Below are positions 1-32,000 of a stretch of DNA of 32,000 bases, in pieces. The stretch covers positions 30,001 through 62,000 of the forward strand of contig JAWCFL010000006.1 of the NCBI GenBank assembly GCA_038858525.1. Reading direction: 5' to 3'. Each line of letters starts with the position of its first letter. Position 1 is the first letter of the stretch. The translations under genes were made by a program, and so were the position numbers. The DNA comes from Candidatus Jordarchaeales archaeon (GTDB lineage Archaea > Asgardarchaeota > Jordiarchaeia > Jordiarchaeales > Freyrarchaeaceae). Under the pieces are notes generated by a model. It did no database searches. It was not told the origin of the DNA and saw only the letters and a list, made by a program, of their open reading frames with translations.

Positions 1-228
1 GACCCGTTCGCCTCGCCACCCGCCTTGGAGCGCGAAATAATCTACTTCAGGCTTCACGGCTCTCCTCCAGGTGAAAGGCTCTATCGCTACCGCTACACCG
101 AGAATGACCTTCGCCAGCTTGCTAGTAAAATAAAAGGGCTGAAAGGGAGAATCTATGTTCTCTTCAACAACATATGGATGCGTGACGACGCATTAGCCTT
201 CACGCATGTTTTAGAGAAGCATGTCTAG
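1..228 (+). CDS. DUF72 (YecE-like) family protein, C-terminal part; 5' end lies outside the window
   Basis: Frame is open from base 1: DPFASPPALEREIIYFRLHG...YRYRY...IYVLFNN..M..DA, which are the typical DUF72 C-terminal motifs. Confidence 0.8.
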   Translation, partial: DPFASPPALEREIIYFRLHGSPPGERLYRYRYTENDLRQLASKIKGLKGRIYVLFNNIWMRDDALAFTHVLEKHV

Positions 229-467
229 TGGCCCAGCACATGCCTCCTTAACACCTTCTCGCCTGGACGATACTTTTCAGCGATTTCGACAAGCTTCTTG
301 CAAATCTCGTTATGCTCAGGAGCGCACCTCTCTAACACTGATTCTCCCTTAATCGCCACCGCAGTGTTCTCAACGACTCTGATTAGCTCCGTCGCCATCA
401 CACTGCAAACCCACACCAGGTCTCTTAAAATCTCTAAAACAGCTGTTTTAAATTCCTCGTCGCTCAT
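225..467 (-). CDS. Hypothetical 80-aa protein, probably translationally coupled to the radical SAM gene
   Basis: Start overlaps the stop of 464..1636 by 4 nt; plausible charged/helical composition; no family recognised. Confidence 0.6.
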   Translation of the reverse strand: MSDEEFKTAVLEILRDLVWVCSVMATELIRVVENTAVAIKGESVLERCAPEHNEICKKLVEIAEKYRPGEKVLRRHVLGH

Positions 468-1636
468 TCTTCACCACTCCAACTCAACTTAACTTGCTTT
501 GGAGTGCAAGGCGTCGCACAAACCTTGCACTCTCCCCCACAACTTTCAACAGGTATAAAATTTCCGTCTCTCTTCTTCACGGGGGGAAAACGAAACCCTT
601 CACACTTGTCCCCTATCCAGAGATCCCTCATCCCCTCCATGCAGAGGCCATAAGTGGTCTTTGTACCCGACCTACTGATCAGGTCTCTTATCTGCTTGAG
701 TTTTTCAAACCTGTATTTCCACTCTACAACATGGTATCCTGAAATAACACTTCCCCTAGCAAACAGCTTCTCGTACTTCTTGATGAGCCAATCTAACCCA
801 TTTTCCCTAAACCAGAAATACAAATACTCCTTATGGCTTAACGAAGAGGCCCTTATCCCCACGAAGCTCCCTACTATGTGATCCACCTCCAGATCTAAGG
901 CTAAACAAGTTAACTCCTTTATCTGCTCTGATCCATCAGTAAGGAAGGGCATGTGCGGGTCCTCCCTAAGAACAGTGAAAACCCCATGGTCCTTCGCTCT
1001 CATGATGCTTTTAATTCTCAAGTGTGGTGGAGGCGCGTTTGGCTCAAGAAGACGGGAAACCTCTTCATCCAATGTGTTAAGAGAAACCTGTAGGGCGAAA
1101 AACGGGAAACCCTCAACTACCCTAAGCATTCTAAGCGGCACCTCTCCTTTCGTCACAAGGTAAAAGGGAACCCCTTCATCAACGAAAAACTCAGCCAGTT
1201 TAACTGTTAACTCGGCCAATTCACGTGTAGCCAGCGGGTCACTTACCGGTGACATGTAGACTGGCTTCACGATACGGGCATTCTGCACAAACCGCCTGAC
1301 TCTCTCAAAAATGCCCCTCCTTAGGAAGAAAACTCCATGAGGAGGAGAAGACGGCATAGCTCTCGCGTAACAGTAAACACATTCATGAGCACATCCATCC
1401 GTAATGTTGAGAGAATACCTGCTTCGCAAACACTCCATACCCGCAGTTTTAAGGGGCACTCCTCCAAATTTCCTCTCCACCTTCAAAACGGGCACCTGTT
1501 TCTTTCTCCTCCAATAACCTAGAAAGCACTCCGGGTGCCCCCCCAAACTAATGTTCCCGATTTTAACCGGCTTCTTCTCTATCCTTCCACCACAAACATA
1601 GCACTCATCAGGGACAAGCTTCCAAACCCAATTCAC
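464..1636 (-). CDS. Radical SAM protein, spore photoproduct lyase-like family
   Basis: GCAHECVYCYAR (CxxxCxxC) preceded by YSLN; SPVSDPL and LEPNAPPPHLRI resemble SPL/Rv2578c-like motifs; extra Cys clusters at both termini. Confidence 0.85.
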   Translation of the reverse strand: MNWVWKLVPDECYVCGGRIEKKPVKIGNISLGGHPECFLGYWRRKKQVPVLKVERKFGGVPLKTAGMECLRSRYSLNITDGCAHECVYCYARAMPSSPPHGVFFLRRGIFERVRRFVQNARIVKPVYMSPVSDPLATRELAELTVKLAEFFVDEGVPFYLVTKGEVPLRMLRVVEGFPFFALQVSLNTLDEEVSRLLEPNAPPPHLRIKSIMRAKDHGVFTVLREDPHMPFLTDGSEQIKELTCLALDLEVDHIVGSFVGIRASSLSHKEYLYFWFRENGLDWLIKKYEKLFARGSVISGYHVVEWKYRFEKLKQIRDLISRSGTKTTYGLCMEGMRDLWIGDKCEGFRFPPVKKRDGNFIPVESCGGECKVCATPCTPKQVKLSWSGEE

Positions 1637-1773
1637 TCAACACACCACCAATCAACTCTTAATAAATAATCAAAGGCTTCTTTTAAACCGTCGCCTACAC
1701 ATCTAACATCGACAAAAATCAGCATCCTGCAAGTGAGAATTTAAAACTCAAGAAAGGGGGGAAGGGAAGATGG

Positions 1774-2520
1774 CTAGTATATGTATGACTGAAACTCGAT
1801 CTCGCTTCCTCTGCTTTCTTCTTTCGTTTCTTCAGCTTCTTCTCTGATTCCGTCATTTTCTATGGGCAAGTTAAGATATTTTTTAATGGTCTTCAAAAGC
1901 AACTTAGCTGCTTCCATATCGGTTTTTCCGGTTACGGCAACTTTGCTATCAACTTTTGAGAGGAGGATCACTCCCTCGATTCCGTACTTTTCCTTTGCTA
2001 TAACGGGAACCAAACCATTCGCTCCAACTATCTCGCCCTTAGGCATTCTTTCAAGCTTCTCAATTTCGGGAAATTCAAGCCCACCCGTACTCGTGAAGTA
2101 CACCCTTCTCTCACCATTTTCGCAATCCGAGAGGTACCCTCCCAGCGTTATCAGAAACTTAACCTTGAAATCCGCCAGCAGCTTAGCTATTTGCTCAGAT
2201 AGAGTGTATATTCCTGGAGCAGTCATCGGCTGGTCATCACCCGTAACAAGCAGAAGACTCCTTCCATCGGTATGGCTGTTCCAAACATAAACTTGAATCT
2301 GGGGCGGTCTCACGACACCATCCTCCACTATGACCATTGGCGGCATATCCGTGAACTCAACTTCAATTATCTTCTCCGCTTTCAAAGCTTCAATCAGCTT
2401 TCTGACCGTTAACGCCCCAACCTCCGTTATGTCTGGAAGGGCATGAACACACACAGCCTCCTCAAGCCCCCGCTTGGGCTTGACTTCCCTCACCGTTATT
2501 TCATACATATTTCTCACCAT
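1774..2520 (-). CDS. PAC2 family proteasome assembly chaperone
   Basis: LP..TEVG.LTVRKLI, LLVTGDDQP, LITLGGY, IVGANGL and D.EAA..LL motifs. Start chosen at ATG 2520 (2508 also possible) rather than the ORF-track start 2571. Confidence 0.8.
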   Translation of the reverse strand: MVRNMYEITVREVKPKRGLEEAVCVHALPDITEVGALTVRKLIEALKAEKIIEVEFTDMPPMVIVEDGVVRPPQIQVYVWNSHTDGRSLLLVTGDDQPMTAPGIYTLSEQIAKLLADFKVKFLITLGGYLSDCENGERRVYFTSTGGLEFPEIEKLERMPKGEIVGANGLVPVIAKEKYGIEGVILLSKVDSKVAVTGKTDMEAAKLLLKTIKKYLNLPIENDGIREEAEETKEESRGSEIEFQSYIY

Positions 2521-2890
2521 TTCCAGTGGAAATAAACCCAAACTACCTAAATAACTTTTTAAAGTTTTCAATATTTAAATTCACCTATTATCGAAGTATT
2601 ATATTTATAACAAATTCAACCACAATAACTTAACCTGACTTTCAGCATTAAAAAAGGATATTTAAAAAATGACACTTTAAACAAAAATAGCGACATAATA
2701 CTACCGGCAAACTAATACCACAAAGATTCACAGACCGCCACCTCTTCCCCTGTGAGACTTAGCCTTCTAAAGTAGCATGTCCCCTTATCCATAATGTAAG
2801 GCCTCAATTACTCTCTCCCTCAACTTAAAACATTAAAAATACAACAATTGTTAAAACTACTTTATCCTATTTGTGTATTCCAGGCTGAAT

Positions 2891-3415
2891 TTATATTGCA
2901 ACATCCTCCACGAGATTAAGCTTCTTTATTACAGCTTTAGCGGCCAAGTCGAAAGCGGTATCAACGTTTACATTGTTCTTTGCGCTCGTCTCAACATGGT
3001 AAAGGATCCCGTGTTCATTCATAAACTTTTTAACGTCATCCTCATCCACTTTCCTATCTAAATCACATTTTGAGCCGACTAGAATCATAGGAATTTCGCC
3101 AGCGTTTTTCTTCGTCAGCTCAAGCCACTCCCTCAGGTTGAAGAAAGACTCCCTTCTAGAGACATCGTACACTAGTAGGGCAACGTTCGCCCCTTTGCAA
3201 AAATCGGGGAGTATCTCTCTGAACCTCTCCTCGCCACCAAAGTCCCATATCATTAAAGTGACATCGTCACCTCCAACTTTAAGTGTCTTCTTTTCAAAGC
3301 CGACGCCTATAGTCATCTTACCATCAAAGTAAGTTCCATCACAATACCTCTTCACAAGCGTAGTTTTTCCAACGCCTCCATCTCCCTCCACAAGAACTTT
3401 AATTATGATCAACAT
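2891..3415 (-). CDS. Rab-like small GTPase (Ras superfamily)
   Basis: G1 GDGGVGKTT, G2 TIG, G3 WDFGGEERF, G4 SKCD, G5 ETSAK; GGGGTG RBS-like sequence before ATG 3415. Confidence 0.92.
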   Translation of the reverse strand: MLIIIKVLVEGDGGVGKTTLVKRYCDGTYFDGKMTIGVGFEKKTLKVGGDDVTLMIWDFGGEERFREILPDFCKGANVALLVYDVSRRESFFNLREWLELTKKNAGEIPMILVGSKCDLDRKVDEDDVKKFMNEHGILYHVETSAKNNVNVDTAFDLAAKAVIKKLNLVEDVAI

Positions 3416-4138
3416 ACACACCCCATATCGCGATCATTATTGAAAAATATAATTATAATGCTGTATTCAGAAACGTATTTTCGCAAAGTGATATCATACA
3501 AAAATTATCTTTTCATACTTAAAAAATTTTTGGTATTTCGTGTCAAAAATGAATTTTTCGCAACTCAGAACACAACTTATAATTAAAAATCACTGGAAAA
3601 TTGATAAAACCAATGAATAATCTTTATCTATCTGATTCTTTTCTTAAAAATGCTTTCTTTTCATTTTTGTATAGTAGAAATAACAATACAAGAAACTCTA
3701 AAAACTGAAAGTAGAATTTTTAGGATCCTAAAAAAGAGCTCTCACTGCTCCTGTGCAGCTAATTTAAGGTTCCTAATAGGAGATTCCTTGGCGGCTTTAG
3801 AAACATTATGCGGGTGCTCGACGTATAGGCAAGTCGCAAGCTGAACATTAACGCGCTTAAGAGAAAAGATAGATGAAAGCCCTCTTGAAAGGGAATAAAT
3901 GTGGCGAAGATTTAGCGTTTAATAGACCCTTACCACTTATGATGATTCCCCCTCAAAAGATAAGCTTATAAAGATAAAAGAAGGAAAAATAAGAAACCCA
4001 ACGGATCCTGCAATGGCTGTCTCGTTTTACACTTACTATTATTTAGACCAAATAATTGTTGCTAGTTATGCATGAGAGCGGTATTTTCTAAAAGTTTAAA
4101 AATTAGACTTTGCCTATTTTTTGAAGGGAGGGTTGCAG

Positions 4139-4285
4139 TTGAGTGAGTGTCCAAGGTGCAAATCGAGCAGCATTAAACTTGGTAGCAACGTAATCATACA
4201 AATCGGGAAAACACGCTCTAAAAAAGTTGACATTTTAGAATGCCCTAAGTGCAGTTTAGTGTTCTACGAATCCTCCAAAGAATAG
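4139..4285 (+). CDS. Small zinc-ribbon protein (48 aa; not in the ORF track)
   Basis: Manual translation from TTG 4139 gives MSECPRCKSSSIKLGSNVIIQIGKTRSKKVDILECPKCSLVFYESSKE*; two CxxC pairs; GGGAGG RBS-like sequence just upstream. Confidence 0.7.
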   Translation: MSECPRCKSSSIKLGSNVIIQIGKTRSKKVDILECPKCSLVFYESSKE

Positions 4286-4381
4286 ACTTACGCTTAATCC
4301 TAACTTAAACTCCTCTTTTTTCCTCATATAGAAATTACATCGACTTAGGAGATTATATGGAAAAATATTGAGGAGATGAAT

Positions 4382-5161
4382 TCATTCTCCTTTGAATTGA
4401 GGTTGCCGCTTCTCTAAGAATGCTTTCATCCCTTCTTTTTGATCCTTTGTTGCGAAGCAGAGGCTGAACGCCGAGTTCTCTAAGGATATCCCTGCTTCTA
4501 AGTCGCACTCCAACCCCTTTCTTATCACGCTTTTCGCTAGTTTTACCGCTATTGGAGGTTTGCTTGCCAATTTCTCGGCAATTTCATTCACCGTTGCCTC
4601 TAGTTTGTCATCTGGGACAACTCTGTTAACTAAACCTATTTGTAGAGCTTCTTGAGCACTTATCCTATCCCCTGTAAGTATTATTTCCATAGATTTGGCT
4701 ACGCCGACCTGTCTCGGTAGACGTATGCATCCCCCCCACCCGGGGATGATGCCGAGGTTGATCTCAGGCTGCCCCAGCCAGGCTTTCTCGCTTGCTATTC
4801 TTATGTCACATGCCAGGGCGAGCTCGCATCCTCCTCCCAAGGCGTACCCGTTTATTGCTGCTATCACGGGTATGTCGAGGCCTTCCAGTGCCTTGAATAT
4901 CTTGTGGCCACGTAGCGATGACTCCTTAGCTTGGAGAGGTGTGGCTTCCACCATTGCTCCAACGTCCGCGCCAGCCGAGAAAGCCTTCCCTGACCCCGTT
5001 ATAATCAGCACCCTGACCTCTTTGTCAGCTTTAACTTCTTCTATCGCTTTCTCTAGCTCTTCCAGCAGGTCCGGACTTAGCGCATTAAGCTTCTCAGGTC
5101 TGTTTAGAATTATCTTTGCTACTTTTCCCTTTTTCTCGAATATTATGTTTTTATATACCAT
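4382..5161 (-). CDS. Enoyl-CoA hydratase / crotonase family protein
   Basis: LNRPEKLNAL, FSAGAD, NGYALGGGCELALACDIRIA and GQPEINLGIIPGWGG motifs. Confidence 0.95.
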   Translation of the reverse strand: MVYKNIIFEKKGKVAKIILNRPEKLNALSPDLLEELEKAIEEVKADKEVRVLIITGSGKAFSAGADVGAMVEATPLQAKESSLRGHKIFKALEGLDIPVIAAINGYALGGGCELALACDIRIASEKAWLGQPEINLGIIPGWGGCIRLPRQVGVAKSMEIILTGDRISAQEALQIGLVNRVVPDDKLEATVNEIAEKLASKPPIAVKLAKSVIRKGLECDLEAGISLENSAFSLCFATKDQKEGMKAFLEKRQPQFKGE

Positions 5162-5318
5162 TCTTTCACCCCTCGTAGAACTCCTCAGTCAGAAAGAGAT
5201 GTTATCCTATATAAAGCATTATGAATCCTTTGGGCTAATTGGCTCCTTTCCAACTTGTTCGAAGGAAGAGGATGTAAGAAAGTTTTTGAATCTTCTTCTT
5301 TTTCTTTTTCTTGGTGGT

Positions 5319-5924
5319 GTGTTGCCGTCTTTGTCTAGTAAGCGTGGTGAAGTTGCGAGGGAGGCTGCCCGTCTCCTGTATTTCCGGCTGGCTTCGGAGT
5401 ATTATGATGCTAAGCGTCAAGCTGCTAGAAGCCTTAATGTTCGTGTTCTCCCCACGAATAAGGAAGTTGCATTTGAACTTGATAGGCTTGCAAGTCTCTT
5501 AGAAGGGGAAATGAGAGTGAAAAAATTGAAGGAGCTGAGGGAGGATGCGCTGGAAGTCATGTTAATTCTTGAACGCTTCATTCCTGTTCTCGTCGGCTCG
5601 GTCTGGAGGGGAACTGCGAGAATGGGGAGCGACATAGACATCAGGGTTTTCGCAGAAGACCCTCAGGATGTTATTGAAGAGTTGAGACGTAAAGGTGTGA
5701 ATTTTAAGGTGGAAGTTTTGGGCAAAAACAAGCTAAAAAAATATGTTCACATTTACTTTAAGACGAACAGAGGAAACAGTGTTGAAGTGGTTGTCCGTCC
5801 ATTGGAGGAGAAGTGTCTGAAGGAGAAGTGCGACATTTTCGGGGACGAGATCCGTGGCTTAACAATATCCGAACTGAAGAAAGTTTTAAGGGAGGACCCC
5901 GTAAGAAAATTCATCCCTGAGTAG
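5319..5924 (+). CDS. Nucleotidyltransferase-domain protein (Pol beta superfamily)
   Basis: VGSVWRG...SDIDI motif. The first ~208 aa of ORF-track entry 4695..5924 are antisense to the hydratase and intergenic DNA; the real start is probably GTG/TTG at 5319-5331. Confidence 0.8.
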   Translation: MLPSLSSKRGEVAREAARLLYFRLASEYYDAKRQAARSLNVRVLPTNKEVAFELDRLASLLEGEMRVKKLKELREDALEVMLILERFIPVLVGSVWRGTARMGSDIDIRVFAEDPQDVIEELRRKGVNFKVEVLGKNKLKKYVHIYFKTNRGNSVEVVVRPLEEKCLKEKCDIFGDEIRGLTISELKKVLREDPVRKFIPE

Positions 5925-5946
5925 TTGCCTGCCCTATTAGTGGCTG

Positions 5947-7236
5947 GTGAGCTGGTTGAAGGCTGTTGTTCTAGCTGCTGGTGAAGGAACAAGAATGTAT
6001 CCTTTGACATACACGTGCCCTAAGCCTCTTCTCCCCGTTTCTGGAAAGCCTGTCTTAAGGCGTGTTCTTGAAGGACTAAGGGCGAACGGTATAAACGAGG
6101 CTCTAATTGTCGTCGGGCGTCGCGTAGATGTCGTAAAGGACGCGCTGAGTGGGGTTGGCTTAAAATTAGAGTACGTAGTTCAGGAAAAACCTCAGGGAAC
6201 TGCTCATGCGTCAAGCTTAGCTGAAGAGTTCGTGAACGGCGATGACTTCTTACTCGTGAACGGAGACGTCTTAGTTCCCGAAAACTTCTATGGAAAAGTG
6301 ATTGATACCTTTCACCGAAGCGGAGAAAACGTTATCTCGATAGCTAGAGTGGAGGACGCATCTAATTATGGTTTGGTCGAAGTGAAGGATGGCCGCGCCG
6401 TCAGAATAATTGAGAAGCCTGAGGAGCAGGCAAGTGGGTTTGTAAACGCCGGCATCTACGCTTTCACCAGTGAACTTTTCAAAGAGCTCAAGAAAACACC
6501 TATCTCAAAACGGGGAGAATACGAGTTAACAGACACCATCCAGCGCATTATAGACAAAGGCGGCATCATAATTCCATGTGAAGTTGAAGGGTGGTGGGTG
6601 GACATAGGATACCCTTGGGACCTCCTACGTGCAAATGAGTTTGTCATGAAAGATAAGGAAGAGGAACTAGTGATACATGAAAACACCAAGATAGAAGAGG
6701 GAGCCATTATACATCCACCAGTACACGTAGGAGAGGGAAGCACTGTTAAAGCTGGCGCTTACATTGAAGGGCCATCATACATCGGCCGGGAGAGCACCAT
6801 AGGACCAAACTGCTACATTAGACCATACACGTCTATAGGTAACCGCTGCCACATAGGTAACGCCTGCGAAATAAAGAACTCTATAATCATGGACGACACT
6901 AACGTGGCCCACCTCTCCTATATTGGAGACAGCATAGTTGGCGAAAAAGTGAACTTAGGAGCTGGAACAATAACTGCGAACTTGCGCCTAGACGAAAAAA
7001 ACGTGTTCTCAACAGTTAAAGGGAAAAAAATCAATACTAGAAGAAGGAAAATGGGCGCCGTTATAGGAGGAAACGTGAAAACAGGAATAGGAGTAATGCT
7101 GATGCCGGGAGTCATAATAGGCCCAAATGCGATGATAGGCCCAGGCGTGGTCGTAACGGAAAACATACCTCAAGACACTATAGTTATCCTCAAACAAGAA
7201 ATTCAAATGTTTCAACTAAAAGAAAAACAAAGATAA
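5947..7236 (+). CDS. glmU: Bifunctional sugar-1-phosphate nucleotidyltransferase/acetyltransferase (archaeal GlmU-like)
   Basis: LAAGEGTRMYPLT..PKPLL, EKP, W.DIGYPWDLL, C-terminal hexapeptide repeats, AHLSYIGDS..G..VNLGAGTITAN. Confidence 0.9.
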   Translation: MSWLKAVVLAAGEGTRMYPLTYTCPKPLLPVSGKPVLRRVLEGLRANGINEALIVVGRRVDVVKDALSGVGLKLEYVVQEKPQGTAHASSLAEEFVNGDDFLLVNGDVLVPENFYGKVIDTFHRSGENVISIARVEDASNYGLVEVKDGRAVRIIEKPEEQASGFVNAGIYAFTSELFKELKKTPISKRGEYELTDTIQRIIDKGGIIIPCEVEGWWVDIGYPWDLLRANEFVMKDKEEELVIHENTKIEEGAIIHPPVHVGEGSTVKAGAYIEGPSYIGRESTIGPNCYIRPYTSIGNRCHIGNACEIKNSIIMDDTNVAHLSYIGDSIVGEKVNLGAGTITANLRLDEKNVFSTVKGKKINTRRRKMGAVIGGNVKTGIGVMLMPGVIIGPNAMIGPGVVVTENIPQDTIVILKQEIQMFQLKEKQR

Positions 7237-7752
7237 TGAAAAAGTTTAGAAAGTTTATTTAATGTTAGCCTCTCAGCATATACATTTATGGTATTCGTGT
7301 TTCATCTCCTCTTCACTTTTTATAAGGAGGAATCGTGAAGTCACTTGCCGCCAATAGTTAGAACGACAGCGCATCATGAGTTTCACAGTGGCGTTCAAGT
7401 ATCTACTATATGATTGCCTAGATTGAAAGCCGCGCTCCTACACATAAAGACCTTCCCATTCAGCTTTCAGCCCATCGCAAAATAAGACTGAAGGAATCTA
7501 CACACACCTAAACTTCTTACTTAGGAGCTGCTAACGAACTAAGGATTGTAGTTACCTCATGTAGGTGTATAACTCTCCTTGGTTTAACTATTGAAAATCG
7601 AAAGATCAGGAAGCAGGGGATGTTATAGATTTTTCTTAAATGACGTGTTGTTTTTTGCGGTAAGAACACTATTTTTAAATAGGTAAACGAAATCCTTTAA
7701 TCTTTGTTAAAGATTAATAATCTTTAAGGAAAAACGAGAGGGTGTTCGTGTA

Positions 7753-8055
7753 ATGATCAGCTCGAAGGTCTTCCAAAAAACATTACAGGAACTTCAAAAA
7801 CATCCAGGTGTTAAAGGAGTAATAGTTACGAGTAGCGAAGGACTGCCTATAAGCACGACCCTCGATCCGCAGAAAACAGAGACCATTTCAGCTCTCGTGA
7901 CCTCCCTAGTGGGAAAGGCCAGAGGAGTCGTAAAGGAGATGGGTGAGGGGGCACTAAAATTCCTCACGCTTGACGCAGGCAAAAGCGAAATCCAGATCGC
8001 TCCAGAGCAGGAGTTTGTGCTTATCGTTCTTAGAGAAAAGCCGGAGCAACCTTAA
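7753..8055 (+). CDS. Roadblock/LC7 domain protein
   Basis: [18 protein letters not shown]...ISALVTSL pattern, 100 aa. Confidence 0.85.
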
Positions 8056-8147
8056 CCCTTTTTTGGAGGCGCTATAAGTGCTAGTGCGAAAATCAAATAT
8101 ATGTAAAGATCCATGAAGGTATAATTGAAGTTTGGGGGAACCATAAC

Positions 8148-8615
8148 ATGACGGTTGATGTAAAGGCTTTTGAGCGCATATTGGCTGACGTAATTAAAGC
8201 TGAAAGCGGCATAAAAAAAGTGATTTTAGTTGACCGAACAGGGCTCACAATAGCGTACACCACAAGGTTTAGTTACTTTAAAGTAGACGTCGAAGGGATA
8301 GGCGCCATAGCCTCAGCAGTTTACTGCGCCAGTGAAGAACAGGGTAAAAGTCTCGAGCTCGGAGAACTCCAAATCGTGACTTCAGAGTTCGAACAGGGTA
8401 AAATATTCGCTTCCAGCTGCGGAAAAGGAATACTATGCATTATAACAGACGAATCAGTGAACATAGGAATGGTGAGGCTACTTATGAAGAAAGCATCAGA
8501 GCAGCTTAAAGCAATTTTAGATGAGTTCCTCGCAGAAAAACCTGCAGTCCAACTTGCTGGAGGAGAAGAGGAAGAAGAACTAAAGGCCGCCTTCGGGGAA
8601 CTAGATAAAGTATAA
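8148..8615 (+). CDS. mglB: MglB-like roadblock/LC7 protein with acidic C-terminal helix
   Basis: VILVDRTGL..., NIGMVRLLMKKASEQL resembles the MglB LGLVRL..KKA motif; lies upstream of an MglA-type GTPase. Confidence 0.8.
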   Translation: MTVDVKAFERILADVIKAESGIKKVILVDRTGLTIAYTTRFSYFKVDVEGIGAIASAVYCASEEQGKSLELGELQIVTSEFEQGKIFASSCGKGILCIITDESVNIGMVRLLMKKASEQLKAILDEFLAEKPAVQLAGGEEEEELKAAFGELDKV

Positions 8616-8696
8616 CTTCACTCAGCCACGCCCCGGTGGAGAGGACGTGAACCTTCACTCAGGGAAAAGCGCTGCGACTAAGGCGCTTACCGGGCT
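8616..8696. other. Putative structured element (three-way junction with an internal 10-bp direct repeat)
   Basis: CCCGGT 8632-8637 pairs with ACCGGG 8689-8694; AAGCGC 8667-8672 pairs with GCGCTT 8683-8688; GTGAA-CC-TTCAC mini hairpin; CTTCACTCAG at 8616 and 8653. Confidence 0.4.
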
Positions 8697-9051
8697 AGAA
8701 AAAACTAATGGAACCCAGGTCGTCTATAGTGCCTTATCCCGTCTCCCAGTAAAGACTCTTAAGCACAAGCTTCATCTACTCTCTTTTCACTTACGATTGA
8801 ACGCTGTCAAATGCTCAAAATCCAACGCAACAATTAATGAGAGAATGCGTGGTGACGAAAAAGTGATGTTCTCCAAAAGGAAAATTACGTATGGTTTTGT
8901 TAAAAATATTAAAAAGGCTATCACTGAAAAAAGGTATGATGGGACTCGCATCATATTTGATGCATCTCGCGACTCATCGAGTATTTTGCAAAACAAGGTT
9001 AAATAAAATAAAAGAAAGGTTATAAAAACCTTTTTGGTGAAGGTGTGAAAA

Positions 9052-9615
9052 ATGCGGCGTGACGCCCAAGGAAGATTAAGATTCAAAATTGTTCTCTGGG
9101 GACCATCACTCTCAGGCAAAACAACTTGCCTACGCTGGATATACGACGAAGTTACAGGTCTAAACAAAGGTGGCTTCACATCAGTGGAGGATCCAACGGG
9201 CCGCACGCTCTACTTCGACTACACCCCGATCTCAGCAACAGGTAAAGTGATCTTTGATGTCTTCACGACGGCAGGACAGCGACGGCACAAACATCAAAGG
9301 AAGATAGTTCTTCAGGGTGCAGATGGCATAATGTTTGTCGCTGACTCTTCTCGAAGTCAGCTTCAGAGTAACATTGAAAGTTTGGAGGAGCTAAAGGGAC
9401 TTTTGGGTAACCAGTTAGGTAAGGAGATCCCTATGTTGGTTCTGCTTAACAAGAGGGATTTGCCCGACGCTATGCCTAGGCAGGAGCTTGTATCCGCTCT
9501 TAAAGTTGAGGGCTTTCCGATTTATGAGTCTATAGCGGTGAAAGGTTTGGGTGTCAAGAGAGCTTTTCAGGCGATAGCCAGAGAAGTTCTCTTAAAGAGA
9601 ATGTATAATGTCTAA
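9052..9615 (+). CDS. mglA: MglA-type small GTPase
   Basis: KIVLWGPSLSGKTT, GRTLYFDY (MglA-type RTLxFD), TAGQ, GADGIMFVADS, NKRDL. Confidence 0.88.
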   Translation: MRRDAQGRLRFKIVLWGPSLSGKTTCLRWIYDEVTGLNKGGFTSVEDPTGRTLYFDYTPISATGKVIFDVFTTAGQRRHKHQRKIVLQGADGIMFVADSSRSQLQSNIESLEELKGLLGNQLGKEIPMLVLLNKRDLPDAMPRQELVSALKVEGFPIYESIAVKGLGVKRAFQAIAREVLLKRMYNV

Positions 9616-9720
9616 AATCCATGTTAAAGATGCCAGAATACTTAAAAGTTCCCTGTAAATTTTTTAATTTTAGGGATCAACTTTGTGCTGAAAATACGAT
9701 TACATGATAGGTGATTCGGG

Positions 9721-10092
9721 ATGTTACTCGGGAAGAATGAGGAAATTGAGAACGTTTTGAGGAAGCTTCAAGAAGATGCTCCACAGATAGAGGGCGCCGC
9801 TGTAGTTAGTGTTGAGGGCTTGCCCATAGCCGCGAGTCTGCCCCCTGAAATAGATGACGTTAGACTTGCAGCTATAACTGCGGCTATTCTCAGCTTGGGT
9901 GAGAGAGCTGTTCAGGAGTTTGAGAAAGGTCTTGTAGACGAGGTCTACGTTAAAGGAAGCGGAGGATACATCTTAGTTATGGGAGCTGGGCCTAACGCCG
10001 TGATAACGGTGAGCGCCTCTAAGGATGCAAATCTCGGCGTTGTGCGGCTCTACATGAAGAGAGCTGCTGAAAAAATTGCAGAGTTACTCTGA
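9721..10092 (+). CDS. Roadblock/LC7 domain protein
   Basis: IEGAAVVSVEGLPIAASLP...LAAITAAILSLGERA...LGVVRL pattern. Confidence 0.9.
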   Translation: MLLGKNEEIENVLRKLQEDAPQIEGAAVVSVEGLPIAASLPPEIDDVRLAAITAAILSLGERAVQEFEKGLVDEVYVKGSGGYILVMGAGPNAVITVSASKDANLGVVRLYMKRAAEKIAELL

Positions 10093-10100
10093 AACCTACT

Positions 10101-10646
10101 CTAAAACTTGCTGAAATATAGTTGCCTGTTTATCCTCGGTATCATAGCCATTAAAACAGATATCTCAGTTAATCTTCTTCTATTCATTATGCCATGTGTT
10201 AAGTATCCTATTGCTCCCTGCTTTCTGCCTAAGTTTTCTATTCCTGTCATCCGACTCATAGCCTCTCCAACCTCTAGTTTTTCTTCAAGCACACGCGTTA
10301 TCACTTGGGGGGGATACTCGAACCCCGGTCCGCATCCTACTGTTAGCCATCCTTCCCTGTCTATTATGGCGCAGTACTGGAAGTCCATGTACCCGGTTTT
10401 CGTTGATGGAACGCTTATAAGTCCTGCTTCTATTCCAACGCCTAAGTTGGCATTTGTTTGGTTAAGTGCATTCTTCGCCCTATTGATCGCTCCTTCAAGC
10501 GTCTGTTCAATGCCTATGGGCTGTTTAGGAATTCCGGGGTCAACTTTGACTGGAATAACCTTGATGCTCCCCATTAATTTATGCATGACGCGCTTTACTG
10601 CGTCTACTTTAACCGGGTTCTCAGACCCTACTGCCACGACAAGCAT
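10101..10646 (-). CDS. yjjX: Inosine/xanthosine triphosphatase (DUF84)
   Basis: VAVGSENPVKV, QPIG...T..GAINRA, GVGIEAGL and GAIGYLTHG.MNR motifs. Confidence 0.92.
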   Translation of the reverse strand: MLVVAVGSENPVKVDAVKRVMHKLMGSIKVIPVKVDPGIPKQPIGIEQTLEGAINRAKNALNQTNANLGVGIEAGLISVPSTKTGYMDFQYCAIIDREGWLTVGCGPGFEYPPQVITRVLEEKLEVGEAMSRMTGIENLGRKQGAIGYLTHGIMNRRRLTEISVLMAMIPRINRQLYFSKF

Positions 10647-10802
10647 AAAACATACCTTCCCATTGCTCGCTGAAAGCCTTATCTAAAATGGAACCTTTTT
10701 TATTTTTTACAGTACTTAAATCTCAAGTTTGAAGGTGAAAATTCTGCTGCGTGCCTCACTAGAAGAACACATTTATGTCACGGTTTTTCGCTCTTTTAGA
10801 GG

Positions 10803-11867
10803 GTGTTCAGGTTGTACGAACGACGCATTTGTCTTCTAAGAGACAAGATGAACGAGTTTGATGCTCTTCTCATGGCTAGCTCGATGAATATAGGATATTT
10901 CACTGGGTTCTTCCCGGGTTTTCAGTCTCTTCTTTTTGTGCCTAGAGATGACGAAGTTGTCCTTTTCTTGTCTAGGGCTGATGCATCTTTAGCTGAAGAG
11001 ACGTGTCGTTTTAGAGTTGAAGTTGTTGGAAAAGAGGGGTACGTTGAAAAGCTTAAGGTCCTTCTAAAAGAGGACGTTAAGAAAGTGGGTGTTGAAGAGT
11101 CTCTTGAAGCTGGGATGTTTTCACGTCTCAAAAGAGAGTTTCCTAGTGTTTCATTTGATTTTTTTGGTGGGCTGTGGGATATTAGAAGTGTTAAGTCTGA
11201 CGAAGAAATTAAGGCGATACGTAAATCTATTGAGATAGCTGAAGCAGGGTTAAGGGCAGCTGTAGAATCAATAAGTGTGGGAGTTCGCGAATGCGACGTG
11301 GCTGCCGAGGCGGAATACGAGATGAGAAGGCTTGGAGCTGAGTCTTTTCCCTTCGAAACTATAGTCGCATCCGGGAGTAGAGGGGCTTCTCCTCACGCAA
11401 CCTGCAGTAAGAGAAAAATAAGGCGGGGAGATGCTGTAGTAATAGACCTCGGAGCAAGATACGAGCATTACTGTTCAGACATTACGAGGACGGTCATAGT
11501 TGGAAGAAACGATAAGATGGAGAAAGCTTTAAGCTTGGTTATAAAAGCTCAAGAAGCCGCTCTCAGCATGGTTAAATCCGAAGTATCATGTAGCGAGCTA
11601 GACTTAGCAGCGAGAAAAGTTCTAGAAAGAGAAGGTTATGAGAAATACTTTCTTCACAGTTTAGGACACGGCATCGGATTAGAGGTTCACGAGCCCCCAT
11701 CAATAAGTTCAACAAACAAAGCCAATATCAGAGAGAAAATGGTTTTCACAATTGAGCCAGGAGTTTACATGCATGGGGTCGGAGGAGTGCGCGTAGAAGA
11801 CACGGTCGTTACTGAGAAAAAGAAGGGCAAGGTTTTAACCAAGCTACCCAAGGAATTTTTTGTTTGA
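10803..11867 (+). CDS. Xaa-Pro aminopeptidase/dipeptidase (M24B)
   Basis: Creatinase-type N-domain, then IDLG..Y..YCSDITRT, HSLGHGIGLEVHEPP, TIEPGVY and GVRVEDTV metal ligands. Confidence 0.93.
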   Translation: MFRLYERRICLLRDKMNEFDALLMASSMNIGYFTGFFPGFQSLLFVPRDDEVVLFLSRADASLAEETCRFRVEVVGKEGYVEKLKVLLKEDVKKVGVEESLEAGMFSRLKREFPSVSFDFFGGLWDIRSVKSDEEIKAIRKSIEIAEAGLRAAVESISVGVRECDVAAEAEYEMRRLGAESFPFETIVASGSRGASPHATCSKRKIRRGDAVVIDLGARYEHYCSDITRTVIVGRNDKMEKALSLVIKAQEAALSMVKSEVSCSELDLAARKVLEREGYEKYFLHSLGHGIGLEVHEPPSISSTNKANIREKMVFTIEPGVYMHGVGGVRVEDTVVTEKKKGKVLTKLPKEFFV

Positions 11868-11870
11868 AGG

Positions 11871-12817
11871 TCAATCTGGCTGGTGCTCGGCGGGCTCTAT
11901 CGGTGTTTTCGTGGGTTTTTCACATCCCCTCTTGGTTACCAGAACAGGAATCTTGGTTACCAGAACAGGAATTTCCAGCCTTAATCCTCCCACTCCAGGC
12001 TTATTTATCTGGAGGTAAAGTTCTTCAACCATTCCTTCTCTAAACTCATAGCTCGTCCAAGGCTCAAAGATAGTTATCGGCGGATACCACTCATGTCCGA
12101 CTATTCCTATTCCGTGGCCGAAGACTGGTGGCGTATGTGGCGCATACTCCGTCTTATTGAGCTTCTCCATGATTTTTTTCGCGACCTCGCCGACAGTTAC
12201 CCCCGGCGCAACGTTGTCTATTAAAATATAGGAAAGCTCGACGAACGTTTCAATCATCTTCCTCTGTTCGTTGTCTGCCTTCTCCATGACGACGTTGTAT
12301 GCGAGGTCAGAATAGTAGAGTTCATATGTAGAGTGCAACTACCATTACTATTTCTCCTTCTCTGATAACCTTATTTGATGGAGGGGTGCAGCCGCACCTC
12401 GAATACCCACCCCTATAACCTGACGCTACCTCGTCCCCTCCCGTTATCGGCCAATTCCACATCGAGCCGAGTTCTCTCATCACCTTCTCTCCCGCTCCAA
12501 GGACGCTGCCTCGGTTACTCCTACTCTCAGAGCCCTCAAGGCAGCCTTTATCCCCTCATCAGCTATGCTGGCAGCTTTCCTCATCCTCTCTATTTCAGCT
12601 GGCTCCTTGATCACCACAGCCTCATTCATAACCTTTGAAGCGTTAACAAAGGTGGCGTCAGGAAGCTTCTCCTTCAGCATTGTGTACTCTGCTTGATTTA
12701 TCACGCCTTCAATGAGACGCGGCGTCACCTCCGCTTCTATACCTATAACTGCTTTTTCAAGTCCCAGTTCCTTAATTCTGCTAGCAACCTGTTCAGGCCA
12801 ATAATAACCGTTGTCGG
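11871..12817 (-). pseudogene. Second M24 peptidase, pseudogene: 5'-truncated by IS607, with two frameshifts
   Basis: Three frames join to ...SDNGYYWPEQVASRIKELGLEK...IKEPAEIERMRKAA...VGVTE[fs ~12505]VLGAGEKVMRELGS...EIVMV[fs ~12340]LHSTYELYYSDLA...GHGIG..GHE...; the N-terminus is not found beyond the IS. Confidence 0.8.
11931..11972. repeat. Perfect 21-bp tandem duplication (IPVLVTK x2) in the peptidase pseudogene
   Basis: CTTGGTTACCAGAACAGGAAT at 11931-11951 and 11952-11972. Confidence 0.95.
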
Positions 12818-12910
12818 ATAGTTAATTTTTTATAACTATCCGTTCCACCTCGGCTAAAGCCTCATGGGTGGCTTTCGCCGCCAACGGTAAAGGACGGCAC
12901 ATGGAGAGTT
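12816..12910 (-). ncRNA. Putative TnpB reRNA (omegaRNA) scaffold overlapping the tnpB 3' end
   Basis: ATGTGCCG..CCGTT..CGGCGAAAGCC..CCCATGA (12902-12862), shared with IS607 #2, followed by a 10-bp perfect inverted repeat (12815-12824 / 12833-12842). TnpB reRNAs are known to overlap the tnpB 3' end and the right end. Confidence 0.6.
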
Positions 12911-13997
12911 TTCCAGCTATGTTCCAAGCGGCGACCAAGTGTCTATCTGCTTGGAAGCCGCACCGCCTGCATTTGAAGACGTGCCCATTCGGCTTACTAA
13001 TTTCGCCACACATCGATGTCCTAGAGGTGTTTTCAGGCTTAACGGTTTCAGGCTTAAAGCCATGCTCCATCCCCTTATAGGAGATGTAGAACTGGATTCT
13101 TCTGAATGGTATGCTGTGGAGCCTCCTATTCATCACCCCACCATACCGAATCCTCTCCCTTATGTGGGTGAGCTCCTCCATTACAGGCTTAACGTTTTCC
13201 TCGGCAACCACACCAGCTACAATCTTCGCCGCCCTATGAAGTACGTCGTTCACCCTCCGCCTCTCCCTCCCAGAATACTTCGATAACAGCTCAGCTTTTG
13301 TCTCCCCCGAGGTCTTACCCTGAATGCTCCTCCTCTTCCTGAAGTACCTGCCTCTAATGTGTTTCGCCTCACTTATATCTATCTTGATGAACCTGACCTT
13401 ACCCGGCTTCACAACAGCCAAGTCTATACTACACTCGTTAACATCGATGCCCAGCACGCCTTCGGACTTTCTCTCCTCAACCGTCCTCCTAAAAGTAACA
13501 TGAAGATAGTATTCGTTATTAAATTTTACAAGCCTTGAGCCTTTAACCTGCCAACCCATGAACTTCATCGAATGCTCATGAACCCTGAACGGAATCGCGA
13601 TGTGTCCTTTGTGCGTAGCCAGCCTTACGCATCCCCAACTGAACCAGAACAGGTGGGCGTCGTCCAAAAGAATGGTGTTTAGTTTCTCAATTCTTGGAGG
13701 GTTAATTTCCCCCCTCTTCCTAGAGAGCCTCCTGTAGGACTTGAATATGCTTAGAGCTTGTGTTATAGCCGTATAAATGTAATGGGATGGGTGGTTCGGA
13801 TACTTCGTCCTCAGCTCCTTATAAATTGCTTCATGAAGCCTCCTACGTGAGGTCACATTTAGATTCATAGCCCTATCTAGGCATGCTTTAACCATTTCGG
13901 AATAGCTCTTGAAGAGATCCTCGAGAACGATTGCTTGTTCATCGTTGGGCTGGAGCTTAAACTTGCAGGTCTCATTCAGCAATAAGCTGCCTGACAC
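12822..13997 (-). CDS. tnpB: TnpB (IS607-associated RuvC-family RNA-guided nuclease), probably catalytically impaired
   Basis: GIDVN (RuvC-I), MEEL (RuvC-II), C-terminal CRRCG..ADRHLVAAWNI; open ORF of 391 aa. Confidence 0.9.
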   Translation of the reverse strand: MSGSLLLNETCKFKLQPNDEQAIVLEDLFKSYSEMVKACLDRAMNLNVTSRRRLHEAIYKELRTKYPNHPSHYIYTAITQALSIFKSYRRLSRKRGEINPPRIEKLNTILLDDAHLFWFSWGCVRLATHKGHIAIPFRVHEHSMKFMGWQVKGSRLVKFNNEYYLHVTFRRTVEERKSEGVLGIDVNECSIDLAVVKPGKVRFIKIDISEAKHIRGRYFRKRRSIQGKTSGETKAELLSKYSGRERRRVNDVLHRAAKIVAGVVAEENVKPVMEELTHIRERIRYGGVMNRRLHSIPFRRIQFYISYKGMEHGFKPETVKPENTSRTSMCGEISKPNGHVFKCRRCGFQADRHLVAAWNIAGKLSMCRPLPLAAKATHEALAEVERIVIKN

Positions 13998-14605
13998 TCT
14001 TAACCACCTTCTCGTACTTGTGGCTTCTCAAACCATAGAGCTTTTCAGCAAAGCTTGAAACCAAAGCGATGAGATCCTCTATTGATAGGCGTCTTTAGGC
14101 TCTTCACCATTAACGACTTTGATTTTTACGTTGTGAGGGGCGAAGTAACGCTCTAGGTGTTTGAAGCCGAACCTCGTAAGCCTATCCTTAAAAGCTATTC
14201 TTGAAAGCTATTATGACGGCTCCTACCTCTCTTTTCTCGACCATATCAAAGATCTTGTTCAGGGACTTTCTGTTTTCGTTGAGCCTGCTTGCCGCGTCCT
14301 CTAAGATCGCGATAACTTCATTTTAGGTTTGGCGTAACTCGGTAAACTTTGCTTTTGCCTCTCTAGATCTCCTTTCTGTTTCTGGTCATGGGGGGGAACT
14401 CTGGTATAAATCACGGCTTTTTGGGCGTGTCTGGTTTGGCGATGCCCATCAAACGTTCAACTTCACTTTCAGGTATCCTCCTCCTACCACCAACAGTCCT
14501 AACAACTCTAATTTTACCTTGTTTATCCCATTTTCTAAGCGTATTTGGGTGAATGCCTGATCTCTCGCAGGCTTCGCTGAGCGTCAGCAACCTCTCAATC
14601 ATCAT
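13972..14605 (-). pseudogene. tnpA: IS607 TnpA serine recombinase pseudogene #1
   Basis: HTH (LRKWDKQGKI..RTVGGRRRIPESEV), then frameshifted KAVIYTRVPPHDQKQKGDLERQ, ILEDAAS.LNENRK, KDRLTRFGF and EDLIALVSSFAEKLYG.RSH. At least four frame breaks, including a 13-bp near-duplication (AATAGCTTTYAAG); catalytic RVS is changed to RVP. Confidence 0.88.
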
Positions 14606-14868
14606 ACAAAAATGTTAAGAAGTGTTATATAAAGTTATCTATTCAGGAACTGATGCAAACCCTCACCGAAGCAGAACCTCTACTAGGCGACAACAATGGA
14701 GCAGCGCAGCCTCAAAGCGCCACTCATGTCCCCTCCTAAACCAAGAATAATAGGTCACAGAGTGGGGATGCAGAATTTCCTCTCCTTCCCTGAGAAAGAA
14801 AGGTTGGCACTCCCTTTTTGGGTCTAAGTTTTTATTTTTCTTTTTCTAAGTTTAGTTGGGTGTGACCG

Positions 14869-16695
14869 TTGAGCGGGTTGAGTGACCGGAGGAGTCTCTT
14901 TTTCACTGATTTTGATGGGCGCTTCAGAGCTAGGCTGAGCAAGGTTGAGCCTGCTAGAGCTGCGTCGGACGAGCGGCTTGGCACGTCTGCTCCATACGCC
15001 TGCACGGTGCTCGTCGAGTACGATAGGGAGCTGCTGAGGCTTCTCGACGTCGGCATGCTTCTCGCAGTCAGGAACTTTAAGAGTGGGGGAGGAGTGGAGC
15101 GCTACACCCTCATGGAGCTGTCCCGCTTCTGGCCTGAGCACTTCGGCCTCATGGGTGTTAAGGAGCACCAATATTTCCCCATGCAGTTCGAGGTTATAGA
15201 GCAAACAGTCCAGGACTGGGAGACTGAGGATAAGGCGACCATGGCTATATACATTTCAGCGATACCTGTGAACTACGACCTCGTGGTCTCGGGCGAGTCT
15301 GCAGAATATGTTCGAGGCTTTTCCTATCCTGTAGTTGGCGAGCAGGTCTATGTCCTTAACAGGGAAATGATAAAGAGCATGTATAACCGAGGCGTTGCAG
15401 ATAAGGTTCAGGGGGAAGGAGGGCACGTTGGGAGCCTGAAGATGTTCGAGTCCGCAGGCGAGGAAATCCCCATATACGTCGACTATGAGTCCCTTGTCCG
15501 GTACCACTTTGGCATATTCGCCTTTACTGGAGGCGGGAAGAGCAACCTGCTCGCGACTCTTATAAGGAAGATAATGCGCCACACTCGGGACACGAAGGTC
15601 ATAGTCTTTGATATATCCTGCGAGTATCCCTTCCTCCTCATGGACCTATTAGCGGACCCATCGATTCCATCCATGGTTGTATTGGAACGGATGGTCGACT
15701 CGCCTCAGGAGTTCAGCCTCTCCATAGTTAAGCCGAAAAGGTACGAAAACGACCCGCGCGTCCTTAAGGGGCTCGGAAGGATCCTTTCTATGGGCAGAGT
15801 TACGCACCTTGTGAGGCGTAGCGTTGAGACGCCAACGTTCGCAGACATATTTCAGACACTCGATAGCTTAGCGAGCGCGAACGCTGATAAGCCAAACTAC
15901 GTGAACGCCATCACCGAGATAAGAATGTTCACGGACAGCTATATGACGTCTAGAGGTTACGTGGAGGAGGACGAGATAGACGAGGAGTACGTGAAACACC
16001 TGGACGAGCACGTGGACTACTTCAGGTCAACCTACTCGATCTACGAGAGAAGCAACCTTTACGGGTGGATTTCCTCCCTGAAAACGATATACTCGAAGAT
16101 CAAGGAGAGGAGCGCTGAGGAGGAGGTTGCAGGGGGAGTCGCCCCGAAAACAATATCCGAAAAGCTGTTCGAGAGCGACCTAAGACTCATATGCCTATCG
16201 ATAGGGGACCCCGAAACCATCAAGCAACTGACGATAAACACCGTCAGAAGCGCCCTATCTAGGAGAAAGAGGGAGTTCAGCGTTAAGCCATATATCCTCT
16301 TCGTCTGGGATGAAGCGCAGGAGTTCGCCCCCGCCCCCGACAAGGCAAGAGGAGTAGAGAAAACATGTTCCGAGGAGGTTGAAAGGCTCCTCAGGCAAGG
16401 GCGAAAGTACGGGTTGGGAGGATGCCTCGTAACGCAGCGCATAGCCCACCTGAACACCTCAGCCCTACAGCAACTCCACACATACTTTGTCGGCACTCTC
16501 CCGAGACCCTACGATAGGGGACTGATCAGCAACACATTCATGGTGGACAGGGAGATCCTCGAAAGGACACTGGAATTCACGCCCGGAGAATGGCTCCTCT
16601 CAAGCTACATCGCAACAGGAATAACCAACGTGCCGATATTCATAAAGTCGGAAGACACCGAGCAACAACTAGACAAATTCATGAACACATTATGA
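14869..16695 (+). CDS. HerA/FtsK-superfamily ATPase (DUF87-like)
   Basis: N-terminal barrel-like region, HFGIFAFTGGGKS Walker A, FDISCEY, WDEAQEF Walker B, RQGRKYGLG..LVTQR. Confidence 0.88.
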   Translation: MSGLSDRRSLFFTDFDGRFRARLSKVEPARAASDERLGTSAPYACTVLVEYDRELLRLLDVGMLLAVRNFKSGGGVERYTLMELSRFWPEHFGLMGVKEHQYFPMQFEVIEQTVQDWETEDKATMAIYISAIPVNYDLVVSGESAEYVRGFSYPVVGEQVYVLNREMIKSMYNRGVADKVQGEGGHVGSLKMFESAGEEIPIYVDYESLVRYHFGIFAFTGGGKSNLLATLIRKIMRHTRDTKVIVFDISCEYPFLLMDLLADPSIPSMVVLERMVDSPQEFSLSIVKPKRYENDPRVLKGLGRILSMGRVTHLVRRSVETPTFADIFQTLDSLASANADKPNYVNAITEIRMFTDSYMTSRGYVEEDEIDEEYVKHLDEHVDYFRSTYSIYERSNLYGWISSLKTIYSKIKERSAEEEVAGGVAPKTISEKLFESDLRLICLSIGDPETIKQLTINTVRSALSRRKREFSVKPYILFVWDEAQEFAPAPDKARGVEKTCSEEVERLLRQGRKYGLGGCLVTQRIAHLNTSALQQLHTYFVGTLPRPYDRGLISNTFMVDREILERTLEFTPGEWLLSSYIATGITNVPIFIKSEDTEQQLDKFMNTL

Positions 16696-17133
16696 AAAAC
16701 TAGAGAAAAATGGAATTTTTGACCAAAAACTCGCAGACCTCTCGCACAAAAAAGTTTTTCAACCCGCCTCTCAGTTAACGGAAGCCACTCGAAACACATC
16801 AATCTCGCCTCCGATGAACATACCCCCACATTCATAGGCAGCACCCCCTACTCTTTACGTGTAGCATTCCCGCTTTAGCCGCCCCCATCCCAGGCAGCAA
16901 TTAAAGTTAAGTCATCCTCGCTGAACTCTTACGTTCTTAATTTTTCAACAAGATGTTGAGTCTACTACTTGGCCACCATCAATGAAAACCTTCTTTTTGC
17001 AAAAATCGCATAAAAAAGAGACACTAATGCTTTCTCGTCACACATCGCTTAAATCTTTCGCTTAACTACTGCATGATTTGAATGTTTTTATGAGAAAATA
17101 TATTTTCAAAAACCATTTATAAAAAATCGGTGA

Positions 17134-17610
17134 GTGATGGAGGATGAATTTATGCACGAAGCGCAAAAGAGAATTGTGTGCATGTTTTTCGTATTGCTTT
17201 TAGCATCCGCCCTAACACTCAGCACGGCAGCCTCCTCTGTGAGCGCAGACACCCAACAGGCTCTTGCTCCTAGTAGCACTGCATCAGCTCAAGCCGCCCA
17301 AGGTGGAATTTCGCCTTCTGCTTTACCACTATGCTTCGACTTGATAGGAGCATTATCCGCCGCTCTGGGTGCAGTAATTAACGCCATTGTTAGTGGAGTT
17401 CTCGGAGCAATGGGCAACGTGATAGGCGCCTTAATGGCTGGGCTTGCCAGCTTCATCGCCGGAATAATTGCCAGCATAGTCTCTGCTGTTTTAGGCGTTA
17501 TTGCCACAGTAATCGTGGCGATAATCGCAGCTTTAATCGGAGGGATATTCGGGGGAGAAAAACCCCAAAGCGAGCAACCCGGAGAAAACGCGACAGCACA
17601 TTTTCTCTAA
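17134..17610 (+). CDS. Hypothetical exported/membrane protein with a long Gly/Ala-rich hydrophobic helix
   Basis: TTTATAAA TATA-like box and GGTGA upstream; signal-peptide-like KRIVCMFFVLLLASALTL..VSA; a ~72-aa uncharged stretch. Confidence 0.65.
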   Translation: MMEDEFMHEAQKRIVCMFFVLLLASALTLSTAASSVSADTQQALAPSSTASAQAAQGGISPSALPLCFDLIGALSAALGAVINAIVSGVLGAMGNVIGALMAGLASFIAGIIASIVSAVLGVIATVIVAIIAALIGGIFGGEKPQSEQPGENATAHFL

Positions 17611-18186
17611 AATCTCTCTGAAGAATCGCTGAACGAGCCTGACTTCAAAAGCGTTAAGCATCGAGGACTTTGGTTAAATCCATCACGTGCTTTTTTCATT
17701 CTTTTTGTTACATCCAAAATATTGAGACATACAAATAAATTGAGATATAAAGTGAGGAATAAACTGCAAAGTGCATCGTCAATCAATAATAGCATTTTTG
17801 GCCCTAGATTCTTGAACGGCAAGGTTCCTCGTAGTTAACACGGAATTTCTCCGCCGTTCCTAAAATCTGACCTGGCAACTGCACTTCACCATTCCCCACC
17901 ATAGTTACAATTTTTTAACCTTCAACTTACTTGGTTTTTCTGAGAACGAGCACAGAAACGCACACTGAAAGACCTCGAAGTAGTTTATCATCAGCGAATT
18001 CAAATGCAGGCGTTCAGCGCCTTAGCGCACCTTAAAGCCCTAAAGTTAACATTAACTGTTTCTAGGTTGCTAAAATATTCTCCATGAACACTCCACAAGA
18101 GAAAAATCATCTTCGCAAAGGGGGGTTAATAAACAGTTTCTATCTAATATAAAGTTTATTATCTTGCATATAACTTTGGTGACCTT

Positions 18187-18802
18187 GTGCCTGAGAAGCT
18201 CTACACTAATGGTGAGGTTGCGAGGACTTTCGGGGCTTCCTATGTCGCTGTTAAGAAGTGGGCTTATTCTGGTAAGGTTAGGCTTATTAAGACGCCTGGC
18301 GGGAAGTATAGGTTTCCCGAGAGCGAGGTAAAGCGGCTTCTTGGAGGGCGGACTCCGAAGGGAAGGGCTGTGATTTACGACAGAGTGGGTGCAGCTGACC
18401 AGTGGGAGGATTTGGAGAGACAGAAGCAAAGGCTCATTAGGTATGCCAAGAGTAGCGGCTACAGGATATAGTGGTTCTTGAGGACATAGCTTCCGGGTTA
18501 AACGAAGAATAGGAAGAGCTTGATGAGGCTTTTTGAAGTGGTTTCACAGAAACAAGTGGAGGTCGTCTTCATAACATAGGGATAGGCTTACAAGGTTCGG
18601 CTTCAAGTATTTAGAGGCATTCTTTAATTCTCATGGCTGTAGAATAGAGTGCTTAGATGCTGAAGAAGTTAAGGAGCCACAACAAGAGCTTATAGATCTA
18701 ATAGCCATAGTTACGAGCTTTGCTGGGAGAATCTATGGAGCGAGAAGCAATAAGAAGCGGAGGGTTGTGGAGGCTGTTGAGCAGACGATTAGAAACAATT
18801 AA
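18187..18802 (+). pseudogene. tnpA: IS607 TnpA pseudogene #2
   Basis: VKKWAYSGK...TPGGKYRFPESEV, AVIYDRVG (catalytic Ser lost), DLERQ, then shifted EDIASGLNE, RDRLTRFGFKYL and DLIAIVTSFAGRIYGARS; at least three frame breaks. Confidence 0.88.
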
Positions 18803-18975
18803 ACTAGCGGCGAGCTTCAAGCTGAATGGTTTTGTGCCAGACCGAGTTATTCCAAGCCTACAGGCAGATATTAAGCGAGCTCTTAGACTATGCCTGCGAT
18901 AGGGGAGTCTCAAGCTTTAAGCGCTTAAAGTCCGAGAAGTATTGTGACTTAAGGGCGAGGTACCCGAGCTTGCCT

Positions 18976-19221
18976 ATATCAGCAGTTTCGTGGTATATAG
19001 GTTTAAATAGAGGTTGATTACTTTGTTCTTAATGATGTCTACTCTAAAACCTGCCCAGTCTGTTCAGGAAGCATGGCTTCCTATCCGGGCAGGATATTAA
19101 ACCTTCAGATGCGGGGAGAAGGGTTCCCCCAAAGAGCCCTCAATGAGTTAATCGAGGGGGAAGGGTTAAGTAGGAATGAAGGTAACAATTCACTATGTAT
19201 TCCTACTTAACTCAGAACCCT
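18976..19221 (+). mobile_element. Non-autonomous mini-element #1 (promoter + tnpB-tail-derived structured RNA), inserted in tnpB #2
   Basis: Removing it rejoins the codons CCT(P) and TCA(S). CCT occurs at 18973-18975 and 19219-19221. It carries a relic frame YSKTCPVC...LNLQMRGEGFPQRALNE and several hairpins, and is related to 23881..24154. Confidence 0.8.
19002..19011 (+). promoter_or_regulatory. TATA box of mini-element #1
   Basis: TTTAAATAGA; the identical 10-mer sits at the equivalent position of mini-element #2. Confidence 0.6.
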
Positions 19222-20104
19222 TCACACTACATTTATACTGCATGCCCGATGGCATGCTTAATATACAAATCCTTCAGGAAGCTGAAAGGGAGGAATAAAG
19301 TTAGGTTAGGTCTGAAGCCGCTATTCAGGAAAGACGTTATAATGCTCGACGACCACCTATTCAGCATGAACCTCGATAAATGGGAAGCTCCCGTTGCAAC
19401 GGAAGCTGGGAGAATAGTGTTCAGAATCCTTCATGGAACATGTCATGAGAAGTTCAGGGGCATGAAGGTTGGGCAAGCATGGCTCGTCAGAAGGCGCGAT
19501 GGCCATTATTTGAAGGTTGTCTTCAGCAAGACCGTAGAGGTTGCTGAACCTAATGGGAAAAAATTGGCTATAGACGTAAATGAAGCAGCGTAGCCTACGG
19601 CACGGAGAACAAGATAGGCGTCCTTAAGACTGGCGAGAAAGCCATAAGGACGGCATACTTCCTGAAGATGCGTAGACTCCAATCCAAACTGAGGCTCAAC
19701 GAGAAGCCGATACTTGCGAAGTATAGGGGTAGAGAGACGAGGAGGGTGGAGGCAATCCACCATAAAATCGCAAACAGTCTCATCGAGGAGGCTAAGAGAC
19801 AGGGCTGCACAACAAAATAGTCCTCGAAGACCTCAAGCACATCAGAAGACGCATAAGAAAATCTAAAGCTCTTAACGGCAGATTGAATAGGTGGGGCTTT
19901 CAGAAAACTCCAGCACATCATAGAATACAAGGCTAGCTTAATAGATTAAGCGTATTTTATGTTAAAGCTGGGAGCACATCAAGTCTATGCCCAAAATGCA
20001 GGGGCAGGCTAAGCCCAAGCGGGTATAGGCTGATGAAGCGCCCAAGATGCGAACTGGAGGAGGACAGAGATATAGTAGCCGTGAAGAACCTCCTCCAGAG
20101 AATC

Positions 20105-20165
20105 CAGATAGATGTGCCGGCTTCACCCGTTCACGGCGAAAGCCCTCCCATGAAAGGAGGAAAGA
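20105..20165 (+). ncRNA. Putative reRNA scaffold of IS607 #2
   Basis: ATGTGCCGGCTTCACCCGTTCACGGCGAAAGCCCTCCCATGA (20112-20153) aligns with the motif at 12902-12862. Confidence 0.55.
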
Positions 20166-20353
20166 AGAAATGAAAGTTAACACTGGATCAGAACGGCAGG
20201 TGAGCAAGAGAAGAAGAATCTATCACCTCTTTGTCGCAGCGAAAACATGCAACTTAATTGGAACAGCGTTTTTAGACAGGAACATTTGCTCTCACGATAC
20301 ATCCTTTTTAGTTACATGTCAGCCACATCTGTCCCTAGGAACTCACTTTCCCT

Positions 20354-21412
20354 CTAATATATTTCTTCTTCACCTTTTTTTCCCTCCCCGGCCATTACCT
20401 TGACCTTCTCTTCCTTGACCTTCTCTTCCTTGACCTTCTCTTCCTTGACCTTCTCTTCCTTGACCTTCTCTTCCTTGACCTTCTCTTCCTTGACCTTCTC
20501 TTCCTTCCCGATTTTCTTTCTCAGCTTCTCATCCAGTATTTTTAGTACCTCTATGGCATACAGGCTTCTGCCGCAGTAAGGGCACTCGATGACGTTGCCG
20601 CTTTCAGGAAGCTTTAGTTTTCCTCCACAATGCGGGCATGCAATCTCCTCAATTATTAATCCTCTGGTTTTTAGCAGCAAGCGTATATGTTCGTAGCTCT
20701 CTTTTTCCTCAAAAAACACGCCGATTTCTGAAGCAAGCTGATCAAGACGCTCATCGAAATCTTTCCTGAGTAACTCCACTTTCTCACCCTGAGCTTTCAC
20801 TATGTTCGGCCACTCCGCTTTAAGCTTCCTGTATTTATATTCAACATTGTCTAAATTCGAACGCAGTTCGTCATTAAGCTTATCTACGGCCTTTTTTATC
20901 TCTCTTCCTTCCTTCTTCAACATTTTTATTTCCTTACGAGCTGTGGGACTTATCAGTGGAGACAACACATAAAGAATGTGGGCACCGTATAACGCTAACC
21001 CAAATAACAGACCAGGCAATCCATAGCTATAAATAAGTATAACAGTAACAAGGAAAATTGAGGTATGCAAGCAGCACACAAAGAGCTTTCTAAACCTATC
21101 CTTTGCTTGATTCACGTACATCATTAACGCGTCTTCTAACTCGTGAAGCTTATAAGTTAAAGCCTCTATTTCCGGCGTATACTTATTTCGTAATTCGTCG
21201 CATTCTTTTACTTTCGCGTAATCTAAGCCTCGCACCATTAACTCATACTTTCTGCTTTCATCATTAAGGACACGTAAATCCTCGGCCAGCTTCCTTAACT
21301 TGCCTCTTAGCTCAGGCGCAAGCTCCGTGTACTCGAAACCGTACCCCAACTTCGACTCAAGCATCTTTTTTATTTTTCTCTCGTTCTCCCTAACCCGCTC
21401 ATCATAATACAC
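20354..21412 (-). CDS. Hypothetical membrane protein: coiled coil, TM hairpin, zinc ribbon, (KEEKV)7 tail
   Basis: Heptad-rich N-terminal half; hydrophobic LFVCCLHTSIFLVTVILIYSYGLPGLLFGLALYGAHILYVL; CPHCGG...CPYCG. Confidence 0.8.
   Translation of the reverse strand: MYYDERVRENERKIKKMLESKLGYGFEYTELAPELRGKLRKLAEDLRVLNDESRKYELMVRGLDYAKVKECDELRNKYTPEIEALTYKLHELEDALMMYVNQAKDRFRKLFVCCLHTSIFLVTVILIYSYGLPGLLFGLALYGAHILYVLSPLISPTARKEIKMLKKEGREIKKAVDKLNDELRSNLDNVEYKYRKLKAEWPNIVKAQGEKVELLRKDFDERLDQLASEIGVFFEEKESYEHIRLLLKTRGLIIEEIACPHCGGKLKLPESGNVIECPYCGRSLYAIEVLKILDEKLRKKIGKEEKVKEEKVKEEKVKEEKVKEEKVKEEKVKEEKVKVMAGEGKKGEEEIY
20398..20506. repeat. 15-bp perfect tandem repeat, 7 copies plus 4 nt
   Basis: CCTTGACCTTCTCTT x7, encoding KEEKV on the - strand. 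Confidence 0.97.
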
Positions 21413-21931
21413 GCTCGATATTCGTCTCCCCCCATTTCAGTTAGCCAACTATTGTAAATTCCCTACCATCCTTCATAAACTTTTATGTTTTCATTTTTAA
21501 AAAGATTTTCTTTAATGTTTACCAGTGATATCGCATACATCATCACCTTTAATAGCCTCCTTCTTACCCCGACGCCTCTAAGCGTCAATAGCTTCCATAA
21601 CAACAATCACCGTTTTCTCTGTGTAGCTCACATAGAAGCTAAAAGGGGACACGTTTTCATACAAGAGACATTTTCACCGTCTCAGCTACCTCGTGAACAC
21701 CACAACATACATGTGCAGACTAAAAGGGAAAGTAACGTTCAAGTAGGATGAAGCCCAGGGAACACGTAACTGCTACTAACACGGAAGGAGAACCTTTAAT
21801 GTACCCGCCTAGAATCTTTTTAATAACCAAAAGGATGCCGCCAATTACCGTAGCGAACGGTAATTAAGAGAAATATTAAAAAGCAGAAAAAAATTAAAAT
21901 AGTAACTGATAAAAGGATTTCTCTCTATTTT

Positions 21932-23515
21932 GTGGAGGAGAACATGAAGAGAGCGGCATGGAGAACTTACATGGCAGTGTTGCTAGTAGGAGTGCTGGCG
22001 CTCACATTGGTAGCAATGCAAATATCAACGCCAGCACAAGCACAAACACAACGAACGATACAAAAGGCTCAAATGACATGGGCAAAAACGTATGGAGGAA
22101 CGTATGGCGACTCCGCTTTTCGTGTGGCTGTTGATGGTCAGGGGAACATCATAGTGGTAGGCGAAACATGGTCCTTTGGTGCTGGTGGTAGTGACGTTTG
22201 GGTCTTGAAGCTTGACCCTAACGGGGACCCAACATGGCAGAAGGCGTATGGAGGAACGTATGGCGACTCCGCTTTTCGTGTGGCTGTTGATGGTCAGGGG
22301 AACATCATAGTGGTAGGCGAAACATGGTCCTTTGGTGCTGGTGGTAGTGACGTTTGGGTCTTGAAGCTGAACGCCTCAGGTAACGTCATCTGGCAGAAAG
22401 GATACGGAGGAGAGAGCAAAGATTACGCTTGGGGTGTTGCTGTTGATTCTCAGGGAAATATAATAGTAGCGGGAGGAACTGAATCCTTTGGTGCTGGTGG
22501 TAGTGACGTTTGGGTCTTGAAGCTGGACCCTAACGGGGAACCAACATGGCAGAAGACATATGGGGGAGCGAGCAACGAGTGTGCTCTTGATGTTGCCTTT
22601 GATGTTCAAGGAAACATTATAGTGTCAGGGTACACTTACTCCTTTGGTGCTGGTGGCAGTGACGTTTGGGTCTTGAAGCTGGACCCTAACGGGGAACCAA
22701 CATGGCAGAAGACGTATGGAGGAATAAACGACGACTATGCTTCTGGCGTTACTGTTGATGCTCAGGGGAGCATAATAGTAGCGGGAGGCACAAACTCCTC
22801 TAGAGCTGGGGGATGGAACGTTTGGGTTTTGAAGCTTAACAGCTCAGGAGACACCATATGGCAGAAAACGTATGGGGAAGCGAAGACTGACGTTGCCTAT
22901 GATGTTACTGTCAACGCCCAAGGAAACATTATAGTGTCAGGGTACACTTACTCCTTTGGTGCTGGTGGCAGTGACGTTTGGGTCTTGAAGCTGGACCCTA
23001 ACGGGGAACCAACATGGCAGAAGACGTACGGAGGAACTTATGAGGACTGTGCTATGGGAGTTGCCGCCGATAATGAAGGTATAATTGTGGCTGGGTTTAC
23101 GTCATCCTTTGGTGCTGGGCTTCGAGACCTCTGGGTTTTGCGTATAAGTTCGAATGGTGAAATTTACAATTCAATATCCGAATTCACCATAAAAAATACT
23201 AGCGTGGCGCCTACAACAACAGCGGCTTCCCCCTCACCTACTAACGCTGCAATTTTATCGACGAACGCGAACTTGAGCGATACGCAAGCAATAATAACAA
23301 ATACCAACGCGGCAATAAACACGCAGGCACCGCCTTCCCCATCCTTTTCACCACCTATTGAGGAGCAGTTTTTGCTTCTGCTTCTAGTCCTCGGGTTGTA
23401 TGACTCGGTGGAGAATGCATCTCGAAGTAGTGTGGTTTCCATTGGCTTTTTCATAATTCTTTTTGGCGACATCAGTTTGTACGTTTTTCTTTATCGAAGG
23501 TGGAGACTTGCGTGA
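21932..23515 (+). CDS. Cell-surface protein with seven 52-aa repeats (predicted 7-bladed beta-propeller) and a C-terminal membrane anchor
   Basis: Signal peptide; WQKTYGG...GNIIV.G.T.SFGAGGSDVWVLKLDPNG repeats; Thr/Asn/Ala-rich linker; hydrophobic tail ending YRRWRLA. Start may be ATG 21944. Confidence 0.88.
   Translation: MEENMKRAAWRTYMAVLLVGVLALTLVAMQISTPAQAQTQRTIQKAQMTWAKTYGGTYGDSAFRVAVDGQGNIIVVGETWSFGAGGSDVWVLKLDPNGDPTWQKAYGGTYGDSAFRVAVDGQGNIIVVGETWSFGAGGSDVWVLKLNASGNVIWQKGYGGESKDYAWGVAVDSQGNIIVAGGTESFGAGGSDVWVLKLDPNGEPTWQKTYGGASNECALDVAFDVQGNIIVSGYTYSFGAGGSDVWVLKLDPNGEPTWQKTYGGINDDYASGVTVDAQGSIIVAGGTNSSRAGGWNVWVLKLNSSGDTIWQKTYGEAKTDVAYDVTVNAQGNIIVSGYTYSFGAGGSDVWVLKLDPNGEPTWQKTYGGTYEDCAMGVAADNEGIIVAGFTSSFGAGLRDLWVLRISSNGEIYNSISEFTIKNTSVAPTTTAASPSPTNAAILSTNANLSDTQAIITNTNAAINTQAPPSPSFSPPIEEQFLLLLLVLGLYDSVENASRSSVVSIGFFIILFGDISLYVFLYRRWRLA
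22079..23165 (+). repeat. 156-bp intragenic repeat x7
   Basis: Trp codons at 22079, 22235, 22391, 22547, 22703, 22859 and 23015, an exact 156-bp spacing. Confidence 0.95.
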
Positions 23516-23880
23516 AGCTCCTGACGGAAGCCCCGTCCTCTCCTGGCGCAGTTACTATTATAAGTAGCAACGTGCGAAAATGCATTTGCAATAGTAATTA
23601 ATCTATTCATTTTTAATCTAAGCTTCAATCTGAGTAGTAATTAATTAAATCATAGAGCTCTTAACGGTAAATTGGCATGGTTACTCGGTGGTTTGATGGA
23701 GTTTTCCGCTATTAAAGATGAAGGTCTTGAACGTCTTGTGCGATTAAAAGCTAAATAGTTGCTCGGCAGTTTCCAGATATATAACTTATTGAGGTTGAAG
23801 CCGCCTAAAATTTGCCTAATATGTGGCGAGACAAATGAGCTGAATGGGCGCGTCTTAAGTGTATGTGAGACTTAAGCGGT

Positions 23881-24154
23881 AGGATTCTGAACTGCGTAGT
23901 CTTTGGTAGACTTGTGTAGCTCTTGGTTTTCATCGAGCCCGTTCTGGGCTCACATCGCTCTCTAACCCTGTCGAGTCGAACCCGCCCCATACATCCACGC
24001 CAAGCCCTTTCGAGCCTGAGGTCATCTGTATGGGGAAAGTCCCCCCATCTGAAGGTGGCATCATCCGTAGGAAGCCATGCTTCCAGAGCAGAGCCCGGCT
24101 CCGGAAAGGTTAATGAGCAAGTCTATTTAAATCTATCTTGAAACTGTTTTTTGA
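23881..24154 (-). mobile_element. Non-autonomous mini-element #2 (ORF-less structured RNA cassette related to mini-element #1)
   Basis: On the - strand: CCT | TCAAAAAA CAGTTTC .. TTTAAATAGA .. GGAAGCATGGCTTCCTA (24084-24068) .. ACCTTCAGATG (24056-24046) .. TCAGAATCCT. The flanking CCT copies are AGG on + at 24155-24157 and 23881-23883. Confidence 0.75.
24122..24131 (-). promoter_or_regulatory. TATA box of mini-element #2
   Basis: TTTAAATAGA on the - strand, directly upstream of the structured region. Confidence 0.6.
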
Positions 24155-24308
24155 AGGCGCTTCGCCGCCGTTTTTGGCATTGTAAATTTCCGGCGTGCCG
24201 CCCTTATCGTTGGCGGTGAAAACCCCTCGGGAGCTTTAATCGTGGAAGATGAGAAAGGTAGAATCTGTTGACCCCACGAAGGTGGAATCATCGTTGAGGA
24301 GATAGTGA

Positions 24309-24827
24309 TTAATCTTTTATTTCGTCGTTTGTTGTTTCCCAGAGCCACTCTAGAGGGTTTTCCGTTTCTACAAATTTGAATTGTTTAAAGTCCTTTATGT
24401 TTTCTGTCCATATGAATTCCACTTTTCCTCTTGCTGTGCAAGCTAGTAGTGCGTCGAAGAAGTCTCCGCCTCTTAGTCCGATTCTTTCAGCCTCAAGCAC
24501 CGCTTCCCTGTAATCTTCGATTGTCGGCTGCAGTTTCCGTATTGCAGTTGACTTAAGGTAGGCTGTGCATATTTCGGCTGCGCGGCTTGGGCTTAGAGGG
24601 TTCTGAACCTTCCTGCTCGTGATGACCGAGTAGAGCTCGGCTATGTTTTGGAGGCTGACGTATGCCTCCAGGAATCCTAGGACTGCAGCCTTGATTATCA
24701 CTGCCGCGCCTCTGTTACTGGGACTTAACTCGTCACTGGCATAGCAAAGGATCATTGTGTCGAGTAAAACGCGTTTCCCGTAGTGCTCGGTTTCAGTTAT
24801 ATCCACTCCGTTAACGAGTATCCTCAT
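24309..24827 (-). CDS. vapC: PIN-domain (VapC-like) toxin
   Basis: LLDTMIL, QNIAELY, DFFDALL and WTENIKDF acidic PIN residues; overlaps the upstream antitoxin gene. Confidence 0.85.
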   Translation of the reverse strand: MRILVNGVDITETEHYGKRVLLDTMILCYASDELSPSNRGAAVIIKAAVLGFLEAYVSLQNIAELYSVITSRKVQNPLSPSRAAEICTAYLKSTAIRKLQPTIEDYREAVLEAERIGLRGGDFFDALLACTARGKVEFIWTENIKDFKQFKFVETENPLEWLWETTNDEIKD

Positions 24828-25053
24828 ATATTTCCCTTCTGCTGAGGTGTGGGACGCCGATTTTCGCGGGCTTTTCTAGGATTTCGAGGAGCTTCTCGTC
24901 CGCGGTTTTCCTCTTGAGTTTCGCCTCGAAGCTCCTACTGCTTGTCAGCCTGATTTCGAGCTTGTCTCCGTCTTCAAGTCCAAGGGCCTCCCTCACCTCT
25001 ACGGGAATGTAAAGCTTGCCCTTATGGTATGTTCCGACTCCCAAGCTGGACAC
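24811..25053 (-). CDS. AbrB/SpoVT-type antitoxin
   Basis: GKLYIPVEVREALGLEDGDKLEI AbrB-fold signature, directly upstream of the PIN gene. Confidence 0.85.
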   Translation of the reverse strand: MSSLGVGTYHKGKLYIPVEVREALGLEDGDKLEIRLTSSRSFEAKLKRKTADEKLLEILEKPAKIGVPHLSRREIYEDTR

Positions 25054-25186
25054 CTAGTAACCACAATAGTTAAAGGCCAATATAAAAGTTGCCAAAAACA
25101 GAGTGGGCACCAAACTTGAAGGTCAACGCTCCGACTAGCAACGTCTTAGAAACTCTTATAGGCTTCGGCTCATGTAACCGTTCCAT

Positions 25187-27730
25187 ATGAGTGTGTGTTA
25201 CGCTGACCGGTTTTACTCGAAAGACGAAATCTTATCACTTCTCCACCCTAAAGTTGCTAGGTGGTATTCTCGCTTTGAGCCCACTCCTCCCCAGTCGATG
25301 GCTATCCCGCTAATCCACCGCGGCGAGAACGTGCTTATCACCAGCCCGACTGGGACGGGTAAGACGCTTGCAGCCTTCCTCACCATAATGAGCGAGCTCG
25401 CCTTCATGGAGTGGAACGGCGTCCTCGAGGACAAGGTCTACGCCGTCTACGTAAGCCCACTGAGGGCCCTCAACAATGATATAAAGCGTAACCTGCTGTC
25501 CCCCCTTGAGGAGATGGGGCTTGACTTCGTAAGAGTTTCGGTGAGGACGGGGGACACCCCTGCGAACGAGAGGCAAAAAATGCTCAGGAAGCCTCCTCAT
25601 ATACTGATAACGACCCCTGAAACCCTAGCCATAGTGCTTAACGCGACGAGGTTCAGGGACAAGCTTGAGCCGCGCTGGGTCGTAGTCGACGAGATCCACG
25701 CTCTCTTCGAGAGCAAGAGGGGTGCTCACCTTTCGCTTAGCCTCGAAAGGCTAAACCACCAAGCGTCATTTCAGAGGATAGGGCTCTCAGCCACAATATG
25801 GCCTCTCGACGAGGTTGCCCGCTTCCTCGTGGGGGAGGGAAGAAGTTGCGTGGTCGTTAACGCCTCATACGCCAAGGAGAAGGATATAAGGGTTGAAACT
25901 CCCGTCCCGGACCTCGTCCACATTGAAGCGGAGAAGCTTAACAGGGAAATGTATAGAAGGCTGGGCGAGATAATAGACGAGCACAGGACGACGCTCGTCT
26001 TCACGAACACGCGTTCCGGAGCCGAGAAGGTCGCCTTCCACCTTCAGGACAGCGTCGACATAGATGATATCGGAACGCACCACGGTAGCCTCTCGAGGGA
26101 TGTCAGACTGGACGTCGAGGAGAAACTTAAGAACGGCGAGCTCAAGGTGGTTGTGAGCTCTACGAGCCTCGAGCTGGGAATAGACATAGGATACATAGAC
26201 TGCGTCGTTCAGATAGGGTCCCCGAAGAGCATAACGAGGTGTCTTCAGAGGATAGGGAGGGCGGGCCACAGGATAAGGGATGTTTCGAAGGGCGTGCTGC
26301 TATGCATGAGTCACGATGACCTTTTAGAGTGTGCTGTTATGGTTAAGTGCGCCTATGACGGCGTCCTTGACAGGGCTTCCCATCCTCAGAACGCCCTTGA
26401 CGTCCTCGCCCAGCACTTGGTGGGGATGGCTTTAGAGCGGAAGTGGAATGCTGAGGAAGCGTTTAACGTTGTGAGAAGGTCTTACAGTTTCAGAAGCCTC
26501 TCTTGGGATGACTTTGAGAGCGCCCTGAAGTATCTGTCCGGCGGATATGGGCTTGAGCCATACAAGGTTTACGGCAAAGTCTGGTACGACGAGCACGACA
26601 GGGTTTTTGGTAGGCGGGGGAAGTATGCGAGAGTAATATACATGCTCAACCTTGGAACCATACCGGACGAGGTGGCGATAAAGGTTTACGCGCTCCCCGG
26701 CAAGAGATACGTAGGCAACATTGAGGAGGAGTTCCTCGAGAGGCTCGAGCCCGGCGACATATTTGTCCTCGGAGGAAGAGTCTACGAGTTCGTCAGGGCA
26801 AGCGGGCTGAACGCCTACGTTAAAGACGCCAAGGGCAAGAAGCCCACTATACCGTCTTGGTTTAGCGAGATGCTTCCGCTGAGCTTCGACCTAGCGTGCG
26901 AAATTAGGCGCTTCATAGAGAAAGTCTTCAGGGGGGAAATAGGCGAGGAGGAGCTGAAAGAGGAGTACAGGGTTAGCGATTGGGCTGCCAAGGCGATCCT
27001 GAACTTCCTGCGGCTCGAGAAAGAGTTTCTTGGAAAGCTTGGAATAGAGGTTAACGGGAGAAGCCTGCTCGTGGAGGAGTTTGAGGACGAGGATGGAAGG
27101 CAGAACTTTCTGTTCATGTTTCTCTTCGGTAGGCGTGTCAACGATGCCTTATCGAGAGCTTATGCGTGGGTTGCGAGCAGAGAAGTAGGGGCTAACGTTG
27201 GCCTAGCAGTCACCGACCACGGCTTCATGCTCACTGTTCCCCGCAAGAGAAAGCTCGATGTCCGTCTCGTTGTAAGCAAGGTTTCCTCATCCAACCTTAG
27301 AGACGTCCTCTCGAAGGCCATCAGGAGCACTGAAATGTTCAGGAGGAGGTTCCGCCACGTTGCTGCTAGGAGCTTCATGGTTCTCAGAAACTACAAGGGG
27401 CACGAGATAGGGGCTAGAAGACAGATGAGGAACGCGGAGGTCCTCATGAAAGCTGTCTCAGAGTTCGACGGCTTCCCAATAGTAAAAGAGACCGAGAGAG
27501 AAATAATGGAGGACGTCATGGACGTCAAGAACGCCATTGAAGTACTTAAGTCAATAGAAAGAGGGGAGCTGGAGATAATCCACGTCAAAACCCCGGTTCC
27601 CAGCCCATTAGCTCACGGAGTATACCTTTCAGGCCTTTCAGACGTGGTCCTTATGGAGGACAGACTCAAGCTGCTGGAATACCTCTACCAGAGAGTGGTG
27701 GAGGAGTCCTCTTGTGGGGAAAACCACTAG
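25187..27730 (+). CDS. lhr: Archaeal Lhr-family SF2 helicase
   Basis: SPTGTGKT, YVSPLRALNND, TTPE, DEIH, GLSAT, FTNTR, HHGSLS, SLELGID, QRIGRAGH, LDVLAQH. Confidence 0.95.
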   Translation: MSVCYADRFYSKDEILSLLHPKVARWYSRFEPTPPQSMAIPLIHRGENVLITSPTGTGKTLAAFLTIMSELAFMEWNGVLEDKVYAVYVSPLRALNNDIKRNLLSPLEEMGLDFVRVSVRTGDTPANERQKMLRKPPHILITTPETLAIVLNATRFRDKLEPRWVVVDEIHALFESKRGAHLSLSLERLNHQASFQRIGLSATIWPLDEVARFLVGEGRSCVVVNASYAKEKDIRVETPVPDLVHIEAEKLNREMYRRLGEIIDEHRTTLVFTNTRSGAEKVAFHLQDSVDIDDIGTHHGSLSRDVRLDVEEKLKNGELKVVVSSTSLELGIDIGYIDCVVQIGSPKSITRCLQRIGRAGHRIRDVSKGVLLCMSHDDLLECAVMVKCAYDGVLDRASHPQNALDVLAQHLVGMALERKWNAEEAFNVVRRSYSFRSLSWDDFESALKYLSGGYGLEPYKVYGKVWYDEHDRVFGRRGKYARVIYMLNLGTIPDEVAIKVYALPGKRYVGNIEEEFLERLEPGDIFVLGGRVYEFVRASGLNAYVKDAKGKKPTIPSWFSEMLPLSFDLACEIRRFIEKVFRGEIGEEELKEEYRVSDWAAKAILNFLRLEKEFLGKLGIEVNGRSLLVEEFEDEDGRQNFLFMFLFGRRVNDALSRAYAWVASREVGANVGLAVTDHGFMLTVPRKRKLDVRLVVSKVSSSNLRDVLSKAIRSTEMFRRRFRHVAARSFMVLRNYKGHEIGARRQMRNAEVLMKAVSEFDGFPIVKETEREIMEDVMDVKNAIEVLKSIERGELEIIHVKTPVPSPLAHGVYLSGLSDVVLMEDRLKLLEYLYQRVVEESSCGENH

Positions 27731-28419
27731 AGAACCTGGGCCTCATGATAGAAGATGTGGGCGTGCTCGCCGTAGCAGACCTCCACCTGGGTTACGAGGA
27801 CGTGCTGAGGGAAGAAGGCCTCTTTATCACCAGCCAGTACCCCAAAATAAAGGAAATGATCCTCGAAATGATAAACACTCACTCCCCCGACATCCTCATA
27901 ATCAACGGAGACTTCAAACACGAGTTTGGAGAGGCAAGCCTCCAAGAGTGGGTTGAGGTGAGAGACCTCATCGAAGCCCTCCTGAAAGAGAAAGTTAAAC
28001 TCGCATTCATTCGGGGCAACCACGATAACTTCATCGTCACCCTCATGAAGAAATACGAGCTCCCGCTAGAAGTCGAAGTCAAAATAGAAGACTACCTTTT
28101 CCTCCACGGGCACCGCACCCCCTCACAAACCGCCGAAAAAATAGTGATAGGACACGAGCACCCTTCAGTTCTGTTAAGGGACGAGTTCGGGACAAAGTTC
28201 AGGTACAAAGCCTTCCTCATGGGAAACTACGCCGAAAAGGAGCTGGTAGTACTGCCCTCAATGCACCCCCTAGCCACCGGAACCCTGATAAACAAAGAAC
28301 GGGACTACATGTCCCCGCTGCTGAAATTCACAGACGTCGGAGAATTCACACCATACCTGGTTGAGCCAGGAGTTACCGTGAAAAAATTTCCAAAAGTAAA
28401 GAACCTCCGCGACATATGA
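27712..28419 (+). CDS. Metallophosphoesterase (Lhr-associated, ICC-like)
   Basis: ADLHLG, NGDFKH, GNHD, HGH and GHEHP motifs; overlaps the lhr 3' end, a known Lhr-MPE pairing. Confidence 0.9.
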   Translation: MWGKPLENLGLMIEDVGVLAVADLHLGYEDVLREEGLFITSQYPKIKEMILEMINTHSPDILIINGDFKHEFGEASLQEWVEVRDLIEALLKEKVKLAFIRGNHDNFIVTLMKKYELPLEVEVKIEDYLFLHGHRTPSQTAEKIVIGHEHPSVLLRDEFGTKFRYKAFLMGNYAEKELVVLPSMHPLATGTLINKERDYMSPLLKFTDVGEFTPYLVEPGVTVKKFPKVKNLRDI

Positions 28420-28512
28420 CCCAACCAAAAAAGATAAATGAAAAAAATCAGAAAAAATATCGAATGTCATGCGACTTTTAGCAGGCAATTAACCCCTGTG
28501 GGAGGAGGTCTA

Positions 28513-29433
28513 TTGTCGATTGCTATTGAAACTTTCGACTTAACCAAGGTCTACTCGAAGCTTGTCGCCGTCGACAGGCTCAACATTAAAGTTCCTGAGA
28601 AATGTGTCTTCGGCTTTCTTGGCCCGAACGGGGCGGGCAAAACAACCACGGTTAAGATGCTGACAGGCCTCACGCCTCCAACTAAGGGAACCGCTACGGT
28701 CATGGGCTGGGACATAATGTGCGACATGGAGCAAATAAGGAACATCATCGGATTCCTGCCCGAGTACTTCCCTAAGCCAAAGGAGAAAGCTCTAAAATAT
28801 CTCGTCACGCTGGCGAGCTTCAACAGCATGAGAGACAGAAGGAGCCTAAAGAAGCAAGCCGAGGAACTGCTGGAGCTCGTCGGCCTATGGGACGTGAGGA
28901 ACAAGAAGGTTTCCAAGTTCAGCATGGGCATGTTTAAGAGGTGGCTTCTGGCCAACGCCCTCATGGGCGACCCCGAAGTCCTCCTCCTAGACGAGCCAAC
29001 CGCTAACCTAGACCCAATAGGCAGAGCAGAAATACTGGAGTTGACCCGCAATCTCAGCAGGGAGCGCACAGTATTCCTCAACAGCCACGTTCTCCCCGAA
29101 GTCGAAAAAGTAGCAGACCACGTCGCGATAATAAACAAGGGGCGCCTCATAATCCAAGCGAAAATCACCGAACTCAAAAACATAGTCAAAGTGGAAACTC
29201 ACTCATACATCATCAGCAGCGATAACAACGAGAAACTCGCAAACTTCCTCCGAAAAGCAGGCATAGACACAAAAATCACGGACTCAGGAGTAGAAGCATC
29301 AACAAGAGACCCAAAGGAACTCTGGATACGCCTCGTGGAAGCATACCAAGAAACCGGAACGCTCATCTACGAGTTCAAAGAGACCGGAAGAGAACTAGAA
29401 GACATCTTCCTAAAACTAGTTGAAGGTGAATAA
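28513..29433 (+). CDS. ABC-2-type exporter ATP-binding subunit
   Basis: GPNGAGKTT, FSMGM signature, LLLDEPTANLDP, SH switch; TTG 28513 follows a GGAGGAGG RBS. Confidence 0.93.
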   Translation: MSIAIETFDLTKVYSKLVAVDRLNIKVPEKCVFGFLGPNGAGKTTTVKMLTGLTPPTKGTATVMGWDIMCDMEQIRNIIGFLPEYFPKPKEKALKYLVTLASFNSMRDRRSLKKQAEELLELVGLWDVRNKKVSKFSMGMFKRWLLANALMGDPEVLLLDEPTANLDPIGRAEILELTRNLSRERTVFLNSHVLPEVEKVADHVAIINKGRLIIQAKITELKNIVKVETHSYIISSDNNEKLANFLRKAGIDTKITDSGVEASTRDPKELWIRLVEAYQETGTLIYEFKETGRELEDIFLKLVEGE

Positions 29434-29435
29434 AC

Positions 29436-30644
29436 TTGACCTGGCAAATAAGGCTCAAAGCCATGACAAGATATGAAGCCGCAAAATTCGTTAAAGCCCT
29501 CCCACTAAACATCATATTCCTACTAATCGCCTGCTGGGTCTCCTCCTTCTTAACGCAAGGCATAACTGTCAGTATTGACAGTAAATTATCTTATCTAATT
29601 CAAGCATTCATTATAAGAGAAACGAACCCTCCGTCTCCCATTTATTCTTACTTTCATTACTATCTTTCTCAGCTAGATATGGCTTTTGAAGCTTTTAGTT
29701 TCCTTCCAGATCCCCTGAGAGGATACCTTGCACTGGTGTTCTTATTTAGGGGCGATATTGTTCAGGCCTCGTTCGGTATTCAATTTGTTTTTCCTATGTT
29801 TCTAGTATCTATGGTGCCCTTCGCTATGCTTCGCACAAGCAGAATTAAGGGAGACGAGGTTTACCTGTTCGTGAGACTTGACAGAAGCAAGCTTCTAGTC
29901 TTTCGAAGCATAATGAACGCGCTTCTATACTCTCTCCTAGTAACCTTTCTAGTACACATCTCAAAAATATACGTCATAAACAATAATGTTTCACTATATC
30001 TCTTTAGTCCAGTAATTGAGTGGATGACACCCTCACATTCCATCATACTCCCAGTATTTATCTTCCTGCTCTTCATCCAAGCCATCATGGCGCTAATCAA
30101 CATTTACTCTTCCCGTGCAACATTTATCGTTCCATTGTTTTTGCTTATTACTTTCATGTTCCAACAGCTACTGCTGTCCTCTTTAATTTCACAGGTATCA
30201 CCTGAAGTTACGGGTAGAACTATTCTTTCTTTACTTCCAAGTTCAAGCCTTCAATTTCCACCTCAATATCAGTCTCAACAACAGCTTCTACTAATGTTAA
30301 TCCAGCTCCTCATGGCAAGAGAAGCTATTTCCAACTTTTGTTTACTTCCTCTCGGCCAACTTTCAGTGTTAATTCATGCTGCTAGTAGCTTGATGAGTGG
30401 AGTTTGGTGTCTCGCGCTTTTCGACCCAGCCCAGCTTCTCAAGGAAGCCATGATAGTCCTTCCGGACAGCGTGCTCATAGGGCAAGACGTCGGCCTCCTG
30501 CCCCAGGCACTGCAGGTTCTGGTGGTGATCGAATCTATCTCCAAGCCACTATACGATTTGTCGGCAACACTTGCCTACTTACTCTACCCAACAGCGGCTC
30601 TTCTCTCCTTCGCAGCAATAATATTCGGAAGAAAAACAGTATGA
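29436..30644 (+). CDS. Putative ABC exporter permease
   Basis: Multiple hydrophobic segments; starts 2 nt after the ATPase stop. Confidence 0.7.
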   Translation: MTWQIRLKAMTRYEAAKFVKALPLNIIFLLIACWVSSFLTQGITVSIDSKLSYLIQAFIIRETNPPSPIYSYFHYYLSQLDMAFEAFSFLPDPLRGYLALVFLFRGDIVQASFGIQFVFPMFLVSMVPFAMLRTSRIKGDEVYLFVRLDRSKLLVFRSIMNALLYSLLVTFLVHISKIYVINNNVSLYLFSPVIEWMTPSHSIILPVFIFLLFIQAIMALINIYSSRATFIVPLFLLITFMFQQLLLSSLISQVSPEVTGRTILSLLPSSSLQFPPQYQSQQQLLLMLIQLLMAREAISNFCLLPLGQLSVLIHAASSLMSGVWCLALFDPAQLLKEAMIVLPDSVLIGQDVGLLPQALQVLVVIESISKPLYDLSATLAYLLYPTAALLSFAAIIFGRKTV

Positions 30645-30691
30645 AGCAAGTTGAAGTGAGCTAGAGCCCCTGGAAGCGAGTTCGTTTATCG

Positions 30692-30705
30692 GGTGTTGCA
30701 ACACC
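30692..30705. promoter_or_regulatory. Perfect 14-bp palindrome, possible operator or hairpin
   Basis: GGTGTTGCAACACC in the intergenic region between the permease and the P-loop gene; TTTAAATA follows at 30800. Confidence 0.35.
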
Positions 30706-30821
30706 GTAGGAGCAGGGTGGCATATGCCTTAAGTGTATGTGCCTCGTCTTCCAAAGTCGCCTGATAGCTGTGAGTTTAAACTTTGAATTCTCGGAATGCT
30801 TTAAATAAACAGTGCCCCCTC

Positions 30822-31742
30822 ATGTTCAGACCGGTGAGCGGCTTGTTTTCCGTTTTCGTCTTCGGTCTTATCCCTGAGTCCTCCGGGAAGACGACGGTGT
30901 GTATGGCTGTCGCTAGAGGTTTGCGTCTCCGAGGGTGGAATGTGGGAGCTTTTAAGCCTAGGTCCGGGCACAGTTACTGGTATCACCATGACATATACGT
31001 TAAGTGCCGTGGGGAGGGGCGCCTTTACTCGTGGGACATACTGCGTCTTTCCCATGCATGCGAATACGTCCTTTTTCCGCTTGAAGTCCTCAACCCAGTT
31101 GACGCGCTCTTTAGCCCACCTGACAGGCTTACCCTTGACCCACACCTCGTTGAGGTTCACTTCGCCAACCCGTTTTTCGAGCTCGTCGCTGAGCGCTACA
31201 CCCTGCTGAATGACACACCCCAAGTTACCATTTGCCTAAATGGCGTAAACCTCGAAACGGATAACCTCCTCTTCAAGGACTGGAGCTACATTGAAGAGCT
31301 CAAGAGGAAAGCCGGCAGAGTAATCGTGGTCGAAAGCCTCGAGGAGTGGAACGAAGTTTACTCCCGCTACGCGCCTCTAGCCATAAGAAGCTGTTACGGT
31401 GCGGTCTGCCGGAGAAGCGATGTGGTCGTGGTGGAAGGCTTCAACGACGCGGTGTGCCCCGACCCGGAGTTGAGCTTCGACTTGGCTCTCGGAGTCTCAC
31501 CAGGAGCAGTCTTCATGTATGACGGAGAGCGTCTCAGGACGGCGGTTGAAGCGGCCGCCACATCCTCAAGGGATCCGAGGAATCTTGAGGCGAGAAGCGT
31601 AATAGACCTCCTGAAGCCTGAAGCCGCCATTAAGACCCCGGTCCTCACTTCGCGAGACGTAGCCGACAGCGACAAGTTAGCCTTAAAACTAGGTGAGTTG
31701 GTCGACAAGGTAGAGGAAAAAATGAAGCAGATCGCTATATGA
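30822..31742 (+). CDS. P-loop NTPase, dethiobiotin synthetase/CobQ-like archaeal family
   Basis: FVFGLIPESSGKTT, GAFKPRSGH.YW, DVVVVEGFND. Start uncertain (30822 or GTG 30834). Confidence 0.75.
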   Translation: MFRPVSGLFSVFVFGLIPESSGKTTVCMAVARGLRLRGWNVGAFKPRSGHSYWYHHDIYVKCRGEGRLYSWDILRLSHACEYVLFPLEVLNPVDALFSPPDRLTLDPHLVEVHFANPFFELVAERYTLLNDTPQVTICLNGVNLETDNLLFKDWSYIEELKRKAGRVIVVESLEEWNEVYSRYAPLAIRSCYGAVCRRSDVVVVEGFNDAVCPDPELSFDLALGVSPGAVFMYDGERLRTAVEAAATSSRDPRNLEARSVIDLLKPEAAIKTPVLTSRDVADSDKLALKLGELVDKVEEKMKQIAI

Positions 31743-31743
31743 G

Positions 31744-31944
31744 CTAAAATCCTAGCTCCACGGCGTCATACTTACACTGCACCTTGCACGCGTAACACTC
31801 CATGCAGGCGTCCTCATTAACCACCACAACCTTCCTGTTCTTCTTATCAATGGAGAAGCAGCCCGCAGGGCAAACACTTAAACAAACACCACACCTAATA
31901 GCACCCACACACCGCCCAGCATTAATCCTGACTTTACCAACCAA
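31744..31944 (-). CDS. 4Fe-4S dicluster ferredoxin
   Basis: CVGAIRCGVCLSVCP and CMECYACKVQC motifs; TTG 31944 follows a GGAGG RBS. Confidence 0.88.
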   Translation of the reverse strand: MVGKVRINAGRCVGAIRCGVCLSVCPAGCFSIDKKNRKVVVVNEDACMECYACKVQCKYDAVELGF

Positions 31945-32000
31945 GGTAACGCCTCCAATGAACACCCACAAACCAACACTTAAAACCTATCCTTATACCA

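Follow-up and report, generated by a model that had tools for sequence, protein, structure and literature searches.

The window analysed in this work is a 32,000-nt stretch of contig JAWCFL010000006.1 from a Candidatus Jordarchaeales archaeon, read on the forward strand. It contains an intact tnpB gene (tnpB #1) and a 12-kb cluster of three decaying IS607-like elements, into which two protein-less mini-elements, here termed E1 and E2, are inserted (Table 1). E1 lies in host element B, whose tnpA carries stop codons and reads Gly in place of the catalytic Ser (the resolvase match is interrupted by three stops) and whose tnpB, referred to as tnpB #2, carries at least two frameshifts as well as stops; a second copy of element B was not found in the assembly. 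E2 lies approximately 5 kb from E1, antisense at the RuvC-III ADRH codons of what is left of a heavily decayed tnpB #1-like gene. Assignment of the E2 site was based on an nhmmer profile of tnpB #1-family 3' ends, which spans the excision joint (E=5.6e-16); at the protein level the signal is no better than E=0.04.

Table 1. Positions of E1, its parts, its host element and related sites, numbered within the 32,000-nt window.
Feature	Position	Strand	Basis and remarks
Host element B, decayed IS607-like	18100..20250	+	Three-frame translation; tblastn pieces in three frames
Host target motif TTGCC, candidate TAM	18970..18974	+	Leu-Pro codons of tnpB #2; CC at 18973-18974 is the left core copy
E1 mini-element	18975..19220	+	246 bp, no ORF of at least 50 aa; BLAST to parent copies; empty-allele contigs
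E1 left end	18975..19040	+	Motif TCAGCAGTTTC at 18979-18989; TATA-like TTTAAATA at 19002-19009; reaches first codons of parental HTH gene
E1 hairpin block	19043..19096	+	Zinc-finger CxxC...SMASY coding region in parent; 89% identical to C24; covarying stems
E1 right-end omegaRNA-like scaffold core	19097..19220	+	Ended by right CC core at 19219-19220; 94% identical to C24
Predicted guide template TTCACACTACATTTATACTG	19221..19240	+	tnpB #2 codons Ser-His-Tyr-Ile-Tyr-Thr
E2, second diverged mini-element, ~277 bp	23881..24157	-	Sequence read; left flank GCGCC; right end CAGAATCC
tnpB #1 equivalent site	13768..13787	-	3 mismatches to the 20-mer proposed earlier; CACCCA upstream, hence without GCC

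The boundaries of E1 were defined from the interrupted reading frame and from contigs in public hot-spring assemblies. Removal of positions 18975-19220, exactly 246 bp, restores an uninterrupted 173-codon tnpB #2 frame (RYPSLP/SHYIYTA, slash marking the joint) that aligns without a gap at the joint with residues 26-190 of tnpB #1 (KYPNHP-SHYIYTA); the joint region reads KYPNHPSHYIYTA in tnpB #2 and RYPSLPSHYIYTA in tnpB #1. The left junction of the filled site is CCGAGCTTGCC/TATATCAGCAGTTTCG and the right junction is CTTAACTCAGAACCC/TTCACACTACATTTATACTGC. CCT is present at both 18973-18975 and 19219-19221, so that the boundary of E1 can slide by 3 nt, and neither of the E1 end sequences occurs a second time within the window. 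Contigs joining 18972 directly to 19219 (246 nt skipped, with a 3-nt ambiguity) were found in X1, X3 and X18, the last of these being a metatranscriptome library among the public hot-spring sequence sets. Carriers of this empty allele are relatives approximately 93-96% identical, with flanks that differ by 4-7% from the window. The filled allele is represented by contigs that bridge the left junction in X1 and X2 and the right junction in X1, and by a 105-nt contig in X3 that spans the deletion joints within E1 at 100% identity. Because filled and empty contigs were recovered independently from public hot-spring runs, an assembly artefact is excluded; the E1 insertion is real, precise and polymorphic between related populations. 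A sequence-only reading of this DNA had described a precise 246-bp insertion between Pro and Ser codons and had suggested a search for empty tnpB #2 alleles, and both the restored frame and the empty-allele contigs of the three sequence sets bear out the insertion as described.

Depth in X3 was 571 for the empty allele and roughly 95 for the filled allele. This contrast was set aside as uninformative on cleavage because the two alleles, which differ by 4-7% in their flanks, belong to different populations. Contigs from X18 cover 19095-19222, and one X18 contig carries the empty allele; such contigs reveal neither strand nor transcript ends and may derive from DNA carry-over.

By BLAST, E1 is made up of three blocks that match the ends of an element of approximately 1.38 kb in the same genome (contig C24, 26778-25395, minus strand), with additional matches to partial copies of this parent on contigs C14, C17, C25 and C53. 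The left end (66-68 bp) is most similar to the C14 copy (90% over 68 nt), the 54-nt middle block is 89% identical to C24:25623-25570, and the last 124 nt are 94% identical to C24 and 95% identical to a Brockarchaeota copy (L010). A 51-nt linker is missing in E1 and is shortened in other mini-elements as well. The parent is laid out as a left end, a 61-72-aa MerR/HTH_17 gene and then a TnpB of approximately 384 aa, with Pfam matches to PF12728, PF07282 and PF01385; the TnpB itself matches Cas12f1-like_TNB and OrfB_IS605 (PF07282 and PF01385 on the C17 copy). In the family alignment DVNLTN, ILENLK, CPxC...CxxC and DRD are conserved, corresponding to the RuvC D-E-D residues and a zinc ribbon. The TnpB gene has been lost from E1 itself.

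These matches to the parental ends uphold the earlier view of the insert as a miniature derivative of a TnpB transposon. As expected of a non-autonomous derivative, E1 at 246 bp is far shorter than its 1.38-kb parent, lacks any ORF of at least 50 aa, keeps the two ends of the parent and has a precise empty site. Presence in many copies was not seen in this genome, where E1 is the sole copy of its exact form, E2 and an orphan RNA module on contig C42 being diverged. Within the left end, the TCAGCAGTTTC motif is kept in left ends from other genomes and the TATA-like TTTAAATA box is common to all family left ends. Judged by the archaeal TATA consensus, this box is a putative promoter, which would place the transcription start just upstream of both RNA modules. 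A 7-bp palindrome at the left end of E1 (CCTATAT...ATATAGG) was considered as a family feature and dismissed, as it is absent from other copies.

Both RNA modules of the parent are retained in E1. RNAalifold analysis of 28 right ends gave a consensus of 23 pairs; compensatory double changes were seen at 8 of these, including in the terminal hairpin a U-A to C-G change in 7 sequences and an A-U to C-G or U-G change in 7. The right-end module comprises this terminal 8-bp hairpin, an internal CCCTC/GAGGG hairpin and a long-range GGGTTC/GAACCC helix; the last (GGGUUC/GAACCC in the RNA) closes the module exactly at the boundary and is invariant, hence without covariation signal. Several pairs are G-U, which would be C-A on the opposite strand, so the structure belongs to the tnpB-sense transcript. 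In the upstream hairpin, compensatory changes were found in both stems among 31 family members, and pairing is preserved while the encoded residues vary (GSMAS to GRMAA, GYLVA or GRMSA); a single A-C mismatch interrupts the upstream stem of E1. With a covariance model derived from the family alignment, E1 reached 134 bits, on a par with full-length copies. The model did not recover E2, owing to its strong divergence and to an insert. As in OMEGA-type systems, the structured RNA overlaps the 3' end of tnpB and stops at the right boundary, and RNAalifold together with the family alignment supports a conserved, covarying 3' RNA module in E1 that ends there. An Rfam scan of the whole window at gathering thresholds returned no family match, so E1 is covered by none of the established omegaRNA or group I intron models.

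The target motif, the core and the register of the guide were established by comparison across the family. Right ends of approximately 45 insertions are conserved up to C(T/C)CAGAACCC (...GAACCC), and the very next base is variable. The left flank reads GCC in 28 of 28 distinct sites scored, a count that retained GCC flanks only, and the four loci passed over also read TGCC. Upstream of GCC, position -4 is T15/C9/A4/G0 and position -5 is T or A (13/11); downstream of it, a subfamily-specific spacer of 3-4 nt precedes TCAGCAGTTTC. CC is present at both junctions in E1, in C24 and in all paired loci, and the base following CC differs between the two ends in seven paired elements (L010, L011, L013, L016, L017, L021 and L044), so nothing beyond CC is duplicated. 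On the same grounds a 3-bp target duplication (CCT in E1, CCG in C24) was rejected. The CCT that the sequence-only reading had noted at both junctions is present, but the family comparison reduces the core to CC, with the T shared by chance.

Since the bases of TTGCC are host Leu-Pro codons, this motif is a target or TAM-like requirement and not element sequence. The left-flank motif is fixed, as in OMEGA-type elements, so that the empty site consists of the motif followed by a match to the guide. With the conserved right end at 19220, the guide template would begin at 19221, one base before the earlier proposal, and by analogy with the TnpB/IS607 literature TTCACACTACATTTATACTG (19221-19240) is the predicted template. 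The earlier guide therefore stands in being made of tnpB #2 coding sequence and is corrected in register, which is YGCC followed by a guide from 19221 rather than GCCT followed by 19222. No second target for this guide was found in the assembly; the nearest alternative, in the tnpB #1 family, differs at 3 positions and is preceded by CACCCA, not YGCC. The equivalent tnpB #1 site had previously been described as a 17/20 match at 13787-13768 with CCCA upstream and as probably not a target; the match was reproduced, and the three mismatches together with the missing invariant G of the GCC motif make the site implausible as a target.

Homologues of the parental TnpB (70-86% identity) occur in MAGs labelled Bathyarchaeia, Brockarchaeota, Nitrososphaerota, Thermoproteota and Jordarchaeia, and a scan of species-representative genomes yielded 69 family loci. 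Full-length family elements measure 1346-1380 bp, shortened forms of 271-704 bp are common, and in one Brockarchaeota MAG at least 12 mini-elements have been amplified. Protein-less derivatives that keep the RNA modules have originated repeatedly and independently, and E1 is one more internal-deletion derivative of this widespread archaeal family. The traits of the family (an HTH-only gene plus TnpB, a CC core, YGCC as candidate TAM and a right-end RNA module of approximately 120-190 nt) could help in annotating archaeal MAGs and in choosing compact thermophilic TnpB/omegaRNA pairs. The locus itself offers a clean natural IS607-type omegaRNA-only mini-transposon in an Asgard-type archaeon, with filled and empty alleles in public data. 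Among cognate tnpB genes in this genome, the C24 copy has two frameshifts and the C17 copy has an Asp-to-Asn change in the RuvC-I DVN motif; the remaining copies run off the ends of their contigs and could still be intact. Every copy that is fully assembled or can be assessed is defective, and the assembly shows no intact cognate TnpB gene; a congeneric genome carries an intact, open 373-aa cognate TnpB frame, in the copy at C1:432157-433549.

The mobility type of the family was assessed against IS607 and IS200/IS605 elements. In IS607 IStrons, a core dinucleotide is present at both ends, the TAM includes the core (TGGG), the donor joint is precise, and a 40-bp left end plus a 60-bp right end suffice for excision (10.1101/2023.11.20.567912). 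TnpB cuts the rejoined TAM-plus-target donor joint, and recombination then restores the element (TnpB/IS607 literature). The E1 family resembles these elements in having the same core dinucleotide at its ends and in its target, with neither inverted repeats nor target duplication, in a core that lies within the TAM (YGCC here), in a precise donor joint that rejoins TAM and target, in an omegaRNA that ends at the right boundary, and in short ends. It differs from them in a core of CC rather than GG on the omegaRNA strand, in the absence of a serine-recombinase catalytic domain, of which only an HTH homologue is present, and in the absence of a group I intron (Rfam). The IS607 TnpA of elements A and B has an N-terminal HTH that shares 43-51% identity with the small HTH protein, and 10 resolvase-domain matches were found in the genome (92.7% complete), which also has an IS607 TnpA with an apparently open frame at C18:36977-37562. 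All full-length copies carry the 61-72-aa HTH ORF only, with no serine-recombinase TnpA, and a search for a fused HTH-resolvase ancestor returned just 3 longer proteins, none with a resolvase domain, which counts as weak evidence. In contrast to the CC of the E1 family, the core of the resident A-family IS607 elements is GG on the omegaRNA strand, their terminal sequence being CAACGG.

Protein-less PATE-like elements derived from IS200/IS605 encode an omegaRNA and need TnpB in trans (10.1101/2023.03.14.532601). E1 is like these derivatives in lacking a protein gene, in retaining both ends and the scaffold, in depending on a transposase and a TnpB borrowed in trans, and in having the flank of its right end as guide. 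It is unlike them in its IS607-like ends, with CC at both junctions and no subterminal Y1 hairpins, in its Asgard-type archaeal host, in the HTH-only parental gene that stands in the place of the transposase, and in being nested in tnpB. Archaeal MITEs such as the Sulfolobus SM elements are short internal-deletion IS derivatives that are mobilised in trans and are often nested in IS copies, and E1 is likewise a short internal-deletion derivative nested in an IS. E1 lacks the terminal inverted repeats and target duplications of classical MITEs and has an RNA module, whereas those elements carry no guide RNA.

From these data, E1 is likely a protein-less, MITE- or PATE-like miniature that was deleted from an IS607-derived HTH-plus-TnpB element and reached its site by ordinary nested insertion, the tnpB sequence of its guide being incidental. 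As an omegaRNA-only non-autonomous element it is of a kind already described, here in an IS607-like archaeal family. Internal deletion of an archaeal IS607-derived element with a MerR-type HTH gene and a TnpB gene would have given rise to E1, with retention of the parts that mobility and RNA function are expected to require: a 66-bp left end including the TATA-like box, a right end of at least 124 bp, and the pair of structured RNA modules overlapping the 3' end of the parental tnpB. Insertion would have occurred by conservative recombination at the CC dinucleotide of a TTGCC that by chance forms Leu-Pro codons of the element B tnpB, presumably with a serine-recombinase TnpA acting in trans. 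If E1 is transcribed, RNA from the left-end promoter would extend through the scaffold into the flank and yield an omegaRNA. Its guide, starting at 19221, would match the empty TTGCC/TTCACAC site. Cleavage by a cognate TnpB acting in trans would then be confined to alleles that had lost E1 or never received it, and E1 would be regained by repair from a chromosome with the filled allele, which amounts to ordinary TnpB retention and homing. The tnpB-derived guide would be a by-product of insertion into tolerated DNA, here a dead or dispensable IS within a local decaying IS cluster.

Counting against this explanation, both E1 and E2 lie in tnpB DNA and eight metagenome contigs carry perfect targets for the E1 guide (see below), the parent is without a recombinase domain and no autonomous version of it was found, and the A-family IS607 core is GG rather than CC. 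The assessable cognate tnpB copies are also defective, for which reason E1 may be an inert relic in this strain.

More generally, E1 could be a decaying deletion product that makes no working guide RNA and no longer moves, its structure having been inherited and not maintained. Such a relic would fit with the occurrence of the exact E1 form once in the genome, with the mismatch in its upstream hairpin, with the defects in the assessable cognate genes and with a locus that is a cluster of dead IS copies. It fits poorly with a right-end module that matches copies next to open tnpB frames at 94-95% identity and equals them in covariance score, and with deletions that took coding sequence yet left the two structured modules, the TATA-like box and the element ends in place. 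Independent mini-elements elsewhere show this pattern too, and a source of TnpB may exist in the cognate copies cut by contig ends or in a frame such as that of the congener. On balance, the relic was judged unlikely. A different mode of movement, in which a Y1 tyrosine transposase inserts E1, as an IS200/IS605-type PATE, 3' of TTGCC by single-strand 'peel and paste', was given almost no credence. Known PATEs are of the IS200/IS605 type, and a conserved pentanucleotide-like left-flank motif with no target duplication would agree with this route; however, Y1 transposase (PF01797) was not detected in the 92.7%-complete genome, whereas control genomes were positive, the HTH carried by the element is of the IS607 MerR type, the CC dinucleotide is identical at both junctions, and left ends have no conserved subterminal palindrome, the CCTATAT/ATATAGG repeat being confined to E1.

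The sequence-only reading had also proposed that the guide directs the cognate nuclease at uninterrupted copies of a rival tnpB, as inter-transposon conflict or homing. In its fullest form this would be hyperparasitism, in which the mini-elements prefer rival IS607 tnpB genes and a borrowed TnpB homes through uninterrupted copies, thereby spreading the element or disabling the rival. If true, a conserved coding motif would provide a TAM and target in every copy of a multi-copy IS, and the rival nuclease would be inactivated during spread. Of three protein-less family members in this genome, two (E1 and E2) are inserted in tnpB remnants. With TnpB-like DNA at approximately 1.0% of the assembly, the naive binomial probability of 2 in 8 insertions falling in tnpB is P=0.003; under the assumption that IS debris accounts for 5-15% of the tolerated insertion space, P rises to 0.06-0.34. 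The full-length copies in the genome and the third orphan RNA module (C42) lie outside tnpB sequence. E1 is inserted at residue ~68 in sense and E2 at residue ~348 in antisense, in different tnpB families, and such unrelated positions imply no common homing site. For the family elsewhere, flanks of 400 nt each were compared with a 16-member TnpB panel at E <=0.01, a test that very decayed remnants would escape. None of 68 flanks in other genomes, including those of the at least 12 mini-elements, lay in a recognisable tnpB (positive control, right flank of E1, 8e-15), so the tendency of family insertions toward tnpB genes to which the earlier proposal was tied is absent from these flanks.

The E1 site does encode a motif conserved in the protein, LPSHYIYTAC, as the hyperparasite reading would have it. 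In independent tnpB #2 homologues from 300 genomes of the phylum, however, the peptide is kept while the 20-nt target has 3-6 mismatches and GCC is often missing, and this genome holds a single target. An exact search of metagenomes with TTGCC plus 15 nt returned 9 matches, 8 of which are tnpB contigs that all share the next 9 nt as well (a match of at least 24 nt) and belong to a related tnpB subfamily 67-71% identical to element B overall. The ninth (L082) was discarded as an unrelated chance match. Nucleotide-level conservation of the guide target was rejected, given the mismatches in independent homologues and the fact that the exact matches were selected by the search itself. Hyperparasitism was accordingly rated highly improbable, and the evidence at hand reveals no new mode of transposon-transposon conflict. 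A self-matching guide is the generic design of TnpB retention, and the conflict proposal drew no support from flanks, targets or cognates; that the guide contains tnpB sequence follows trivially from a nested insertion in tnpB and a guide that matches its own empty site. Preference for the incidental-target explanation of E1 rests on element B being dead and single-copy and on the absence of tnpB from the 68 flanks elsewhere. Given E2, there is a small chance of a residual preference for tnpB, and in some hot-spring organisms perfect multi-copy targets for the E1 guide do exist.

Elements of the parental family, the approximately 1.38-kb HTH+TnpB elements from which the 246-bp mini-element E1 derives, were found to share a constant layout, in which the left end is followed by a MerR-type HTH gene (61-72 aa) and then by TnpB (~384 aa), and no recombinase catalytic domain was present in these elements (L002, L010-L043). 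Protein identity within the family is 70-86% among several archaeal phyla, which suggests that the family, without a transposase of its own, has spread horizontally in recent time. In the copy of the cognate tnpB on contig C17, whose frame is otherwise open, the RuvC-I catalytic Asp is replaced by Asn (SFNVNLTN, vs SFDVNLTN in all relatives); the nuclease of this copy is dead, or else the Asn is a sequencing variant. Coordinates of these and the other features are collected in the table.

Same-family mini-elements are numerous in the Brockarchaeota MAG JAFNIV01, a single genome with at least 12 of them (L044-L071; 271-704 bp), most of which retain both the right-end module and the hairpin of the zinc-finger region, and they would serve well as a set from which the minimal omegaRNA could be defined. 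The third orphan right-end RNA module, on contig C42, terminates in ...CTCAGAACCC; there is no tnpB upstream of it, and the surrounding sequence is not recognisable as tnpB.

Small indels relative to window 18461-19814, including +G after 19583 and single-nucleotide deletions at 18505 and 18842, were found in the high-depth relative in X3, a public hot-spring run, that carries the empty allele (18972 joined to 19219 without E1). Since the +G would abolish the stop or frameshift of the window, at least at that position, element B, the decayed IS607-like host of E1, may be intact in the X3 population. The 29-nt sequence TTGCCTTCACACTACATTTATACTGCATG is identical in eight metagenome contigs of one tnpB subfamily (L079-L087, excluding the chance match L082), whose overall identity to element B is only 67-71%; in two of the eight (L084 and L087), a stop shortly past the 29-nt site truncates tnpB.

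In copies of the tnpB #1 (A) family of IS607 elements, the right end is conserved up to ...CGACAACGG, a canonical GG core, and the sequences diverge beyond it. The final 7 nt of this right end are complementary to an upstream ACCGTTG, the same closing-helix design as in the E1 family, where the counterpart is GGGTTC/GAACCC.

Features in the window and in other contigs of the same assembly (G000)
Feature	Position	Strand	Remarks
A-family (tnpB #1) right end	window 12807-12830	-	copies also on C7, C45, C39, C29, C54, C19, C9, C11, C35
Tandem 15-bp units, n=9	window 20368-20547		within minus-strand ORF 20354-21412
Tandem 156-bp units, n=6	window 22076-23155		within plus-strand 527-aa ORF 21932-23515
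AbrB/SpoVT-like small ORF, then PIN-domain-like ORF	window 24310-24990	-	by eye
Cognate tnpB copy L004	G000:C17:~150-180		RuvC-I substitution site
Third orphan right-end RNA module	G000:C42:7667-7797	-	akin to E2 subtype
Parental-family copy L002	G000:C24:25395-26778		HTH+TnpB element

Both repeat-containing genes lie between IS remnants. The ORF pair directly upstream of the second mini-element, E2, appears by eye to be of VapBC type. Multi-copy small gene families adjoin the flanks of several full-length parental-family copies.

What the first reader, a model, noticed from the sequence alone, without database searches (positions are those of the whole stretch)
19040..19221. Mini-element #1 is a tnpB tail trimmed to RNA structure, with two possible pseudoknots
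Seen: the relic frame YSKTCPVCSGSMASYPGRI-LNLQMRG... lacks the second Cys pair and the DRD motif expected between these blocks. Retained pairings: CCTGCCC/GGGCAGG enclosing GGAAGC-ATG-GCTTCC; a 13-bp stem GTTAAGTAGGAAT/ATTCCTACTTAAC whose loop TGAAGGT (19177-19183) complements ACCTTCA (19101-19107); and AGGGTTC complementing the terminal GAACCCT. In mini #2, GGGTTC can pair with the terminal GAATCC through a G-U wobble. Established: TnpB reRNAs end in a pseudoknot next to the guide.
Basis: partly seen in the sequence, partly recalled or inferred. Interest (0 to 1): 0.6.

Follow-up and report, generated by a model that had tools for sequence, protein, structure and literature searches.

The report
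Gene-less IS607 mini-transposon keeping guide RNA
This is a 246-base, protein-less leftover of an archaeal IS607-type jumping gene that kept only its promoter-bearing left end and the folded guide-RNA (omega RNA) part of its lost TnpB nuclease gene; one of the two proposed pseudoknots is real and is the standard one, the other is a chance match, and such guide-only mini-elements are already known.

Summary
The stretch is the 3' tail of a 246-bp non-autonomous element (window 18975-19220) inserted precisely inside another, decayed IS607 tnpB gene. It has a left end with an archaeal TATA box, fused to the last ~180 nt of a tnpB gene. A 51-nt in-frame deletion removed the second CxxC pair and the DRD motif.

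Across 41 homologous tails from hot-spring archaea, covariation supports the CCUGCCC/GGGCAGG + GGAAGC/GCUUCC hairpin, a CCCUC/GAGGG stem and the long GUUAAG... stem. It also supports the GGGUUC/GAACCC pairing. It is therefore the canonical nexus-loop/3'-end pseudoknot of TnpB omega RNAs. A sister family keeps it as CCGUUG/CAACGG.

The other pseudoknot (ACCUUCA/UGAAGGU) is private to this copy and is broken without compensation in most homologues. The seventh pair, A-T19221, is flank.

The family is IS607-type (YGCC target, CC core, MerR-HTH ORF, no Y1 transposase), not IS200/IS605. The linker deletion is a one-off: 0 versus 33 metagenome loci.

This scan had already reached the same reading for mini #2. 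Known kind, new member; low-to-moderate interest.

The parts
18971..18974 (+). Target / predicted TAM, TGCC (consensus YGCC). CC 18973-18974 is one copy of the 2-nt crossover core.
   Evidence: 23 of 24 left junctions of family members listed (24 once L071, which the motif scan missed, is counted) read GCC just before the element (one reads GCT), preceded mostly by T or C. The host reading frame shows these bases belong to the host gene.
18975..19040 (+). Left end (LE) of the mini-element. It holds the CAGCAGTTTC box, the archaeal TATA box TTTAAATA at 19002-19009, and the relic start ATGATGTCT of the lost MerR-HTH ORF at 19032-19040.
   Evidence: 90-93% identical to the LE of a full-length copy at G000:C14. 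The LE alignment of ~25 elements keeps the TATA box. The small ORF is HTH_17/MerR by Pfam.
19050..19093 (+). SL0: 5' hairpin, outer stem 19050-19056/19087-19093 and inner stem 19067-19072/19076-19081. It overlaps the first CxxC codons of the relic.
   Evidence: outer helix 95% paired with 7 of 9 pairs changed on both sides; inner helix 95.5% paired with 4 of 6. This copy has one A.C mismatch relative to the CCCAG/CUGGG type.
19094..19112 (+). Remnant of the linker (site of the 51-nt deletion, about 19097/19098) plus the highly conserved single-stranded box AACCUUCAGAUGC.
   Evidence: Alignment A1 columns 50-119. RNAalifold finds no covarying structure in the linker.
19113..19130 (+). Nexus hairpin GGGG (19113-19116) / CCCC (19127-19130). 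Its loop carries the pseudoknot 5' strand GGGUUC (19121-19126).
   Evidence: stem 92% paired and nearly invariant. In the GG-core family it reads GCCG/CGGC.
19137..19158 (+). SL1: CCCUC / GAGGG.
   Evidence: 92% paired, 4 of 5 pairs changed on both sides.
19163..19213 (+).
   Evidence: 89% paired, 11 of 14 pairs changed on both sides; present in both the MFE and centroid folds.
19215..19220 (+). Right end of the element and pseudoknot 3' strand GAACCC. The last CC is the crossover core.
   Evidence: All 41 tails end here, then diverge. Pairing with the nexus loop is shown.
19221..19240 (+). Predicted guide: the flank read through from the element, which is host tnpB sequence.
   Evidence: Inference from the omega-RNA architecture. 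No second matching site exists in the assembly.
18736..20119 (+). Host: a decayed IS607-family tnpB pseudogene interrupted by the mini-element. Its decayed serine-recombinase gene lies upstream at about 18367-18576.
   Evidence: Removing 18975-19220 restores ...RARYPSL-PSHYIYTA..., colinear with the paralogue at 12822-13997.

Best explanation
Shown: window 18975-19220 is a 246-bp, protein-less internal-deletion derivative of an IS607-family element of the 'MerR-HTH ORF + tnpB' type, found in a Jordarchaeia-like Asgard archaeon. It is inserted without target duplication at a YGCC site, with a CC core on both sides, inside the tnpB gene of a different, decayed IS607 element. It keeps the left end with an archaeal TATA box and the last ~180 nt of tnpB. 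In this family that tail encodes the omega (re)RNA scaffold: a 5' hairpin (SL0), a nexus hairpin, SL1 and SL2. An H-type pseudoknot joins the nexus loop (GGGUUC) to the last six bases of the element (GAACCC). Inferred: transcription from the LE promoter starts near the deletion junction and reads through the right end. This would give an omega RNA whose guide is the right flank. A TnpB of the same family encoded elsewhere would load that RNA and cut empty YGCC + flank sites, favouring retention or homing, while a serine recombinase supplied in trans moves the element. My estimates: about 90% that the identity and fold are right, and about 45% that this particular single-copy element is still expressed and used. 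The second pseudoknot (ACCUUCA/UGAAGGU) is a chance complementarity.
For: The tail is 94-97% identical to full-length copies and the LE 90-93%. Covariation over 41 tails supports every helix. The pseudoknot is kept in a sister family with different letters: CCGUUG/CAACGG, with nexus GCCG/CGGC. The layout of three stem-loops plus a nexus-loop/3'-end pseudoknot matches what Zedaveinyte et al. describe as universal for IS605 and IS607 omega RNAs. The genome has no Y1 transposase match but 10 resolvase matches. The HTH ORF is MerR-type. The insertion is precise. YGCC is present at the left junctions and a TATA box in the LEs. In a same-genus genome, two copies of a ~302-bp mini of the same family are 98.7% identical in unrelated flanks, so such minis do transpose. 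Stand-alone omega RNAs acting in trans are documented.
Against: The element is single-copy, with no identical sibling and no second target site. There are no RNA data. The only complete cognate tnpB in the assembly (C24) has two frameshifts; another copy (C17) is cut by a contig end, so an intact partner is unproven. SL0 and SL1 each carry one mismatch in this copy. No full serine recombinase is linked to this sub-family, so the mobilising enzyme is not identified. The G.U (86) versus A.C (56) counts in helices do not by themselves fix the folded strand.
Confidence: 0.75

Rival explanations
1. Inert relic: a full-length element inserted here and then decayed in place by two unrelated deletions. 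The RNA folds survive only because the deletions are recent, and nothing is transcribed or used.
For: The element is single-copy. The neighbouring host element and the C24 parent are also decaying. The same tail occurs in metagenomes with many different truncation points, including tails without any left end and a derivative lacking SL0. The linker-deleted form is not found elsewhere, 0 versus 33.
Against: Both deletions spare every helix. The 51-nt one fits inside the 58-nt unstructured linker, about 8 of 179 possible placements. The large deletion puts the scaffold directly behind the LE TATA box. Related minis with the same layout have transposed.
Confidence: 0.4
2. The SL2 loop really pairs with ACCUUCA, forming a second pseudoknot that is specific to the mini and compensates for the lost linker.
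For: Seven contiguous Watson-Crick pairs exist in this copy. The ACCUUCA box is conserved at synonymous sites in homologues.
Against: In homologues the loop reads GAAAGU, GAAAAU or CCAAAAC. Core pairs are unpaired in 17-28 of 41 and the helix is only 66% paired. The chance expectation is 6%. U19177 is already used by SL2.
Confidence: 0.05
3. The hairpins are single-stranded DNA signals for a Y1 (IS200/IS605) transposase, making this a classical PATE rather than an RNA-structured element.
For: TnpB is most often linked with IS200/IS605. PATEs are defined by palindromic ends.
Against: There is no Y1_Tnp match in a 92.7%-complete genome. The element has a CC core at both junctions and a MerR-HTH ORF typical of IS607. 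The structured region spans 175 nt and matches the omega-RNA plan. The left end has no comparable hairpin.
Confidence: 0.03

Closest known systems
TnpB omega RNA (reRNA) of IS607/IS605 elements, as described by Zedaveinyte et al. 2023 (bioRxiv 10.1101/2023.11.20.567912)
   Same: It is encoded at the 3' end of tnpB and runs to the last base of the right end. It has three consecutive stem-loops. The loop of the first (nexus) pairs with the scaffold's 3' end next to the guide.
   Different: There is an extra conserved 5' hairpin (SL0) over the first CxxC codons. The whole scaffold lies inside the ORF, whose stop is 11 nt from the end. No Rfam model matches, including at relaxed threshold. Here the tnpB gene itself is gone.
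Stand-alone, mobilised omega RNAs (Altae-Tran et al. 2021, as summarised in PMC10691335) and omega-RNA-bearing PATE-like elements (Meers et al. 2023, PMC10055086)
   Same: Both are protein-less elements bounded by transposon ends that keep the guide-RNA scaffold and must use TnpB and transposase in trans.
   Different: The described cases are mainly IS200/IS605 elements moved by a Y1 transposase. This one has IS607-type ends (YGCC target, CC core), an archaeal promoter in the LE, and a host in the Asgard archaea.
Mini #2 of the same window (24155-23882, minus strand)
   Same: It has the same plan: an LE with a TATA box, the GGAAGC/GCUUCC hairpin, then a tnpB tail ending in a hexamer that can pair with an internal GGGUUC.
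   Different: Its 3' part derives from another tnpB family (relatives at G000:C42 and G002:C1). Its nexus 3' strand is broken. It scores below the threshold of model R1.

Membership tests
TnpB omega RNA (reRNA) | Encoded at the 3' end of tnpB and ending at the transposon right boundary | tested here: met
   The tail aligns to 40 tnpB 3' ends. Similarity stops after GAACCC in all of them.
TnpB omega RNA (reRNA) | Three stem-loops plus a pseudoknot between the nexus loop and the scaffold 3' end | tested here: met
   helices are 89-97% paired with compensatory changes. The pseudoknot is kept as CCGUUG/CAACGG in the GG-core family.
TnpB omega RNA (reRNA) | Guide is the variable flank 3' of the right end, with a TAM 5' of the left end | tested here: met
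   Right flanks are unrelated among copies. Left junctions read YGCC. This is sequence-level evidence only.
TnpB omega RNA (reRNA) | Transcribed, bound by TnpB, and directs DNA cleavage | not testable with these tools
   No expression or biochemical data. A TATA box at 19002-19009 is the only indication.
IS607-family non-autonomous (MITE-like) element | Both ends match a full-length IS607-type element, with no coding capacity | tested here: met
   LE matches C14 at 90-93% and the tail matches C24 and G002:C1 at 94-97%. No ORF of 80 aa or more lies within it.
IS607-family non-autonomous (MITE-like) element | No target duplication, with the same dinucleotide core at both junctions | tested here: met
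   The junctions read TTG[CC]TATAT...GAAC[CC]TTCAC. The host frame is restored by removing 246 nt.
IS607-family non-autonomous (MITE-like) element | Cognate serine recombinase available | tested here: inconclusive
   The genome has 10 Resolvase-domain matches. This sub-family carries only the MerR-HTH part, and no recombinase was tied to these ends.
IS607-family non-autonomous (MITE-like) element | Multiple dispersed copies | tested here: not met
   Mini #1 is unique in the genome. A related mini in a same-genus genome has two 98.7%-identical copies.
IS200/IS605 PATE | Mobilised by a Y1 (HUH) transposase through subterminal single-stranded-DNA hairpins | tested here: not met
   No PF01797 match in the genome, which is 92.7% complete. 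The junctions are IS607-type.
Curated Rfam RNA families (any omega-RNA-related family that Rfam 15 holds) | Match to a curated covariance model | tested here: not met
   No hit at gathering score in the window. Only two chance-level hits at E up to 10 in 18900-19300.

The most novel reading that the evidence does not exclude
The 51-nt in-frame linker deletion may be selected streamlining. If so, mini #1 would be a naturally minimised, self-promoted omega-RNA cassette that works in trans. SL0 is the hairpin whose pairing appears to dictate amino-acid choice next to the first CxxC of the TnpB zinc finger, and it recurs in three tnpB families. On this reading SL0 would be a fourth obligatory module of archaeal IS607 omega RNAs. 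Because the mini sits in, and would be guided to, a conserved site of a rival IS607 family's tnpB gene, it could also be an instance of transposon-against-transposon targeting.
Probability: 0.12. Interest if true: 0.55.

Novelty: new member of a known kind. Interest (0 to 1): 0.3.

Why it matters
It gives a clean archaeal (Asgard, hot-spring) example of a guide-RNA-only IS607 derivative. It also provides a covariation-backed secondary structure for an omega-RNA family that no Rfam model matched here. That structure includes a pseudoknot whose 3' strand contains the recombinase crossover dinucleotide. The natural linker deletion suggests which part of the ~230-nt scaffold may be dispensable, which could help design compact guides for thermophilic TnpB editors. 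It does not change the current picture of TnpB biology.

Tried and rejected
1. ACCUUCA/UGAAGGU pseudoknot: rejected on homologue counts and chance expectation.
2. The seventh pseudoknot pair with T19221: rejected, because it is a flank base and is unpaired in 24 of 41.
3. Rfam at gathering and at E up to 10: nothing relevant.
4. Plasmid collection search with the element: no match.
5. Recurrence of the linker-deleted form in JGI metagenomes: 0 loci, against 33 loci with full spacing. The trimming is therefore a private event.
6. Search for an empty target site matching the predicted guide: the best other sites have 4 mismatches and no GCC.
7. Strand test by G.U versus A.C counts: 86 versus 56, not decisive.
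8. IS200/IS605 or PATE classification: rejected, because no Y1 transposase was found and the junctions are IS607-type.
9. Model R1 did not recover mini #2 at E up to 0.01. Mini #2 derives from another family and its nexus is decayed.
10. Pseudoknot-aware energy folding was not available. The pseudoknot rests on covariation and on the nested alternative that RNAalifold itself chose.

Full report
OBSERVATION

The relic frame reads as quoted.

Compared with the closest full-length copy in the same genome (G000:C24, minus strand), the stretch lacks 51 nt, which is 17 codons in frame. Those codons encode the second CxxC pair and the DRD motif.

The region is much more self-complementary than chance. 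It has 14 complementary 7-mer pairs against a mean of 0.8 in shuffles. Its MFE z-score is -3.3.

WHAT THE ELEMENT IS

The finding covers only the right two-thirds of a 246-bp element, window 18975-19220.

- **Left part (18975-19040).** It matches, at 90-93%, the left end of a full-length element at G000:C14. That element starts with a ~65-aa MerR/HTH_17 ORF followed by tnpB. The match ends at the ORF's first three codons (ATGATGTCT).
- **Junction.** Those codons are joined directly to the tnpB tail.
- **Promoter.** The left end carries the archaeal TATA box TTTAAATA (19002-19009). It lies about 25 nt upstream of the junction and is conserved in about 25 family members.

The element sits inside the tnpB pseudogene of a different, decayed IS607 element. 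Removing 18975-19220 restores ...RARYPSL-PSHYIYTA..., which is colinear with the intact paralogue at 12822-13997.

There is no target duplication, and CC occurs at both junctions. Of 24 left junctions of the family, 23 read GCC immediately before the element, usually preceded by T or C.

The genome has no Y1 transposase match but has 10 resolvase-domain matches. One of these is the decayed gene just upstream, at about 18367-18576.

The family is therefore IS607-type, not IS200/IS605. The predicted TAM is YGCC.

The same-genus genome G001 is identical to records titled 'Candidatus Jordarchaeia archaeon isolate QC4'. The host is therefore probably a Jordarchaeia-like Asgard archaeon.

THE RNA STRUCTURE

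I collected homologous tnpB tails from two sources. One was the genus. The other was 58 loci in hot-spring archaeal MAGs of several phyla, with 56-83% protein identity for most. I aligned 41 of these tails as alignment A1.

| Helix | Window position | Cells paired | Pairs changed on both sides |
|---|---|---|---|
| SL0 outer stem | CCUGCCC/GGGCAGG region | 95% | 7 of 9 |
| SL0 inner stem | GGAAGC/GCUUCC | 95.5% | 4 of 6 |
| SL1 | CCCUC/GAGGG | 92% | 4 of 5 |
| SL2 | 19163-19213 | 89% | 11 of 14 |

GGGUUC (19121-19126) lies in the loop of the nexus hairpin and pairs with GAACCC (19215-19220). This pairing holds in 39-40 of 41 sequences, and two of its pairs change on both sides. Sub-family B reads GGGGUU/AACCCC, and L081 reads GGGGUUU/AAACCCC.

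RNAalifold picked this long-range helix on its own.

A covariance model of the core (R1) also finds the scaffolds of other tnpB families in the genome. In the GG-core family (window 12808-12911 minus, plus C3, C10, C29, C39, C42, C54), the loop reads CCGUUG and the terminus CAACGG. The nexus stem reads GCCG/CGGC. Three of the six pseudoknot pairs are swapped on both sides.

This layout has three stem-loops, with the loop of the first pairing to the scaffold's 3' end next to the guide. It is what Zedaveinyte et al. describe as universal for IS605 and IS607 omega RNAs.

WHAT FAILS

- **The second pseudoknot (ACCUUCA 19101-19107 with UGAAGGU 19177-19183).** It is only 66% paired in A1. Its core pairs are unpaired in 17-28 of 41 sequences without compensation. 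It arises from a single A-to-G change in this copy. A 7-mer match between that loop and the rest appears in 6% of shuffles.
- **The seventh pair of the terminal pseudoknot.** It uses T19221, which is flank, and is unpaired in 24 of 41.

IS IT 'TRIMMED TO RNA STRUCTURE'?

Points in favour:

- The 51-nt deletion falls almost exactly in the 58-nt linker, which shows no covarying structure. That placement would occur in roughly 8 of 179 positions by chance.
- The large deletion brings the scaffold right behind the LE promoter.
- Other independent deletion derivatives keep LE, SL0 and scaffold. These are a ~302-bp mini family in genome G002, L107 in a Brockarchaeota MAG, and mini #2.
- In that G002 family, two copies are 98.7% identical in unrelated flanks (L047, L145), and a third copy is 77% identical (L044).

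Points against:

- No locus in the JGI metagenome collection has the shortened spacing, against 33 with full spacing.
- One derivative (L161) keeps the HTH ORF but lacks SL0 and the 5' nexus strand.
- Metagenome copies show many other truncation points, including tails with no left end.
- My samples were found through the tail, so its retention is partly an ascertainment effect.

MECHANISM (INFERRED)

The LE promoter would drive a transcript through the scaffold into the right flank. That would give an omega RNA whose guide matches 19221 to about 19240.

A family TnpB encoded elsewhere would use it against YGCC-flanked empty sites. A serine recombinase acting in trans would move the element.

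In this assembly the complete cognate tnpB (C24) has two frameshifts. Another copy (C17) is cut by a contig end. No second target site exists. Present-day activity is therefore uncertain; I put it at about 45%.

COMPARISON AND NOVELTY

Stand-alone mobilised omega RNAs that work in trans are already published. So are PATE-like elements that encode omega RNAs.

This is a new member of that kind, in an IS607 and archaeal setting. No Rfam model matches it.

Earlier notes of this scan reached the same reading for mini #2. They also proposed that the crossover core covaries with the loop. I checked the latter here and it holds.

Noticed in passing
window 19050-19093; A1 columns 6-49; G000 copies of the GG-core family; L126: The SL0 hairpin overlaps the first CxxC of the TnpB zinc finger. 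The residue after Pro and the residue before Gly-Arg change together (PL..GG, PL..EG, PV..LG, VL..GR), so that the RNA stem stays paired. A comparable TGCCC/GGGCA stem occurs in two other tnpB families. RNA structure seems to constrain the protein sequence here.
   Followed up: partly
L111:1606-1834 (Bathyarchaeia MAG JAWAZE010000001.1): The inner part of SL0 is inverted (reverse-complemented) between the outer stem arms. This hairpin flip keeps the fold. The copy is a truncated tnpB tail.
   Followed up: no
L047 and L145 (G002:C3), L044 (G002:C2): This is a ~302-bp protein-less mini family (LE plus about 240 nt of tnpB tail) in a same-genus genome. Two copies are 98.7% identical, with homology confined to the element and YGCC at the left junction, which indicates recent transposition of a mini.
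   Followed up: yes
L051 (G000:C14), L039, L067-L104 upstream regions: This tnpB family is always preceded by a ~65-aa MerR/HTH_17 ORF only, the DNA-binding part of an IS607 TnpA without the serine-recombinase domain. Which enzyme moves the family is open.
   Followed up: partly
loci L067-L124: The same element family, at 70-83% TnpB identity, occurs in MAGs labelled Bathyarchaeia, Nitrososphaeria, Brockarchaeota, Archaeoglobi, Jordarchaeia, Methanomethylicaceae and others from hot springs. This points to wide horizontal spread.
   Followed up: no
window 19195-19593 (+): A 132-aa ORF starts at an ATG inside SL2 of the mini-element and reads into the remainder of the host tnpB pseudogene. It is probably meaningless.
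   Followed up: no
window 12808-12911 (-): This is the omega-RNA scaffold of the intact 391-aa TnpB element (GG-core family). The loop CCGUUG pairs with the terminal CAACGG, so the pseudoknot 3' strand contains the crossover dinucleotide, GG here versus CC in mini #1.
   Followed up: yes
window 23882-24155 (-), mini #2: This is a 274-bp LE + tail element. Its 3' part derives from a second tnpB family (relatives G000:C42:7667-7800 and G002:C1:241849-241992). The nexus 3' strand is broken (GACUC in place of ACCC), so it looks decayed.
   Followed up: partly
window 20368-20547 and 22076-23155: Two tandem-repeat arrays lie inside ORFs. One has about 10 copies of a 15-nt unit, in the ORF at 20354-21412 (minus). 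The other has 6-7 copies of a 156-nt unit, in the 527-aa ORF at 21932-23515.
   Followed up: no

Follow-up and report, generated by a model that had tools for sequence, protein, structure and literature searches.

Two short segments of the window, the whole 32,000-nucleotide stretch of DNA that was analyzed, carry the same motifs in the same order, as an initial annotation had described: CCT, CAGTTTC 7 to 8 nt inside the end, TTTAAATAGA, the 17-mer GGAAGCATGGCTTCCTA, ACCTTCAGATG, and the terminal TCAGAAYCC. The 17-mer occurs at exactly two sites in the window, once in each segment and on opposite strands, where 100 shuffles gave an expectation of 0. The segments, here called copy 1 and copy 2 (Table 1), are real, but their exact ends had to be moved from those first proposed, and empty-site reconstruction now delimits copy 2 at 274 bp, which includes the CC core of its right end, and copy 1 at 246 bp. 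A GGGTTA that had been listed as shared lies at nonhomologous positions, forming an arm of the terminal hairpin in copy 1 and falling in an internal stem region in copy 2, and only the CC of the CCT end is a unit repeated at the junctions, the T being coincidental. Both copies are precise insertions, each within the decayed tnpB of another insertion sequence.

Table 1. Positions of the two mini-elements, their parts and the relics that host them (LE, left end; RE, right end; MFE, minimum free energy).
Feature	Position in window	Strand	Basis or remark
Mini-element copy 1	18975..19220	+	246 bp
Copy 1 LE CAGTTTC	18983-18989	+	sequence
Copy 1 TATA	19002-19009	+	sequence
Copy 1 P1 17-mer	19067-19083	+	exact match
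Copy 1 tail	19100-19220	+	A1 tail model
Candidate guide flank of copy 1, TTCACACTACATTTATACTG	19221..19240	+	by position
Decayed IS607-like host element of copy 1	18193..20200	+	TnpA relic 18193-18612; tnpB relic 18780-18974 and 19221 to about 20200
Mini-element copy 2	23882..24155	-	LE, zinc-finger hairpin relic, A2-like omegaRNA tail and RE
Right-end CC core of copy 2	23882-23883	-	included in the 274 bp
Left-junction CC core of copy 2, preceded by G (target NGCC)	24156..24157	-	GCC directly 5′ of LE in 16/16 tabulated elements
LE signature CAGTTTC, copy 2	24146-24140	-	read from the sequence; layout as in full-length LEs
Archaeal TATA box TTTAAATA, copy 2	24131-24124	-	layout as in full-length LEs
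17-mer with P1 hairpin GGAAGC-ATG-GCTTCC, copy 2	24068..24084	-	P1 covaries in 42 full-length relatives
ACCTTCAGATG, near-invariant single-stranded motif, copy 2	24046..24056	-	LNLQM codons in parents; alignment of relatives
Stem CCCCATAC/GTATGGGG around GGCTCGAAAGGGCTT, copy 2	23985..24035	-	MFE fold
Terminal hairpin and RE terminus GAAT, copy 2	23884..23922	-	mutated (invariant form GAAC); comparison with A2 consensus
Candidate guide flank of copy 2, TACCGCTTAAGTCTCACATA	23862..23881	-	assigned by position only
Decayed family-B tnpB 3′ relic hosting copy 2 antisense	23789..24283 (23789-23881 and 24156-24283)	+	flank alignment

In the case of copy 2, excising the element in silico leaves flanks that align continuously to intact 3′ ends of family-B tnpB genes with a score of 106, compared with 23 +/- 3.8 for shuffles, and because the flanks are contiguous with family-B tnpB across the junction, copy 2 lies in antisense orientation within an old tnpB relic. 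At the protein level this host relic is barely detectable (blastx E 0.3). Synteny with the genomes G002 and G003 did not yield an empty site, as the alignment covers only the PIN and Lhr genes and breaks off before reaching the element, and the empty site was instead rebuilt from the host tnpB relic. The two open reading frames (ORFs) that overlap copy 2, of 61 and 72 amino acids, have no Pfam match above the cut-off, its relic tnpB frame contains stops, as had been noted, four in all, and a tRNA search found none. A PIN-domain gene (24309-25053, minus strand) encodes 172 amino acids with Pfam matches that are weak, at or below the cut-off; it overlaps an 80-amino acid upstream ORF, and the arrangement resembles a toxin-antitoxin pair between the insertion sequence relic and the Lhr helicase gene.

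When copy 1 is excised, the host tnpB frame (..RYPSLP/SHYIYTA..) is restored across the junction. In the same part of the window, a run of ~15-nt tandem repeats (CCTTGACCTTCTCTT-like) lies at about 20400-20540, within a 352-amino acid ORF (20354-21412, minus strand) that has weak zinc-ribbon matches. The reconstructed empty sites of the two copies read TTG-CC-TTCACAC and GCG-CC-TACCGC, with CC at both junctions and no target duplication beyond this shared crossover dinucleotide in either copy. In all 16 elements compared, GCC flanks the left end, and the right end reads GAAC followed by CC. The presence of CC at both junctions is the pattern that would be expected of a serine recombinase crossing over at a 2-nt core, and NGCC is a candidate for both the target and the TAM.

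Parents were sought in the window's own genome, which comprises 2.09 Mb in 63 contigs. One parent of 1.38 kb (C24:26774-25395), whose sub-lineage is called A1 here, consists of a left end, a 65-amino acid ORF with a helix-turn-helix (HTH) domain, a tnpB with two frameshifts, and a right end, and further A1 copies are broken at contig ends, with left ends on C14 and C25 and right ends on C17 and C53. The A1 HTH ORF matches HTH_17/MerR and is 35% identical to the N-terminal HTH of the IS607 TnpA of a G002 element, but it has no catalytic domain, and the HTH-only protein could be a regulator or a remnant. The A1 TnpB matches OrfB_IS605 and Cas12f1-like_TNB; the 17-mer corresponds to the CSGSMASY codons of its zinc finger and ACCTTCAGATG to its LNLQM codons. 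The parent TnpB ends in ..LNLQMRG, as had been foreseen, and this supports the proposal that the two segments derive by deletion from a third local tnpB lineage and encode no protein. A1 elements of 1.34 to 1.37 kb are found in MAGs labelled Brockarchaeota, Bathyarchaeia, Nitrososphaeria, Jordarchaeia, Baldrarchaeota, and Archaeoglobi. The A1 architecture of left end, 65-amino acid MerR/HTH_17 ORF, and TnpB (L018:1552-1746 and loci L070-L109) is found across at least six archaeal lineages represented by hot-spring MAGs.

A true IS607, at L175/L049 of the sister genome G002, represents a second sub-lineage, A2; it has a TnpA with HTH and resolvase core (frameshifted) followed by a 411-amino acid TnpB. 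The left end of this element (AAAATAGATTAAATAG) and its long tail resemble copy 2. In the window's assembly, no A2-type TnpB was found beyond a 38-amino acid relic on C42, and no intact A-type TnpA was seen, the check for intactness and subtype covering the closest of the resolvase hits, a truncated piece on C58, though in an assembly that is 92.7% complete and broken at insertion sequence copies these absences do not prove that a cognate TnpB or TnpA is missing. In G001, a genome of the window's GTDB genus, locus L062 (C170, about 677-760) has a right end (..CATAACCC), about 19 nt, and then GCC and the left end of another element, a tandem arrangement of right end, spacer, and left end in which the spacer would be both guide and target flank. 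Loci of G001 are 100% identical to contigs of 'Candidatus Jordarchaeia archaeon QC4', which places the window in an Asgard archaeon.

Copy 1 consists of the A1 left end through the leaderless start codon joined to the final ~230 nt of the element, from which another ~50 nt has been lost internally. Its left end is 93% identical to the full-length left end on C14 and its tail 94% identical to that on C24, both in the same genome, and copy 1 represents an independent and younger case, belonging to the sister sub-lineage that pairs an HTH ORF with TnpB. The leaderless ATG of the parent HTH ORF is kept and is fused to a 22-codon frame (MMSTLKPAQSVQEAWLPIRAGY; 19033-19101) that is probably meaningless. 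Copy 2 combines an A2-like left end, an A1-type zinc-finger hairpin, and an A2-like tail: its left end AAGATAGATTTAAATAG resembles that of the G002 IS607, and over its final 51 nt it shares 84-85% identity with A2 tails, a weaker match to relatives than that of copy 1. Among 300 Asgard genomes no close parent of copy 2 was found, with only the terminal hairpin (the last ~50 nt) and the left end matched.

The region that both copies keep from the 3′ part of the parent was analyzed in an alignment of 42 full-length 3′ ends, for which pair counts were computed in Python with slid stems as controls. Conservation runs from the zinc-finger codons to GAACC, overlapping the 3′ end of tnpB and reaching the right end, which is the layout that would be expected of a TnpB omegaRNA. 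Two nested stems, P0 and P1, lie inside the zinc-finger codons; P0 is 95% canonical with compensatory changes in six of its eight pairs, and P1, in the 17-mer, is likewise 95% canonical with compensatory changes in four of six pairs, compared with 30-61% canonical in the slid controls. The terminal hairpin also covaries, with an 8-16-bp stem that takes many different sequences and ends right before (A)GAACC. The motifs ACCTTCAGATG and GAACC are invariant or nearly so, including at synonymous sites, and GAACC is found in 42/42 elements. The consensus tail is predicted to fold as a three-way junction with a closing helix between GGGTTC and the right-end GAACCC, both sides of which are near-invariant, so that covariation gives no support for this helix. 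In full-length elements a TATA box precedes the leaderless start codon (ATG) of the first ORF by 30 nt, so in the minis this promoter would place the start of transcription a short way ahead of the scaffold. Both copies retain the parent's TATA promoter and structured 3′ region, in agreement with the initial annotation.

The scaffold has no match in Rfam, either in the window at the gathering score or at E<=10 within 18900-24400. It also differs, as had been stated, from the tails of the window's family-B IS607 elements, which end in ..CGACAACGG. Genome-wide, family-B tails (for example window 12808-12912, minus strand) score 29-46 bits on R1, a covariance model of the A1 tail, and have the closing helix ACCGTT/AACGG in the same three-way-junction architecture, with a terminal core of GG rather than CC.

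The two copies differ on this model. Copy 1 scores 130.4 bits compared with 114-132 for full-length copies, and all of its stems are intact, whereas copy 2 scores 17.9 bits in an alignment that stops short of the right end, for comparison with 32.6 bits for an A2 element and 29.1 bits for the C42 relic. The GAACC found in 42/42 relatives is GAATC in copy 2, whose terminal 8-bp stem shows two mismatches and one G-U relative to the A2 consensus GAGCTACG/CGTAGCTC; the P0 stem is absent from copy 2, and a loop in which A2 relatives retain GATGAACYCG is shorter there. The stems that had been described for copy 2 (CCCCATAC/GTATGGGG, GAGCCC/GGGCTC, and AGTCT/AGACT) are all present in its MFE fold, and both segments fold more stably than shuffles, with z scores of -3.65 for copy 2 and -3.10 for copy 1. 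At the position of CCCCATAC/GTATGGGG, A2 relatives read by eye carry CTCCAAGC/GCTTGGAG or CTCCATCTC/GAGGTGGAG, and stems kept through different sequences show descent from an unsampled sub-lineage as much as any constraint. Copy 2 is probably an inert relic that looks old and partly decayed, and for copy 1 the use of its RNA as a guide in trans at present is plausible.

Whether such elements move in their reduced form is best seen in G002, where minis of about 300 bp that lack ORFs and share one junction between left end and tnpB occur at three different loci (L043:1445-1744, minus strand; L187:1455-1753, plus strand; L188:48-344, minus strand), two of them being near-identical. Because one deletion junction recurs at three loci, minis of this lineage transpose as minis. 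In the two near-identical, recent minis the 5′ arm of P1 is missing and GGCCCC replaces GGGTTC (60-67 bits), and since they spread with a damaged P1 and closing helix, an intact scaffold is not needed for spread, which argues against strong selection on the RNA. The window's genome has a single copy of each of its two minis, and these differ in their deletion junctions. Of the multicopy family envisaged by the initial annotation, there are two loci in the window's own genome and a related mini-family at three loci in G002; copy 2 itself is a singleton in its own genome and in 300 Asgard genomes.

Other one-off deletion derivatives with different breakpoints are found at L113, L117, and L122, and one-off derivatives occur in Brockarchaeota, Bathyarchaeia, and another Asgard genome; that the tail is retained in all derivatives is partly an ascertainment bias, because the tail was the search query. 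In another family of the same order, L176:625-895 (G008:C163) is an A2-type mini of about 270-290 bp, in which a left end with a TATA-like box runs straight into the element's final ~210 nt. A further orphan tail may lie at L169 (G031:C1:1179227-1179338), where an A2-like tail has a mutated end (CAGGGCCC) and no tnpB could be detected in the 1.6 kb upstream. Loci L161 and L167 resembled ORF-less tails, but L167 proved to have an upstream TnpB with a long 3′ noncoding tail. In metagenomes, the mini signature TTTAAAT-N35-65-GGAAGCATGGCTTCC had four matches, all of them unrelated and due to chance.

A guide acquired from the flank, as proposed for copy 2, can be assigned by position, although its predicted start lies one base earlier than had been written. 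The 20-nt flanks of both copies have no other match in the genome within three mismatches. The nearest other match of the copy 2 flank has four mismatches, and those of the copy 1 flank also have four, with three falling at a single recurring paralog-like site (AACCACCC and ATCCCATTACATTTATACGG). A role of the guides in targeting paralogous insertion sequence copies was considered and rejected, given the lack of matches at three mismatches or fewer and the ACCC, not GCC, that precedes the recurring site. With the flanks unmatched elsewhere, the only predictable target of either guide is the empty site of the element itself, which fits the published model of TnpB homing and retention and not a repertoire. 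The dispersed guide repertoire for one nuclease that had been suggested is not supported, since the genome has only two copies and these belong to different sub-lineages, the assembly shows no cognate A2-type TnpB, and copy 2, which carries mutations at family-invariant positions, has no close parent among 300 Asgard genomes.

Taken together, these observations make it highly probable that copy 2 is a nonautonomous, internally deleted derivative of the IS607 lineage that carries an omegaRNA-like region, including a proposed past as a guide in trans. Copy 2 retains about 60 nt of the left end with its own TATA promoter, a piece of zinc-finger coding sequence that contains the conserved hairpin, the last ~190 nt of tnpB, and the right end, and in both minis a TATA-bearing left end is joined to the last 190-240 nt of tnpB and the right end. 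In full-length relatives this 3′ region corresponds to a covarying, omegaRNA-like structure that is predicted to be closed by a helix including the right-end terminus. Either its entry or its reduction would have taken place at a CC crossover site with a G before it (NGCC), in the older tnpB relic. Transcription from the left-end promoter would then give an RNA of scaffold plus flank-derived guide, TnpB made by full-length siblings could take up this RNA in trans and then cleave the unoccupied site (GCC plus flank), and repair from another genome copy still bearing the element would restore it. The parts of this reading that have direct support are the homology to parents, the exact insertion boundaries, the loss of coding capacity, and the conservation of structure in the parents. 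For copy 2, any guide function would belong to past history, because it looks like a decaying relic.

One important consideration is how much of this history took place after insertion. The minis could have arisen by decay in place, full-length insertions having lost their interiors, so that neither mini moved as a mini and the RNA region is baggage, and we regard this as a substantial possibility, if somewhat short of an even chance. The unique junction of each mini and the lack of a second copy of either in the genome point in this direction, as do the one-off derivatives with other breakpoints at L113, L117, and L122 and the left end of copy 1, which is closest to the full-length left ends of the same genome (87-93%). 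The G002 minis of this lineage do transpose as minis, however, and copy 1 shares with them both the P0 variant CCAGTCTG..CCGGGCAGGAT and the left breakpoint region. As to a common mini ancestor for copy 1 and the G002 minis, their left ends are only 69% identical, and the left end of copy 1 is closer to the full-length copy of its own genome. That the segments are instead an independent host noncoding RNA gene or regulatory element unrelated to transposons is effectively refuted: the fold is stable and no Rfam match names the segment, but every conserved block maps to the left end, tnpB coding sequence, or right end of insertion sequences, and the segment interrupts the tnpB relic precisely.

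At the other extreme, the minis would be maintained and active stand-alone guide cassettes, each with its own promoter, supplying one TnpB in trans with a dispersed set of guides. This is unlikely. Copy 1 does keep its promoter and a complete scaffold (130 bits), the family-invariant motifs are kept in both copies, an independent second deletion in two minis removes the unstructured stretch between P1 and ACCTTCAGATG, and stand-alone omegaRNAs that act in trans have a published precedent (PMC10691335). Standing against it are the count of two copies from different sub-lineages, the defects of copy 2 at invariant positions together with the missing cognate TnpB, the spread of G002 minis with damaged scaffolds, the bias toward tails in the search, and guides that match only their own occupied sites, which points to selfish retention. 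A more elaborate version, to which we give very little weight, is that guide-only minis are hyperparasites that would borrow the TnpB and TnpA of their kin, settle preferentially in the tnpB genes of rival insertion sequences, and be driven toward a minimal RNA of promoter, P1 hairpin, and three-way-junction tail. A preference for tnpB targets was rejected on the flanks of three other minis, which have no tnpB, and because these three lie outside tnpB, the nested positions of copies 1 and 2 are better read as safe-haven survival in neutral DNA. If the hyperparasite reading were true, the minis would reveal, as a natural experiment, the smallest omegaRNA that still functions with an archaeal IS607 TnpB.

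The preferred reading, a deletion derivative with a proposed guide function in trans, places the minis beside several known systems. According to PMC10691335, which cites Altae-Tran 2021, mobilized, stand-alone omegaRNAs without effector and transposase function in trans, and Meers et al. (bioRxiv 10.1101/2023.03.14.532601) describe PATE-like elements of Geobacillus that encode omegaRNAs and require TnpB in trans; the earlier statement that no described family could be recognized is superseded by these accounts. The minis resemble these elements in being protein-less, in having transposon ends, in keeping the scaffold, in taking the guide from the flank, and in having TnpB and transposase encoded elsewhere. 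They differ in that the stand-alone omegaRNAs and PATE-like elements are bacterial, mostly of IS200/IS605 type, and use a Y1 transposase that acts on single strands at the TAM, whereas the minis have IS607-lineage parents (with a serine recombinase or an HTH remnant), a CC core, an Asgard host, an archaeal TATA promoter in the retained left end, a low copy number, and a use in trans that is so far a proposal. Identity with a PATE, an element of IS200/IS605 moved by a Y1 (HUH) transposase that recognizes subterminal hairpins, was rejected on the serine recombinase or HTH remnant of the parents and on junctions with a dinucleotide core, so that a mini may work like an omegaRNA-bearing PATE and yet not be one.

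An archaeal relative in form also exists. ISC1733 is an IS607-family element (ISfinder). Its transposase mobilizes SMN1, a 320-bp nonautonomous element of Sulfolobus islandicus (PMC3718332), and an archaeal, IS607-type nonautonomous element was thus already known, a further point on which the initial annotation had found no described counterpart. SMN1 is like the minis in being archaeal, ORF-less, about 300 bp long, and dependent on the transposase of an insertion sequence encoded elsewhere, but it has no sequence relation to them, and its mobilization has been experimentally observed. The IS607 TnpBs are proven RNA-guided nucleases with a TAM that adjoins the left end (PMC11061315). As in the TnpB/reRNA systems of ISFba1 and its relatives (PMC11061315) and in RAGATH-18-derived RNAs, the scaffold here reaches as far as the right end, from a start that overlaps the 3′ end of tnpB or comes after it. 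In the ISFba1 systems too the TAM adjoins the left end, with AGGAG/GAGGG compared with the candidate NGCC here, and unlike those systems the minis have no nuclease gene, and their scaffold lacks an Rfam match even at E<=10.

These elements reveal no new principle, as stand-alone guide elements are already known, but they add to the known class of guide-RNA-only mini-transposons an example from the IS607 lineage of an Asgard archaeon (Jordarchaeia). Covariation among 42 elements of several archaeal phyla also defines an omegaRNA-like scaffold that is absent from Rfam and that comprises the P0/P1 hairpin in the zinc-finger codons, the invariant ACCTTCAGATG, and a three-way junction predicted to be closed by the right-end terminus. 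Together with this scaffold, the candidate TAM and target NGCC and the crossover core CC could aid the annotation of such elements and the choice of thermophilic TnpB/omegaRNA pairs.
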